Positions 1 to 64,000 of a DNA stretch of 64,000 bases are shown here, piece after piece. Numbering within the stretch: position 1 is the first letter of the stretch; every line of letters starts with the position of its first letter. A model generated the notes under the pieces. It did not search any database and was not told where the DNA came from. It was given only the letters and a program-made list of their open reading frames with translations. The stretch covers positions 1,600,001-1,664,000 of the forward strand of contig OZ253462.1 in NCBI GenBank assembly GCA_965261395.1. Direction: 5' to 3'. This DNA comes from Candidatus Latescibacterota bacterium (GTDB lineage Bacteria > Latescibacterota > UBA2968 > UBA8231). The position numbers and the translations under genes were made by a program.

Positions 1-1
1 C

Positions 2-1288
2 TTTGCGAAAGTGAAATGGCAGAATTGCCCAGATGACTGGCAGGCCTCATTTCGCCCAGCGGGTGAAGGGGCTTACTTCGATTGGCCGCTTCTGACCGAC
101 CTAATGCCGTGGCAGCACTCGGGAGTGCAATTCAAGCGGACATGGCCGATTGGACCAGACGCGGGAACATTGGAACGGCGTTGGCGCAGATTATTAAGTG
201 CCGAGAATCGCGCCGAGGCGTTCCGCGAGACAGGAGACCGTACTGTCAATGGGACGTATCGCGTCGCCCTAACAGATCGGAACGACTCGACGCCGATTTC
301 CAAACTACCGCATAACACTCCCCTTCCCGAAGTCCGAAGATACGCGTATCGCTCTTTTGACCGCCATTACATCATCGCGGACGGTCGCTTGATGTCCCGC
401 CCACGCCCCGACCTGTGGCGCGCCCACGGCGAGCGGCAGGTGTACTTGACGAGCTCGTTCTCTCAAGCTCTGGGATTAGGGCCAGCGCTTACTGCTTGTG
501 CGACGATCCCCGATCTTCACTATTTCTCTGGCCGCGGCGCAAAGGACACGATTCCCCTCTACCGCACCGCCGACGCCTCACAGGCGAACATTACCCCCGA
601 CCTGCTCAAAATCCTCAACACGGAATACAAGCGCAAAGTCACACCCGAAGATTTCCTTGCCTACGTCTATGGCGTGTTGGCGCAACCAGCCTTCACCACA
701 CGGTTCAAGAATGAACTGGGAACACGCAAACTGTGCGTGCCCATCACAAAGGATGCGGCGTTGTTCGATAAGGTCATCAAGGCAGGCGAACGGCTGCTGT
801 GGCTCCACACCTACGGCGAGCGTTTCGTCCCTACGCAACAGACGCCTGGCCGTGTTCCGCCCGGTGCGGCCAAATGCGTCGAGGCTATCCCCGGCCATGC
901 CGAGGAGTTTATTTACAACGACTCCACCCAGACGCTTCGTATCAGCGGAGGCGAATTCGCATCCATCGCACCCGAGGTGTATGAGTTCGAAGTCTCCGGC
1001 CTCAAGGTCGTGCAGTCTTGGCTTAAGTACCGCATGAAGAAAGGGGCTGGCAAGAAATCCTCACCTCTCGACAACATCCGCCCTGCACGCTGGACCAGCC
1101 AGTTCACCACGGAACTACTCGAATTGCTCTGGGTTCTGGAGGAAACGGTAAAGTGCTATCCCGAACAGGAGAAGCTGCTCAAAGCCGTGATCGAGAGCGA
1201 CTGCTTCCAAGCCAACAAAATGCCGACCGTCCCAGACGAAATGCGCAAACCGCCGCGTACTAGTGAAACGAACATGGAACTATTTTGA
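2..1288 (+). CDS. Type ISP restriction-modification enzyme, C-terminal specificity region (5'-truncated by window edge)
   Basis: Frame is open from base 2. Motifs YAYRSFDR, LMSRPRPDLW, FLAYVYGVL and FEVSGLKVVQSWLKYR match the Type ISP (LlaBIII-like) C-terminal domain as I recall it. Confidence 0.8.
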   Translation, partial: FAKVKWQNCPDDWQASFRPAGEGAYFDWPLLTDLMPWQHSGVQFKRTWPIGPDAGTLERRWRRLLSAENRAEAFRETGDRTVNGTYRVALTDRNDSTPISKLPHNTPLPEVRRYAYRSFDRHYIIADGRLMSRPRPDLWRAHGERQVYLTSSFSQALGLGPALTACATIPDLHYFSGRGAKDTIPLYRTADASQANITPDLLKILNTEYKRKVTPEDFLAYVYGVLAQPAFTTRFKNELGTRKLCVPITKDAALFDKVIKAGERLLWLHTYGERFVPTQQTPGRVPPGAAKCVEAIPGHAEEFIYNDSTQTLRISGGEFASIAPEVYEFEVSGLKVVQSWLKYRMKKGAGKKSSPLDNIRPARWTSQFTTELLELLWVLEETVKCYPEQEKLLKAVIESDCFQANKMPTVPDEMRKPPRTSETNMELF

Positions 1289-1325
1289 GTCCTGTCTTAG
1301 GGACTCTGTAACAGGAGAGGATTAA

Positions 1326-1511
1326 ATGGCTGAGAGAAAGAATTCCACGGCAAAAGAAGCACCATCCAAGAACAGGCAGCTCCATGAGGATAGGAATATA
1401 CCCACGATCAAGGTAGATATTCCCATGCCCAAAGGAGCCAAGTCCCCCAAGAAGAGTCAGGGGAGCCCGCCCCGAGAAAGGCATCCTTGCTGGAAGCGAA
1501 CTATAGGATAA
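1326..1511 (+). CDS. Small basic hypothetical protein or gene remnant
   Basis: AGGAGAGG RBS just upstream of the ATG; 61 aa, K/P/S-rich; no recognisable domain. Confidence 0.35.
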   Translation: MAERKNSTAKEAPSKNRQLHEDRNIPTIKVDIPMPKGAKSPKKSQGSPPRERHPCWKRTIG

Positions 1512-1526
1512 TCAGATAGTCAAAAG

Positions 1527-3110
1527 ATGAGCGAAAATCGGCGAGTTAAAGACGTTGCAGGATACCTAAAGGAAATCTCAGAGATAAAAGCTAAATGGCC
1601 CAACTCTACCTTGGTCTTTCGGGGCCAGGAAGACGTGGAGTGGTCTTTGGCATCTTCAGCGGAACGCCGCCTGAAGGCGAGTCTCTCAAGCCAAAACAGA
1701 ATACCCGATCAGGTCTTCATTGAATACCATGAAGACCTGCTGAAGAAATGCAAGCTGAAGAACTACGACCAACGCGAGCAAAAGCAATTAGACGACCTAG
1801 AGCTACTCGCCGACCTCCAACATCACGGGGCCGCAACCTGCCTCATTGACTTCACGCGCAATGCTCTCATCGCCCTGTGGTTCGCCTGTGAAAAGTCAGA
1901 TGAGGATGAGAATGGAAAAGTGTTTGCCGTCAACACGGCTGATGAGAAAACCTTTTTGGAAATAACGCCCACCGATATAGAGAACAAATCAATAAGAGAT
2001 GTCCTCGATTTCGAAACTCGCAAAATCGATAACGATCAGAAGGATGAACCTCCGAAGATCCGCGATACCAACAAAGATCAGGCGAAGGAACTTCCGATAC
2101 CGGAAACTTCCGCGACACTCCCTGACAAACCAAGCTTCTGGTACTGGACACCGGCACACTTGAACGAGCGCATAACGGCGCAGCACTCTCTATTCCTCTT
2201 CGGCCTTCCTTCCCGAGGGGAACTGAGATCGGAGGAGATAATCATCGAATCAGCAAGTAAAGAACAGATACGACGAGAGTTGGAAGAACTGCACGACATC
2301 CGGGAAGAATCCCTCTTCCCTGATTTTGTAGGCTTTGCCTACACCCAGCGTTCTAATGCTCCCTACCCCACCTTTGATGCCAAGGAATATCTCCGCCGCG
2401 GGGTCGAGGCAGGACAACGGGGACAGTATTTGGAGGCCATCGAAGATTTTACCAAGGCGATTGAACTAAAACCAGATTACGCCGAAGCCTATTACTTGCG
2501 CGGCCTTGCTTACAGAAGGCAAGGCGAGTACGAACACGCCATCGAAGATTTTACCAAGGCGATTGAACTAAAACCAGATTACGCCGAAGCCTATTACTTG
2601 CGCGGCCTTGCTTACAGAAGGCAAGACGAGTACGAACACGCCATCGAAGATTTTACCAAGGCGATTGAACTGAAGCCGGATCACGCCGAAGCCCATTACG
2701 ATCGCGGCATCTGCTTTGTTTACGGCATCCAAGACGAGTACGAACACGCCATCGAGGATTTTACCAAGGCGATTGAACTGAAGCCGGATCACGCCGACGC
2801 CCATTACAATCGCGGCATCTGCTTTGTTTCCGGCATCCAAGACGAGTACGAACACGCCATCGAGGATTTTACCAAGGCGATTGAACTGAAGCCGGATCAC
2901 GCCGACGCCCATTACAATCGTGGTCTTGCCTGCTTACACTTGAAAAAGTGGCAAGAAGCCAAATCAGACTTGGCCACCGCCAAGTATATGGGAGTGGACA
3001 TTGTCTCTTTGTTTGATAGCTATAACGAAAGCGTCGCCGACTTTGAGCGAGAATTCGGGATTACATTGCCGGAGGACATAGCGGCTATGCTAACAGAAAG
3101 CGAAAATTGA
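1527..3110 (+). CDS. FRG domain protein with C-terminal TPR repeats
   Basis: VFRGQ...LQHHGAATCLIDFTRNALIALWFAC...NERITAQHSLF is an FRG domain; five AIEDFTKAIELKPD TPR units follow. Confidence 0.9.
   Translation: MSENRRVKDVAGYLKEISEIKAKWPNSTLVFRGQEDVEWSLASSAERRLKASLSSQNRIPDQVFIEYHEDLLKKCKLKNYDQREQKQLDDLELLADLQHHGAATCLIDFTRNALIALWFACEKSDEDENGKVFAVNTADEKTFLEITPTDIENKSIRDVLDFETRKIDNDQKDEPPKIRDTNKDQAKELPIPETSATLPDKPSFWYWTPAHLNERITAQHSLFLFGLPSRGELRSEEIIIESASKEQIRRELEELHDIREESLFPDFVGFAYTQRSNAPYPTFDAKEYLRRGVEAGQRGQYLEAIEDFTKAIELKPDYAEAYYLRGLAYRRQGEYEHAIEDFTKAIELKPDYAEAYYLRGLAYRRQDEYEHAIEDFTKAIELKPDHAEAHYDRGICFVYGIQDEYEHAIEDFTKAIELKPDHADAHYNRGICFVSGIQDEYEHAIEDFTKAIELKPDHADAHYNRGLACLHLKKWQEAKSDLATAKYMGVDIVSLFDSYNESVADFEREFGITLPEDIAAMLTESEN
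2436..2925 (+). repeat. Near-identical intragenic tandem repeats encoding TPRs (periods 102, 102, 108, 108 bp)
   Basis: gccatcga(a/g)gattttaccaaggcgattgaact starts at 2436, 2538, 2640, 2748 and 2856. Confidence 0.95.
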
Positions 3111-3151
3111 CCCCGTAAATCTAAAATCAACCCCAAAGAGGAGCACCCCAC

Positions 3152-3970
3152 ATGAAATTCACCACCTGTAACGAGTACTTCACCGACTGGCCCATCGAAG
3201 AAGTCTTCGACTACGCCGCCGACCTCGGGTACACCGCCGTCGAAATCGCCCCCTTTACCCTCGCCGACAGCGTCGAAGACATCCCTGCATCGCGTCGCGC
3301 CCAAATCCGCGCTGCCGCCGAACGAGCCGGCGTCGAAATCGCGGGCCTGCACTGGCTTTTGGCCAGCCCCGACGGGCTATACATCACCCATCCCGCCCCG
3401 GCCATCTACCGGCGCACCCGCGCGTACTTCAAGGAGCTAGTCCAATTCTGCGGCGACCTCGGCGGCCAAGTGATGATCATCGGCTCGCCCATGCAGCGTA
3501 ACCTGCAGGAAGGTTGGGATTACCAAGATTGCTGGAACCGCATGCGCGGAGCCTTTGAAGGCAGCTTGGAGTTGGCCCAACAGCACGGCGTCTATCTGTG
3601 TATAGAGTCCTTGAGCAAGGAGCAGACGAACATCATCTCCACCTGTGCGGAAGCGCGCAAAATGGTCGCCGAGATCGACCACCCGCACTTCCAGACCATG
3701 GTCGATGTCTGCTCCGGCTCGACCGAAGAAATTCCCGTCGCCCAGCTTCTGCGCGACTCCGGCCAGCACCTCTACCACGTCCACGTCAACGACGCCAACA
3801 AGCGCGGCCCCGGCTTTGGCAACACCGACTTCGCCAGCGTCGTGCGGACGCTAAAGGAACTGGACTATCAGCGCTATGTCTCGGTAGAAGTGTTCGATTT
3901 TAGCCCGGATCCGCGCACCATTGCCGCCGGCAGTTTGCACTACCTCAAGGGCCTTGCCGCCGCACTGTGA
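3152..3970 (+). CDS. Sugar phosphate isomerase/epimerase (xylose isomerase-like TIM barrel, D-psicose/D-tagatose epimerase family)
   Basis: GYTAVEIAP, CIESL, MVDVC, HVHVND, SVEVF metal-binding pattern; GAGGAG RBS. Confidence 0.85.
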   Translation: MKFTTCNEYFTDWPIEEVFDYAADLGYTAVEIAPFTLADSVEDIPASRRAQIRAAAERAGVEIAGLHWLLASPDGLYITHPAPAIYRRTRAYFKELVQFCGDLGGQVMIIGSPMQRNLQEGWDYQDCWNRMRGAFEGSLELAQQHGVYLCIESLSKEQTNIISTCAEARKMVAEIDHPHFQTMVDVCSGSTEEIPVAQLLRDSGQHLYHVHVNDANKRGPGFGNTDFASVVRTLKELDYQRYVSVEVFDFSPDPRTIAAGSLHYLKGLAAAL

Positions 3971-4042
3971 CGCAAGCCCACCTCCCTTGACAGTACAGCC
4001 CTTTTTGCGAACTTTCGGGCACTCATAAAGAAAGGATTTCTC

Positions 4043-4417
4043 ATGCCCAACTACACCTTCAACCACATCCACCACGAGGCCGTCGACGTCCACGCCGCGG
4101 TCGATTGGTATAAGAAGCTCTTCGGCGCCACCAACGATCCGCCCTTTGAGCGCGGCGGTGCGACTTGGGTACCAGTCCACATCGGCGCAGTGCAAATCAC
4201 CATTACGGACCGCGAGTTTGCCCCGATGGAATTGGGGCGCTACCAAGGCTACGACCACCTCGCCCTCGTCTCCGACGACTTCGATCAAACCCTCGCCGCC
4301 ATCGCCGAGCAGGGCGTCGAGATCTGGATGGGGCCGGTGACGCTCGACGACGGCAACCGCATTGTCTTCATCAACGGCCCAGACAACGTCAAGATCGAGC
4401 TAATGGAGCAAAGCTGA
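4043..4417 (+). CDS. VOC/glyoxalase family protein
   Basis: FNHIHH...WYKKLFG, YDHLAL, FINGPDNVKIELME. Confidence 0.85.
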   Translation: MPNYTFNHIHHEAVDVHAAVDWYKKLFGATNDPPFERGGATWVPVHIGAVQITITDREFAPMELGRYQGYDHLALVSDDFDQTLAAIAEQGVEIWMGPVTLDDGNRIVFINGPDNVKIELMEQS

Positions 4418-6295
4418 GTGGAAATCCGCCCCTTCGGCCTGTGGCCCAGCCCCCTCTCGCCCGACGAGTTGGCCAGCGCCACGCGCCTCCGCGATGTGGC
4501 TTGGGATGCCGACGGCCGCACCCTCGTCTGGCTGGAGGGCCGGGGGCCGCAGGGCGTGCTCGTCTGCCAGGAGCCGGGGGCCGCCCCGCGCGACCTCAAC
4601 ACCGCGCTCTCGGTGCGCGCCCAAGTCGGCTACGGCGGTGGTGACTTTGCTGTATCCCGCTGCCACGCGTACTTCGCCGAGCACGGCGGCCGCCTCTACC
4701 GCCAGCCGCTAGCCGGCGGCCCAGCCCAGCCGATCACGCCCCAGTTTGGCCACGCCGCGTCTCCTGCGCCTGCGCCAACAGGGCGTCATCTGGTGTACGT
4801 CCACAGCTACGAGGACCGCGACACATTGGCCGTCGTCGATGTCGCCGGGCGCTTTTGGCCGCAAATCCTCGCGGAGGGGGCCGACTTCTACATGCAGCCA
4901 ACCTGGCACCCCAAAGGAGACCGCTTGGCCTGGATCGAGTGGGATCATCCACAAATGCCTTGGGACGGCACCCGCTTGGTGCTGGGCCAGCTTGCGCGCA
5001 GCCGCCACGGGCTGCCCAGCCTGCGCACAAGCGAGGTGCTCGCCGGCGACGCGGACACCGCCATTGCCCAGCCTTGTTTTTCGCCCGATGGACGCTATCT
5101 GGTCTATGCCTCGGACGAGCGCGGCTACAGCAACCTCTGGTGCCGCGACCTCGACAGCGGGGCCACGCGCTGCCTGTACGAGGACGCCGGCGACGTCGCT
5201 GGTCCCGCTTGGGCGCAGGGCATGCGGGCGTTCTCGTGGGCCGCCGATAGCCGCACCTTGTATTTCGTGCGCAGCGAAAACGCCCAGCGCCTAGCGTACG
5301 CGCTCGACTTCGCCAGTGGAGCGGTCGCCAGGGTCGAGGCGCTGGCCGCCTACACCCATATCGAACAGCTCGCCGCGGCCCCGCGCGGCAAGGGCTTGGC
5401 CTGCATTGCCGCGGCCAGCTCGATCCCCGCTCGCATCGTCGCTGGTACTGCCAGCCAAGTAGCAGTCCGCGCCCGTTCCGCCAGCGAGTCGCTTGCTCCC
5501 GCCGATCTCTCCACGCCCGAGCCGATTTCTTGGGCCAGCGAGGACGCCACGCAAGTCCACGGGCTGTACTATCCTCCGGTCAGCCGCCGCTTTACTGGCC
5601 AAGGCCAACCGCCGCTGATTGTCATGATCCACGGCGGCCCTACCGGCCAAGTCGATACCGGATTCGAGGCCACCAATCAGTTTTTTGCCACCCAGGGCTT
5701 TGCCGTCCTCGACGTTGACTACCGAGGAAGCACCGGCCGCGGCCGGGCGTACATGACTGCCCTGCGCACCCATTGGGGCGTCCTCGATGTCGAAGACGCC
5801 ATTGGCGGTGCCCAGCACCTCGTCGCTAGCGGCCTCGCCGACCCGGGGCGCCTCGTCATCATGGGCGGCAGCGCCGGTGGCTACACGGTCTTGCGGACGC
5901 TCATCACGCGGCCCGGCTTTTTCCGCGCCGGTATCTGTCTCTACGGCGTGGCCAACCTCTTCGCCCTCGCCGCGGACACCCACAAATTTGAATCCCGCTA
6001 CCTCGACTCCATGATCGGCCCGCTGCCCGCAGCGGCTGCGGTCTATCGCGATCGCTCGCCGGTCTACGCCGCCGACCAGCTACGCGACCCGATCGCCATC
6101 TTTCAGGGGACCGATGATCAAGTCGTGCCCCCGGCCCAAGCCGAGGAGATCGTCGCCTCGTTGCGCCGCCGCAACATACCGCACGTCTATCATCTGTACG
6201 AAGGCGAAGGCCACGGCTGGCGCAAACCCGAGACCGTGCGGGCCTTCTACCAAGCCTGCGAGGCCTTCCTCCGCCAGCACGTCCTCTTCGCCTAA
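4418..6295 (+). CDS. S9 family (prolyl oligopeptidase/acylaminoacyl) peptidase
   Basis: Beta-propeller N-terminus; HGGPT, GGSAGG nucleophile, GTDDQVV, EGHG catalytic triad. Confidence 0.9.
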   Translation: MEIRPFGLWPSPLSPDELASATRLRDVAWDADGRTLVWLEGRGPQGVLVCQEPGAAPRDLNTALSVRAQVGYGGGDFAVSRCHAYFAEHGGRLYRQPLAGGPAQPITPQFGHAASPAPAPTGRHLVYVHSYEDRDTLAVVDVAGRFWPQILAEGADFYMQPTWHPKGDRLAWIEWDHPQMPWDGTRLVLGQLARSRHGLPSLRTSEVLAGDADTAIAQPCFSPDGRYLVYASDERGYSNLWCRDLDSGATRCLYEDAGDVAGPAWAQGMRAFSWAADSRTLYFVRSENAQRLAYALDFASGAVARVEALAAYTHIEQLAAAPRGKGLACIAAASSIPARIVAGTASQVAVRARSASESLAPADLSTPEPISWASEDATQVHGLYYPPVSRRFTGQGQPPLIVMIHGGPTGQVDTGFEATNQFFATQGFAVLDVDYRGSTGRGRAYMTALRTHWGVLDVEDAIGGAQHLVASGLADPGRLVIMGGSAGGYTVLRTLITRPGFFRAGICLYGVANLFALAADTHKFESRYLDSMIGPLPAAAAVYRDRSPVYAADQLRDPIAIFQGTDDQVVPPAQAEEIVASLRRRNIPHVYHLYEGEGHGWRKPETVRAFYQACEAFLRQHVLFA

Positions 6296-6316
6296 AGCTC
6301 GCCAAAGGAGCATCCC

Positions 6317-7747
6317 TTGCACTACGAAACCGTCATCGGCATGGAAGTCCACGTCGAGTTGCAAACCGCCTCCAAGATGTTTTGCGCCTGCGCGGCCGAT
6401 CACTTTCAGGTGGCGGCCAACGCCCATATCTGCCCGGTGTGTACCGCCCAGCCCGGCGCTTTGCCCACAATCAACGGCCGCGCTGTCGAGCTGACGGTCA
6501 TGACCGGCATGGCCCTTCATTGCCAAGTCAAACCCCGCAGCGTCTTTGCGCGCAAGAACTACGTCTATCCCGATCTGCCCAAGGGCTACCAGATCTCGCA
6601 ATACGAGCAGCCCCTGTGCGAGAGCGGCTGGATCGAGATCGACAGTGAGAGCGGCCCCAAGCAGATCGGCGTCGTCCGCGTCCACCTCGAAGAAGACACC
6701 GGCAAGCTCCAGCACGCCGGTCGCGCCAGCCTAGTAGACTACAACCGCGCCGGCGTACCGCTGATGGAAATCGTCACCGACTCCTCGCTCCGCTCAGCCG
6801 ACGAGAGCTATGCGTACCTGACCCAAATCCGCCAGATCGTCCGCTACCTAGGCGCGTCCTCTGGCGACATGGAGAAAGGGGCCATGCGCTGCGAGGCCAA
6901 CATCTCGATCCGGCCCGCGGGCAGCCGCGAATTGGGCACCAAGGTCGAGGTCAAAAACCTCAATTCCTTCCGCGCCGTGCGCAGCGCCATCGCCTACGAA
7001 GCCGAGCGCCAGCAACACATCATCGAATCCGGTGGCCACGTCCGCCAAGAGACCATGGGCTGGGACGAACGCGCCAACATCACCCGTCCGCAGCGCAGCA
7101 AAGAGACCTCGGACGACTACCGCTACTTCCCGGAGCCCGACCTGCTCGTTGCGGACTTAGACGACGAGTGGATCACCAGAGTCCACGCCAGCCTGCCCGA
7201 GCTGCCCGACGCCAAAGCCGCGCGCTTTGCTGACACCTACGAACTCAACTCACAGGAGATCGCCGCCTTGATCGAGGACCAGGCCGTGGCCGCGTATTTT
7301 GAAGAGGCTGCCCAGGTGCAAGGCGCAGACCCCAAGCAGGTGGGCAACTGGATCACCGGGGAAATTTTTCGCCGCCTCAACGCCGAGGGCCGGTCGATTG
7401 AAGACGTCGAGGTTCAGCCAGCCGCGCTCGTCGAGTTGCTCTCCTTAGTCAAAAAGGGCACGATCAACCAAAACGCAGCTCGCGAAGTCTTTGGCCAACT
7501 GTGGGAACAGGGCGGCTCGCCCGCCGAGATTGTCGCCGCGCGCGGCCTCGGGCAAATCTCCGACAGCGGGGAACTCGACCAAGCGGTAGCCGAAGTGATC
7601 GCCGCACATCCCGACGCCGTCGAAAAAATCAAGGACGGCAACCACAACACCGTGCAATTTCTGATGGGTCAAGTAATGCGGGCGACGCGGGGGAAGGCCA
7701 ACCCGCAGCTCGTGCAAGAATTGTTGCGCCAGCAGCTAGGGATCTAA
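6317..7747 (+). CDS. gatB: Asp-tRNA(Asn)/Glu-tRNA(Gln) amidotransferase subunit B
   Basis: [51 protein letters not shown]; TTG start after AGGAG. Confidence 0.97.
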
Positions 7748-7794
7748 AGTCGCAGCATCTCTACAGCCCACAGCGCTTCTCAACTCCTCGGCGG

Positions 7795-8955
7795 CTACAA
7801 CGCGAGATCGCCAATTTTCTTCAACGGCAGGGCCGTTATATCCTGCGCGAGCGGGTACTCCAAGTCGCCGGGATAGATTACCCACAGATGCTCAAGTCCT
7901 AAATCCTCGATGACGATGCGCATGGATTTCGTCGTGCGCGGGGCGTCAGTGCATTTGAACTCGAATCCATAGCGTTTGCCAGCGTGGGTGATGAGTAGAT
8001 CGAGTTCGGCCCCGCGATGCGTTCCCCAAAAATACGCCGAGTAATCGCCGTAGCCCATCAGCACCTGTTCCAGCGCAAAGCCCTCCCAAGAAGCCCCATA
8101 CTTAGGGTGTGACCGAATCTGGGCCATCGTCTCAATGCCGAGCAAGGTGTGCAGTAGGCCCGTATCGCGGATATACACTTTGGGGGCTTTCCGCTGGCGT
8201 TTGCCGATGTTTTCAAACCACGGTGGCAGGACACGTACTAAATAGGTCCCCGACAAGATATCCAGATACCGCCGCGCCGTCTTCTCGTTGGTGCCTAGTG
8301 CTCGCGCCAGTTCGGAACCATTCCAAGTCTGGCCGTGGTAATGACTCAGCATGGTCCAGAAGCGACGCAGAGTCTCTGCGGGGATGTTAATCCCCAATTG
8401 CGGGATGTCTTTTTCGAGAAACGTGTCCACGAAGGCCTCTCGCCATCGCGTACTGGCGCGGTCCGAAGCGGCCAGATAGGAACGCGGAAAGCCGCCCCGC
8501 AGCCAGAGCAAGTCGCGGTTTTCCATCCCTATCTCCGCGAGGACGAATCCCGGAATGGAAACGAATAGCACCCGCCCAGCTAAGGTTTCGGAAACGCCTT
8601 TTACTAAGGTCGGCGACGCACTGCCCAACAAGAGAAAACGAGCCGGACTTTCCGGACGATCTACCAGAGGCCGCAAGACGGAAAACAGCTCGGGCAGCCG
8701 TTGTATTTCATCTAGTACGACGAGCCCGTCTAGTGTGCCGAGAGTCTGTTCAGGAGTAGAAAGGGCCGTACGATCTGGTGCTCGATCGAGGTCGAAGTAG
8801 TGTACGGGCTGGCAACGGGAGGCAATTAGGCGGGCAAGGGTCGTCTTCCCCGTCTGGCGAGCACCTAGTAAAACGGTAATGGGAGCCTCATCGAGGCACT
8901 CTTCGATCTGGCTGAGCAGGTGAGGCCGCTGAATCTGCATCTGAGAATGTAGCAT
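7795..8955 (-). CDS. AAA+ ATPase (AAA_14) with DUF4143 C-terminal domain; alternative start at 8940
   Basis: GARQTGKT Walker A, LDEIQ Walker B, LGSAS, RGGFP, PKVYIRDTGL, ELDL...FEFK. Confidence 0.9.
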   Translation of the reverse strand: MLHSQMQIQRPHLLSQIEECLDEAPITVLLGARQTGKTTLARLIASRCQPVHYFDLDRAPDRTALSTPEQTLGTLDGLVVLDEIQRLPELFSVLRPLVDRPESPARFLLLGSASPTLVKGVSETLAGRVLFVSIPGFVLAEIGMENRDLLWLRGGFPRSYLAASDRASTRWREAFVDTFLEKDIPQLGINIPAETLRRFWTMLSHYHGQTWNGSELARALGTNEKTARRYLDILSGTYLVRVLPPWFENIGKRQRKAPKVYIRDTGLLHTLLGIETMAQIRSHPKYGASWEGFALEQVLMGYGDYSAYFWGTHRGAELDLLITHAGKRYGFEFKCTDAPRTTKSMRIVIEDLGLEHLWVIYPGDLEYPLAQDITALPLKKIGDLAL

Positions 8956-8984
8956 ATTCGGAATATAAATCCGAATATACTACA
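8948..8984. promoter_or_regulatory. 15-bp-arm inverted repeat over the start of the AAA_14/DUF4143 gene (candidate operator)
   Basis: tgtagcatattcgga-atataaa-tccgaatatactaca; 14 of 15 positions complementary. Confidence 0.6.
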
Positions 8985-9022
8985 AAACAACTTGGTTAGG
9001 ATAGACGGATCAGTGAGGCGTA

Positions 9023-9051
9023 TTGACAGGCAATTCGATATGTGTTATAAT
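9023..9051 (+). promoter_or_regulatory. Perfect sigma70 consensus promoter for hsdM, probably giving a leaderless mRNA
   Basis: TTGACA (9023-9028), 17 nt, TATAAT (9046-9051); ATG at 9060; no SD sequence. Confidence 0.85.
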
Positions 9052-9059
9052 TTACAATT

Positions 9060-10899
<1,840 letters not shown>

Positions 10900-10928
<29 letters not shown>

Positions 10929-12186
10929 ATGGGCACAGCGTCGCTTGGGTGAAGTAACGGTTCCCACATCGATGTGGAACCCTCGCCGCGACCCCCGTCC
11001 ATCGATCCGTTACATCGACGTTTCGGCCATTTCGCGGGATGAACTCAGGATCGTCTCCGAGGCAACATACTCGGCGGACAATGCCCCGAGCCGAGCGCGC
11101 AAAATCGTCGAGACCGGGGATACGATCTTCGCGACGGTCCGCCCCACGCTACGGCGAATTGCACAGATACCGGCGTCTCTGGATGGTGAGATAGTCTCTA
11201 CGGCCTTTTGTGTCCTACGACCCGACCTTCAGGCGATTGCCTCGGATTTTCTCTATTTCGCCACACAGCTTGAGTCCGTGATGGAAGGCATCGCCTCAAT
11301 GGAGTCGGGGGCAAGCTATCCGGCGGTGCGGGATGTTGACGTTCTGGATCAAGTAATTCCACTGCCGCCTTTGCCTGAGCAACGGGAAATTGCTGCTGTT
11401 CTCAATACCATACGCACAGCTTCGCTTCATCAAGCCCAATGTGAAGCGAACGCGACGGCTCTCAAACGCGCCGCGATGCGAGAGCTATTCACGAACGGTC
11501 TGCGGGGTGAAGCACAGAAGGAAACCGAGATTGGGCGGATGCCGGAGAGTTGGGAGTTGTCAACGCTGGGAACACTTTGCGAAAGCACTGATTCAGTTGA
11601 TCTCCGATCCGAGGCCGACCGGATGATTGAGTATGTGGATGTCTCCTCTATCTCTCGCGATTATATGCACATCGAAATGACATCCCGATTCATACTCAAA
11701 GAAGCTCCCGGCCGTGCGAGAAAACGTATTTTGACTAGCGACGTTATATTTGCGACCGTGCGGCCTACTCTCTTGCGCGTTGCCATCGTCCCCGAGGAAC
11801 TGGACAACCAAGTTTGCTCCACAGCGTTCTGTGTCCTGCGTCGGGACAGCAAGATGAGCACCCACAATTTCATCTACTACGTCGTGCAGCGGGACCAGTT
11901 TGTCCAGCAACTCGCCGAGATTGAAACTGGAGCTAGCTACCCCGCTGTAACAGATCGGATGGTCAAGGAACAGGTAGTTCCGATGCCGAGTCTGGAGGAA
12001 CAGCACGAGATCGTCGCCATCCTCGACGCCATTGACCGCAAGATTGACCTGCACCGAAGGAAACGGGCGGTGCTCGACGATTTGTTTAAGGCGCTGTTGC
12101 ACAAGCTGATGACAGGTGAGATTCGGGTTATTGATCTTGACCTGCCTACCATTACCATTGAAGGAGCCGAGTGCTCCAATAAATAG
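10900..12186 (+). CDS. hsdS: Type I R-M specificity subunit
   Basis: Two TRDs with conserved regions [12 protein letters not shown] and [10 protein letters not shown]; [12 protein letters not shown]; [12 protein letters not shown]. Confidence 0.93.
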
Positions 12187-12282
12187 AGGCTGAGCAATGT
12201 GAGATGAGTTCGATAATGGCAAACCTGAGACCTCATCATGGACACTGTCCAGCATGGTGCAGCCATCTGACATGGAGATAAC

Positions 12283-14271
12283 ATGAAACTAACGAAAGTC
12301 CGTATCACCGAGTTCCAGAGCATTCAGGATTCGACCGAATTTGAAATCGGCGATGTCACCTGTTTGGTTGGGAAGAACGAAGCGGGAAAGACCGCCCTTC
12401 TCAAGGCTCTGTACCGTTTGAATCCCATCGTCGAGGGAGAAGGGCACTTCGATACCACCGATGACTATCCCCGCCGCTCAGTAAATGACTACGAAGACGA
12501 TGTCGCGGCTGGAAATCGCGAGCCGGCCACAGTCGTCAAAGCTACATATAGGCTCGATCCCAACGATGTGCAGGCCGTCATTGAGGTCTTTGGGTCTGAA
12601 TGCGTCGAGAGCGACTCACCGCACCTGACTCTTAGCAAGGGGTATTCGAATGACATCCCGTACAGTGCTATCGAAGTCAACGCCGACGTTGCTCTGCGTC
12701 ACTTGGTAGAGACCTCCGGTCTCCCTATGCCGCTCGCTGAGGAGGTACAGAGTTCTTCCAAGATTGAAGAAATGGTGCAGAAGCTTGCTGATGCCGAGCA
12801 GACCGAAGCGGTGCAGTCTCTCACACCAAAGCTCCAGCAGATCTCTGAGCAGGGCGTTCCCCATTTTATCTACGACACGATCCTGCATGACCGCATTCCG
12901 AAATTCCTCTACTTCGACGAATACTATCGGATGAAGGGACAAGACAACCTCGACACGCTCAGGCAGCGCGTCTATAACAAGGCACTCGAGGGATCTGACC
13001 ACCCCCTACTCGGACTAATTGATCTGGCAGGACTTAAGCTGGACCAACTCGTTAATCCGGGTCGAACGGAGACGCTGATTGCACGCCTTGAGGCCGCCGA
13101 GAATCAACTTACTCAGAGGGTCTTGAGATACTGGTCGCAGAACCAACACCTCAGGATGAAGTTCGATATTCGGCCAGCCCAACCCGAGGATGGTCCGGGA
13201 ATGACCGCAGGTACAAATATCTGGGGGCGCGTCCAAGACACGAAGCACATGGTGACTACGCCACTTGGAACCAGATCTCGGGGTTTTGTCTGGTTCTTCT
13301 CGTTTCTTGCTTGGTATTCAAAGCTTAAGAAAGAGGGAGGACCTCTCATCCTACTTCTGGACGAACCGGGTTTATCCCTACACGCCAAGGCTCAGGGAGA
13401 CCTTCTGCACTATTTTGAAGAGGAGCTTAAGCCTCATCACCAACTCGTCTATACGACCCATTCACCGTTCATGGTAGACCCGACCCGCTTTGACCGCGTA
13501 CGCATCGTCCAAAATCTGAGCGTTGAGGCTGATTCGGACGACCTACCTGAGCAACAACAGGGGACCAAGGTCTTTACGGATGTCCTTGAGGCTATATCGG
13601 ATAGCCTCTTCCCACTCCAAGGTGCTCTTGGCTATGAGATCAACCAGACACTTTTTGTTGGCCCTAATAGTCTCGTGGTCGAAGGTGTGTCCGACTTACT
13701 CTATATACAGACTATGTCGGCTCTTCTTCAGGAGAAGGGGAAGGTTGGCCTGAACAGCGATTGGACCATTACGCCCGTTGGAGGTTCCGATAAAGTCCCG
13801 ACGTTCGTTGCTCTGATTGGCGCACAGACTAACCTGAACGTCGCTGTCTTTGTCGATTTCCAAAAGAAAGATCGACAAGGCATCGAGAATCTGTACAAGA
13901 AAAAGCTGCTCAACAAGAAGAACGTCATCACCTTCGCGGATTTTGTCGAGAACGACGAAGCGGACATCGAGGACATGTTCAATCCCGACTTCTATCTGAA
14001 GTTGGTGAACAAAGCATTTGGCTCCTCAGTTGCCTTGGCTAATCTGCCAACGGAGCAGCCTCGAATCATTCGTCGGATTGAGGGCTATCTGAAGAACAAC
14101 CCGTTTCCAAACGGCACGCCATTCAACCACTACCGTCCTGCTCGCTACTTCAGCGAAAATATTGGTTCGCTGGCGGCTGAGTTGAGTGAGCCCGAACTTG
14201 ATCGCTTTGAGCAGGCATTCAAGGTGCTGAATGCACTGTTGTCGGTGAGAACGGGCGATCCCCGAGATTGA
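12283..14271 (+). CDS. OLD-family ATP-dependent nuclease (ABC/AAA_15 ATPase + TOPRIM)
   Basis: VGKNEAGKT, SRGFVWF signature, LLLDEPGLSLH, TTHSPF, TOPRIM VVEGVSD, DIEDMF. Confidence 0.85.
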   Translation: MKLTKVRITEFQSIQDSTEFEIGDVTCLVGKNEAGKTALLKALYRLNPIVEGEGHFDTTDDYPRRSVNDYEDDVAAGNREPATVVKATYRLDPNDVQAVIEVFGSECVESDSPHLTLSKGYSNDIPYSAIEVNADVALRHLVETSGLPMPLAEEVQSSSKIEEMVQKLADAEQTEAVQSLTPKLQQISEQGVPHFIYDTILHDRIPKFLYFDEYYRMKGQDNLDTLRQRVYNKALEGSDHPLLGLIDLAGLKLDQLVNPGRTETLIARLEAAENQLTQRVLRYWSQNQHLRMKFDIRPAQPEDGPGMTAGTNIWGRVQDTKHMVTTPLGTRSRGFVWFFSFLAWYSKLKKEGGPLILLLDEPGLSLHAKAQGDLLHYFEEELKPHHQLVYTTHSPFMVDPTRFDRVRIVQNLSVEADSDDLPEQQQGTKVFTDVLEAISDSLFPLQGALGYEINQTLFVGPNSLVVEGVSDLLYIQTMSALLQEKGKVGLNSDWTITPVGGSDKVPTFVALIGAQTNLNVAVFVDFQKKDRQGIENLYKKKLLNKKNVITFADFVENDEADIEDMFNPDFYLKLVNKAFGSSVALANLPTEQPRIIRRIEGYLKNNPFPNGTPFNHYRPARYFSENIGSLAAELSEPELDRFEQAFKVLNALLSVRTGDPRD

Positions 14272-14401
14272 GGATGCCAACGACTGAGTGACCGTGAGCT
14301 TTCGATACGGCCAATTGGCGTTGCCCGTAATCCGAGCAAGAAGGATCGGGCGCTAGGATTGTCCCGTCACATGACGCTATTAAAATAAGAGAGCAGAAGC
14401 A

Positions 14402-14707
14402 ATGAACCCACAGGTATCAGTATCGAAGACCGCGCTGGCCGCCTTCTGTCAAGAGCACGGTATCAAGCGGCTCGCCATCTTTGGCTCAGCGCTGCGAGAG
14501 GACTTCGGACCAGAGAGCGATATAGATGTGCTTGTCGAGTTCGAACCAGATCGCATTCCCGGACTGCTCGGCGTTGCCGGCATGGAACTGGAGTTATCTA
14601 GGTTGTTCACGGGACGCACCGTGGATCTGCGGACACCCGAGGATCTGAGCCCTTACTTCCGGCAAGATGTTCTGGCCACGGCGGAAGTTCAATATGATCA
14701 AGCATGA
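14402..14707 (+). CDS. Minimal nucleotidyltransferase (MNT, MntA-type antitoxin)
   Basis: [22 protein letters not shown]...VDLRT. Confidence 0.9.
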
Positions 14708-14741
14708 CGAAATCCGCTTACGCCACCTGAATCATGACTGA
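14694..14741 (+). pseudogene. Remnant N-terminus of a HEPN/DUF86 toxin
   Basis: Overlaps the MNT 3' end; reads [15 protein letters not shown]-stop, resembling the DxxRLRHML start of DUF86 proteins. Confidence 0.55.
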
Positions 14742-14775
14742 ACCCAAATGAAGCTGCTATTTAAGGAGTAGGACT

Positions 14776-16458
14776 ATGTCTCTCGCTACGCAAATCATTG
14801 ACCAACAGGTGTCCGGCATCATCGCGAAACACTCGGACACCTTTGCCAACGAGCTTCGGCTGGGCACCGACGAACAGAAGAGGCGTTCGATAGCATTTTT
14901 ATTTCTCGTCGCGAAAACGGCGTTCGACCTCACCGACGAGGAGACGCTCGACGGGGTTGTCGATGGCGGCAACGATTTCGGGGTCGATGCGCTCTACTTT
15001 GAACCGCCTGTCGATGGGGATCTTCACATCACCCTGATACAGGGAAAATACAGAAGGGACCTCGGTGGAGACGCGGCATTCCCCGAAAACGCAATCGCCA
15101 AGATAATCGATGCAATCGGCGCACTCTTCGACCCGGCAAAACCAGTGAGGTTGAATAAGCGGCTGGACCAGCGGGTCGAAGACATACGTTCGTTTGTTGC
15201 AGAAGGCGCGATTCCACGAGTGACCGCAGTCGCCGCGAACAACGGAGCACGCTGGACGGCGGAAGCGCAGCAACGGATCGACAATGCCGCGCAGGATTTC
15301 GCAGGGCAGGTCGAATGGCGTTACATCGGGGCCGAGGAGCTCCTTGCTCTGGTACAGGCGCGGAAACCGATCAGCGCCGAGTTGCAGTTTACCGGGCACG
15401 CGACAGTCGAGACCTTCGACTTTCGGCGCGTACTGATAGGGCGCATGTCGGTCGCCGAGCTCGCACGTCTGACCAACGAGTACGATAATCAGCTATTCGA
15501 AAGGAATATCCGCCGCTATCTGGGTCTCACGGGCAACCGCGTAAACGAAGCCGTCGCGGCCACCCTGCGCGAGCCGGATCAGCGCCCGAATTTCTATTTC
15601 TATAATAATGGCGTCACAATCACTTGCTCCCAGTTCCGCCACAATGCACTCCAGAGGGATAGCTGGCGGGTGCAAGTGAATGACCTGCAGATCGTCAACG
15701 GCGGGCAGACGGCGCGCACCGTTCAGCAGATCGCTAGGGAAATCGGTCCAGAGATTGAAGAGGCAGAGGTGCTTGTCCGTATATATGAACTCCAGCAGGA
15801 CGACAACGAGCTAGTCGAGGCGATTACATTCGCCACGAACAGCCAGAACCCGGTCGATCTAAGGGATCTGAAAGCGAACGAGCCGCACCAAGAAGCCCTG
15901 AGCACGTCGATTTCCGGGTTGGGATATGCATACCGAGCCAAGCGCGAAGACCGAGCCGTATCACCCAATGAATTTACGAGTGCCGTAATCGCCGAAGCCG
16001 TCTTGGCGATCTGGCGTCACCGGCCGCATCAGGCGAGATTCAGCAGCCGAGAACATTTTGGTGCGCTGTACAACACGATCTTCACGGAAGACCTAAACGG
16101 TGCGCAAGCGATCATTGCCGCCCTGTTACTCAGGCATGCGGAAAACCGCCGCAAGAGGCCTCCGAAAGATGCTCCCGATTTCCTTGCTTATGGTTCCCGT
16201 TTCATCGCCATGCTGATGGGCCGCTATCTTCTGGAAGAAATGGACATTACGCTGGACAAACTCGACCACCGCAACTTCGGGCAGGCGTGGAAACTAGTCG
16301 AACAAAAGTCGGACAGTTATTTATCTCTCGCCGAGAAAAGGATCGGAGAGGCGCTCAGTCCGTTGTTTAGCGAGAGAGAGCGGACGCTGCAACGACTGTC
16401 AGCGACCTTCCGTCGAGCCGACCTTGTCGACATGCTCCTAGATGCCGGCGATGCGTAA
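14776..16458 (+). CDS. AIPR family protein
   Basis: DGGNDFGVDALY...IQGKY nuclease-like N-terminus; LFERNIRRYLG, FYFYNNGVT, QIVNGGQT, ATNSQNPV, DLKAN. Confidence 0.93.
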   Translation: MSLATQIIDQQVSGIIAKHSDTFANELRLGTDEQKRRSIAFLFLVAKTAFDLTDEETLDGVVDGGNDFGVDALYFEPPVDGDLHITLIQGKYRRDLGGDAAFPENAIAKIIDAIGALFDPAKPVRLNKRLDQRVEDIRSFVAEGAIPRVTAVAANNGARWTAEAQQRIDNAAQDFAGQVEWRYIGAEELLALVQARKPISAELQFTGHATVETFDFRRVLIGRMSVAELARLTNEYDNQLFERNIRRYLGLTGNRVNEAVAATLREPDQRPNFYFYNNGVTITCSQFRHNALQRDSWRVQVNDLQIVNGGQTARTVQQIAREIGPEIEEAEVLVRIYELQQDDNELVEAITFATNSQNPVDLRDLKANEPHQEALSTSISGLGYAYRAKREDRAVSPNEFTSAVIAEAVLAIWRHRPHQARFSSREHFGALYNTIFTEDLNGAQAIIAALLLRHAENRRKRPPKDAPDFLAYGSRFIAMLMGRYLLEEMDITLDKLDHRNFGQAWKLVEQKSDSYLSLAEKRIGEALSPLFSERERTLQRLSATFRRADLVDMLLDAGDA

Positions 16459-16652
16459 CGAGTTCAGAATTATTAGCGCCGGAACGAAGTACGAACATCT
16501 GTGGGTGGATAGATCAAGCACCGTCCGCGCATTGGACAACGGGCGTCCGTCATATCCGACCTCCAAATCACCGCATAGTCCGCCATGTCGAGAAGATCGG
16601 CTGCTAGACACGGATTCCGCCCGAGGACGCACTGCACACACACCACCAGCAC

Positions 16653-17879
16653 GTCAGCGAGCACACCATCGAAGAGCTGAGCGGCGAACTCCAGAGGATT
16701 GACCCACCGGCGTTTCCGGCGGTAGAACGGGTTCAGATCGCGGCGAACCGCGAAGTGCTAGTGATCGGAGTGAGTCCGGGACCGGTGAGGCCGTACACCT
16801 ATCGAGGTGCCGCCTACCGCCGTGTCGGGAATACCACTCTGGCCATGACCGCCGACGAGTACAACCGGATGCTGTTCGAGCGCATGCACAGCGAACAACG
16901 CTGGGAGAACCAGCCAGCCACCGGGTGGTCGGTCGATGACCTCGATGTGGGAGAGATTCGACGGACTGTCACGATAGCCGTCTAGGAGGGCCGACTGGAG
17001 GAGCCCATAAGTAGGGAGCCGTTCGACCTGCTGCGCGGACTTGGACTTCTACGCGACGGCGTTTTACTTCGGGCGGCGGCGGTGCTGTTCGGCAACGTAG
17101 ATCGCCTCGAATTCGATATGCCGCAGTGCCTGCTTCGCGTCGCTCGTTTCCGAGGTGTCGACAAGATGAGGTTTTTGGACAACCGCCAATTCAACGGCAA
17201 CGCCTTCGCACTGCTCGCGCACGCGGAGCGTTTCCTGCGCGACACCCTGCCCATCGCCGGTCGATTCGAGCAAGACCGCTTCGAGCGGATTGACGAACCG
17301 CTCTATCCGCCTCTGGCGACGCGAGAAGCGCTGGCCAACGCCCTGTGCCATCGCGACTACTCCATCGGCGGCGGCTCCATTGGCGTAGCGGTTTACGATG
17401 ACCGTCTGGAGGTGACCTCTGCTGGCTCACTGCACTTTGGCCTGACGCCAGAGGAGCTGTTCGCCCCGCACGAATCGCGGCCGTGGAATCCGTTGATCGC
17501 TCGCACCTTTTACCGACGCGGCGTCATCGAGAAGTGGGGGAGTGGGACCCTCAAGATGGCTGAACTGACAAGTAGCGCAGGCCTTCCAATCCCGGAGATA
17601 GAAGATGCCAGTGGGTGTGTCACGGTGCGCTTTCGACACGGCCAATTCGTGCCACTTAGAGGGAACATGAGCGAACGACAGGAGGCAATCATCGCTCTGC
17701 TAGATCGTGTGAACGATGGATTGACGCTACGCGAAATCCAAGCGCGACTGGCTCCTGCCGTCAGCGAACGCCAAGTGCGAAGGGCGCTGGAGGGATTGAG
17801 AGACCGAGGGTTGGTGTCGGCAGGTCTCGGCCCATCGGCTCTCTGGAAGCGCACTAAAAATAGGGGGTACCGAGCATGA
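16653..17879 (+). pseudogene. AlbA_2/Schlafen-type + HATPase_c_4 (RecG-C-like) + wHTH regulator, 5'-truncated with an in-frame TAG
   Basis: ORFs 16755-16985 and 17082-17879 share one frame, split by TAG at 16983-16985. Motifs AYRRVGNTT, REALANALCHRDY, DRLEVTSAG, PWNPLIA, EKWGSG. Confidence 0.8.
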
Positions 17880-17899
17880 CGACTCATAAAAGCCCAGAG

Positions 17900-17949
17900 G
17901 CGCGATGGGCGTGATAGGAGCGTGATGGGGGCGTGATGGGGGCGCGATT
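17900..17949 (+). repeat. Five short direct repeats gcg(c/t)gat at roughly 9-11 bp spacing
   Basis: gcgcgatgg gcgtgatagga gcgtgatgggg gcgtgatgggg gcgcgatt. Confidence 0.7.
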
Positions 17950-18012
17950 ATGCCTCATTCGTACCGGAGGCCGACCCTTTCATCCAAGGGCTTCCAGCGA
18001 CAAGATCAGGTC

Positions 18013-20949
18013 ATGACTGAATTCAACATCACCGAAGCTGGCTCCGTCCAGTTCCCCATGGTCCGCCACGCGGCCGAAATCGGCTGGACACCCATCCCGC
18101 CCGATAGCTCCCTGCAAAAGCGCGGCGGCGAAGCCGGGATGCTGTTCCGCGATGAGCTTGAAGGAGCACTCGGGCGATTCAATCCTTGGATGACAGACGA
18201 TTCCATCCGCGCCGTCGTCGAACGACTTGAAGCGATCCCACCGACGATTGAGGGCAACCGCGAGATGCTCGCTTGGCTGCGCGGAGAGCGGCAGTGGTAC
18301 GACGAGGCCGAAAAGCGATCCAGACCCGTCCAGCTCATCGACTTCGATGCGTCCAGCAACAACATTTTTCACGTCACTTGGGAATGGAAGCTCAAGCCGC
18401 CAGCGCGCAAGGGCAACCGTGCGGACGTGATGTTCGTCGTCAACGGCGTGCCGGTCGCTATCGTCGAGCATAAGCACCCAAAAGACGCCGACGCTATCGA
18501 GCGGGGCGTCACTCAATTGAAACGCTACGAGAAGGAAACGCCAGAGCTGATGGGGACGGCGCAGTTCTTCAACGTTACTCACCTTCTCGACTATTGGTAT
18601 GGCGTCACTTGGAACATAGCGCGCCGGTCCATGGCGCGTTGGAAGGAGCGGCCGGAAGAAAGCTACCGCTTCGCCGTCCAGTCGTTTTTCGAGCCGACCG
18701 ATTTCCTGCGCACACTGCGCGATTGGATCCTGTTCTACGTTGAAGACGGCGAGACGCAAAAGTCCGTGCTGCGCCAGCACCAACGCCGAGCCGTGGACCG
18801 CATCGTCGAGCGCTGCGCCGAGCCGACGAAACAGCGCGGACTCATCTGGCATACCCAAGGCTCCGGCAAGACCTTCACCCTGCTCACGGCCGCTCGGCTG
18901 ATCTTGGAACGCAAGGATGAATTCCGCACGCCGACGGTGGTAGTGGTCGTGGACCGAACGGAACTCGAAGGGCAACTCAAGGGTTGGGTCGAGCGGCTAC
19001 TCGGCGAGATGCAGCAGCAGGACATCGCAGTATGGCGAGCAGACTCCAAGGCAGAGCTACGGGATATGCTCAAAACCGACAAGCGCGGCCTGATCCTATC
19101 CATGATCCACAAGTTCGAGGGGCTGGAGCAAGACGCCAATACTCGCGACACTGTGTACGTATTCATCGACGAGGCACACCGCTCAGTCGCCAAGGAACTG
19201 GGCACCTATCTGATGGCAGCCGTGCCCAACGCGACAATCATCGGCTTCACCGGTACGCCGATTGACCAGACCGCGTATGGGAAAGGTACCTTCAAGATAT
19301 TCGGAGTCGATGACGAACTGGGCTATCTCGACAAGTACCCCATCGCCGAGTCGATTAAAGACGAGACGACGCTACCGATCCGCCACACCATGGCCCCGAG
19401 CGAGATGACGGTACCGGCAAAGCGGCTCGACCAGGAATTTTTCGCCCTCGCTGAAATGGACGGCGTTACCGACGTCGACGAACTTAACAAGGTCCTCGAC
19501 CGAACTATCGGCCTGCGCACCTTCCTCACTGCCGACGACCGCATCGAGAAGGTCGCCGCGTTTGTCGCCAAACATTTTCGCGAGAACGTGGCACCGCTCC
19601 ATTACAAGGCGTTCCTCGTCGGCGTGAACCGCGAAGCCTGTGCCAAGTACAAGCGGGCGCTCGACAAGCTGCTGCCCCCCGAATGGACTGCGCCGGTCTA
19701 TACCGAGAATGCCGCCGACATCGTCAACCGCCCGCTCGTGGCGGAGTACCAGCTTTCGCCGGACCTCGAGGCAGATACGCGCCTGATGTTCAAGAAAGCG
19801 GATGCGAATCCGAAGATCCTCATCGTCACCGACAAACTACTCACAGGCTACGACGCGCCGCTCCTCTACTGCCTGTATCTCGACAAGCCCATGCGCGACC
19901 ACGTGCTCCTGCAAGCCATCGCGCGCGTGAACCGCCCTTACGGCACAAATAAAAAAATCGGCCTCGTGGTCGATTTTGTGGGCGTACTGCGCGAATTAAA
20001 AAAGGCGTTGCAGTTCGACTCATCCGATGTCAGTGGCGCAATTGAGGACCTCGATCTCCTGCTGAGAGACTTGCTCGACAAGCTCGGACGAGCGGAAGCT
20101 ACCTACCTCGCCGATGGGGAAAACGGTGGCGCAGATGAACAACTGGAGAAGCTCGTCTATGGGCGTTTTCTAGCACCAGAGCAGCGCAAGGAGTTCTTTG
20201 AAGCCTACAAGGAGATCGAAGCACTTTGGGAGATCCTGTCACCTTCGCCAGAGTTGCGCGACTACATCGAAACCTTCAGGCGGCTGGCGCGACTCTACGA
20301 GACCGTGTGCAACGCCTATGCCAAGGGCACCAACTACACGGCGGACTTGGCTAACAAAACGCGGTTTCTGGTACAAGAAAATGCTACTCAAGAAGGGCTC
20401 GGCCGTCTGACGAAGACCGTGACGTTTGACGTATCCACCCTTAAAACGCTGCAAAGCGAGCCGGGCTTGGAGGAGGCCAAGGTGTTCAACCTCGTACGCG
20501 GACTCCGGCAGGAAATCGAGAGCAACCCAGACAAAGAGTCCGTGCTGCTGCCCTTAAAGGAACGCGCCGAAAGCATCCTGAAGGAACTGGAAAATCGCAA
20601 GACGACTGCGCTAGCGGCCATGGATCGGCTAGCTGATCTTGCCGCGGAGAAGGATGCAGCCAGCCGGGCCGAACGGGATAGCGGGCTATCGTCGCGCGCG
20701 TTCGCCGTCCATTGGGCACTGAAGGACGACGCCAAGCTGAAGATCGCTGGCATCAATACTTTGGAGTTGGCACAACGAGCGGAAACGCTTCTCGACCGTT
20801 TCCCCAACGCGGCTGTCAACGCCGATGAACAACGACGGCTGCGCACGGCCCTCTATGTTCCGTTGCTGCGACTGCAAAGAGACGAACGGAGCCGCGTCGT
20901 AGAGCGCATCCTCGGCATTTTGGGAGCAAGCATCGATGCGGACGCCTGA
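18013..20949 (+). CDS. hsdR: Type I R-M restriction subunit
   Basis: [19 protein letters not shown] nuclease motif, [36 protein letters not shown]; start MTEFNITE chosen over 17950. Confidence 0.93.
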
Positions 20950-21295
20950 CGAACGACGCAAGGTCATGCGCGAGCGCGTCGCATCTTGGGCGCAGCGGCT
21001 GAACGTCCAGCCGCGACAGGTGCGCGTGCAGTGCATGACGCGCAAGTGGGGCTCGTGTTCGACCGCAGGTGTCGTCACCCTCGCCGCTGACCTCTCTGAT
21101 CAGGACTTAGGCTTTCAAGATTTCGTCATTGTCCACGAGTTGCTACACCTACGCGTGCCCAACCACGGCAAGCTCTTCAAAGCTTTGCTAACGGCTCACG
21201 TGCCCGCTTGGCAAACCTACGACACAGCACGCGCCCCTCAGCTCACCAACGCCAAACGGCCCACCGCGCCAAACGAATCCGCCGCCAAGCGATAG
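20936..21295 (+). CDS. Short YgjP/M48-like (DUF45) zinc metalloprotein
   Basis: KWGSCS and [16 protein letters not shown]; usual position after hsdR. Confidence 0.85.
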
Positions 21296-21461
21296 AAGTA
21301 AATCCCCGAGGCCACCACGCGCCCGCCTCTGTCGCGTCCGTCACACCGACGTTCCGCTCCAGGCAAAAAAACAAGCCCACTGTCGCCGGCTTATTGACTT
21401 TTTTCAAACATCCACGTTCTTTGATTTTGTTCCCCTTTTACTAACAGGAAAAGGTCTTATT

Positions 21462-21734
21462 ATGACGACGACTAACTCTAAAAAACGCAAACTTTTCAAA
21501 CTCTTAGCCCCGCAGGCGGAAAGCGTTTACCTAGCCGCCTCCTTCAACGATTGGGACCCACAGGCCCGCCCGCTAAAAAAAGACGCCGAGGGTCTGTGGA
21601 AAACTTCGGTCACTCTGCCTCTGGGTAAGCACGAATACCGCTTTGTGGTCGATGGCGAATGGCACAATGATCCGCAGTGTCTGGAGCACCTCCCCAATCC
21701 CTTCGGCACGACCAACTGCATTTTGCACACCTGA
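21462..21734 (+). CDS. Stand-alone glycogen-binding CBM48/isoamylase early-set domain protein
   Basis: VYLAASFNDW, GLWK, YRFVVDGEWHNDP, NPFGTTN. Confidence 0.88.
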   Translation: MTTTNSKKRKLFKLLAPQAESVYLAASFNDWDPQARPLKKDAEGLWKTSVTLPLGKHEYRFVVDGEWHNDPQCLEHLPNPFGTTNCILHT

Positions 21735-21822
21735 TTCACCGCGCCTAAAGGCGTGACAATTCCTCTGCATCTCGACGGAAACGGCACGGGCCTCCCCTCG
21801 CCGTGCCACGCGCAGGCTTGGC

Positions 21823-22653
21823 TTATTCGCCGTCGCGAGGCCGGTATTCGCCGCGGGCGTTCCAGCCGGGATACTGCTCTTCCAAGGCGGCGAGTGTCTG
21901 GCGGGTGTAGTAGGGGTGATCGGGCGGTGGGAAGCGAAAAAGCTGGCGATCAGCGGCAGTGGGGCCGGCGATAAACTCGCAAAAGTGCGGGTCGCGGCCC
22001 ACGTGGGTGTAGTGCCCAACGCCTTCCCAATAGTGGTCGGCACGACCATAGGCGAATTTCCAGATATAGCGCTGGCCGTCGGCGCGCCGATAGTCGCTGG
22101 CGGCGTGCCACGAGTAGTTGTGGAAGATGGCTACTGAGCCGCCAGGAGCGACCATCGGCTCGGCTTTGGTCGGGTCCTGGTGCTGGCCGTCGCCGTCGGC
22201 GACGAAGAGGGTCGGGGCCTGATCCTCCTCTACATCTTCGAGGCAGAACCAGAAGTTGAGCTGGCTGTGACGACGGTCGGATGTGGTAGGCGGCAGCAGC
22301 GAGTTATTGCCATTGTCGATGTGGAACGGCCTACCCTTGCGGCCCGGATAGGAGACCAGACCCAGTCCGGGCCGGTAGTGAATTTGGTCAGTGCCGAGCC
22401 AGCGTCGGGCAAAGGCGATGGCTTCGCGATCGACGATGGCGCGGTTGAGGCATTGCTCAGGATAGGGGAAATAGTAGGAGTCGATGCGCTCGTCGGGCGG
22501 ATCGTCCGCGACTTCGTCCCAAGGCTTGAGAATGCGACGGAGGGCGGCGGCCATTGCGGCGCGTTGGGCTTCGGGGAGATAGCTGTGGACGATGACGTAG
22601 CCGCGTGTGGCAAGCGCGTTGAATACTTCGTCGTTTAGTCTTTGCTCCTGCAT
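21823..22653 (-). CDS. Phytanoyl-CoA dioxygenase (PhyH) family Fe(II)/2OG enzyme
   Basis: GYVIV, FHID, FCLEDV, WHAAS...R; start MQEQRL chosen so it does not overlap the upstream gene. Confidence 0.8.
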   Translation of the reverse strand: MQEQRLNDEVFNALATRGYVIVHSYLPEAQRAAMAAALRRILKPWDEVADDPPDERIDSYYFPYPEQCLNRAIVDREAIAFARRWLGTDQIHYRPGLGLVSYPGRKGRPFHIDNGNNSLLPPTTSDRRHSQLNFWFCLEDVEEDQAPTLFVADGDGQHQDPTKAEPMVAPGGSVAIFHNYSWHAASDYRRADGQRYIWKFAYGRADHYWEGVGHYTHVGRDPHFCEFIAGPTAADRQLFRFPPPDHPYYTRQTLAALEEQYPGWNARGEYRPRDGE

Positions 22654-22664
22654 GATGGGTTCCT

Positions 22665-22979
22665 TTAGGCGACGTATCTCTGGATGCCGACGATGAGTGC
22701 GATGCTCAGGGCCGAGATCAGCGCGACACCGACGAGCGTGATGGTCAGAGTCTCGCCTATAAACAGGTAGATCCCCAAGCCCATTAGAGCGATCACCACT
22801 CCTATAAAGAAGAGCATCAGCCCCACCCAATGGGCCAACCCGTCCTTGTCGGCGACCCGGTCCGAGTTGAGACCGGAGATCAGACCGACGTGTTTCTTAA
22901 CCCCGATCAGATAGGCGATGACATAGAGCGGCAGGGCGGAAAGCAGCATGACGAGGAAGATAAATACGCCGGAGTCCAT
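22665..22979 (-). CDS. Small membrane protein (DUF3784-like)
   Basis: Three hydrophobic segments, LISGLN motif, AAAGG RBS. Confidence 0.65.
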   Translation of the reverse strand: MDSGVFIFLVMLLSALPLYVIAYLIGVKKHVGLISGLNSDRVADKDGLAHWVGLMLFFIGVVIALMGLGIYLFIGETLTITLVGVALISALSIALIVGIQRYVA

Positions 22980-23009
22980 CTGAGATATCCTTTCATGGGT
23001 TGGGAGTCG

Positions 23010-24986
23010 TCACGACGGGAACGGCACGGGAATCTCATCGCCGTGCCACGGGAAGGCGTAGCTTGGCGCATTGCAGAAGCGGTCTAGCCCCGCTCCGACG
23101 CGAATCGCCGTTGACGGCGGCAGTTCCACCGAGAAGTACTTCCCTTCTACAGTGGTCGCCACCTCGCCATCCTTCCCTGCGGCGCGGTATTTGAGCTGCG
23201 TGAAGCGATGCTCGCCAAAGGCACCGGCCTGCACAATGAGACGGCGCGTCTCGTGCCGCGACGTGTTGACGAGCTGGATGCCGACCACAGCCGGTCCCAG
23301 TTCATCCACCAAGGCCGCCACGTCTAAGGGTAGCCCCGGACGCAGGCGATCGGCGTCAAAGTAGCGCACGGTAGCGCGCAGCAGGCCGCCGTTATAGACC
23401 GACTGCGGCGCTCCTAGCGCCACTTGGGTCAGCCCCTTGGTCAACACTGGCTGCGACGGGAGTCGATTGGTGGCGATGATCTCCAGTGGACTGCGCTCGT
23501 CGGCGCGCATGGCCTCGTAGGTATCCAAGGCCTGCTGGTACTCCGCCCGCAGGATCTGCTCCGGCCAGCTCGGATTTTTGCCGTCGTAGTACTGGAAGCG
23601 GGCGAATTCGGTATTGCCCCAATTTTTCTCGCCCAAGGCCGTGCCCACGTCGTTCCAGTCGCGCTCCACGTCCCCATCGCGCACCAAGGTTATGAGTTCG
23701 TAGTCCTCCCGGGCCATAGAGGCGTGATACAGGTGCATGATGTCCTGACCCCGCAGCGGGGTGGGTTCCAGCCAGTAGCCCCGCATCTCAATGCCGTCGC
23801 TTACGTGTAGCCCCGGCGCTGGGTTCCAGTCCCAGCCGTCCGGTCCGTAGCGCACCGGCACGAGAAACTGCCCGTCCTCCCGCTTCCTGCCGCTATCGAC
23901 TTGCAGCTTGATTTGCGAGCGCAAAAAGTCGAGGTAGCCGCTGTCGCCGGTGAGCAGTTGGGCGCATTCGACTGCGATGTTAATGCCGTGGAACATGATG
24001 TTGTAGCCTTGGTAGTGGTTCCAACCGTACTGGCCGCCCCACCACACGCCTTCGCGTCCCCCGCCGATGACGCCTTGGGCATCGACGTTGTCCGGGCAAA
24101 TACCGCCGTTTTTCTCGGTGCGCTCCATCCACGCCTCAGTGTAGTCGAGAACCCACTGTTTGTACTTGTTGTCACCCGTGTACAGATAGGCATTGGTCAC
24201 CAACGCGGTGGCCGCTAAGCTGTTGGGCGTGTCGCACTGCAAGACGAGGCGGTCGAACAGATCGACGATCTGCTTGCGCCGCGCCAGATTTTCAAACCAG
24301 CGGGTCTCCAAGTTTTTGACGATGGGATACAGACTAGCGCGCACTCCGTAGTAGTTGGCCTGCCCGCCCAGGCCGCGTCCGGCCAGCAGCATGGTGTTGG
24401 CGTATTCCGCATCTGCGTGGAGCTTGGGGCCTTGGCTCGAATGGAAGGGCGAGCGCAGGATGCGGTATTCGGGGTCCCAGTTGGGAGCTTGGGGATCCTC
24501 GCCGATGAACATGGCCGCAAAGCTCCGCGCCCGCCGCATGTTTTCCGATACCGTGGGATCGGCCACCCCAAAGTCGTAAAAGGCCATATTGCCCTCGCTC
24601 AAGTGGTGCCACTCCATGGCTTGATCGAGGTTCCAGAACTCGTTGTGGATAGACGGCCGAAAGACCTTCTTGTGATCGTTGTAGCGCGTGCGGTGCTGGA
24701 AACGCTCGTCGCTGATGCGGGTGACCGCATTCCAGTTGCGGAAGTGGAGGTCGAGCAAATCGTCGGCCGCGCCAATCGCGTAGAACAGACCAAAGTTGTA
24801 TAGCTGTTCGTAGAGATCATCCACATCCTCGGCCAACAAAGTGCCGCCGCCGCGCTCAAAGTACTGCCGGGCGAACAGGCGACCCGACTCCTCCATCAGC
24901 GCGATTAAATTTCGCTCCATCAAGGCCCATGCCGGCGGGGCCGCAACCTCGGTCGCCTCAATCTTGGTCATACTATTTGCTATCAT
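23010..24986 (-). CDS. Large hypothetical protein, possibly an (alpha/alpha) toroid enzyme
   Basis: 658-aa ORF with GGAGG RBS; AYLYTGDNKYKQW and LLTGDSGYLD helical-hairpin-like repeats. Confidence 0.7.
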   Translation of the reverse strand: MIANSMTKIEATEVAAPPAWALMERNLIALMEESGRLFARQYFERGGGTLLAEDVDDLYEQLYNFGLFYAIGAADDLLDLHFRNWNAVTRISDERFQHRTRYNDHKKVFRPSIHNEFWNLDQAMEWHHLSEGNMAFYDFGVADPTVSENMRRARSFAAMFIGEDPQAPNWDPEYRILRSPFHSSQGPKLHADAEYANTMLLAGRGLGGQANYYGVRASLYPIVKNLETRWFENLARRKQIVDLFDRLVLQCDTPNSLAATALVTNAYLYTGDNKYKQWVLDYTEAWMERTEKNGGICPDNVDAQGVIGGGREGVWWGGQYGWNHYQGYNIMFHGINIAVECAQLLTGDSGYLDFLRSQIKLQVDSGRKREDGQFLVPVRYGPDGWDWNPAPGLHVSDGIEMRGYWLEPTPLRGQDIMHLYHASMAREDYELITLVRDGDVERDWNDVGTALGEKNWGNTEFARFQYYDGKNPSWPEQILRAEYQQALDTYEAMRADERSPLEIIATNRLPSQPVLTKGLTQVALGAPQSVYNGGLLRATVRYFDADRLRPGLPLDVAALVDELGPAVVGIQLVNTSRHETRRLIVQAGAFGEHRFTQLKYRAAGKDGEVATTVEGKYFSVELPPSTAIRVGAGLDRFCNAPSYAFPWHGDEIPVPFPS

Positions 24987-25126
24987 CGCCCACTACCTCC
25001 TATGCGCGAGAAAGGGTCGGACGTAATTCTAGGCGGCAGCCCATGCGCAGGCAAGCGGTTCGTTTTCAGCCGCTAGCGCGTTGGTCCGCTTGGCCGCTCC
25101 AGATGCATCCTTTACCTTAAAACTCC

Positions 25127-25912
25127 ATGAACAGTAAAGACTATTTACACGCCCTCTTCGGCTGCCAAGGCCGCAAAGCCATCGTCACAGGTGCCTCCAG
25201 CGGCTTAGGAGCCGAAATGGCCCGCGTCCTTGTCTCGGCGGGTGCCGACGTCCTCGCCGTCGCCCGCCGCCAAGAGCGCCTCGAAGCACTGGCCAACGAA
25301 TTACAAGACCGCGCCGGAACCATCCATCCACACTCGGCTGACCTAAGCGACAGCACCGCCATCGCCTCCCTACCCGAGCAGGCGCGCGAGCAACTCGGCG
25401 GCTGCGATATCTTGGTTGCCAATGCCGGCACAGCCACCCGCGTCCGCCTCGAAGATATGGCCGAGCAAGACTTTGCCAGCGTCGTCGATTTCAATCTCAA
25501 AGCCCAGTGGCTACTCGCCAAAGCCTGCTTTCCCTTGCTCTGCCAATCGGCAGCCGGCCGCATCGTCAATATCGCCTCGATCTATGGCTTGGGAGCCTCG
25601 GTAATCAACGGCCTGAGTGCCTACACCGTCAGCAAACACGGGCTCGTGGGGCTGACGCGCTCGCAGGCGGTGGAATGGAGCAGACATGGCATCACCGCAA
25701 ACGCCATCGCCCCCAGCTATTTCCCCACCGAAATGACCGAGACCGCCCTCGATGACGAGAAGATGAGTTCCCGCCTGCGTGCCTTTACTCCGCAAGGGCG
25801 CTTTGGTCAGCCCGCAGAGTTGGCGACCACCCTGCTCTTTTTGTGCTCAAAGGCCAGTGGCTACGTCAATGGGGTCGTCGTACCAGTGGACGGCGGCTGG
25901 ACGGCGTGGTGA
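25127..25912 (+). CDS. SDR family oxidoreductase
   Basis: TGASSGLG, NAG, NIAS, YTVSK, VDGG. Confidence 0.93.
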   Translation: MNSKDYLHALFGCQGRKAIVTGASSGLGAEMARVLVSAGADVLAVARRQERLEALANELQDRAGTIHPHSADLSDSTAIASLPEQAREQLGGCDILVANAGTATRVRLEDMAEQDFASVVDFNLKAQWLLAKACFPLLCQSAAGRIVNIASIYGLGASVINGLSAYTVSKHGLVGLTRSQAVEWSRHGITANAIAPSYFPTEMTETALDDEKMSSRLRAFTPQGRFGQPAELATTLLFLCSKASGYVNGVVVPVDGGWTAW

Positions 25913-25939
25913 CCGATCCATCCGCTAGGAATTGACACT

Positions 25940-26923
25940 ATGAAAAAGCGAATCCTCGGCCGCACGGGCCTAGCCGTGAGTGAGCTGTCGCTCGGCGGGC
26001 TTTTCGTCTCGTCCCTTGGTGCGGCCTTCGAGCAGAGCAAGCAGGCCGTGATGCGGGCCCTCGAATTGGGGGTCAATTACATCGATACCGCGCCGACCTA
26101 TTTCGACAGCGAAGAGGTCTTGGGCAAGGCATTAGAAGGCGTGGAAACGCCCTTTTACCTTTCGACCAAGATTGGGGGACGCCTTACCCCCTTCCTGCCG
26201 CAGGACCCCGCCTGCTTGCGGCGCTCGGTGGAGGAAAGCCTAGAGCGCCTCAAGCGCGACCGCGTCGATATCCTGATGGTCCACGAGCCAGACCGGCCGC
26301 GGATGTACGATTGGTGGACCGGCGAAGAATACAATGGCCCGGTGTTAGAAGTTCTAGACGAACTCAAGAAGGAGGGTCTCGTCGATTACATCGGTCTAGG
26401 ATCGACCACGGCTTACCACATCGAGCCTATTATCCGCACGGGCCGCTTCGACATCCTGCTTACGGCCCTCAACTACAGCTTGCTCTGGCGCGAGGCCGCA
26501 CACTGCGCCTTGCCAGCGGCGCACGAACACAACATGGGAATCGTCATCGGCTCGCCGCTACAAATGGGTGCCCTTTCCCCAGCCCACGAGGAAGAAGTAC
26601 GGCGGGGGGTACTATGGCTGAGCCAGCCGCGCCAGCAGCAGTTTTGCGCTCTCTACGACTTTGCCCGCGAAATCGGCATCTCCCTGCCCGAGCTAAGCCT
26701 GCGCTTCGTGCTCTCCGACTCGCGCGTCTCCTGCGCCCTGATGGGGGCCCGCTCGCAGGCGGAGGTTGAAGAGAACGCCGCCGCGGTCGCCGATGGCCCC
26801 TTGAGCAGCGAAGTACTCGCCCGGCTCGACCAGATCGCCGCTATGGTGCCCTTCCGACCTTGCGAAGAACCCTTCGTCCTGCCGCTAGGCCGGGCGTACT
26901 CTGGACTAGGACAGGCCCGCTAG
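25940..26923 (+). CDS. Aldo/keto reductase
   Basis: LGRTGLAVSELSLG, IDTAPTY, STK, SLERL, VHEPD. Confidence 0.92.
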   Translation: MKKRILGRTGLAVSELSLGGLFVSSLGAAFEQSKQAVMRALELGVNYIDTAPTYFDSEEVLGKALEGVETPFYLSTKIGGRLTPFLPQDPACLRRSVEESLERLKRDRVDILMVHEPDRPRMYDWWTGEEYNGPVLEVLDELKKEGLVDYIGLGSTTAYHIEPIIRTGRFDILLTALNYSLLWREAAHCALPAAHEHNMGIVIGSPLQMGALSPAHEEEVRRGVLWLSQPRQQQFCALYDFAREIGISLPELSLRFVLSDSRVSCALMGARSQAEVEENAAAVADGPLSSEVLARLDQIAAMVPFRPCEEPFVLPLGRAYSGLGQAR

Positions 26924-26934
26924 CAGACAGTTTC

Positions 26935-27651
26935 TCAGACCGGCGGCGCTTCCAGAAAAACGCGTACCCCCATATCGGCATAGCGCGACCGGCTCTCGGC
27001 CGTGCCATTGCGGAAACAGACTGCGGTATCCGTGCCCTGCAAGGCTTCGACCACGTGGCGCACGCAATCGTCAACGCTTTTGAACTGGGGATGGCCTCGG
27101 TGATTTAGGTCCATTTGCAGGTCGGTAGGCCCAAAAGAGAGGCAATCAACCCCGGGGGGCGCCAAGTTGAATGCACTAGTCGCGGCCGCCACGGATTCGA
27201 CTTGCAGCCACAGCACCCCGTACTGGTTCCACCAATCCGCATACGCCTGGGGGCCGCTGCTCGTATCGCCGATGCGGGCACCGCCGCCGTGGCTGCGCAC
27301 CCCTTGCGGCAAATAATAAAAATTGGCCACGGCCTCTTCAGCGGTCGCCACGGTCTCTACCTGGGGCACTTCGATCCCCGAAGGCCCCAAGTCCAAGCAG
27401 TTGCCGATTAGGTAGGTGTGACGGGTGTGCTTGATGCGAAAGTGCAGCGGCAAGTCGAACTCCCGGACCACACCCGATAAAGCGACCAAGCGGTCTTCGC
27501 TATAGGGCGAGTGCTGGCTATCGACAAAGACAAAATCGCACGCGCCCAACTCGGCGATTCGCTTGAATGCGTCGCGCTCGATATCGCCGCGGATGCCAAA
27601 CCCCACCACCATTTCGCCCCGCTTGATCTTCTGCTTCAAGTTCGCTGCCAT
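26935..27651 (-). CDS. HpcH/HpaI aldolase family protein
   Basis: FVDSQHS, LDLGPSGIEVPQV, PQGVRS, QVES, FGPTDL. Confidence 0.85.
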   Translation of the reverse strand: MAANLKQKIKRGEMVVGFGIRGDIERDAFKRIAELGACDFVFVDSQHSPYSEDRLVALSGVVREFDLPLHFRIKHTRHTYLIGNCLDLGPSGIEVPQVETVATAEEAVANFYYLPQGVRSHGGGARIGDTSSGPQAYADWWNQYGVLWLQVESVAAATSAFNLAPPGVDCLSFGPTDLQMDLNHRGHPQFKSVDDCVRHVVEALQGTDTAVCFRNGTAESRSRYADMGVRVFLEAPPV

Positions 27652-27687
27652 GCTAGTATCTCCTTTAAGAGAGTGCCAACGCCTCGG

Positions 27688-28572
27688 TTAGGTGTACAGC
27701 CCGAATATGCTAGCCGCCAACCAGAGCAGGGTGTTGATCTGCAAAGGCCGATCACTCCAGACGACTGCCGTCGGGTCGCCCCCTTGCCCCCGGTGGTACA
27801 CTAGATAGAGATAGCGCAACACGCCGTAGAGCACAAAAGGGATCGTCCACTGCAGTCGCGCGTCTTCTGCATCGCCCACCCCCATCGCGTACAGCACGTA
27901 GCAGACCATGGTCACGGCAGTGAGCACGGCAATCATTTGATCGAGAAAAGGCACGCTGTATTCTTCGAGGATGGCGCGGTGATCCGCGGCCGCATCCGCC
28001 AGTTGCACGATCTCCTGTCGGCGCTTGACTACAACCACGAAGAGCACGAGTGCGAAGATACAGACGATAAACCAAGTGGAAATAGATACCTCGATGACTA
28101 GACCGCCGCCAACGGCGCGCAGCAGGTAACACGCGGCCACGATCAGCACATCCACCAATACCACGTGTTTGAGCCGGAGAGAGTACGCCGCGTTGAGCAC
28201 CGCATAGAGCGCGGCCACCCACCCCAAATGAGGGTGCAGCCAGAACGCGCAGGCCAACGCAAGGGCTAACGCGCCCAAAGCCGCCCCCCATGCCACCGCG
28301 ACGGATAGGTGGCCGGCGGCAATCGGCCGGTGGCACTTCTCGGGATGCAGGCGGTCGTACTGGCGGTCGAAGATGTCGTTGAACAAATAGACGCCCCCGC
28401 TCAGCAGGACGAAGCAGAGGGCTGCCCCCAAGCTGCGTACTAGGTAGGGAATTTCAAAGAGATGTTCGGAAAATACGAGGGCAGGTAAGACGAAGACATT
28501 CTTGATCCACTGCCGGGGACGCATGGACCACAGGATGTAGTAGAGCGACAAAACGGGGCTATGCTTTGGCAC
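27688..28572 (-). CDS. UbiA-family decaprenyl-phosphate phosphoribosyltransferase-like protein
   Basis: MRPRQWIKN, YLFNDIFD, HPEKCHRPIAAG, KRRQE, GDPT. Confidence 0.88.
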   Translation of the reverse strand: MPKHSPVLSLYYILWSMRPRQWIKNVFVLPALVFSEHLFEIPYLVRSLGAALCFVLLSGGVYLFNDIFDRQYDRLHPEKCHRPIAAGHLSVAVAWGAALGALALALACAFWLHPHLGWVAALYAVLNAAYSLRLKHVVLVDVLIVAACYLLRAVGGGLVIEVSISTWFIVCIFALVLFVVVVKRRQEIVQLADAAADHRAILEEYSVPFLDQMIAVLTAVTMVCYVLYAMGVGDAEDARLQWTIPFVLYGVLRYLYLVYHRGQGGDPTAVVWSDRPLQINTLLWLAASIFGLYT

Positions 28573-28592
28573 AACCGGAGAGCAGAGGCCGC

Positions 28593-29153
28593 TTAGACCT
28601 CCATGATCTCCTTTTCCTTATTCTCGATGATCACGTCAATGGAGGCTACGTATTCAGCGGTCAACTCCTGCACCCTTTTCTGCGCGCTACGCGACTCGTC
28701 TTCAGAGATGTCCCCGTCCTTTTGGGCTTCCAAGAGCAGGTCTATCCCGTCGCGCCGCGCATGTCGCACTGCCACCCGCCCCTCCTCGGCTCGGTGCCGG
28801 GCGACTTTGGTGATTTCCACCCGCCGCTCCTCGGTCAGTTCGGGGATGGGCAGCCGGATGAGGGTGCCGTCGTTGGCCGGATTAAGGCCCAAGTTCTTGT
28901 CGGCGAGGATGGCCCTTTCAATCACGGGAATCAGGGCGGCCTCCCAGGGCTTGATCGCCAACAAGCGCGGCTCGGGGACGCTGATCGTCGCCACCTGGTT
29001 GAGCGACGTCTGTTGGCCGTAGTAATCCACCCGCACGTTGTCGAGCATGGCGGCCGAGGCCCGCCCCGTGCGGATAGATGATAAGTCGCGGCGCAGAGAC
29101 TCAATGGCCTTATCCATGCTCTCTTTTACTTCTTCAATGATCTCTTCCAACAT
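28593..29153 (-). CDS. frr: Ribosome recycling factor
   Basis: IRTGRAS, VDYYG, NPANDG, PELTEERR, KEKEIMEV. Confidence 0.98.
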   Translation of the reverse strand: MLEEIIEEVKESMDKAIESLRRDLSSIRTGRASAAMLDNVRVDYYGQQTSLNQVATISVPEPRLLAIKPWEAALIPVIERAILADKNLGLNPANDGTLIRLPIPELTEERRVEITKVARHRAEEGRVAVRHARRDGIDLLLEAQKDGDISEDESRSAQKRVQELTAEYVASIDVIIENKEKEIMEV

Positions 29154-29171
29154 GGCGGCCTCAACGTGTTT

Positions 29172-29774
29172 TCAGGCGTCTTCTCCCAAGACAAACCGCT
29201 CAAAGCGCCGCACGGTAATCTTCTCGCCGATTTTGGCGGTTATCTCGGTGACTAATTCGCCAATGGTCTGGTCGGGATTCTTGACGAAGATCTGTTCCAT
29301 CAGACAATTTTCCTGATAGAACTTCTCCATGCGGCCCTCGACGATTTTTTCGGCAATGTGCTCGGGCTTGCCCTCGTTTTTGGCCTGTTCGAGGTAGATG
29401 GTCCGCTCCCTTTCCACGGCGTCGGCGAGAACGCCCTCCCGGTCGACCGCCAAAGGCTGGGAGGCGGCAATGTGCATAGCCACGTCCTTGGCAAAGGCCT
29501 GGAACTCGTCGGTGCGGGCGACGAAGTCGGTTTCGCAGTTGACCTCTAGCAACACGCCGAGGCGGCTGCCCTGGTGAATATACGCTTGGATCAGCCCCTC
29601 ACTGGCGTCGCGACCGGCCCGCTTTTCCACTGCGGACAGGCCCTGCTTGCGCAAGTATTCAATAGCCTTTTCACTATCGCCACCGGTCTCTTGTAGGGCC
29701 TTCTTGCAATCCATCATACCCAAGCCCGTCTTCTGCCGGAGCATCCTTACGCTTTGTGCGGTAATCTGAGTCAT
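29172..29774 (-). CDS. tsf: Elongation factor Ts (short form)
   Basis: LRQKTGLGMMDCKKAL, EVNCETDFVA, GKPEHIAEKIVEG. Confidence 0.98.
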   Translation of the reverse strand: MTQITAQSVRMLRQKTGLGMMDCKKALQETGGDSEKAIEYLRKQGLSAVEKRAGRDASEGLIQAYIHQGSRLGVLLEVNCETDFVARTDEFQAFAKDVAMHIAASQPLAVDREGVLADAVERERTIYLEQAKNEGKPEHIAEKIVEGRMEKFYQENCLMEQIFVKNPDQTIGELVTEITAKIGEKITVRRFERFVLGEDA

Positions 29775-29805
29775 CGTCGTTTACTCTCAAAAATAGTTGA
29801 TCTGT

Positions 29806-30564
29806 CTATGAGGTGGCCTCGGCTACAGCCGGAACCTCTTCGGTCTCTTGCTTGTCGTCGCGGGCCACCTTCTCGGCCTCGGCCTCGGCTTTGCCCTCAA
29901 TCACCGTGTCGGCGATGAGGCGCGTGATAAGGCCGATCGAACGAATGGCATCGTCATTGCCGGGGATTGGATAGGTCACCAAATCGGGATCGCAATTGGT
30001 ATCGACGATAGCCACCGAGGGAACGCCTAGCTTGGCCGCCTCGCGCACGGCGATGTGCTCCTTCTTAATGTCTATGATAAAGACCAAGCCAGGCAGGCCA
30101 CCCATGTTGCGGATGCCAGCTAAGGTTCGCTGGAGCCGGGCGCGCGCTTTTTCGAGCAGCAGGACCTCTTTTTTCTTCAGATTCTCGTAGGTCCCATCGG
30201 TCGAGATACGGTCGAGATGCTCTAGGTGCCGGATGCTCTGGCGGATGGTCTGCCAGTTGGTCAACATCCCGCCGAGCCAGCGCTCGGTGACGTAAAACAT
30301 GCCACAGCGCTCGGCTTCCTGCCGCACGAGATCAGCGGCCTGTTTCTTCGTCCCGATAAAGAACACGGCGCGCCCAGCGCGGACCGTCTGGCGTACGGCC
30401 TCGCAAGCGGCTTCGACCTTGCCGACCGTCTTTTGCAAGTCGATGATGTGGATGCCGTTGCGCTCGGTGAAAATGTAGGGCCGCATTTTGGGGTTCCAAC
30501 GCCGGGTCTGGTGCCCGAAATGGGTCCCAGCTTCCAGCAAATCGCGAATAGTGAAGTCAGCCAT
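29806..30564 (-). CDS. rpsB: 30S ribosomal protein S2
   Basis: GTHFGHQTRRWNPKM, RWLGGMLTN, DTNCDP, PGNDDA. Confidence 0.99.
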   Translation of the reverse strand: MADFTIRDLLEAGTHFGHQTRRWNPKMRPYIFTERNGIHIIDLQKTVGKVEAACEAVRQTVRAGRAVFFIGTKKQAADLVRQEAERCGMFYVTERWLGGMLTNWQTIRQSIRHLEHLDRISTDGTYENLKKKEVLLLEKARARLQRTLAGIRNMGGLPGLVFIIDIKKEHIAVREAAKLGVPSVAIVDTNCDPDLVTYPIPGNDDAIRSIGLITRLIADTVIEGKAEAEAEKVARDDKQETEEVPAVAEATS

Positions 30565-30579
30565 GATCGCTCCTAAGAG

Positions 30580-30680
30580 TTAGTTGGACCTCCGTCTCCC
30601 TCATTTACACACAGAAGCCCCGCGGACGCCGAACGCCCACGGGACACTCTCTGCCGTGCATCGGGAAGCGTGTGTATTGG
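30580..30680 (-). ncRNA. rpsB leader / t44-like cis-regulatory RNA
   Basis: Minus strand reads tacacacg...gagtgtccc...tgtgtgta...cggaggtccaac upstream of rpsB; the ACACAC...GGAGG..AAC layout resembles t44. Confidence 0.65.
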
Positions 30681-30687
30681 AATGGGA

Positions 30688-31080
30688 CTAGCGCTTGGAG
30701 AATTGGAAGCGCTTGCGCGCGCCGGCCAATCCGTACTTCTTGCGCTCTTTCTCGCGGGCATCGCGCGTCAGAAAGCCGCCTTTCTTCAACACTTCCCGCT
30801 TTTGCGGGTCGTACTGCAGCAAGGCACGGGCAATGCCCAAACTCGCGGCACCGGCTTGGCCGCGCAGGCCGCCGCCACGGGTGGAAATATGGATGTCGAA
30901 GGTGTTCCGAGTCTCGGTCAGCTCCAGAGGCTGCACGAGGATCATCTCTAGGGAGTCTCGGCGCAGGTATTCGTCGACAGCGCGACCGTTCACGTAAATA
31001 CTGCCATTGCCGAGATGCAGGCGCACTCGGGCTACGGAGGTCTTTCTACGGCCGGTCGCTTCGTAGTTTTCTGCGGGCAT
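30688..31080 (-). CDS. rpsI: 30S ribosomal protein S9
   Basis: [40 protein letters not shown]. Confidence 0.99.
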
Positions 31081-31097
31081 GGACGCGTGCCTTTGGC

Positions 31098-31532
31098 TTA
31101 AAGTTCGAGAGTCTGGGGGGTTTGCGCTTGGTGCCGGTGTTCGCCGCCGACATAGACGCGGAGCTTCTTGAGTTGCATCCGGCCCAACTTGGTGTGGGGC
31201 AGCATGCCCCGCACGGCCTTGCGGATGATCCGGTCGGGATGCCGCTCGGCCATGCGGCTATAGGGAGTGACCCGCAAGCCACCTGGATAGCCGGTGTGGT
31301 GATAATAGACCTTCTTTTCGGCCTTGTTGCCCGTGACCCGCACCTTGTCGGCATGAATCACGATGACGTGGTCGCCCACATCGGCATGCGGGGCGTATTC
31401 GGGCTTGCCCTTGCCGCGCAGCACTTGGGCGATTTCCGAAGCTAGCCGCCCTAGCACTTTGTCCGTGGCATCAACCACGAACCACTGCCGCTTGATTTCG
31501 CCCGCCTTAGGGGCGTAGGTAATGTCGTTCAT
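31098..31532 (-). CDS. rplM: 50S ribosomal protein L13
   Basis: [28 protein letters not shown]. Confidence 0.99.
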
Positions 31533-31574
31533 CGTCTTTTCTCGGATTAATTTTCTTAAATATAGAAATGGATT

Positions 31575-31603
31575 AAGCTAAGCCCTCTATTCGTGCTTGT
31601 CAA
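31575..31603 (-). promoter_or_regulatory. sigma70-like promoter of the rplM operon
   Basis: Minus strand TTGACA, 17 nt, TAGCTT. Confidence 0.65.
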
Positions 31604-32208
31604 GACTGGTCCACCCGCCGCTTGCGCCACCAGCGCCAGAGCAGCACCGCCCCCACCAAGCACAGGATCCCCACCAATAATCTATTGTATTGTGCGAGCA
31701 GTTCAGTGACCTGCTCCCAGTTCTCACCCACCAAAATCCCGGCGTAGAGCAGCAATCCGTTCCAAACTGCCATGCCGATCGCGCCGCATAGCGCGACGGT
31801 TGGCCAAGGCATGCGCCCCAGACCAGCGCCGATGGCGATGGCCGACCGAATGCCGCTCAAAAATCGGTTGCCGAGAATGAGCGCGACACCGTAGCGATTG
31901 AGCCACCGCTCGGCTTGGGCCAACTTCGCTGCGCCCCGACGACCCGCGAAAAAGGCGCGGCCCCGGCTATAGCCCAAATAGTATATGACTAAAAAGCCCG
32001 CCATGCCTCCGGCACAAGTAGCAAGAAAAACCGGCCATATATCCAAGAGGCCGCTCCCCACCAGATAGGCACTAAACACCACCACCGTATCGCCCGGTAT
32101 GGGCGGCACGATATTTTCCAAAAAGGCACTAAGCAATAAGAGGCCATACACCCATAGCGGATCGACGCCCGACAGGGCCGCGAGCAGAGATTCCAAATAG
32201 GCTGCCAT
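31600..32208 (-). CDS. DedA family membrane protein
   Basis: ENIVPPIPGD, YYLG, RFLSGIRS. Confidence 0.9.
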   Translation of the reverse strand: MAAYLESLLAALSGVDPLWVYGLLLLSAFLENIVPPIPGDTVVVFSAYLVGSGLLDIWPVFLATCAGGMAGFLVIYYLGYSRGRAFFAGRRGAAKLAQAERWLNRYGVALILGNRFLSGIRSAIAIGAGLGRMPWPTVALCGAIGMAVWNGLLLYAGILVGENWEQVTELLAQYNRLLVGILCLVGAVLLWRWWRKRRVDQS

Positions 32209-32211
32209 GTT

Positions 32212-33378
32212 TTAGAGTGCCAAAAGGGCCACGGCTTGGGCCTCCATACCCTCCTCGCGCCCGACAAACCCCAAGCGCTCGGTCGTCGTGGCCTTGAGCG
32301 AAACCTGCCCCACCTCTAGGCCCAAAGTCGCAGCTAGCGTTTGGCGCATCGCTGCTATGTGCGGCGCGAGTTTGGGCCGCTGGGCCGCGACGACGGCGTC
32401 GATGTGCAGGACCCGAGCCCCTCGTTCCGCCATCAGAACGCCGACCCGCTCCAGCAGCACCAAGCTCGATATATCCTTGTACTGCGCGTCCGAGTCGGGG
32501 AAGAGCTGGCCGATATCCCCAACCGCCAAGGCACCCAATAGCGCGTCGATTATGGCATGTGTCAGCACATCCGCGTCCGAGTGGCCTGCCAACCCCCGCG
32601 CAAAGGGTACGACGACTCCACCCAAAATTAGGGGCCGCCCTTCCTCCAAGCGATGCACGTCGTAGCCCTGTCCTATGCGCAAGCCCATAGCAGGCACCTC
32701 TTCCCTTTCGCGTACTAGCCACTCGGCCCAAGCCAGATCCTCGGGCGTAGTGAGCTTGCGGTTATCGACCTCGCCGGGCACGACGCAGACCGCGTGCCCT
32801 AGCCGCTCGACTAGCGCGGCATCGTCGGTGGCCACCGCGTCGGTCCCGGCCGCGTGATATGCCCTCAGAAGCAGTTCGCGGTCAAAGCCCTGCGGGGTCT
32901 GCGCCTGCCACAGCCGCTCGCGGCGCATCGTACCAACGACCCGGCCGGCCGCCACTTCCTTGATCGTATCTACTACTGGTAAAGCGGGCAGCGCCGCTCC
33001 GTGCTCGCGAGTGGCGGCGACCACCCGCTCCAGCAGTTCCTCCGAAATAAACGGCCGCACGGCGTCGTGTACCAAGACCATATTGGCGCGGGTCTCCTGC
33101 AGGCCCCGATACACGGATGCGCTGCGCTCCGCCCCCCCGGGCACGAGAGCGGCAACTTTGGCAAAGCCTCCGCTCGCGCTCAATTGGCCGCGACAATAGT
33201 CCATGTCTTCGCGCCGCACGACCAAGACGATATCGGTCACCAGCGGGCTAGCTTCGAGCCGCGCGAGCACATGCCAGAGTACGGGCCGGCCCCCTAACGG
33301 AAGGTACTGCTTGGGCCGATCTGCTCCCATGCGCTGCCCCCGACCGCCGGCCGGGACGATGGCGGTTATGCATCCCAT
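32212..33378 (-). CDS. ispDF: Bifunctional IspD/IspF
   Basis: AGGRGQRMG, VHDAVRPF, QTPQGF, then GQGYDVH, GHSDADV, KATTTE. Confidence 0.96.
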   Translation of the reverse strand: MGCITAIVPAGGRGQRMGADRPKQYLPLGGRPVLWHVLARLEASPLVTDIVLVVRREDMDYCRGQLSASGGFAKVAALVPGGAERSASVYRGLQETRANMVLVHDAVRPFISEELLERVVAATREHGAALPALPVVDTIKEVAAGRVVGTMRRERLWQAQTPQGFDRELLLRAYHAAGTDAVATDDAALVERLGHAVCVVPGEVDNRKLTTPEDLAWAEWLVREREEVPAMGLRIGQGYDVHRLEEGRPLILGGVVVPFARGLAGHSDADVLTHAIIDALLGALAVGDIGQLFPDSDAQYKDISSLVLLERVGVLMAERGARVLHIDAVVAAQRPKLAPHIAAMRQTLAATLGLEVGQVSLKATTTERLGFVGREEGMEAQAVALLAL

Positions 33379-33382
33379 AGCG

Positions 33383-34411
33383 TCACACGATCATCATAGC
33401 ATCGCCGTAACTATAAAAGCGATAGCCTCGCTCTATAGCCTCGCGATAGGCGGCAAAAAGCCGTTCCCGCCCGACGAAGGCCGCCACGAGCAACAACAGG
33501 CTCGAGCGCGGCAAATGAAAGTTGGTCACCAGCCTATCGACCGCTTTGAATCCGTAGGGCGGATAGATAAACGCATCCGCAAATTTCCCGCCGACACACA
33601 CATTGCCCTCGGCATCGACGCTCGACTCCAAGGTCCGTACCACGGTAGTACCAACGGCGACGATACGCCCACCAGCCGCGCGGCAACGCCTAAGTGCGGC
33701 CGCCACCGGCTCGTCGATTTCGCAGTATTCGGGTTCGAGCACATGCTGGCGCGGATCTGTGCAGCGCACCGGCTCGAACGTGCCCGGCCCCACGTGCAAG
33801 AGCACTTTTAGGACTTCCACGCCTTTGGCAGCGATCGCAGCAATTAACTGAGGGGTAAAGTGCAGGCCAGCCGTGGGCGCGGCAACAGCCCCCGGACGCG
33901 CCGCATAGATGGTCTGATAGCGCTCCCGGTCCGCGGCCTCGGGCGGACGTCGAATATAGGGAGGCAGCGGTATTTCCCCGATCTCTTCCAGCCGCGCCAG
34001 CACGTCCTCGACGGCAAAGCGCACGCGAAACCGTCCCGGCGCAACCTGCTCGACGATGTGCGCTTCCACCGCTCCGTCACCAAACTCCAACCGCGTCTTT
34101 GGTTTTAGTCCCCGCCCAGGCCGCCCCATAGCCAGCCAATCGCTCGCAGTCAGCGGCCTGAGCAGCAGCAATTCAACCCGGCCTCCGGTAGCGGACTTAC
34201 GGCCCCTGAGCCGAGCCGGCACGACCTGTGTTTGATTCAATACTAGGGTGTCACCGGGCGCGAGCTGATCAACGATGGCGCTAAAGTGCAGGTGCTGCAA
34301 TGAGCCATCCGCCCGATTCAAGAGCAAGAGGCGCGCTTGATCACGCTCGGGCGGCGGGCGTTGGGCAATCAGGGCATCGGGCAGGTCGAAATCGTAGTCC
34401 ACCAGTTGCAT
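33383..34411 (-). CDS. queA: SAM:tRNA ribosyltransferase-isomerase
   Basis: YDFDLP, PLPPYI, VAAPTAGLHF, GTTVVRTLE, TNFHLP, YRFYSYGDAM. Confidence 0.97.
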   Translation of the reverse strand: MQLVDYDFDLPDALIAQRPPPERDQARLLLLNRADGSLQHLHFSAIVDQLAPGDTLVLNQTQVVPARLRGRKSATGGRVELLLLRPLTASDWLAMGRPGRGLKPKTRLEFGDGAVEAHIVEQVAPGRFRVRFAVEDVLARLEEIGEIPLPPYIRRPPEAADRERYQTIYAARPGAVAAPTAGLHFTPQLIAAIAAKGVEVLKVLLHVGPGTFEPVRCTDPRQHVLEPEYCEIDEPVAAALRRCRAAGGRIVAVGTTVVRTLESSVDAEGNVCVGGKFADAFIYPPYGFKAVDRLVTNFHLPRSSLLLLVAAFVGRERLFAAYREAIERGYRFYSYGDAMMIV

Positions 34412-34425
34412 CGAGCAGTGCCCAC

Positions 34426-35133
34426 CTATCCCCGAGACCGCGTAGGACGCCACCGCGCATAGCGGAAAATGGTCCAGAGAATTTTGTATCCGGCCCGCAG
34501 CGTGCCGCTGAGCGTGCCGGTGATCTTGGAGGTGCCGATGCGACGGCGGTAGCGCACGGGCACTTCGGCTGAGCGCAGGCCCAGCCGAGCGGCTTTGACC
34601 TGCATCTCCGCGGTCCAGCCAAAGTTGCGGTCCTGCATCTCCAGCCGCACGAGCGCGTCGTAGCGCAAGGCGCGAAAAGGTCCCAAATCCGTAAAAGTGA
34701 CGCCGAACAACAGGCGAATTAAGAAAGTGGCCAACCAGTTGCCAAAACGAGCTTGGGGCAAGAGCGCACCCTTTTCTCGCTGGCCTAAGACCCGCGAGCC
34801 AATGACCATATCGGCGCGGTCGGTGACGAGCGGGTTTACTAAGGCTGTCATATCCTCGGGGTAATCGCTGTAGTCGCCGTCGAGGAAGACGACGATATCC
34901 GGGCCATCGAGCTGGGCCATGCCCGCCAGACAGGCTTGGCCGTAGCCGCGGCGCGGCTCGCCGACGACGTGAGCACCCAAGCGACGGGCCACTTCGGCGG
35001 TGCGGTCGCCTGAGCCATTATCGACGACGATGATCTGCTGTGCAATGTCCGGAATGTCTTGCAGCACCTTGCCGATAGCTTCTTCTTCGTCGCAGGCGGG
35101 GATGACGACGGCAATGGCCGGAGGTGAGTCCAT
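34426..35133 (-). CDS. Glycosyltransferase family 2
   Basis: VVIPACDEE, VVDNGSGD, FLDGD, TDLGPFRA; start MDSPP. Confidence 0.9.
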   Translation of the reverse strand: MDSPPAIAVVIPACDEEEAIGKVLQDIPDIAQQIIVVDNGSGDRTAEVARRLGAHVVGEPRRGYGQACLAGMAQLDGPDIVVFLDGDYSDYPEDMTALVNPLVTDRADMVIGSRVLGQREKGALLPQARFGNWLATFLIRLLFGVTFTDLGPFRALRYDALVRLEMQDRNFGWTAEMQVKAARLGLRSAEVPVRYRRRIGTSKITGTLSGTLRAGYKILWTIFRYARWRPTRSRG

Positions 35134-35161
35134 GCGCTGGGCACCGCAGGTAGAGTCTATA

Positions 35162-35992
35162 CTAGAGGTTTTCCTCCAACCAGAGGAAGAACAGATCCTG
35201 CGCCTCGGCCACATTGTCGAGCAAGGCAAAACCGTGGTCCGCCGAGTCTGGAAAAACGCGCACATCTTTTGGCTCGGCCGTCTGCGCCTCTAGGCTGCGG
35301 GCGAACTCCGCATAGCTGAGAATGACATTCCCAGCCTCAATTTGATCCTGATCGCCCGCCATAAAGAGCATGGACCGCGGGCCAAACGGTTCGAGGCCGG
35401 CCCCGATGACCAACGGCTCTAGCGAAGCGGCCCCCCACAGCCCGGGCGAGAGGGAGACGCCGGTTTTTATGAGTTCGGGCATTCTTCCCGAACTCACGTA
35501 GGCCACATTACCCCCCGAGCCAGTGCCCACTACCGCGATGCGGCTGACATTGACCTTAGACTGGCTCTGCAGCCAGACCAGCGCGGCATGGACATCGAGA
35601 AAGCTCAGTTCCAGATCGATCAATTCTAAGACCTGCCGAGCATCGGGCAGCGGGGTTTGACCGTGCCCGCGCATGTCGATGGCCAAGGCGGCGTAGCCGC
35701 GCTCGAGCAAGGCCACGTACGTGCCGGTGTCGTTCAACCAGTTGGATTTGTTCCCACCCAGATCGTGCAGGAGGATCACCACCGGCAGCAATTCGTCGGC
35801 CTGCGCCGTGCCAAAAAGCGCGCTCACCTCGACGCTGTCGATGGACGAGAAGCTAACTGCTGAAATGGGATAGGCACGGCCCGGTCCCTGGGGCAACTCG
35901 GGACCGACGATCCGTAGCTCCTCCTCCGAGTCGCTGCACCCCACGACCCCAACGGCGAGTACCCAAACCCACCTGCACAGTATCTTGCTCAT
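35162..35992 (-). CDS. Alpha/beta-hydrolase fold lipoprotein
   Basis: Lipobox VVGC; ILLHDLGG, DMRGHG, VGTGSGG, HG. Confidence 0.75.
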   Translation of the reverse strand: MSKILCRWVWVLAVGVVGCSDSEEELRIVGPELPQGPGRAYPISAVSFSSIDSVEVSALFGTAQADELLPVVILLHDLGGNKSNWLNDTGTYVALLERGYAALAIDMRGHGQTPLPDARQVLELIDLELSFLDVHAALVWLQSQSKVNVSRIAVVGTGSGGNVAYVSSGRMPELIKTGVSLSPGLWGAASLEPLVIGAGLEPFGPRSMLFMAGDQDQIEAGNVILSYAEFARSLEAQTAEPKDVRVFPDSADHGFALLDNVAEAQDLFFLWLEENL

Positions 35993-36111
35993 AAGATCAT
36001 ATCCTCGCCCAAAAGCACGTTGCGCGCTCCTTCAATTGGCAGCGCTCCTAATTTTCGTAACTCCTTGAGTTTGAATAAACAATCTCACTCTCTAGCTGTC
36101 AACTTGACGCC

Positions 36112-36140
36112 TTGACGGCAAAATTCTTTTGCCGTATGCT
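36112..36140 (+). promoter_or_regulatory. sigma70-like promoter with a perfect palindrome in the spacer
   Basis: TTGACG, 17 nt, TATGCT; acggcaaaa-ttc-ttttgccgt at 36115-36135; ATG at 36149. Confidence 0.6.
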
Positions 36141-36148
36141 GCCGCTTT

Positions 36149-37855
36149 ATGATCCGCGTCGAAAAACTCAGCCTTAGCTATCGCGGGGGTCTAGCCGCCT
36201 TGTGCTCCATTGATCTCCATATCAACCCCGGGGAAGACATCGCCCTCATCGGTGCCAATGGCTCGGGCAAAACCACCCTCGCTCGCTGCTTAAATGGACT
36301 ACAACAGCCCCAAGAGGGCCGGGTCCTCGTCGATGGTATGGATGCCAGCAATCCGGCTCAACTCCGCTCCATTCGCCAGCTAGTCGGCATGGTCTTGCAA
36401 AACCCAGACGATCAGCTAGTCGGCACCACGGTCGCCGACGAATTGGCCTTTGGCTTGGAAAACCTAGCCCTAGCCAGCGATGAGATCTGCCACCGTGTCG
36501 AAGAAACGCTCGCCGTTTTTGACCTCGAAGCCTATCGCCGCTATCCGCCGCACCGGCTCTCCGGGGGTGAGAAGCAGCGCGTGGCCATTGCCGCAGTGGT
36601 GGCGATGCGACCGCGCTATCTGGTCTTGGACGAATCGACGGCCCTGCTCGACCCCGCCGAAAGACAGCAAGTGGCCGAGCTGCTCCATCGGCTGCGCACC
36701 ACTCACGGCATCGCGACGATACTTATAACCCAGTCCCCGGAAGAAGCCGCTCGCGCCGACCGCGTTATCATCCTCCACGCGGGCCGGGTCCATACAGACG
36801 GCCCCCCTGCCGCGCTTTTTGCCGACTCGCCCAAGCTCCGCACCCTCGGCCTCGACCTCCCCTTTGCAAGTACCCTTGCCGCTCACTTGTCCCTGGCCGA
36901 GACCCACTTGGGATTAGACACCTTGTCCGACGCGTTAGCCGTGCTAAAACCCGAGCCGTCCCTACCGCCTTGGACTCCGCCCGCTCCGCTGTCGCCAGCC
37001 CCGAGCAAACTAGCGGCTGAAGAGCTGACGTACCTTTACGACGAACATCTGCCCTCTCAGCGTCGCGGCATCCGCGACATTACCATGGACGTCCCCATCG
37101 GTGCCGTACTGGCCCTCGTAGGTACCAATGGCTCGGGCAAGACCACCCTCGCCCAGCACTTCAACGCCCTGCTCAAACCCTCGCGCGGGCGCGTGCTCCT
37201 CGACAACTGCGACATCGGCTCCCAACCCCCAGCTCGCGTGCGCCAACGCGTCGGCTTGGCCTTCCAGTTTCCCGAACTCCAGCTCTTCGCCGAAACCGTG
37301 GCCGAGGATGTGGCCTTTGGGCCGCGCAGCCTCGGCTTTGCTCCCGAGCGCGTCGATTCCCTCGTGGCGCGCGCACTCGCCTTGGTGGACATGCCGCTGG
37401 AAGAATTCGGGCCGCGCCAGCCCCTCTCGTTGAGCGGGGGCGAAAGGCGTCGCGCCGCACTCGCCGGCGTCCTCGCCATGGACCCAGAGGTCTTAGTACT
37501 CGACGAGCCGACCGCTGGCCTCGACCCTCGGACTACGGCCCGCTTGTGCCAGCTCTTCGCCGAGCTGAGTGGCCAAGGACGCACCCTCGTACTGATTAGC
37601 CACGATATGGAGATAGTCGGCCGCCTAGCCACCCACGTAGCGGTCCTGCGCCAAGGACGCATCGAGCTACAAGGGTCGGCCCGCGCCGTGCTCGCCCATC
37701 CCGAATTCGAGTCTATTAGTAGGCTTATGCCGCCGATGTCCGTGCAGTTGGTCCACCGCCTGCGACAACGAGGTTTAGCTCTAGCTGGCGACCCATTGAC
37801 TCTAGAAGAAACCATCCATTGGCTCGCTCCACTCCTCGCCCTTGCCCATGTCTAA
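36149..37855 (+). CDS. Energy-coupling factor transporter ATPase, fused EcfA-EcfA'
   Basis: Two NBDs: GANGSGKT/QNPDDQ/LSGGE and GTNGSGKT/FQFPELQLF/LSGGE/DEPTAGLD. Confidence 0.9.
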   Translation: MIRVEKLSLSYRGGLAALCSIDLHINPGEDIALIGANGSGKTTLARCLNGLQQPQEGRVLVDGMDASNPAQLRSIRQLVGMVLQNPDDQLVGTTVADELAFGLENLALASDEICHRVEETLAVFDLEAYRRYPPHRLSGGEKQRVAIAAVVAMRPRYLVLDESTALLDPAERQQVAELLHRLRTTHGIATILITQSPEEAARADRVIILHAGRVHTDGPPAALFADSPKLRTLGLDLPFASTLAAHLSLAETHLGLDTLSDALAVLKPEPSLPPWTPPAPLSPAPSKLAAEELTYLYDEHLPSQRRGIRDITMDVPIGAVLALVGTNGSGKTTLAQHFNALLKPSRGRVLLDNCDIGSQPPARVRQRVGLAFQFPELQLFAETVAEDVAFGPRSLGFAPERVDSLVARALALVDMPLEEFGPRQPLSLSGGERRRAALAGVLAMDPEVLVLDEPTAGLDPRTTARLCQLFAELSGQGRTLVLISHDMEIVGRLATHVAVLRQGRIELQGSARAVLAHPEFESISRLMPPMSVQLVHRLRQRGLALAGDPLTLEETIHWLAPLLALAHV

Positions 37856-39146
37856 ATTTTCTGCCGACTTGCTCGTCCGCCAAGGCCGCCTCATCGACCC
37901 GGCCAACGGCACCGATTCCCTAGGAGACATCCTCATCCGCCAAGGGAAAATAGTCCAATCGGGCCCGAGCCTCCCGACCCCTCCAGACGTGCCCGTCCTG
38001 ACGGCCACCGGCTTGGTCGTTGCCCCGGGTTTTATCGACATTCACACCCACCTCCGCGAACCGGGCTACGAACACAAGGAGACGATTCAGAGCGGCACCG
38101 CGGCGGCGGCGGCCGGCGGCATCTGTGCAGTGGCCGCCATGCCCAATACCAACCCTCCCCTCGACAGCAGCGACCACTTGCGGTTAGCGCTGGAGCGAGC
38201 GCAGACGGCCGCGGTGCGCTACTATCCAATCGCCTGTGTGACAGTGGGCCGCCAAGGCCGCGGCTCGCTCGCTCCTCTCGCGGAATTGGCTGAATTAGGC
38301 GCGGTGGCCTTTTCCGACGACGGCGACCCGGTCGAAGACGAGGTTTTGATGCGGCGCGCCCTCGAAATCGCCCGCGACCTCGACCGACCCATCTTCCCCC
38401 ACGAAGAGGTCAAGTCGCTTACGGCCGGCGGCTGTATGCACGCAGGAGAAGTGGCGGCGCGCCTCGGCGTCAAGGGTATGTCAGCAGCAGGTGAGGAGGA
38501 AATGGTCGCCCGCGATATAGAACTCGTCCGCCAGACCGGCGGCCCTTTGCACATCGCCCATATCAGCACAGCTGGCACCGCGCAGTTGGTCCGACACGCC
38601 AAGGCCGATGGCCTACCCGTGACCTGCGAAGTGCTGCCCCACCACTTCGTACTCACCGACCGCGAGGTTGAGCGCCAAGGCACGGCCGCTAAGATGAGCC
38701 CTCCGCTACGCGAGGCCGCCGATGTCGAGGCCATGCTGGCGGGTCTAGCCGATGGCACCATAGAGGTCATCGCGACCGACCATGCGCCACATACAGCCGC
38801 GGAAAAAGCCCAATCCCTAACCCAAGCCCCTATGGGTATTGTCGGCCTAGAGACGGCCGTCGGTCTCACCTTGACCTATTTGGTGGACCGCGTTTTGCCC
38901 CTGTACGAGGCCATCGCTCGCTGGACTTGCCACCCGGCGCGCATCTTACGTCTGCCTGGAGGCGCACTCACCCCGGGGATGCCCGGGGATCTAACCATCC
39001 TCGACCTAACGCGTGAATGGGAGGTAGTCCCCGCGCGCTTCCGCTCCAAATCGCAGAACACGCCCTTTGCCGGTTACCGCCTAGAGGGCAAAGCTGTGGC
39101 CACCATCGTCGGCGGCCAGATCGTCTATAGCGAGTTAGCCCCTTAG
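37848..39146 (+). CDS. pyrC: Dihydroorotase
   Basis: DIHTHLREPG, MPNTNP, FSDDG, HIAHIST, ATDHAPH, SKSQNTPF. Confidence 0.95.
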   Translation: MSKFSADLLVRQGRLIDPANGTDSLGDILIRQGKIVQSGPSLPTPPDVPVLTATGLVVAPGFIDIHTHLREPGYEHKETIQSGTAAAAAGGICAVAAMPNTNPPLDSSDHLRLALERAQTAAVRYYPIACVTVGRQGRGSLAPLAELAELGAVAFSDDGDPVEDEVLMRRALEIARDLDRPIFPHEEVKSLTAGGCMHAGEVAARLGVKGMSAAGEEEMVARDIELVRQTGGPLHIAHISTAGTAQLVRHAKADGLPVTCEVLPHHFVLTDREVERQGTAAKMSPPLREAADVEAMLAGLADGTIEVIATDHAPHTAAEKAQSLTQAPMGIVGLETAVGLTLTYLVDRVLPLYEAIARWTCHPARILRLPGGALTPGMPGDLTILDLTREWEVVPARFRSKSQNTPFAGYRLEGKAVATIVGGQIVYSELAP

Positions 39147-40462
39147 TCGAGGAGCTTGAACGCGTCCGGCCAATGCTCAATCACCGCGCCGTCTGCGCTC
39201 AGCCACACGGCGATCACGTCGAAGCGGCAGACCGTATCGGCCGCGGCGCGGTATTGGATATAGTGCTGGGCGGCCCGCGTCAGACGCTGCCGCTTGGCGC
39301 GATCCACCCTTTGTTCGGGCCGGGACGCGCGCTGGCTGGCCTTTACCTCGACAAAGACCAACTCGCCCCTCTCTTCGGCCACCAAGTCGATCTCGCCCCC
39401 AGCGGCGCGATAGCGGCGCGCCCGGATCCGATAGCCCCGTTCTTCCAGATAAGTCTCGGCTTCCGCTTCACCCCGCCGCCCGGTGTCTCCCAGCTTGTCG
39501 CGCTGCTCCCGATAGGCTCCTCTCAGGGCCGCTAGCTCGTCGGCCGTTAACTCGGCGGCGGCCTCTTTGACCAACTGTCCCAACCTGTCTAGCTCGGCAA
39601 GGTTCGCGCAGTCGTATATGCCCTCCTCAAAACGGAGGAACAGTTCCGAACGTGGCTCGGCGACTAGCGCGGCCACCGGGCCGAAACTGCGGCGGTGCAG
39701 CGGGCAAGGGCCATGGGCATTAAGCGCGGCTAAGTGCGCGGCACTGCCGTAGCCCTTGTGCGCGGCAAACCCGTATTCGGGATAGCGGATGTCGCATTCG
39801 CACATCAGACGGTCGCGATGTACTTTGGCCACGATCGAGGCCGCGGCAATCGACAACGAGCGGGCGTCTCCGTCAATAATGGCTTGTTCGGGATAGGGAC
39901 TGCGCGCCGGCAGGTGACCGTCAATCAGCACCCGGTCGGGTGGAGTGTGCAAATTCTCCAACGCCAAGCGCATGGCCTTGAGCGAAGCCTGCAGGATGTT
40001 CAACCTGTCAATCTCGTCAGCCTCGACCTGCCCTATCCCCACGGCTAGAGCCTGGGCCATGATCTCTTCGTACAGGACTTCGCGCTGGGTCCGCGACAGC
40101 TTCTTGGAATCGTCGATCTTGGCGATGACACAGTCCGGCGACAAGACGACGGCGGCGGCCACCACGGGCCCCGCCAAGCAGCCGCGCCCGGCCTCATCGA
40201 CGCCAGCCACCCGACTCACTCCCTGTGCCCAGAGATGCCGTTCAAAGTGCAGCAGCCGCTCGCGCCGCTGGGTCTCCGCCTGCTCCCGCGTATCGCGCCG
40301 CCGACGCTCGACCACCAAGCGCCGGACGCCGACGCGGCGATCCTTTTCGAGCAAGGCCCAGCCCGGATCGCCGCTTTCCCACTCCGCCACTTGTGCGCGT
40401 ATCTGGGCGATCGTCATTTCGGAGAGCTCGACCGCGGCGTCCCCTTCGCAGGAACGGTTCAT
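39143..40462 (-). CDS. rnhB: Ribonuclease HII fused to a YraN (UPF0102) domain; start uncertain (40417-40489)
   Basis: GVDEAGRG, DSKKL, IDG, SIAAASIVAKV, HKGY, HRRSF; then GRRGE...GEIDLV...FVEVK...RFDVI. Confidence 0.9.
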   Translation of the reverse strand: MNRSCEGDAAVELSEMTIAQIRAQVAEWESGDPGWALLEKDRRVGVRRLVVERRRRDTREQAETQRRERLLHFERHLWAQGVSRVAGVDEAGRGCLAGPVVAAAVVLSPDCVIAKIDDSKKLSRTQREVLYEEIMAQALAVGIGQVEADEIDRLNILQASLKAMRLALENLHTPPDRVLIDGHLPARSPYPEQAIIDGDARSLSIAAASIVAKVHRDRLMCECDIRYPEYGFAAHKGYGSAAHLAALNAHGPCPLHRRSFGPVAALVAEPRSELFLRFEEGIYDCANLAELDRLGQLVKEAAAELTADELAALRGAYREQRDKLGDTGRRGEAEAETYLEERGYRIRARRYRAAGGEIDLVAEERGELVFVEVKASQRASRPEQRVDRAKRQRLTRAAQHYIQYRAAADTVCRFDVIAVWLSADGAVIEHWPDAFKLLD

Positions 40463-40539
40463 ACCGGCAGACGTCTCATCTATTGACATTAGGTATCGAC
40501 CTCGTATATTTGCGAAAAGCCACCAAGAGGAGCCTTAAC

Positions 40540-41121
40540 ATGAAGCGCTACACGGCGTTAGTTGCCTGCTTGTGCCTCGTTCTGCAGCCCGTCATGGCCC
40601 TCGCCGAGACGGAATCGGATATCGTTGGGGCAGACACCCGACTCTACCTAGCCGATGGCAGCTTGGTGGAAGGCAATCTGATCGAAAAGGCCCAAGATCT
40701 GGTCATCCTGCGCGTCAACGACAAGATCTTCACTTTCGACAAAACCGAAATCGACAAGATCATCACCCTCGAATCGCTGGGCGGGGGTGCCCAAACGATC
40801 TCGGTGACCGAGTTCCCCTATATCAGTTTTCTCGGGGGATCCCTTGCCTTTAGCCTGCTCTCTTGGCTGCAATTCGACCGCGCTTCCGACAACGAAGCCG
40901 AAGCGGCCCTCAACCGCGAACACGGCCAGGCAGCTCGCGCCCAAAAGCTCGACGATAAAGCCGATCGCGCCCGCCTCTACGGTTGGTCCACAACCGTGCT
41001 CGCCGCCGGCAGCTTCGGGATCGCCCTAATCCCGCGCAAAACCACCCGCCGCGTCTTTCCCGAACTCAGTTTCCGCGACGGCGAGCCGCGCATCGGCGTA
41101 TCCTACGTCTATTCGTTCTGA
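40540..41121 (+). CDS. Hypothetical exported/membrane protein
   Basis: GAGGAG RBS, signal peptide [22 protein letters not shown], two hydrophobic segments, C-terminal YVYSF. Confidence 0.7.
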
Positions 41122-41573
41122 GAGCCTTCCGCACCCCTCAGGTGATGCACCAAAGCCTCTAGCCCGAGCACGTAGCTAAAACTGCCAAAACCCGCGATTT
41201 GCCCCAAGCAAACGGGCGCGATGACCGAGTGCTGGCGAAACGCTTCCCGGGCGTGGACATTGGACAGATGTACCTCAACGGTCGGCAACCCCTTGGCCGC
41301 CACGGCGTCGCGCAGGGCAAGGCTATAGTGGGTGAAGGCCCCTGGATTGAACAACAGGCCCTGCTCTTGGGATTGGTGCAGAGCGTCGATTAGTGCGCCC
41401 TCGCAATTGGATTGGTGGCAGCGCACCTGCACCCCGAGCCGCTGCGCGTGGTCGGCGATCAGCGCGTTGATCGCGGCCAAGGTCTCCCGACCATATACCT
41501 CGGGCTCGCGCGTTCCCAGCAAGTTGAGATTGGGTCCGTGTAGGACTAGGATGCTAGTCAAGTTGACCTCCAC
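41109..41573 (-). CDS. aroQ: Type II 3-dehydroquinate dehydratase
   Basis: [32 protein letters not shown]. Confidence 0.97.
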
Positions 41574-42435
41574 CGTTTCGCGCTACCACGCAGATCCACG
41601 CCTCTTTTGCCAAGATGGTATCGACCTCTAATGTAGCTTCTGTGACCCAGCGGCAAAAAGCCGCTTCTTCCCGCGCCAGCAAACCCGAAAACGCGATCCG
41701 TCCATCCGCTGCCAACAAGCCGCGCAAAGGGGTCAAAAGGGGTCGCAGCACGTGGCTTTGGATATTGGCCAAAACCAAGTCAAAGGACCTTTCCGCGACT
41801 GTCTCAACCCCCCCCAACCGCACCTCAACCTGCTCAGAGCCGATGCGGTTGTGCGCCAAGTTTTCTCGCGCATTGGCCACGGCCTGCTCGTCGATATCCA
41901 CGGCGAGTACCGGCCCGGCCCCCAGCAGCGCGGCGGCAATGCTGAGAATGCCGCTGCCGGTCCCCAAGTCCAGACAACGCGCCCCGGGGCGCAGATAGCT
42001 CTCCAGCGCCTGCAAGCAGAGCTGGGTCGATTCGTGCGCACCCGTGCCAAAGGCCATTTTGGGATCTATGCTCACGGCGATCTGGCCCTCGGCCATCTCG
42101 ACCGGAATCCACGAAGGATGGACGACGATCCGCTCGGTGGCCCACACCGCCGCAAAGAACCGCCGCCACTCGACCTCCCAATCCTGTTCCTCCACGCATT
42201 CGGTGTCTATTGGTGGCATCAAACCAAGCGCGGCGAGCCTATGCGTCAGCTCGCGCCGCACCCCAGCCAAATCGCACGTCGGCTCGGCCGCAAAGTACGC
42301 GCTCAACCGCGTTTGCTCCCCTGCTTCCTCGGCCTGCAGACCGCAGCTACCCAACTCGTACGCCCACGCGCTCACGTCCTCGGCGCAGGCCGCAGGCACC
42401 GCTAGCCGCAAGCAGTGCCAAGCCCGCTTATTCAC
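41554..42435 (-). CDS. prmA: Ribosomal protein L11 methyltransferase
   Basis: [31 protein letters not shown]; GTG start overlapping the mrp stop. Confidence 0.93.
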
Positions 42436-43201
42436 TGGCCTCCAAGCGGCGCAGCTCGGCGACGAGCCCCTCGCCGATTGCGGCGAAAAGGGGGTCCGGC
42501 TCGGCCCGTCCTTCATCTCCGCTCTGGCGGATTGCAGCCGAGAGAGGCAGCGCCCCAAAAAAGGGCAACCCCAACCGCTCCGCCGCCACAGCCCCGCCGC
42601 CACAGCCGAAGATCTCGTGGCGTTGATCGCATTGGCTGCACAAGTAGTAGCTCATGTTTTCGACGATCCCAAGGACGTCCACCTCGACCTTGGAAAACAT
42701 GGCAATGCCCCGCTCCACATCCTCCAGCGCCACGCTCTGCGGAGTGGTCACAATCAAGGCACCGGACAGGACTACGGCTTGGCTCAAGGTGAGCGGCACA
42801 TCGCCGGTGCCGGGCGGCAGATCGATCAACAAATAGTCGAGCGGCCCCCATTCTACTTGGTTCAAAAACTGTTGCAACGCTCGCGCCAACAGCGGCCCGC
42901 GCCAGACCACGGGCGCGTCCTCACCCGCGATAAAACCAATCGACATCAGGGCGACCCCCGCTTTGTACACCGGGCGCATGGTGCCATCCAGCCCGGTTGC
43001 AGGCTGCTGTCTGACACCCATCATCAAGGGAATGCTCGGGCCGTAGATGTCGGCGTCGAGCAGGCCGACGCGAGCTCCTTGGGCCGCCAGATTTACGGCC
43101 AAGTTGATACTTACAGTTGATTTGCCCACGCCGCCTTTGGCACTGGCAATGGCGACGGTATGGCGCACTTGGGCTAAGGGACCGGTTCGGGGAACGGACA
43201 A
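42428..43201 (-). CDS. mrp: Mrp/NBP35 (ApbC) Fe-S cluster carrier ATPase
   Basis: KGGVGKS, DADIYGPS, DLPPGTGD, VTTPQ, ENMSYYLCSQC. Confidence 0.95.
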   Translation of the reverse strand: MSVPRTGPLAQVRHTVAIASAKGGVGKSTVSINLAVNLAAQGARVGLLDADIYGPSIPLMMGVRQQPATGLDGTMRPVYKAGVALMSIGFIAGEDAPVVWRGPLLARALQQFLNQVEWGPLDYLLIDLPPGTGDVPLTLSQAVVLSGALIVTTPQSVALEDVERGIAMFSKVEVDVLGIVENMSYYLCSQCDQRHEIFGCGGGAVAAERLGLPFFGALPLSAAIRQSGDEGRAEPDPLFAAIGEGLVAELRRLEASE

Positions 43202-43213
43202 ATGTACCTGCTC

Positions 43214-44353
43214 TTAGGAGTGGAAGGCTTTGCGCATTTTGGCCAAGAAGCTGTCGCCCTCTTTGGCGACGCGCTCTTTTTCGAGCTCGGCTAGCTCGGT
43301 GAAAAGTTCGCGCTCTCGTCTATTAAGGCCCTCGGGAGTCCACAAGACGACTTGGACTAGCTGGTCGCCGACCCCGCGGCCGTTGACGTCCGGGATGCCT
43401 CGGCCGCCCATGCGGAAGACACGCCCAGATTGGGTGCCAGCGGGGATCTTCAACATGGCCCTGCCGGACAAGGTCGGAACTTCTACCTCCGTGCCTAGGG
43501 CGGCTTGGCCAAAACCCAAGGGCAATTGGTAGATCACGTGGTTGCCGTCGCGAGTGAAATAGTCGTGCTCTTTTTCTTCTATAAAGACCAAGCAATCCCC
43601 GGACGGCCCACCGCGCGGCCCGACTTCGCCTTGGCCACGCAATGGAATGTAGTTACCCTCTTGGACGCCGGCGGGAATCCGCACCGTCAGGGTCGTTTGG
43701 CCGCGCTCGCGGCCCTCGCCTCGGCACTCTGGGCAGGGATTGGACACAATGTGACCCTCCCCTTCGCAGGTCGGACACGTCACCACAGTCATCGACGGCC
43801 CAAAGAGGGTGCGCGCCATCTGTTGCACTTGGCCCTGCCCGCCGCAAGTGCCGCAGGCTTTGCGGCCCGCTCCACTGGCCGCGCCGGTACCCTCGCAGCT
43901 TTTGCAGCGCTGCAAGCGCGTCAGCGCGATGTTCTTTTCCACGCCCGTGGCGATCTCCTCTAGGGTCAAGGCCACCTTAATCTTCAAGTCGCGACCTCTT
44001 GGCTTCTCCCCCCCCCGCGACCGCCGACCACCGCCGAAAAAGCTCTCAAAAATATCGCCGAAAACGTCTTGAAAATCGCCAGCGTGCGAAAAATCCGACC
44101 ACTGAAAGCCACCGCCGCTGAATTTGCCCTCAACTCCAGCGTGGCCAAAGCGGTCGTACGCGGCCTTCTTCTCTGGATCTGAAAGCACCTCGTATGCTTC
44201 GGATGCCTCCTTGAATTGCTCTTCGGCCGCGGCGTCACCGGGATTGCGATCGGGATGGTACTTCAGCGCCTTCTTGCGGTAGGCTCCTTTGATCGCGCTT
44301 TCGCTGGCACCCCGCTCGACGCCCAGTACTTCGTAGTAGTCCCTTTTGGCCAT
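43214..44353 (-). CDS. dnaJ: Chaperone DnaJ
   Basis: J-domain HPD, G/F region, four CxxCxGxG repeats. Confidence 0.98.
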
Positions 44354-44361
44354 TCTGCTCC

Positions 44362-45015
44362 TCAGCTCTCCGCACTCGCCCTGCTGACGACGACGCGCGC
44401 GTAACGGACCACCTTATCGTTGAGTTTGTAGCCCTTCTCCATCTCCTCAATGATCGTGCCTGGGGCGTGCTCGTCGTCTGGGACTTCGGCTAGGGCCTCG
44501 TGGACTTCGGGGTCAAAGGGCTGTCCCACCGACTCGATCTCGGCTAGCCCATAGCCTTTGAGCACATCGTTGAATTGGCCGCAGATCAACTCGACGCCCT
44601 GCTTGAGCAACTCGGCTTCTTGGGTCTCCTGATGGAGGGCGCGGCGCAAGTTGTCCAAGATGGGCGCAACTTGCAACAAGACATCACGCAAGGTCTCATC
44701 CCGCGTTTCCGCGCGCATCCGCACCGTGCGCTTGCGATAGTTATCCAACTCGGCGACCGCCCGCACATAGCGGTCGTAATTAGCCGCTGCCTCGGCGCGT
44801 GCAGCCTCGAGCTCGGCTAGCCCATCGGCCTCAGGCTCCGCTGCTGCTTCCTGTGATTCCGCTGCTTCCTGCGATTCCACCGCCACTTCTTCTTGCTGCG
44901 ACGCTGCCGCTTCTTGTTCGCATGACTCCGACACTTTCTCCTGCGGCTCGACGGCACTCTCCGTGCTCGTCTCGTCGTCCACTGCGACGCGGTCTTGAGT
45001 TTCGCGCTCGCTCAT
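44362..45015 (-). CDS. grpE: Nucleotide exchange factor GrpE
   Basis: [32 protein letters not shown]. Confidence 0.97.
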
Positions 45016-45059
45016 CGACGCTCCTTACTCTTACTGGGAAAGATTGGAACAAAAACTCG

Positions 45060-46094
45060 TTAGCAGATCAGATCAGCCGCTCGGGAGGCCGCGCAATTGA
45101 CCAAGTTCACCAAAGACCTGTAAGGCATGCGCGTCGGGCCGATTACGCCGATCACGCCGACCGCGCCTTTGGCCCCGGCGACCTCGTAGCTGGCCGTTAC
45201 CATGCTGCACCGCTCCATCGCCCGCGGCCGGTGCTCGGAACCAATGGTGATAACCACGCCACGACGCTCGCTCATAAGCTGGGCGAGGAGGTCCTTTTTC
45301 TCCACCAAATCGACCAAACCGGCCACTTCGCTCGGATCGTCAAATTCGGGCTTTAGGCAGAGATTGCGAGTCCCCGAAACGTGGAGATCGGCACCGCGCG
45401 TAGTGGCCAAGCCTTCGATCTGCCGCACGACGGCTTCTATAACCGGCCGTGAGACTGGCCCCAGCTCGATCATTCGCTCCTCGACCGCGCGTTGGATTTC
45501 AGCCATCGTCAGCCCGTGCAAGCGCTCGTTAAAAAGCCGGCTCAGGACCTCTAACTCGCGCTGCGACACCGCGCAATTTACTTCGACCATCAAGCTCTTT
45601 GTCAGGCCCCCACGCATGGTGACGATGAGCAACAGGCGACGCTCCCCCAAGTGCCAAAGTTCCAGCTTGTGAAAGATGCCTTGATTAAAGCGCGGGGCCA
45701 AAACCAGCCCTAATTGGTTCGACAAATCGCCGATGGTTCTCGCCAATTGATGCAGGATCTCCTCGTAATTGCCCTCCTGTTGTGCAGCTTCTAGCTGCTG
45801 CCGCAGAGCGATCTCAGCCTCGTCTAGGCCAGCGTCTGCCGTCGCCATGCAGCGCTGCACGTAGAATCGGTAGCCCTTTTCAGAGGGAATGCGGCCTGCC
45901 GAGACATGGGGCTGGGATACGTAGCCCTTTTCCTCTAGGCAGGCTAGAGTGTTGCGTATGGTAGCCGAACTGACGCCCAGATCCTCGTGCTGGATCAACG
46001 TCTGCGAACCAACCGGGACGCTTTGGGCAACGTGGACTTTGACCAAAGCAAGGAGAACTTGGATTTCGCGTTTGGAAAGTGGGCTAGTGGCCAT
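45060..46094 (-). CDS. hrcA: Heat-inducible transcription repressor
   Basis: PVGSQTL, SSATIRN, QPHVSAGRIPSEKGYRFYV, IGPTRMPY. Confidence 0.96.
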   Translation of the reverse strand: MATSPLSKREIQVLLALVKVHVAQSVPVGSQTLIQHEDLGVSSATIRNTLACLEEKGYVSQPHVSAGRIPSEKGYRFYVQRCMATADAGLDEAEIALRQQLEAAQQEGNYEEILHQLARTIGDLSNQLGLVLAPRFNQGIFHKLELWHLGERRLLLIVTMRGGLTKSLMVEVNCAVSQRELEVLSRLFNERLHGLTMAEIQRAVEERMIELGPVSRPVIEAVVRQIEGLATTRGADLHVSGTRNLCLKPEFDDPSEVAGLVDLVEKKDLLAQLMSERRGVVITIGSEHRPRAMERCSMVTASYEVAGAKGAVGVIGVIGPTRMPYRSLVNLVNCAASRAADLIC

Positions 46095-46150
46095 GGCCGG
46101 GAAGCATCTCAAGCGGCATAAACGCCAGATAAATACTGAAGCTTTGAGAA

Positions 46151-46178
46151 ATAATAAAAGCCGCCGATTCCTTGTCAA
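46151..46178 (-). promoter_or_regulatory. Candidate promoter of the hrcA operon
   Basis: Minus strand TTGACA, 16 nt, TATTAT. Confidence 0.5.
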
Positions 46179-46197
46179 GGTTCGCTTACCAGCTTGC

Positions 46198-46226
46198 TTG
46201 ACAGCCAATTTACAGGATCGTACTAT
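46198..46226 (+). promoter_or_regulatory. sigma70-like promoter of glnA
   Basis: TTGACA, 17 nt, TACTAT. Confidence 0.7.
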
Positions 46227-46288
46227 TAAAGCTTCATTTTTGTCTCAAACCACCCTAAAGCATTATTCGACGCGAGAAAGGAATTCTC

Positions 46289-47764
46289 ATGGCCAAAGCC
46301 AAGGCTAAAGCCAAACCGAAAGCCAAAGCCAAAACGAAGTCATCCGGGCCCAGCGCGGTCGATGCCGCGCTGGCCTTAGCACGCAACCAACAAGCGCAGA
46401 TGGTCGATTTCAAGTTCGTCGATCTGCCCGGCACCTGGCAGCACTTCACCATGCCCATCGCCGGCCTCGAACCCGATCTGTTCGACGATGGCCTCGGCTT
46501 CGATGGCTCCTCCATCCGCGGATGGAAGGCGATCGACGAATCCGACATGCTCGTCGTGCCCGATCCGACCACCGCGGTGATGGATCCGTTCACCGCGGTG
46601 CCGACCCTGTCGCTGATCTGCTCGATTGAAGACCCCATCACCCGCCAGCCCTATGGCCGCGATCCCCGCGGCGTTGCCCAGCGTGCCCAAGCCTACTTGC
46701 TGCGCACCCAGCTGGCCGACACGGCGTTTTTCGGGCCGGAAGCAGAGTTTTTCATCTTCGACAACATCCAGTTCGACCAGCAACCCCATCAGGCCTTCTA
46801 TGCGATTGACTCCGCCGAAGGACGCTGGAACAGCGGTGCCGACGAAGGACCCAACCTCGGCTACAAGCCCGACTACAAGGGCGGCTACTTCCCCGTGCCG
46901 CCCACCGACTCCCAGCAAGACCTCCGCACCGAGATGGTGCAGACGATGCTCGACTGCGGCATCGACGTGGAGATTCACCACCACGAGGTGGGCACCGCCG
47001 GCCAGGGCGAAATCGACATCCGCTTTTGTCCGCTGCTTATTTGCGGCGACCGGATGATGATGTATAAATACATCGTCAAGAATGTGGCACGTCAGCACGG
47101 CAAGACGGCTACGTTCATGCCCAAGCCGCTGTTTGAGGACAACGGCACGGGCATGCACACCCACCAGAGTCTGTGGCAGGGCGACCAGCCGCTGTTTGCT
47201 GGCAGCGGCTATGCGGGTATCAGCCAGATGGCGCTGCACTACATCGGCGGACTGTTGCACCACGCACCGGCGCTGTTGGCGTTTACCAATCCGACGACCA
47301 ACTCCTACAAGCGGCTGGTGCCCGGCTATGAGGCCCCAGTGAACTTGGCGTATTCGCAACGCAATCGCAGTGCGTCGGTGCGCATTCCGATGTATTCGCC
47401 CAGTCCCAAGAGCAAGCGGGTGGAGTTCCGCTGCCCCGACCCGTCGTGCAACATCTACTTGGCGCTGTCGGCGATGCTGATGGCGGGGTTGGACGGCATT
47501 GAGCAGCAGATGGATCCGGGTGAACCGCTGGACAAGAATCTGTATGATCTGTCGGCGGAGGAGCGGGCGGGGGTGCCGCAGACGGCCGGCTCATTGGAGG
47601 CGTCGTTGGATCACTTGGAGCAGGATCGGGACTTTCTGTTGCAGGGCGATGTGTTCTCCGACGACCTGATCGACGCGTGGATCGACTACAAGCGCACCGA
47701 GGAGGTCGATGCCCTCCGACTGCGTCCGCATCCCTATGAGTTCTCACTCTACTACGACGTGTAA
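46289..47764 (+). CDS. glnA: Glutamine synthetase type I
   Basis: [43 protein letters not shown] adenylylation site. Confidence 0.98.
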
Positions 47765-47789
47765 ACAACTGCTAACTACGGGTACTCAC

Positions 47790-47828
47790 AGCAAGGGAAG
47801 ATTTTCACTGGGGGAATCTTCCCTTGCT
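47790..47828 (+). terminator. Stem-loop after glnA (probable terminator or stabiliser)
   Basis: agcaagggaagatt...aatcttcccttgct perfect 14-bp stem; weak U-tract. Confidence 0.65.
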
Positions 47829-47854
47829 CTATATACACCCTACGGTCACACCTC

Positions 47855-48760
47855 GTGAAACTCGTCATCGGCAGCCGCGGCAGCCAACTCGCCCTCGTCC
47901 AAGCCCATGAGGTCCGCAACCGCTTGCTAGCGCTGCACGACGGGCTGGACATTGAGATTTCAATCATCCGCACCACTGGCGACGCGACGACGGGTTCGCT
48001 GCGTCGCTTGGGAGGCATGGGCGTTTTTATCAAAGCCCTTGAATCCGCCCTGCTGGCCGGGCACATCGACCTAGCGGTTCACAGCCTGAAAGACCTGCCG
48101 ACCCAGATGGACGGCGGCCTCGCCCTCGTCGCCACGCCCGAGCGCGAAGATGTGCGCGACGCTCTCGTCGGCCCCGGCATATCCTCGCTGGCCGATTTGC
48201 CGGACGGCGCGCGGGTGGGCACAGGCAGTCTGCGCCGCCGCGCCCAACTCAAGGCCCTGCGGCCCGACCTGAACATTCTAGATATCCGCGGCAACCTAGA
48301 CACCCGCATCGACAAGGCCATGCGCGGCGAGTGCGATGCCGTCGTCCTGGCCGTTGCCGGACTCAACCGCCTCGGCTGGCAGGAGCGCATTGGCTGCTAC
48401 CTGCCCCTAAATCAGGTACTGCCCGCGCCCGGCCAAGGCGCTTTAGGGCTGCAAATGCGCGCCGATCACCCTGCGCGCCCCACCGTCGTAGCCCTCAACC
48501 ACGCCCCGACCCTAGCCGCAGTGCAAGCCGAGCGCCACCTACTACACACCCTGCGCGCCGGGTGCCACGCGCCCGTCGGCACTTGGGGCCGCATCGAGGG
48601 CGACCTCCTCGCACTCGACGGCTTGGTGGGCCATCCCGAAGGCACCCAGTTGCTGCGCGCCGAGTTGCGTGCCCCCCGTGCCCGTGCCGAATCCCTAGGT
48701 GCATCCCTTGCAGACGCCCTGCGCACCCAAGGCGCCGATGCCCTCTTGCAGATGCCCTGA
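47855..48760 (+). CDS. hemC: Hydroxymethylbilane synthase
   Basis: GSRGSQLAL, DLAVHSLKD, GTGSLRR, IRGN, PAPGQGAL, GCHAP. Confidence 0.97.
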   Translation: MKLVIGSRGSQLALVQAHEVRNRLLALHDGLDIEISIIRTTGDATTGSLRRLGGMGVFIKALESALLAGHIDLAVHSLKDLPTQMDGGLALVATPEREDVRDALVGPGISSLADLPDGARVGTGSLRRRAQLKALRPDLNILDIRGNLDTRIDKAMRGECDAVVLAVAGLNRLGWQERIGCYLPLNQVLPAPGQGALGLQMRADHPARPTVVALNHAPTLAAVQAERHLLHTLRAGCHAPVGTWGRIEGDLLALDGLVGHPEGTQLLRAELRAPRARAESLGASLADALRTQGADALLQMP

Positions 48761-50286
48761 TGTCCGCTGAATACGCCACTCCAGGCACCGTGTACATCGT
48801 CGGAGCCGGTCCCGGCGACCCCGGCCTACTGACTCTCAAAGGACTGCGCTACCTGCGCGAGGCCGACGTCGTCCTCTACGACGACCTCCTCGACAGCCGC
48901 TTGCTGGACCTAGTGCCCAGCACGTGCGAGCAAATCGCGGTCGGCAAACGCGGCGGCCGCAAAAACCCCTCCCAAGACGAGATCCATGCGCTCCTCGTTG
49001 ATCGCGCCCGCCAAGGCCATATCGTCGTCCGCCTCAAAGGCGGTGACCCCTTCATCTTCGGCCGCGGCGGCGAAGAGGCCCTGCACCTGCGCCAAGCCGG
49101 CATCCCCTTTGAAATCGTCTCCGGCGTCTCCGCGGCCTCTGGCGTCTTGGCCTACGCAGGCATCCCCTTAACTCATCGCGGCATCGCCTCGGCTGCGCTG
49201 CTGGTCACTGGCAATGAGGATCCGGCTAAGCCCGCGACCATCGACTGGGACCAACTAGCGGCCTTTGACGGCACCCTCGTCATCTTCATGGCCGTCCGCA
49301 AGCTCGCCAGTATATGCCAGCATCTCATCGCTCGGGGCCGGCCAGCTTCGACACCGGCCGCAGCCATTGAATGGGGCACTTGGCCCGACCAGCGCACGGT
49401 CGTCGCCGATCTCCAACACCTGCCGGCCCAAGCCGTTGCCCAGCAAATCCGCTCGCCGGCCCTCATCGCAATCGGCCCAGTCGTCGCGCTGCGTCAAGAG
49501 CTCAACTGGTTTGAGAGCAAGCCGCTCTTTGGCCGCCGCTTGCTCGTCACCCGCAGCCGTGAACAGGCCGGCCCCCTCCAGCAACGCCTCGAAGCCGAAG
49601 GGGCGGCCGTATCGACACTGCCCCTTTTGCACATCGGCCCACCCGACGACTGGACGGCTGTGGATGCGGCCCAAGACCGGCTTAGGGACGCTGCTTGGGT
49701 CGTCTTCACCAGCCCCAACAGCGTGTCCTTTTTCTGCGACCGGCTCTACCAGCGCGGCCTCGACGCCCGGGTCTTTGCCCACACGCGCATCGCGGCCGTC
49801 GGCTTGGCTACGGCCGCGGCGCTACGCCAACAGGGCTTAGTTGCCGACCTCGTGCCCCCGAGCCAATCGCAGGCCTCGCTAGCGAGCGCCTTTGCTGCAT
49901 TCGATGTGGCCGGCCAAGAGATCCTCTTACCGGCCTCTTCCATTGGGCGCACTGAACTCGCCAATACGCTCGCAGCACGCGGTGCCCAAGTTCACCACCT
50001 AACGACGTACGTAAATCGCCTGCCGGACCAAGTCGAACTCCCCGCCGAGCTGGCCGAGAACAAACTCGACCTCATCGTCTTTGCCAGCCCATCCAGCGTC
50101 CACAATTTTCATCAGGTTCTAGGGTCCAAACGCGCAGAGGCCGTATTGGCCCGCACCCACATTGCCTGCATTGGTCCGACCACGGCCGCAGCCGTGCGCC
50201 AACTCGGATTTGCCGTTCACGTGCAGCCCCGCGAAAGCAGTATCCCCTCGCTCGTCCAAGCTATCATCGCCTTCTACGCCCCGTGA
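48760..50286 (+). CDS. cobA: Uroporphyrinogen-III C-methyltransferase / uroporphyrinogen-III synthase fusion (CobA-HemD)
   Basis: VGAGPGDPGL, RLKGGDPFIFGRGGEE; then LVTRS, FTSPNSV, FASPSSV, CIGPTT; ATG overlaps the hemC stop. Confidence 0.95.
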   Translation: MSAEYATPGTVYIVGAGPGDPGLLTLKGLRYLREADVVLYDDLLDSRLLDLVPSTCEQIAVGKRGGRKNPSQDEIHALLVDRARQGHIVVRLKGGDPFIFGRGGEEALHLRQAGIPFEIVSGVSAASGVLAYAGIPLTHRGIASAALLVTGNEDPAKPATIDWDQLAAFDGTLVIFMAVRKLASICQHLIARGRPASTPAAAIEWGTWPDQRTVVADLQHLPAQAVAQQIRSPALIAIGPVVALRQELNWFESKPLFGRRLLVTRSREQAGPLQQRLEAEGAAVSTLPLLHIGPPDDWTAVDAAQDRLRDAAWVVFTSPNSVSFFCDRLYQRGLDARVFAHTRIAAVGLATAAALRQQGLVADLVPPSQSQASLASAFAAFDVAGQEILLPASSIGRTELANTLAARGAQVHHLTTYVNRLPDQVELPAELAENKLDLIVFASPSSVHNFHQVLGSKRAEAVLARTHIACIGPTTAAAVRQLGFAVHVQPRESSIPSLVQAIIAFYAP

Positions 50287-51296
50287 AGACCTACCCAGCC
50301 GGCAAGCTGCCTCCCGCTGAATTAAGCCGTCTGCTCGCGGCCTATACCCACCGCCACGAACGCCTGCTCGTGCCGCCGACCGTGGGCGAGGACGCGGCGG
50401 TCATCGACTGCGGCGACCGCTTGCTAGTGGCCAAGACCGACCCCATCACTTTTGCCAGCGACGAGATTGGCTGGTACGCAGTCCACGTCAATGCCAACGA
50501 CATTGCCGCCATGGGGGCGACGCCCCGCTTCTTCCTCAGCACCATCCTCCTCCCCGAGGGACGCGCCACGCCCGAGCTTGCGGCATCCATTTTTCGCTCC
50601 ATCCACCAAGCTGCCGAGAGCTTGGGCGTCGCCGTCTGCGGCGGCCACACGGAGGTGACCTACGGACTCGACCGCCCCCTAGTCATCGGCCAGATGCTCG
50701 GGGAAACCACGCGCGACCGCTTGGTGCGCTCCTCGGGCTTGCGACCCGGCCACGCCCTACTTCTGACCAAGGGCTTGGGCATTGAAGCCACCGCCATCAT
50801 CGCCCGCGAAAAACGCGCACAACTGCGCGATCACGGCTGTACGCCGGCCTTTTTGGACGCCTGCGCCGACTTCCTCCACACCCCCGGCATCAGCGTCGTG
50901 CGCGATGCCCAAGTCGCCGTCCAAGCCGGACGAGTCACTGCCATGCACGACCCGACCGAAGGCGGGGTTGCCACGGGCCTGTGGGAATTGGCCACTGCGT
51001 CCGCAGTGGGCGCAGAAATCGACTACCACGCGCTGCCCATCGATCCGGCCACAGCACACCTCTGCGCGGCCTTTGAACTCGATCTCCTCGGCGTGATTTC
51101 CTCGGGTGCGCTACTGATCGGCTGCACGGCCGATTCCGCCGACGCCATACTCGCGGCCCTGCACGACGCTAACATAGCCGCAGCCCGCATCGGCACGGTC
51201 CGTCCCCCTTCTTTCGGGCTTCAGCTACGCCGCGACGGCCACCTGACGACATTGCCCACTTTTCCGGTGGACGAAATCTCGCGCCTCTTTACCTAA
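50283..51296 (+). CDS. AIR synthase family (HypE-like) protein
   Basis: GKLP, GEDAAV, TDPIT, VNANDIA, GGHTEVT, MHDPTEGG. Confidence 0.88.
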   Translation: MKTYPAGKLPPAELSRLLAAYTHRHERLLVPPTVGEDAAVIDCGDRLLVAKTDPITFASDEIGWYAVHVNANDIAAMGATPRFFLSTILLPEGRATPELAASIFRSIHQAAESLGVAVCGGHTEVTYGLDRPLVIGQMLGETTRDRLVRSSGLRPGHALLLTKGLGIEATAIIAREKRAQLRDHGCTPAFLDACADFLHTPGISVVRDAQVAVQAGRVTAMHDPTEGGVATGLWELATASAVGAEIDYHALPIDPATAHLCAAFELDLLGVISSGALLIGCTADSADAILAALHDANIAAARIGTVRPPSFGLQLRRDGHLTTLPTFPVDEISRLFT

Positions 51297-51315
51297 TCGC
51301 GGTCTTATCGGTTAT
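50940..51315 (+). repeat. Direct repeat copy 1 (3' end of AIR-synthase gene plus about 19 bp downstream)
   Basis: Ungapped alignment to 54545-54920; about 32 mismatches in 376 bp by hand count. Confidence 0.95.
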
Positions 51316-51443
51316 TGTGAACTCGGTGGTGTCCGAACTACGACTGAATAGCTGGGCGGTGGGTGTTCCGCCGGACCAGACGCCATACATGCGGAAGCTC
51401 CGGCGGGTGCGCGGAGCTCCCTTGCCTATGATGGAGAAGTGCA

Positions 51444-53273
51444 GTGAAGCTACCTGTTCATAATGAGGTTCTGGATGCGTGCAAATATGCGGCAACCATA
51501 TCCAGGTTCAAATTCCATGGAATGGATCGGAGGTTCGTTCCACTCCCAGCGGTCAAGACGGCCACCGTTACCTTTATCGGAATCAACTATAAGACCTATG
51601 CCATCACTGCCCGCCATGTGATCGAGCATTTTCAAGAACGTGCCCGTGCGGAAGAGCGGGAGCACGAGGGTTTTTATTGCCCCCAGTCTCCCGGAGTGGT
51701 CATTGAGGGCCCTTTCCTGACGCCCCCGGCCAATTATCCGGAGGCCCCTCCCGACATCGCGATTTGCCCAATAGACAGGTGCCTTCCTAGCTACGTCGGG
51801 AAGGAGGCATTCGTGGTGCGGCCAGAGGGTGACCCAGAATGGCCCGTCTCCCATGCCGTTGTATTCGGATTTCCGACCGAAGAAAAACACAACATAAAGG
51901 ACGAGCACGGGAATACTAGGCTCGCTATGCCGTGCATTCACGTGTTGGCAGAGGGAGTGGAATCCGATGGACTGGGCGATCAAGTGCTCTTTTACAGTTC
52001 TCTGCCGGAGCCACCAGTCGTTCAAAACCTTAGTGGGATAAGCGGCGGCCCAGCCTTCTGGACAGATGAATCAAGCTATGGCCTCGTTGGCTTTGTGACG
52101 GAAGGGAAGGTCGTGGTGCCGGATGAAGGCGAAGGCACACCGAACGGGGATTCAAGACTGCACTATTTCCTCCAACGGGTCGACTACTCCATCTTGGAGA
52201 GGTGGACGGAGTACATAGACGAGAACTGGGAGAGCAAATGTGCCGAAATCGACGCGACGATCAATAGGGACCGTGGGCACCAAGCCGCGAACAAAGGTGC
52301 TGAGAGCGTCTACGAGGCGTACTCGGACGCGATGGCCGACATAGTGGGTGTCGCGAACAATCCGATATTGGAGTTGTTGGGGCCATCAGTGAGGGACATT
52401 GACGAAGTCGTCGATGATGAGTTCGTGGATCGAAAACGGACGCAAATGTTGCGGCTCCTCCGTGAGCAAAACGTGGCGCTTGATGGAGCGAAGTCCGAAG
52501 ATCTTGTTGAACTTTTGGGCGAGACGCATTTCTATGTACTATGCAAGAAAGAGGGGATTGAGCTTGACCAAGTCGTCGATGCAGGACACCCGGCATTCCG
52601 GTGTAGTCGGGACGAACGCCCATTCCGTCTTGAAGTCATCACTCCTTCTTTCGTTGGCGGGGACTCAGCCATCGAGGCGATGATCGAGGAGTCCTTCGAA
52701 AAGAAGGTCGCCATGCAGGAGCGCTTGGCTGAAGGACATTCTGTCGCAGTATCCCAACAAGTGATCGCGCCCTATGGAGAATTCCCTCATGAGCAACGGG
52801 TTACTCACCTTATACAACGGTTACAGGAGAAAGTACGCGCAAATGTGAGGGCTGGACGGTTCGATGCCGAACAACGGTTCTTGGTCTGCAATCTGATAGC
52901 CTTGCCTCCTTACGCCAATACTGACTCGATCCTGAGGCCGGTCTACTGTCGTCATGTCGCGGATGAAGGAATTTACACAGTGACGGGGGAACTGTGGATG
53001 GTTGCATTTGCCCGTCCGGGGATGCTCATCCATTCCGAACCGGAGTTTTCGTGGAGTCGTGGTGTTGAAGGGACAATCCAGACGACCGGTATCCTCGTGG
53101 ATGAGACATTCGATCGTTTCGCGGGGATCATATTTGTCGTATATGACCTACAGAGAACGGCAAGGACTCTGGCGGTGTTTCGTGACAAAGACTGCATGGG
53201 GAGGACCATGGTGACGCTGGTAGGTGATCGTTGGAATGATGAGGGCGATAGTAATGGCTGGTGTCTAAAATAG
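51444..53273 (+). CDS. Trypsin-like serine protease domain fused to an uncharacterised, possibly restriction-endonuclease-fold C-terminal domain
   Basis: Triad candidates ITARHV, PDIAI, SGISGGP; C-terminal LGETHF...PAF...LEVIT. Confidence 0.65.
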   Translation: MKLPVHNEVLDACKYAATISRFKFHGMDRRFVPLPAVKTATVTFIGINYKTYAITARHVIEHFQERARAEEREHEGFYCPQSPGVVIEGPFLTPPANYPEAPPDIAICPIDRCLPSYVGKEAFVVRPEGDPEWPVSHAVVFGFPTEEKHNIKDEHGNTRLAMPCIHVLAEGVESDGLGDQVLFYSSLPEPPVVQNLSGISGGPAFWTDESSYGLVGFVTEGKVVVPDEGEGTPNGDSRLHYFLQRVDYSILERWTEYIDENWESKCAEIDATINRDRGHQAANKGAESVYEAYSDAMADIVGVANNPILELLGPSVRDIDEVVDDEFVDRKRTQMLRLLREQNVALDGAKSEDLVELLGETHFYVLCKKEGIELDQVVDAGHPAFRCSRDERPFRLEVITPSFVGGDSAIEAMIEESFEKKVAMQERLAEGHSVAVSQQVIAPYGEFPHEQRVTHLIQRLQEKVRANVRAGRFDAEQRFLVCNLIALPPYANTDSILRPVYCRHVADEGIYTVTGELWMVAFARPGMLIHSEPEFSWSRGVEGTIQTTGILVDETFDRFAGIIFVVYDLQRTARTLAVFRDKDCMGRTMVTLVGDRWNDEGDSNGWCLK

Positions 53274-53500
53274 CCGACCGAGGCAAACGCTTTGAGGAAT
53301 TCGTTCTCCAAGGAGGAGTAAGCCTGGGGAGTGAGCTCCGCCTATCGAAGGACCTGCAAATGACCATCAGAGAGCTTACCCCTTGGGTGTGTTTATCGCC
53401 TTGACAGAGGGCCCCAAAGGGCACCTCTTTTTATCTATACGTTCTCTCAAAGGATGGACCGAACGGTCCAAGGAGCAGCGGAAGCCTCAGAATAGAGAGG

Positions 53501-54052
53501 GTGGAGCAGGGTTTGGATCAATTCCAAGAAAGCCTTTTGGTATGGGAGCCTCTTCTCACTGCTTATGGCAACCTTGCCAGTATTGTAGGATTGATTCTGA
53601 CAATCATGGGGTTTGCCTTTACGGCGTGGAAGATCATACAAACGCGTAGATCGGCCGAAGAGGCAACCCGAATAGCGAAAGGAGCTATCGCTCAAATCAG
53701 TACTCGGCTTTTTTCAAACCAGATTGCGGATGGGGTTCGTCTCGCTTCCGAGCTCAAGAATACCTGTCGAATGGAACAATGGGAAAGGGCAATTGATCGG
53801 TGTGAACAGCTTAGGCTCCTTCTTGCATCAGTTGTTGAGGATCGCAATATTAGACCAGATGAGAGTAACTATATTTCAGTGGCGATTGATGACCTTGGAC
53901 TCATATTGCGGCGGCTGGAAGGAATGACAAGAGAGGGAAGTGCTACTTCTCTTACCCCAAATATGCAAAAGGTTCTGGATACTCTCACTATTACTTTAGG
54001 ACGCTTGGATGGCCGCTTAAAGAACGCAGCATTGGAGATTGACAATGGCTAG
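53501..54052 (+). CDS. Hypothetical membrane-anchored helical protein
   Basis: One TM segment (LASIVGLILTIMGFAFTAW) followed by an amphipathic helical domain; AT-richer than core genes. Confidence 0.7.
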   Translation: MEQGLDQFQESLLVWEPLLTAYGNLASIVGLILTIMGFAFTAWKIIQTRRSAEEATRIAKGAIAQISTRLFSNQIADGVRLASELKNTCRMEQWERAIDRCEQLRLLLASVVEDRNIRPDESNYISVAIDDLGLILRRLEGMTREGSATSLTPNMQKVLDTLTITLGRLDGRLKNAALEIDNG

Positions 54053-54425
54053 CGAGAAATTCAGCATGCTACTTGACAAATTGTTGTCAAAGACACGTGA
54101 AAAAGACATCCGTTGGCATGAAACCGCAAATGACTCTGCTTTTCGCATTGCATTAGGGGACGGATTAATTCGCATCGAATATGAGGTGGACTCTGATGGT
54201 GACATGTACTATGCTGCTTATCTGCAAAACAGAAAAGGACGTACACTTGACCAGATAGGCCCACTCTACCGGGGAGATTCCACGAACGAACTACTTCCTG
54301 AACTCTTTGAGGCAGCTAGAATCTCAGCTTTGGGAGTAGATGAAATCCTTGAGAGTATGGCAAAGGATGCGGAATTAGGAAAAACTCAGCCCCTCCCTTC
54401 AGAAGAAGACGACCTCCCTTTTTAG
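54045..54425 (+). CDS. Hypothetical acidic protein
   Basis: GGAG RBS; overlaps the upstream stop; ends EEDDLPF. Confidence 0.7.
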   Translation: MASEKFSMLLDKLLSKTREKDIRWHETANDSAFRIALGDGLIRIEYEVDSDGDMYYAAYLQNRKGRTLDQIGPLYRGDSTNELLPELFEAARISALGVDEILESMAKDAELGKTQPLPSEEDDLPF

Positions 54426-54544
54426 GGAGATCGACAGATTTTAAATTAGCCCTCGCTATCTTTGCACTTCCTGGACCTGCTAGGTCATGCTCCGGACCGT
54501 CCCTGGGTCATGGAGATGCAGAGTTTTCCCAGCGAAAAATATCC

Positions 54545-54920
54545 GCCATGCACGATCCGACCGAAGGCGGGGTCGCCACGGGCCTGTGGGAATTGGCCAC
54601 CGCATCCGCTGTGGGCGCTGAAATCGACTACCACGCGCTGCCCATCGATCCGGCCACAGCGCACCTCTGCGCGGCCTTTGAACTCGATCCCCTCGGCGTA
54701 ATTTCTTCGGGTGCGCTGCTGATCGGCTGCACGACCGATTCCACCGACGCCATACTCGCGGCCCTGCACGACGCCAACATAGCCGCGGCCCACATCGGCA
54801 CGGTGCGCCCGCCTTCCTTTGGACTTCAGCTACGCCGCGACGGCCACCTGACCCCATTGCCCACTTTCCCGACAGACGAAATCACGCGCCTCTTTGCCTA
54901 ATCGCGGTCTTGCCGGTTAT
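54545..54920 (+). pseudogene. Direct repeat copy 2: orphan 3' third of the AIR-synthase gene
   Basis: MHDPTEGG...ITRLFA is nearly identical to the C-terminus of 50283-51296; no 5' part. Confidence 0.93.
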
Positions 54921-54972
54921 CTTGACATCGGCAACGAGAGCGGAAACGCGGTATGGAATAGGAGGGAATGCA

Positions 54973-57900
54973 ATGTATAGGGAGCCTTGCAGGAGATCGG
55001 GTCGAGCAGTGGCCATCATGGCGCTGGCACTTGGGATGGCGATGTGCAGCCTTTCCCACGCCGATCTCCCTCCCCCAGCCGTGGTCTGGTGGTCGGCACC
55101 GGTCCTGCCCGGTGAGATCGTCGTCCTGCACGGGGGAGACTGGGGCGACGATCCCAAAGTGGAGATAGCATCAATCCGCAACTCCGAACCGGGAGAAGCT
55201 GCTACAGGGCGTACGCCCGTCATGGGTGATGTGCGCGTCCTTGCCCCCATCCACCGCACAGAGACCGGTCTCAGCTTCGTCCTGCCGGAGACGCCGGAAG
55301 GCCTGCACATGTGTCGGGTCGTTTTAGGCGGGGGTGGGGCTTCAGCACCTTTCGTCCTGAACGAACCGACCTCGTGGTGGGTCCAAGGCGATCGCGGACG
55401 AGCGGCATCGCCCGGCGGATGGCTGCGTGTCTTCGGTCGCTGCCTCTCCTTCGACGCAAAGGCGCGGATGGCCCTGAAGCGGGGCAACGACCACATCGAA
55501 CTGCCCCTTCAGCAACAGGACTCGTGGTCGGTGACGGCTTCCCTGCCGACGAAGCTCGCGTCAGGGGCATACGAGGTCTTCGTCCACAATGGCCACGGCG
55601 GCCCGGCTGGTTGGCGCCGCGTGGGAACCATGGCCATCGCCGTGCACGAGGAGGTCTGGGAGAATCGGGTCTTCGACGTGGTCGATTTCGGTGCCGTGCC
55701 CAACGACCGGGCCGCCGACACCCAAGCCCTGCGCGCGGCCTTGGCGGCGGCTGGCCAGAACGGCGGCGGCATCGTCCACCTGCCGCGAGGCCGCTACCAG
55801 ATTCACGGCACCTTGGAGATCCCCCCGTTCACTTTGCTGCGGGGCGAGTCCCTAGAGCTGAGCCAGCTCTATTGGCCGGACACGCAGAAGCCACCCGCGG
55901 CATTGATCAAAGGCAGCCATGACTTCGGGGTGGAAGACCTGTTCATCACGTCCGGGAACTACCTGAACGGCATCGTCTCCGGTCGCCTAGCCGACCCCGC
56001 GAGCGGGCGGGTCATCATTCGCCGGGTCCGGATGCGCCTCTTGCGGGACCAGTACGTCAGCGCCGAGGAACGCCTCCGTCGCCACAGCCTGCCGGGCCAT
56101 GCCCTAGACCTTGAAGGCGAGTTCGTCCGCGTCACCGACTGCGACATCGCGACCAGTGGCCGCGGCGGGAGCTTCGCGCTGCGCGTCCGCTACGGACAGG
56201 TCGCCGGCAACCGGTTTATCAACGGCGGCAACTCCATCTCTGGATCGGAGAACCTGATCTTCGAGGACAACACCGTGACCGGCGGCGGCGTCAGCGTAGC
56301 CCCTTTGCCGCTCTACCAGCGCAACATCTACTTCGCCGGCAACCGCCTAGAGCGGAACTTCGCCCACGACCGCGAGGCCATGACCCTCGACGGCAGGACC
56401 CACACCTACCAAGGTGCCGTGACGAACGTGGCCGGCAACCGCCTAGTGCTCGCCGATGAGGGCATGGCCTGGCGCAACGGCGCCGATCACTGGATCAACG
56501 GCGGCATCATGGTCTTCGCTGGCCGGGGCGCGGGCCAGCTACGGCGCATCCGCCGCATCGACGGCAGGACCGTCGAAGTGGATCGGCCCTGGACGATCGA
56601 GCCCGACGACAGCTCCCTGATCGCGATCTCCTACTTCCGCGAGCGCCACCTGTTCGTCGGCAACCGCATCGAGGACGCCACCATCGCCCTGCAACTCCAC
56701 GGCTCTCTCATCGAAGGAATCGTGGCGGGCAATACGAGCACCCGGGCCGGCGGGTTCCACAGCTTCGGCATGTGGAAGGGCGGCGGGCCCGAGCCCTCCT
56801 GGTATGTCCAGTATTTCGACGACGAGATCCTCGAGGGGAACGCCTACCGCGGCCCCATGAACGAGATCCCGTCGCTCGACTCGCATCTGGCCATCCAGGA
56901 CCGCGGGAACTCGCAGACGGACTATTCCTTCACCCGCACCTGTCTGGCTCGGCGCTGCATTCTGCGCAACAATGCCCGCATCGAGGTGCTCGGCAACGGC
57001 ATCGCCGACAACGTCCTCATCGAAAACTGCTTGGTCGAGAACGCCGACATCGGGCTGTACGTGGATCCGCGCGCCCAAGGCGTGATCCTGCGGGGCAACC
57101 GCTTCGACAACGTCCTCCAACCCATGACCGGCACCATCGAGCGCGCCGTCACCCATCCGGCCGATCTCGTGCTCGCCGCCCTGTCCGGCGCCCAAGCACA
57201 GCTCGGCGCAGGGGCACCCGCCGCCTGGGCCCGAATCCAGAGCGAGCTCGAAACGCTTGCCGTTGAGGGTGACCTAGCGTCCAAGGCCACAGCGGCAAAA
57301 GCTAGGGCCTTCCTCGCAGAAGCGGTCGCTGCACTGGCGTCCAGCGGTTCAGAGGAATACACCGCCGACTTGATGCGGACCCTGCTGGGCATCGACGTCG
57401 CGGTTGATACAGACGCCCTCGCCGCCGCCGCGACGACGGGCAAGGCGACCTCCGTGCCCGTGCAGGTATCCGTCCCCTCATGGTCGCTACCGGTGTCGGT
57501 CGCGCTGCACGTTGATCCGTTTCCCGGGTGGACAGTGGCGTCGAGCCCGACCCAAGCGATCGAGCCGGGCGGAACCGCCCATTTTGCCCTGCAAACCGCC
57601 GGCCCCAAGCGACCGGCCAGCCCCTTCGACCTGCCCTTTACCTGCGACGTGCACGGCGACGGCTGGCGGTTGTCATTCACCGACCACGCTGGGCCGGCAC
57701 GGCTCACCGTCACCGACTGGCTCGTCGTGGGGCCCTTCGAGAACGAGAGCGGCGAGGTCATCGACACGACCGTGCATCCCCCAGAGCTGAAGCTGGACGT
57801 GACCGCCCGCTACGAAACCCGGGACGGCGTGAAGGGCTGGAAGCCGATCCGCAGTACCGCCGACGGGAGGCTCGATCTGACCGCCCATTTTACGGACGCG

Positions 57901-58263
57901 GATCGGGCCGTGGCCTACGCCGCAGCCTGCGTGCGCGCGGCCCGGGACATTCCGGCGATGGTCACCTATGCCGGCATGACCTCCACGGACGGGGTCATGC
58001 TCTACGTCAACGGGCAGCGAATCGGCACGCGCTGGCGCTTCAACCAGTGGGGCCCGACGCTGCTGCGACAGGGAGACAACATCGTCTTCGCCGTGCTCTC
58101 CAACCTCGACCGCGACTGGCGGGCAGGCATGCAGGTGGAACCGATGGCTCCCCTCGCCCCTGGCGAGCTCATCGCCGTCCCTGCCGACAAGCTCTCCGAC
58201 GTGGCGGCCCTGAAGAGTGCAGTCGAAGCGGTACCGGAAGGCCGGGCCCGTGGACTCGACTGA
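54973..58263 (+). CDS. Secreted right-handed beta-helix (pectate lyase 3/GH28-related) carbohydrate-active protein
   Basis: GGAGGG RBS, signal peptide, VVDFGAVPND...DTQAL...GGGIVHLPRGRY, Asn-ladder repeats, C-terminal WLVVGPF beta-sandwich. Confidence 0.8.
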   Translation: MYREPCRRSGRAVAIMALALGMAMCSLSHADLPPPAVVWWSAPVLPGEIVVLHGGDWGDDPKVEIASIRNSEPGEAATGRTPVMGDVRVLAPIHRTETGLSFVLPETPEGLHMCRVVLGGGGASAPFVLNEPTSWWVQGDRGRAASPGGWLRVFGRCLSFDAKARMALKRGNDHIELPLQQQDSWSVTASLPTKLASGAYEVFVHNGHGGPAGWRRVGTMAIAVHEEVWENRVFDVVDFGAVPNDRAADTQALRAALAAAGQNGGGIVHLPRGRYQIHGTLEIPPFTLLRGESLELSQLYWPDTQKPPAALIKGSHDFGVEDLFITSGNYLNGIVSGRLADPASGRVIIRRVRMRLLRDQYVSAEERLRRHSLPGHALDLEGEFVRVTDCDIATSGRGGSFALRVRYGQVAGNRFINGGNSISGSENLIFEDNTVTGGGVSVAPLPLYQRNIYFAGNRLERNFAHDREAMTLDGRTHTYQGAVTNVAGNRLVLADEGMAWRNGADHWINGGIMVFAGRGAGQLRRIRRIDGRTVEVDRPWTIEPDDSSLIAISYFRERHLFVGNRIEDATIALQLHGSLIEGIVAGNTSTRAGGFHSFGMWKGGGPEPSWYVQYFDDEILEGNAYRGPMNEIPSLDSHLAIQDRGNSQTDYSFTRTCLARRCILRNNARIEVLGNGIADNVLIENCLVENADIGLYVDPRAQGVILRGNRFDNVLQPMTGTIERAVTHPADLVLAALSGAQAQLGAGAPAAWARIQSELETLAVEGDLASKATAAKARAFLAEAVAALASSGSEEYTADLMRTLLGIDVAVDTDALAAAATTGKATSVPVQVSVPSWSLPVSVALHVDPFPGWTVASSPTQAIEPGGTAHFALQTAGPKRPASPFDLPFTCDVHGDGWRLSFTDHAGPARLTVTDWLVVGPFENESGEVIDTTVHPPELKLDVTARYETRDGVKGWKPIRSTADGRLDLTAHFTDADRAVAYAAACVRAARDIPAMVTYAGMTSTDGVMLYVNGQRIGTRWRFNQWGPTLLRQGDNIVFAVLSNLDRDWRAGMQVEPMAPLAPGELIAVPADKLSDVAALKSAVEAVPEGRARGLD

Positions 58264-58362
58264 CAGCGCGACGGCACCAAGTTCGGGTCGTTGCACAGGT
58301 TTGTGGTGATGGGTCGGAAGACGTTTTTTGTTTGCATGAATAGACTCTTCTATTAACGAAGC

Positions 58363-59031
58363 ATGATGATGAAATTCACTCTTTTACTTTTGACCTTATA
58401 CCTGGGCACATCACCTGTTTTTGCACAGGAAACGCAAGTGGATTCTACGCGGAGCGACCGACCGACATTTTCGCTGACGCCTACCTGAGTGGGCTGACCT
58501 GGCGAAGGCGCACCACTTCGGGGAAGTGGCATTCATACGAAATTTGCACTTTCGGGGCGGTATGTACATACGTCGATGGACCGTCCGCAGTGGCGGTTTA
58601 CCGCCAATTACAGACTGCATCAACGCCTGCAAGTTGGGATCGAGCTGAATCCAAAAGCAGAAGAGGTAGGACCTCTTGCGACCCTGTTTTTGCTAACCGA
58701 GACAGAGACGCGTCCGGCACTCTTTTTGGGCACGAGTTCAGATCGAATTGGATCGCCGGCGGGCGAGCAGTCTTACTTCGCGACTGTAAGTAAATATATA
58801 CCTCGGTTGCGCACTTCTTTTTACGGCAGTTTGAATTATTCGGAATGGGATGGGAAGTTCAATATTCCCTTTGGCGTGGGGGTTGAATTGGGCAAAGGCT
58901 TTTCATTGCGACCGATGTATGATGGCGACCGGAGGCATGTGATGCTGAATTATTTCGCCACGCAATACGGTGTCAGTTTGATGTATGTGTGGCTCGAAAC
59001 CATGGGTATTTCGTTTTCTCTTGGATTTTAG
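58363..59031 (+). CDS. Predicted double-selenocysteine (UxxU) exported protein, probable outer-membrane beta-barrel, 222 aa
   Basis: One frame: MMMKFTLLLLTLYLGTSPVFA-QETQ...SLTPT-TGA-VG-TGA-PGEGAPLRG...SMDRPQW...ISFSLGF. TGAs at 58486 and 58495; joins ORF 58576-59031. Confidence 0.8.
58486..58530 (+). promoter_or_regulatory. Candidate bacterial SECIS element(s)
   Basis: ccacttc-ggg-gaagtgg hairpin (58513-58529); alternative stem agtgg..cct-ggcga-agg..ccact directly after the first TGA. Confidence 0.6.
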
Positions 59032-59043
59032 TGTGGAGGATCA

Positions 59044-59733
59044 ATGCGTTGTTGCAATTTTTTATTTTTAATTGTTTTGGCAAGTTCGGTTACGCTTATA
59101 GCTGAAACTCAGATTCCCGATAAGGCACTTTGTAGTGTCTGTGCATTAAAGGGCGGCGAGACAGAGTTGGAAAAGGTCAAGGCCCATTCGGAACACGATG
59201 GCAAAGCGTACTATTTTTGTTCTGAAAACTGCAAAATAGAATTTGACTCAGATCCCTTGGCTTATTTACCACCGGTATTTCCACGACCTGCACCAGCCTT
59301 TGTCGTTGAAATGCTGGAGGGCGGGGACCAGGCGTTGGGGGATTTGCAGGGCAAAGTTGTGCTCGTAGATTTTTGGGCAACATGGTGCAAACCTTGTCTT
59401 GAGACAATGCCCCGGTTGCAAAAACTCTACAGCGCTTATTCCGATAAGAGTTTTGACGTTTTGGGTGTGTCTATAGATGAAGACGAAGACGAAGACCGGG
59501 TTAAGAAGATCAAAGAGATGGTGGACAAAATGGATATTTCTTATCCCATCTTTATAGACGCTAAACAGACGCCCGCTTGGTATCAGTTTAAGGTGAAAGC
59601 GATTCCTGCGATGTATCTTCTCGATGGAGAAAGTCAGATCGTCGCGCAGTGGACGGGAAAGATAGATTACGAGGAAGTGGAGCAGGAAGTCTTGCGACGG
59701 TTAAAAAAAAGGCTCCACGTTGAAGAGCCATGA
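59044..59733 (+). CDS. Exported YHS/TRASH domain + TlpA-family thioredoxin fusion
   Basis: GGAGGA RBS, signal peptide, CSVC...GKAYYFCSENC...FDSDP, then DFWATWCKPC and AIP cis-Pro loop. Confidence 0.9.
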   Translation: MRCCNFLFLIVLASSVTLIAETQIPDKALCSVCALKGGETELEKVKAHSEHDGKAYYFCSENCKIEFDSDPLAYLPPVFPRPAPAFVVEMLEGGDQALGDLQGKVVLVDFWATWCKPCLETMPRLQKLYSAYSDKSFDVLGVSIDEDEDEDRVKKIKEMVDKMDISYPIFIDAKQTPAWYQFKVKAIPAMYLLDGESQIVAQWTGKIDYEEVEQEVLRRLKKRLHVEEP

Positions 59734-59768
59734 GCGAGCTTTATCTTTCTGGAAACCCAATAAATCCC

Positions 59769-60767
59769 ATGACACAAATAGTCTCCACTGTCGACTTTGA
59801 CCGCGATGGCAAGCAAATCGGCTGGTTGCATGTGCCGCATTCGGTCACTCGCAGCGCCTACGGGGTACTGCCCATCCCCGTCGCCGTCATTCGCAATGGC
59901 CCCGGGCCGCAGGTCCTGCTGACAGCCGGCAACCACGGCGACGAGTACGAGGGCCAGGTGGTCCTGACGCGCTTGATCCAAGAGGTGCAGCCCGAGCAAA
60001 TCCGCGGCGGGCTTATCATCATACCGGCGCTGAATCAGCCAGCCGTGCTAGCGGCAGCGCGGGTCAGCCCGCTGGACGCAGGGAATCTGAACAGGGTCTT
60101 CCCGGGCGATCCCGGGGGCGGACCGACGTGGAAAATTGCGGACTATGTCGAACAGCATCTGCTGCCGCGGGTTGAAGTGGTGGCCGACTTCCACGGCGGC
60201 GGGGCCTCCCTGGACTACCGACCGCACGCCAGCACCCACTTCGGCCCCAACACGTCCTCTGAGCACAAGCGCCTAAGCCTGGATTTGGTTTCCAAGCTAG
60301 GTGTGCCGCACGTAATGGTTTTCGAGAACCGCACTGATAAGGGAGGGCTACCCGATGCCGCCATCCGGCAGGGCGTGATCTCTCTGGGCGGGGAATACGG
60401 TGGTACGGGGAGCGTATCGCGGTCCGGGGTAAAGCTGGTGCAACAGGCGGTTGACCGATTGCTGGCAGCCCTGGGGGTTAAGGGTACGCTGCCGGACGAC
60501 CTCGAGACGCCTCAGGTCCTCCACATCTTCGGCCCCGACGCGTACTCTTATGCACCGGAACCAGGCCTGTTCGATCCGGCCACCGATCTGGGTGACGAGG
60601 TGAGTGCCGGCGATCTGTGCGGTCAGGTCCTGTTTCCGGAGAATCCTTCGCGGCCCCCCGTGCCCGTCACTTTTCGAGGCGAGGGTACGGTGGTCTGCAA
60701 ACGGCACCTGGGCAGGGTGGAAGCCGGAGACTGCGTCGCCCACCTAGCAGCCCCTGTAAGCGACTGA
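59769..60767 (+). CDS. Succinylglutamate desuccinylase/aspartoacylase family deacylase (DoeB-like); alternative start 59730
   Basis: GNHGDEYEG, NLNRVFPG, DFHGGG, GEYGG. Confidence 0.88.
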   Translation: MTQIVSTVDFDRDGKQIGWLHVPHSVTRSAYGVLPIPVAVIRNGPGPQVLLTAGNHGDEYEGQVVLTRLIQEVQPEQIRGGLIIIPALNQPAVLAAARVSPLDAGNLNRVFPGDPGGGPTWKIADYVEQHLLPRVEVVADFHGGGASLDYRPHASTHFGPNTSSEHKRLSLDLVSKLGVPHVMVFENRTDKGGLPDAAIRQGVISLGGEYGGTGSVSRSGVKLVQQAVDRLLAALGVKGTLPDDLETPQVLHIFGPDAYSYAPEPGLFDPATDLGDEVSAGDLCGQVLFPENPSRPPVPVTFRGEGTVVCKRHLGRVEAGDCVAHLAAPVSD

Positions 60768-60815
60768 CCACCTCCCGTCAATCCATCACTCTATAGCGTC
60801 AGGTTTGGATTTAGG

Positions 60816-61316
60816 ATGACACCTCGCGAGGGCCTAATTGACATTAAACGCCTTGCAGCCGATGAGGGGCTGCGTCTACGCACGATCCGGTTGCGGGCTC
60901 TGGCCGATGCGCCTGACGCCTTTGGCAGTACCTATGACGAGGCCGCTGCCCGGCCGCTGGACAGTTGGGCGGCGCAACTCCAAGAGATCGCCACCTTCGT
61001 AGCGGTTGTGGATGGAGAGGACGTGGGCCTAGTGCGGGGCGCGCTCGATGACTTACAACCTGACGCCGCTTGGCTGATTTCGATGTGGGTGTCCCCAGAG
61101 GTCAGAGGACAAGGCGTGGGCGAAGCGCTCATTGACGCCGTCGTTGGGTGGGCGCGGGTCAGTGGCGCTCGGCGGGTGTTATTGGATGTCGGAGACCATA
61201 ATCAGCCGGCCATCGCCCTGTATGCTCGCAAGGGCTTCAAGCCCAACGGGACAATTGGTTCTCTGCCGACGCCACGAAGCCATATTCGCGAGCATCAACG
61301 AGAGTTGCAGCTCTAA
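60816..61316 (+). CDS. GNAT family N-acetyltransferase
   Basis: LRALADAPDAF, SMWVSPEVRGQGVG, NQPAIALYARKGF. Confidence 0.92.
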   Translation: MTPREGLIDIKRLAADEGLRLRTIRLRALADAPDAFGSTYDEAAARPLDSWAAQLQEIATFVAVVDGEDVGLVRGALDDLQPDAAWLISMWVSPEVRGQGVGEALIDAVVGWARVSGARRVLLDVGDHNQPAIALYARKGFKPNGTIGSLPTPRSHIREHQRELQL

Positions 61317-61334
61317 CTAAAAAAGGGCCTTTCC

Positions 61335-62075
61335 TCACTCAATCTCATACACCACAGTGACATTCACGGTGACAGTGAGTTCACCTGCGACAATGGGAGT
61401 GGAAGTACGCGCGGCATCATCAAAGTCTGCTTCTGCAGTCGCAAACGGGATTGGCGGACCTTCGAAATAGGTACTTTCAGTGATAGTAATAGGTTCTCCT
61501 AGCGTTACACCGCTTGCTTCCGCTAAGGTTTGTGCTTTCGCTTCAGCATCCTTTACCGCCAAACTACGTGCCTGGGTTTGTAATGGTGTGGTATCATCAA
61601 TCATAAATTGAATAGAGTTAATGACGATGCTATTCCCTCCCGCTGCGGCAGCAGCATCCATGACATCGCTGAGGGTTGCCAATTCTCGGATCTTCGCCCG
61701 AACGGTGTTGTTCACTCTGTAGCCACGAAGTATGCGCCCATCGTCTGTATAGTCGTACTGGGGATAGATACTGAAATTCTCAGTTTTAATGTCTTTTTCA
61801 GCAACGTTGTTCGCTTTCAGAGAAGCGATTAACGCTGTCATCGCACTCGCAGCTTCTTCACGTGCCTCTGCGACGGTCTCTTTCTCAACAGACACACCTA
61901 AATCGAGCGTTGCAATATCTGGTTCACCAGTAACTGAACCGCTCCCGGTCACATAGATAGTTCTGTCAGTCGCTGGGGAAGATAATACCTCCGAGGCAAT
62001 ATTCACATCACAGGCAGTGAGGGCTAAAATCAGCAATGTGCCGATCGCTAAAAACCAATAATTGCATCTTTTCAT
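61335..62075 (-). CDS. SIMPL/DUF541 domain lipoprotein
   Basis: GGAGG RBS, lipobox LTAC, IYVTGSGSV..PD, SIYPQYDY, AVKDAEAKA. Confidence 0.9.
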   Translation of the reverse strand: MKRCNYWFLAIGTLLILALTACDVNIASEVLSSPATDRTIYVTGSGSVTGEPDIATLDLGVSVEKETVAEAREEAASAMTALIASLKANNVAEKDIKTENFSIYPQYDYTDDGRILRGYRVNNTVRAKIRELATLSDVMDAAAAAGGNSIVINSIQFMIDDTTPLQTQARSLAVKDAEAKAQTLAEASGVTLGEPITITESTYFEGPPIPFATAEADFDDAARTSTPIVAGELTVTVNVTVVYEIE

Positions 62076-62329
62076 TTTTCCTCCTATAAATCTCGACGAA
62101 AACAAGCCCTGGCCGCCAACGGGCCGGCCCAGTCGGCCACAGACGCCACCCAAAGGCCGCGCCAAAGACACCTTGTACCGCTTGACCTGACCCCCTAAAA
62201 GGCCCTTTATAATTCCTAAGTGAGGCTTTTTATTTATACCCCAATCTCTTTATCCCCCAGTGGATTGTCAATGATACTTGCTAGTGAACTATTCAGCAAT
62301 AGTGAACGGCTCACGGAAGGAGATTATTA

Positions 62330-63175
62330 ATGGCGTACAAGTTTCAGCCGGGCGTGATGTACCTCATGCCCACTCACTTCGGACCGGTGACGGGACCGCG
62401 GCGCGGCCCCGACGGCAAGGGCTATGCCTGCATCGACACCCCCAAGAGCACCAGCTACTCGGTCAGCTTCCTGACCAACGCCGCACAGCTCGAGGAGCTG
62501 CTGCCGGAGGGGTTCACGCTGCACGGCGAGCCAGTGGTGACGGTGTACCAGACCCACATGAAGGAGATCGAGTGGTTGGCCGGACGCGGCTACAACATGA
62601 TGGGCGTAACCTTTCCGGTGACCTACACCGGCAAGCGCGACCGCGCAATGGGACTGTTGCTGACCGTCCTGTGGGAGAACATGACCGAGCCGATCCTCAC
62701 CGGCCGGGAACAGCTCGGGTTCTCGAAGATCTACTGTGAGCTGCCGGACCCGGCAGTGTGCCGGGGCGAGACCCACGTCACAGCGCACTGGCAGGGGTTT
62801 CGCTTCCTCGACATGAAGCTGACCAACATGCGTGAGGTAGCGCCCGCCGACTATCCGGCGCCGACAGCGCCGCGCACCGACGGCGTGCTGACTGGGCATC
62901 TCCATTACAAGTACATCCCCCGCACCGGCCACTGGGGCGAAGCGGACGTGGCCTCCGCCTGCCTTACCCCGGCGGAGGGCAGCAACAGCCGCCTGACCGG
63001 GTTGTGGACGGGTGACGGGACGGTCGAATTTCACCCGGCGCGCTGGGAGGACATGCCGACCCAGTACATGATTGTCAACGCGTTCCACAACCTAGAGATC
63101 AAGGAATTCCGCGGCGGCACCATCAGCAAGACCGTGGGCAGCAAGGATCTCAGCGACCAGCGCATGCTGGTGTAG
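62330..63175 (+). CDS. Acetoacetate decarboxylase family protein
   Basis: AAGGAG RBS; MPTHFG, LLPEGF, PILTGREQLGFSKI (Schiff-base Lys motif). Confidence 0.85.
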   Translation: MAYKFQPGVMYLMPTHFGPVTGPRRGPDGKGYACIDTPKSTSYSVSFLTNAAQLEELLPEGFTLHGEPVVTVYQTHMKEIEWLAGRGYNMMGVTFPVTYTGKRDRAMGLLLTVLWENMTEPILTGREQLGFSKIYCELPDPAVCRGETHVTAHWQGFRFLDMKLTNMREVAPADYPAPTAPRTDGVLTGHLHYKYIPRTGHWGEADVASACLTPAEGSNSRLTGLWTGDGTVEFHPARWEDMPTQYMIVNAFHNLEIKEFRGGTISKTVGSKDLSDQRMLV

Positions 63176-63193
63176 GGCCGCGGGAAAAGCGCT

Positions 63194-63589
63194 GTGAGGG
63201 GGCTGGATACCAATGTGCTGGTGCGCTATCTGGTGCAGGACGATGCGGCCCAAGCGCGGCGCGCGGTAAAAGAGATCGAAGCGGGATCGGATGCGGGCGA
63301 GATCTATTTTATTGCCGATGTCGTCGTCTGCGAACTGGTGTGGGTGCTCGATCGGGCCTATGGATACAGCCGGGCGCAGATTGGCGGCGCGCTGGAGGGC
63401 ATTTTACAGACGCGCTCATTTCATTTTGTCGACAAAGATCTGCTCTGGCAGGGGCTGGGCGATTACAAAAAGGGCAGGGGTGACTTTGCCGATTATGTGA
63501 TTGGGCGCGTGGGCGAAAAGTCCGGGTGCGAAAAAACGCTAGGTTTTGATCGCGCTTTAAAAGGCGATGTACGATTTGAAGTGCTTTAG
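63194..63589 (+). CDS. vapC: VapC/PIN domain toxin
   Basis: LDTNVLVR, VCELVWVL, DFAD, FD. Confidence 0.9.
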   Translation: MRGLDTNVLVRYLVQDDAAQARRAVKEIEAGSDAGEIYFIADVVVCELVWVLDRAYGYSRAQIGGALEGILQTRSFHFVDKDLLWQGLGDYKKGRGDFADYVIGRVGEKSGCEKTLGFDRALKGDVRFEVL

Positions 63590-63901
63590 GGAAATCCGCA
63601 TGGTATGGTATGGGGAGATTAGTCGCCAAAAATCCAAATGAAAGTCTCTGAATTGGAATTGGTCAGTCGGATGTTCTAAGAGATACCGGGGCAGGGGTAG
63701 CACATGAGGCCATCTCAGCGAAAGTAATTCGCAGGATATGGGAGAGCGATTCCTATCTTGAGTCCGCGATGCGAGCCTACCGAGACTGGGAATGTGATGA
63801 ACTACTGAGTTGAGCAGCAAACCAATCCAAGGACTGCTCCCCCACGTCGGCAAAGGCATACCGAAACTGTGCAAAATTTAGTCTATAGCGAGGAATATCT
63901 C

Positions 63902-64000
63902 ATGTCACTCCACGAACCCTTTACAGAAGAAGAACTATCGCCGATTCTCGAAGACTTTTACAAAAACGGTGCGACCATCATCCGCAACGTCTTATCCCGG
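63902..64000 (+). CDS. Probable phytanoyl-CoA dioxygenase family protein, 3'-truncated by window edge
   Basis: GAGGA RBS; MSLHEPFTEEELSPILEDFYKNGATIIRNVLS resembles the PhyH N-terminus. Confidence 0.55.
   Translation, partial: MSLHEPFTEEELSPILEDFYKNGATIIRNVLSR

What the first reader, a model, noticed from the sequence alone, without database searches (positions are those of the whole stretch)
58363..59031. Hidden double-selenocysteine (UxxU) exported beta-barrel-like protein
Seen in sequence: ORF 58576-59031 has no signal peptide, but its frame extends upstream through exactly two TGA codons (58486 and 58495) to a clean signal peptide (MKFTLLLLTLYLGTSPVFA/QE). The TGAs sit in T-*-V-G-*-P, the spacing of a CxxC-P redox or metal motif. 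The C-terminal part alternates hydrophobic and polar residues and ends in Phe (ISFSLGF). Established knowledge: bacterial Sec is encoded by UGA plus an adjacent SECIS, Sec usually replaces redox Cys, and a terminal Phe is typical of BAM substrates. Inference: a 222-aa outer-membrane protein with Sec42 and Sec45, able to form a diselenide. UxxU proteins are rare and I do not recognise this family. Two independent nonsense mutations landing in CxxC spacing is an unlikely alternative.
Basis: partly seen in the sequence, partly recalled or inferred. Interest (0 to 1): 0.93.

Follow-up and report, generated by a model that had tools for sequence, protein, structure and literature searches.

The report
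Double-selenocysteine outer-membrane barrel protein
The gene is a real, previously unannotated selenoprotein: an exported outer-membrane barrel whose tail carries two selenocysteines three residues apart, always paired with a metal-binding thioredoxin gene, which points to a selenium-based way of handling metals or electrons at the cell surface.

Summary
Frame 58363-59031 is open except for TGA at 58486 and 58495.

Evidence that it is a real UxxU selenoprotein:
- Both TGAs are kept in 26 of 26 related loci that cover the site, from several phyla, within the motif PTUxGUPGEGAPLRGSG.
- Distant homologues have true Cys codons there (PTCAGCAGEAR). One locus is the mixed form U-x-x-C.
- A 7-bp hairpin lies 22 and 31 nt after the two UGAs. 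It is conserved, with compensatory changes at synonymous sites.
- The genome has tRNA-Sec, selA, selB and selD.

AlphaFold gives a 12-stranded barrel (pLDDT 84). Foldseek finds only outer-membrane barrels.

A YHS + TlpA-like thioredoxin gene follows in 26 of 27 loci. In the Cys forms the same three parts recur in other fusion orders.

Pfam, NCBIfam and a 2026 catalogue of 119 selenoprotein families lack this family. Public records call only a 151-aa fragment.

Most likely function, by inference: periplasmic handling of a soft metal, probably copper, at an outer-membrane channel. The thioredoxin would keep the selenols reduced.

The parts
58363..59031 (+). Complete coding sequence of the UxxU selenoprotein (222 codons + TAG), read with TGA = Sec at codons 42 and 45
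   Evidence: Public gene calls hold only the 151-aa piece 58576-59031.
58363..58425 (+). Signal peptide MMMKFTLLLLTLYLGTSPVFA, with the putative cut before Q22
   Evidence: Read from the sequence and conserved in the related loci. No signal-peptide predictor was run.
58486..58488 (+). First UGA, read as Sec42
   Evidence: TGA in 26 of 26 loci. TGC/TGT in 6 of 7 distant loci and TGA in the seventh, L064.
58495..58497 (+). Second UGA, read as Sec45
   Evidence: TGA in 26 of 26 loci. TGC/TGT in 7 of 7 distant loci.
58513..58529 (+). SECIS-type hairpin CCACUUC-GGG-GAAGUGG. The apical loop starts 31 nt after UGA1 and 22 nt after UGA2.
   Evidence: Energy -8.7 kcal/mol, z -3.2. 98.2 % of cells are paired over 24 distinct sequences, and 2 of 7 pairs show compensatory changes at synonymous third positions. 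It meets the four bSECIS criteria quoted in PMC13188914 section 5.
58543..59025 (+). 12-stranded beta-barrel domain (residues 61-221), ending in Phe222
   Evidence: AlphaFold2 pLDDT is above 90 over this part, with 12 strands by DSSP. The Foldseek PDB hits are all outer-membrane or designed transmembrane barrels.
59044..59733 (+). Partner gene: an exported YHS-domain + TlpA/ResA-like thioredoxin (229 aa, active site WCKPC). It lies 12 nt downstream and has a GGAGG ribosome-binding site.
   Evidence: Pfam and NCBIfam. A homologue follows the barrel gene in 26 of 27 loci. Alignment A4.
59179..59271 (+). YHS (TRASH-type) putative metal-binding domain of the partner, residues 46-76
   Evidence: Pfam PF04945, E 3.9e-9, 36.8 bits against a cut-off of 30.3.
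59287..59685 (+). Thioredoxin fold of the partner, residues 82-214, with C115 and C118
   Evidence: Pfam AhpC-TSA, Redoxin and Thioredoxin_8. NCBIfam ResA subfamily 97 bits, below its cut-off of 170. FWATWC and C118 are invariant in A4.

Best explanation
Window 58363-59031 encodes one exported protein of 222 residues. Both in-frame UGA codons are decoded as selenocysteine (U42-V-G-U45) with the help of one SECIS hairpin at 58513-58529. After its signal peptide is removed, the protein is a 12-stranded outer-membrane beta-barrel with an N-terminal tail of about 40 residues that carries the motif PTUxGUPGEGAPLRGSG. By the usual barrel topology the tail starts in the periplasm. The barrel works as a unit with the next gene, an exported protein made of a YHS (TRASH-type) metal-binding domain and a TlpA/ResA-like thioredoxin. 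My preferred mechanism is inferred, not shown. The diselenol on the tail captures a soft metal ion, copper being the leading candidate, at the periplasmic mouth or inside the small barrel. It exchanges the ion with the YHS domain, and the thioredoxin domain keeps or returns the U-x-x-U pair to the reduced, metal-binding state. Shown here: the reading frame, conservation of both UGAs, Sec/Cys exchange in homologues, the covarying hairpin, the Sec machinery, the barrel fold prediction, and the three-part gene association. Inferred: selenium insertion, the diselenide/diselenol cycle, the metal and its direction of travel. My confidence that this is a genuine double-Sec outer-membrane protein tied to the YHS/thioredoxin partner is about 0.9. 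My confidence in the metal-handling mechanism is about 0.45. The figure given is for the whole statement.
For: (1) Both TGAs are kept in 26 of 26 loci covering the site. The loci are labelled Latescibacterota, Gemmatimonadota, Planctomycetota, Calditrichia, Deferribacteres and Acidobacteriota/Thermoanaerobaculia. The same holds for all 30 site-covering matches among 168 genomes of the phylum.
(2) Sec/Cys exchange: 11 of 31 fetched distant homologues read PTCAGCA at the aligned place. Their DNA has TGC/TGT in 6 of 7 metagenome loci. The seventh, L064, is TGA-x-x-TGT with its own 8-bp hairpin at the same distance.
(3) The hairpin has 98.2 % of cells paired. Pair 42-54 reads AU 10, GC 10, GU 4. 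Pair 45-51 reads CG 21, UA 2. These changes sit at third positions of Pro/Ser and Leu/Gly codons. 0 of 500 shuffles reach the covariation score, and slid controls fall to 29-69 % paired. Energy is -8.7 kcal/mol. It meets the loop, stem, G-in-loop and 16-37 nt criteria.
(4) tRNA-Sec scores 70 bits with anticodon TCA. selA scores 563 bits, selB 346 bits and selD 375 bits, the last with its own in-frame TGA. selA is over its cut-off in 5 of 5 carrier genomes of other phyla.
(5) TGA is an ordinary stop in this genome; the gene just upstream ends in TGA at 58261-58263.
(6) Fold: pLDDT 84.2, pTM 0.77, 12 strands. Foldseek finds FapF (E 3.8e-5), KdgM, NanC and designed 10- and 12-stranded transmembrane barrels.
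(7) Partner: the YHS + thioredoxin gene is downstream in 26 of 27 loci, while other neighbours vary. In the Cys forms, YHS domains are fused in front of the CxxC-barrel: 4 of 10 long homologues score over the Pfam cut-off and 1 just under it. A homologous 160-aa thioredoxin follows in L063, L068 and L069. In L066 a separate YHS protein follows.
(8) Contigs from 4 of 4 RNA-library runs (2 studies) bridge both TGAs and the upstream part. This is weak support, because they are contigs and DNA carry-over is not excluded.
Against: No direct evidence of selenium insertion exists. No metal, redox or binding experiment was done.
The metal is guessed from the YHS domain and from the chemistry of Sec. 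Nothing in the conserved neighbourhood names copper or any other metal: no oxidase, ATPase, Sco or mer genes were seen.
Foldseek TM-scores are modest (0.35-0.50 by query length). The fold class is supported, but no specific barrel family.
The position of the N-terminal tail relative to the barrel is uncertain: pLDDT is 61-72 for residues 31-60, and the model's coordinates could not be inspected.
One hairpin serving two UGAs 9 nt apart is inferred from spacing only.
Rfam has no match to the hairpin.
The partner thioredoxin does not reach the NCBIfam cut-offs for ResA or TlpA.
Confidence: 0.5

Rival explanations
1. It is a genuine UxxU outer-membrane selenoprotein, but the pair is a pure redox centre and not a metal site. 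A diselenide/diselenol on the tail would be recycled by the thioredoxin partner. It would pass reducing equivalents to substrates in or beyond the barrel, for example reduction of external disulfides, peroxides or oxidised chalcogen compounds. The YHS domain would serve only as a docking or sensing module.
For: The C-x-x-C/U-x-x-U spacing is the classic redox motif. According to the review table read, most prokaryotic selenoproteins are redox proteins. A dedicated thioredoxin is always present. In the C. jejuni Fet cluster, CxxC motifs next to a YHS domain plus two thioredoxins are discussed as redox elements (PMC10783030, passages read).
Against: The YHS domain follows the system through three different fusion arrangements and is duplicated in the Cys forms. 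That is more than a bystander would explain. No peroxidase-like or oxidoreductase fold is attached to the motif, which sits in a tail without predicted fold. No electron donor gene of the DsbD/CcdA type was seen in the conserved neighbourhood.
Confidence: 0.3
2. There are two separate products. One is a short secreted 41-residue peptide that ends at the first TGA. The other is a 151-aa protein started at Met72 (58576), as public annotation has it. No selenocysteine is involved.
For: Gene callers produce exactly this. 118 of the 120 best listed homologues are called from starts downstream of the TGA pair. The window's own record has the 151-aa call.
Against: The stretch between the second TGA and Met72 is the most conserved part of the protein (PGEGAPLRGSG...SGRYVDT). 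It is in frame and contains barrel strand 1, residues 61-68. Met72 is not conserved: Leu, Lys or Glu stand there in the loci, so the callers pick starts giving 130-167 aa. A barrel protein without a signal peptide could not reach the outer membrane. Cys-form homologues are continuous through the site.
Confidence: 0.02
3. It is a pseudogene with two nonsense mutations, or an organism or site where UGA is read as Trp or another standard residue.
For: Three database proteins (P0024, P0061, P0211) show W at both sites, and P0134 shows C-x-x-W. A few copies do look decayed: L032 has an extra stop and a weakened hairpin, and G148, G141 and G139 hold fragments.
Against: Identical 'mutations' in 26 of 26 loci across phyla are not decay. 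The W forms occur only on contigs of 833-1653 nt. Members of the same 90 % clusters on long contigs are called truncated at 135-161 aa. This fits a code-4 gene call of TGA on short contigs; that explanation rests on my recall of how metagenomic gene callers work. TGA ends normal genes here. Homologues have Cys, not Trp, encoded by TGC/TGT.
Confidence: 0.02

Closest known systems
[quoted passage not shown]
   Same: It has two Sec in U-x-x-U spacing replacing a metal-binding C-x-x-C. By my recall of the GMTCxxC motif, a Thr stands directly before the first Sec/Cys, as it does here (P-T-U / P-T-C).
   Different: No sequence relation: NCBIfam gives no hit at E <= 0.1. Here the motif sits on an unstructured tail of an outer-membrane barrel, not in a ferredoxin-like HMA fold.
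Other outer-membrane barrel selenoproteins: GSU2204/MtrB-PioB family (NF041027) and TonB-dependent receptor of FCYXU type (NF049945), listed in PMC13188914 Table 1
   Same: They are selenoproteins located in the outer membrane as beta-barrels.
   Different: Each has a single Sec, the barrels are much larger, and the families are different. Neither model hits this protein.
TlpA/ResA-type periplasmic thioredoxins that reduce Cys pairs of copper-site proteins (TlpA with ScoI and CoxB; role recalled, not from a call)
   Same: The partner gene has the same fold and a WCxxC site, it is exported, and its presumed client is a C-x-x-C/U-x-x-U pair that must be reduced to bind metal.
   Different: Its scores are below the NCBIfam cut-offs (ResA 97 against 170, TlpA 69 against 230). 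It is fused to a YHS domain, and its client is an outer-membrane barrel.
Campylobacter jejuni FetA (DUF2318 with two CxxC motifs + YHS) together with the thioredoxins FetE/FetF in the fetMP-fetABCDEF iron-uptake cluster (PMC10783030, passages read)
   Same: It shows the same triad of CxxC motif, YHS domain and dedicated periplasmic thioredoxins in a metal-acquisition setting.
   Different: FetA is an inner-membrane protein with eight helices, contains no Sec and has no barrel. Relatedness was not tested here.
Small 12-stranded outer-membrane barrels FapF, KdgM and NanC (PDB 5o68, 4fqe, 2wjr)
   Same: They are the best structural matches (E 3.8e-5 to 9e-3, TM 0.46-0.62). By recall, FapF also has an N-terminal extension that plugs the pore.
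   Different: Sequence identity is 9-14 %. There is no Pfam hit and no PDB sequence hit. None of them has a Cys/Sec pair or a thioredoxin partner.

Membership tests
Bacterial selenoprotein gene (SelB/SECIS-dependent UGA decoding) | In-frame TGA conserved among orthologues, with conserved coding sequence on both sides | tested here: met
   26 of 26 loci have both TGAs. All 30 site-covering matches in the phylum have at least 2 TGA. Substitutions upstream are biased to the third codon position.
Bacterial selenoprotein gene (SelB/SECIS-dependent UGA decoding) | Cys at the aligned position in homologues | tested here: met
   PTCAGCA in 11 of 31 fetched homologues. TGC/TGT codons in 6 of 7 loci and the mixed U-x-x-C form in L064.
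Bacterial selenoprotein gene (SelB/SECIS-dependent UGA decoding) | bSECIS: stem of 4-16 bp, loop of 3-9 nt with G in its first two places, 16-37 nt after the UGA, energy <= -7.5 kcal/mol (criteria from PMC13188914) | tested here: met
   7-bp stem, loop GGG, 31 and 22 nt after the two UGAs, -8.7 kcal/mol. Conserved with 2 compensatory pairs.
Bacterial selenoprotein gene (SelB/SECIS-dependent UGA decoding) | tRNA-Sec, SelA, SelB and SelD in the genome | tested here: met
   selA is also present in 5 of 5 carrier genomes of other phyla.
Bacterial selenoprotein gene (SelB/SECIS-dependent UGA decoding) | Selenium actually present in the protein | not testable with these tools
   This needs 75Se labelling or mass spectrometry.
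Outer-membrane beta-barrel protein (BAM substrate) | N-terminal Sec-type signal peptide | tested here: inconclusive
   The sequence has the typical n, h and c regions and these are conserved. No predictor was available.
Outer-membrane beta-barrel protein (BAM substrate) | Closed antiparallel barrel with an even number of strands | tested here: met
   12 strands with pLDDT above 90. Foldseek hits are only transmembrane barrels. This is a prediction, not a solved structure.
Outer-membrane beta-barrel protein (BAM substrate) | C-terminal beta-signal ending in an aromatic residue | tested here: met
   The protein ends ...ISFSLGF. A terminal F is kept in nearly all aligned members (or L/W in a few).
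Known UxxU selenoprotein families (Prx-like PF00578, HMA NF041115, FmdB TIGR02605) | Match to the family model | tested here: not met
   Pfam and NCBIfam give 0 families at E <= 0.1.
KdgM/NanC porins and FapF | Sequence match to the family or to a solved member | tested here: not met
   No Pfam hit. No PDB sequence hit at E <= 1 with the profile. Only fold-level likeness.
TlpA / ResA thiol-disulfide oxidoreductases (partner gene) | Thioredoxin fold with a CxxC site, exported | tested here: met
   Pfam AhpC-TSA 5.5e-20 and Thioredoxin_8. WCKPC is invariant in A4.
TlpA / ResA thiol-disulfide oxidoreductases (partner gene) | Score over the NCBIfam curated cut-off | tested here: not met
   ResA 97.4 against 170; TlpA 69.1 against 230.
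Hypothetical protein GOS_A (Zhang and Gladyshev 2008, PMC2398784) | Sequence identity with the GOS_A reads | not testable with these tools
   GOS_A is named in the text with 2 Sec sequences and 155 Cys homologues. Its sequences are in figures and supplements that I could not see. It is absent from the 2026 table.

The most novel reading that the evidence does not exclude
This would be a new class of outer-membrane device. A small 12-stranded barrel has an N-terminal tail that carries a diselenol/diselenide (U-x-x-U) and threads or caps the pore. With a YHS metal domain and a dedicated thioredoxin, it would move a soft metal, or reducing power, across the outer membrane. The whole unit would spread as a two-gene cassette between unrelated phyla that share marine host-associated communities. 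Its two UGA codons, 9 nt apart, would be decoded through a single SECIS hairpin.
Probability: 0.25. Interest if true: 0.85.

Novelty: new variant of a known kind. Interest (0 to 1): 0.72.

Why it matters
Selenoproteins with two adjacent Sec are rare. The 2026 catalogue I read lists 119 prokaryotic families, only three of them with a UxxU motif and none like this one.

This family is widespread: one search found 675 database relatives, from at least seven phylum labels. Yet it is annotated everywhere as a truncated 130-167-aa hypothetical protein without a signal peptide. Its true form and location have therefore been invisible.

It adds an outer-membrane barrel with a selenium active site. It offers a natural case for asking how one SECIS serves two closely spaced UGAs. 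It also defines a three-part system (C/UxxC/U barrel, YHS domain, thioredoxin) whose function can now be tested.

The Sec, mixed and Cys versions give ready-made comparisons for asking what selenium buys over sulfur in a periplasmic metal or redox site.

Tried and rejected
- Rfam scan of 58300-59100 at E <= 10 found no family. This says nothing against a bacterial SECIS, since such hairpins are not well covered by curated families.
- Whole-segment folds (58480-58560 and 58486-58535) are not more stable than shuffles, with z -0.9 and -0.8. Only the 17-nt hairpin stands out.
- The promoter and terminator scan of 58100-60000 gave nothing above the shuffle expectation on the + strand.
- The PDB sequence search with the family profile found 0 hits.
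- Neighbours beyond the two-gene pair are not conserved across loci and were dropped as functional clues. These include hydantoinase B, ankyrin-repeat proteins, amidohydrolase, AstE/AspA-like, alkaline phosphatase, a GGDEF regulator, a tricorn-like protease and Dus.
I used an alignment of the Cys forms instead.
There is therefore no test of contact between barrel and partner. Whether they bind stably stays open.
- Earlier findings of this scan returned nothing by place, sequence or words.
- Literature searches for this family found no description of it. The term sets were: UxxU + selenoprotein + bacteria; YHS domain + thioredoxin + outer membrane; selenoprotein + beta-barrel + outer membrane + selenocysteine + metagenom; selenocysteine + sponge + symbiont + Latescibacter; diselenide + selenoprotein + two selenocysteine + SECIS + bacterial.
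- RNA-library contigs are presence data only, and parts without cover are not interpreted.
Full report
**1. The observation.**
On the + strand the frame that starts at ATG 58363 runs to TAG 59029-59031. It has exactly two internal stops, both TGA, at 58486-58488 and 58495-58497. Read as Sec they give ...FSLTPT-U-VG-U-PGEGAPLRGSG.... Under table 11 the region splits into a 41-aa ORF with a typical signal peptide and a 151-aa ORF, 58576-59031.

**2. The frame is conserved across the two TGA codons.**
- A protein search with the read-through product found 675 relatives. Of the best 120 listed, 118 are gene calls that start downstream of the TGA pair (130-167 aa). Two run through it and show W at both sites.
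- DNA of 27 related loci from GTDB species genomes was fetched. One locus, L046, is cut by its contig end. In the other 26 both codons are TGA, inside the nearly invariant PTUxGUPGEGAPLRGSG, with a signal peptide upstream.
- The record titles name Latescibacterota, Gemmatimonadota, Planctomycetota, Calditrichia, Deferribacteres, 'Multivoradales' and Acidobacteriota/Thermoanaerobaculia.
- In 168 genomes of the window's phylum, 35 have a match (9 of 30 in the same genus, without the window's genome). All 30 matches that cover the site have at least two internal TGA.
- Among 19 close sequences, differences in the 24 codons before the first TGA fall 25/21/54 % on codon positions 1/2/3. In the 57 nt from the first TGA onward they fall 8/13/79 %. 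The upstream part is therefore translated in this frame.
- The W forms are best explained as code-4 gene calls. They occur only on contigs of 833-1653 nt, while members of the same 90 % clusters on long contigs are called at 135-161 aa. That metagenomic gene callers can switch to code 4 is my recall, and the DNA behind these proteins was not seen.

**3. Sec/Cys exchange.**
- An exhaustive profile-free search of 1.84 billion representatives gave 181 relatives. Of 31 sequences fetched, 11 read PTCAGCA(G)EAR at the aligned place. One reads SCALC, and P0134 reads C-V-G-W.
- Seven metagenome loci of this Cys branch were fetched. Six have TGC/TGT at both sites. L064 has TGA at the first site and TGT at the second, giving U-A-G-C.
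- The family thus shows UxxU, UxxC and CxxC. CxxU is probable if the W of P0134 is a TGA. This is the standard signature of selenocysteine.

**4. The SECIS element.**
- A 7-bp hairpin, CCACUUC-GGG-GAAGUGG, lies at 58513-58529. Alone it folds at -8.7 kcal/mol, z -3.2, and 2 of 200 shuffles fold as well.
- In an ungapped alignment of 27 sequences (24 distinct) 98.2 % of cells pair. Pair 42-54 reads A-U in 10, G-C in 10 and G-U in 4. Pair 45-51 reads C-G in 21 and U-A in 2. The varying bases are the third positions of the Pro/Ser and Leu/Gly codons, so the protein does not change while the helix is kept.
- 0 of 500 shuffles reach the covariation score. Sliding the partner by 1-3 columns drops pairing to 29-69 %. 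The tool's caveat about related sequences applies.
- The apical loop begins 31 nt after the first UGA and 22 nt after the second. Both lie inside the 16-37 nt range of the bacterial SECIS model. The loop starts with G, and the stem, loop and energy criteria are met (criteria read in PMC13188914 section 5).
- L064 has its own 8-bp hairpin, GGCGCUCC-GUG-GGGGCGCC, at the same distance from its single UGA. The six Cys-only loci do not carry this hairpin sequence, although L063 has a different hairpin in about the same place.
- No second conserved hairpin was found, so I infer that one element serves both UGAs. This is not shown.
- Rfam has no match.

**5. Sec machinery and genetic code.**
- The genome (6.55 Mb, one contig) has a tRNA-Sec (70 bits; ARAGORN tRNA-SeC, anticodon TCA), selA (563 bits), selB (346 bits) and selD (375 bits, itself with one in-frame TGA).
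- selA is over its cut-off in 5 of 5 carrier genomes chosen from other phylum labels.
- TGA is a normal stop here; the gene upstream ends in TGA at 58261-58263.

**6. The protein.**
- Pfam, NCBIfam and the PDB sequence library give no hit.
- AlphaFold2 with a 59-row alignment gives mean pLDDT 84.2 and pTM 0.77. Residues 61-221 score above 90 and form 12 strands. The tail, residues 31-60, scores 61-72.
- Foldseek against the PDB returns only transmembrane barrels: FapF (E 3.8e-5), designed 10- and 12-stranded barrels, KdgM, NanC, OEP21, Omp33 and general porins. TM-scores are 0.35-0.62 and identity 8-15 %.
- With the signal peptide and the conserved C-terminal aromatic residue, this is an outer-membrane barrel of about 12 strands. 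By the usual topology its N-terminal tail, and so the U-x-x-U pair, starts in the periplasm. Whether the tail enters the pore could not be examined.
- The best conserved barrel motifs are GTSSDRIGSP, NYSEWD and MYDGxxxH. They lie at strand ends and loops of the model. Their role is unknown.

**7. The partner and the system.**
- Twelve bases downstream, behind a GGAGG, starts a 229-aa exported protein. It has a YHS domain (36.8 bits, cut-off 30.3) and a TlpA/ResA-like thioredoxin fold with WCKPC.
- A homologue follows the barrel gene in 26 of 27 loci. In L024 it lies 1.8 kb away. L026 ends before it could appear. Everything else around the pair varies.
- In the Cys branch the same three parts are arranged differently. 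One or two YHS domains are fused in front of the CxxC-barrel: 4 of 10 long homologues score over the Pfam cut-off and one just under it (also loci L063, L065, L068 and L069). A homologous 160-aa thioredoxin follows directly in L063, L068 and L069. In L066 a plain CxxC-barrel is followed by a separate YHS protein.
- Three domains that stay together through fusion and fission form a functional unit.

**8. How it most likely works (inference).**
YHS/TRASH domains are regarded as metal-binding, possibly for copper (recalled from the Pfam description). Sec binds soft metals strongly. TlpA-type thioredoxins reduce Cys pairs of copper-site proteins (recalled).

The C. jejuni Fet cluster offers a parallel. 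It combines CxxC motifs, a YHS domain and two thioredoxins in metal uptake (PMC10783030, passages read).

I therefore favour a metal hand-over at the periplasmic face of, or inside, a small outer-membrane channel. The tail diselenol would be the first ligand, the YHS domain the next station, and the thioredoxin the keeper of the reduced state. I put this at about 0.45.

A pure redox relay is the main rival, at about 0.3. Separate products, pseudogene decay and Trp decoding are each at about 0.02 or less, for the reasons given under the rivals.

**9. Expression.**
Contigs assembled from four metatranscriptome-labelled runs of two studies cover the gene and bridge both TGAs. Examples are 58300-58751 in X15 and 58475-58668 in X18, the latter with no differing letter. 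These are contigs and DNA carry-over is not excluded, so this is weak support. The same runs hold deeper contigs of other organisms that match only 58494-58535 (second UGA plus hairpin). Their flanking letters read ...ACC TGA AGC GC-, another T-U-S-A-U form.

**10. What is known.**
I read the whole of Table 1 of the 2026 review (119 families). UxxU is listed only for a Prx-like family, an HMA-type metal-binding protein and FmdB. Outer-membrane selenoproteins are listed only as the GSU2204/MtrB-PioB family and a TonB-dependent receptor type. None matches this protein.

The 2008 GOS paper names an uncharacterised 'GOS_A' whose sequences are in figures and supplements I could not see. Identity with it cannot be excluded.

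Five literature searches found no description of the family. Public records name its members 'hypothetical protein' in truncated form.

**11. Verdict.**
This is a genuine and, as far as I could check, undescribed double-selenocysteine protein family. It has an unusual location and a defined two-gene system. Its decoding follows the known bacterial mechanism. Its function is open but testable.

Noticed in passing
window 58363-59733 against its flanks, and 1-kb bins of the whole window: The two-gene pair has 47.6 % G+C between flanks of 66.7 % and 62.6 %. In most Latescibacterota-labelled loci the pair is 5-18 points below its flanks. In the Calditrichia- and Thermoanaerobaculia-labelled loci it matches them. 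Protein identity is 77-81 % to Gemmatimonadota-labelled copies, and presence is patchy (9 of 30 in the genus). This looks like a transferred cassette. The window has further low-GC islands near 1-3 kb, 11-14 kb, 52-54 kb, 61-62 kb and 63-64 kb.
   Followed up: partly
G000:C1:167936-168859 (locus L021): The genome's selD match has one in-frame TGA, so SelD is itself probably a selenoprotein here.
   Followed up: no
L032:3001-3663 (= G150): This copy has an extra in-frame stop in the signal peptide, several odd substitutions and two broken pairs in the hairpin. It is a decaying copy or carries sequencing errors. G148, G141 and G139 hold only fragments of the gene.
   Followed up: partly
L064, about 900 nt upstream of the U-x-x-C gene: The same frame upstream reads a secreted-looking, very Cys-rich stretch with repeated CC pairs. 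It might be another metal-binding protein next to the mixed Sec/Cys form.
   Followed up: no
L029, L030, L035, L037-L040 flanks: Ankyrin-repeat protein genes, in one to three copies, flank the pair in seven loci, together with hydantoinase B and an amidohydrolase.
   Followed up: no
window 59730-59733: The AstE/AspA-like gene (59730-60767, 65 % G+C) starts with ATGA overlapping the stop of the low-GC thioredoxin gene. In L025 and L032 the same gene lies about 1.3 kb further away, with another ORF in between.
   Followed up: no
G000:C1:66535-66620 (locus L002): A second match to the tRNA-Sec model sits just at the gathering score (47.2 bits) beside another tRNA-like hit. It is probably a long-arm tRNA such as Ser or Leu and not a second tRNA-Sec.
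   Followed up: no
window 58494-58535 and 59347-59387 in runs X15-X18: Much deeper contigs of other organisms match only these two 41-42-nt stretches, which are the second UGA plus hairpin and the FWATWC active-site region. Homologous pairs from other community members are therefore present in the same RNA libraries.
   Followed up: no
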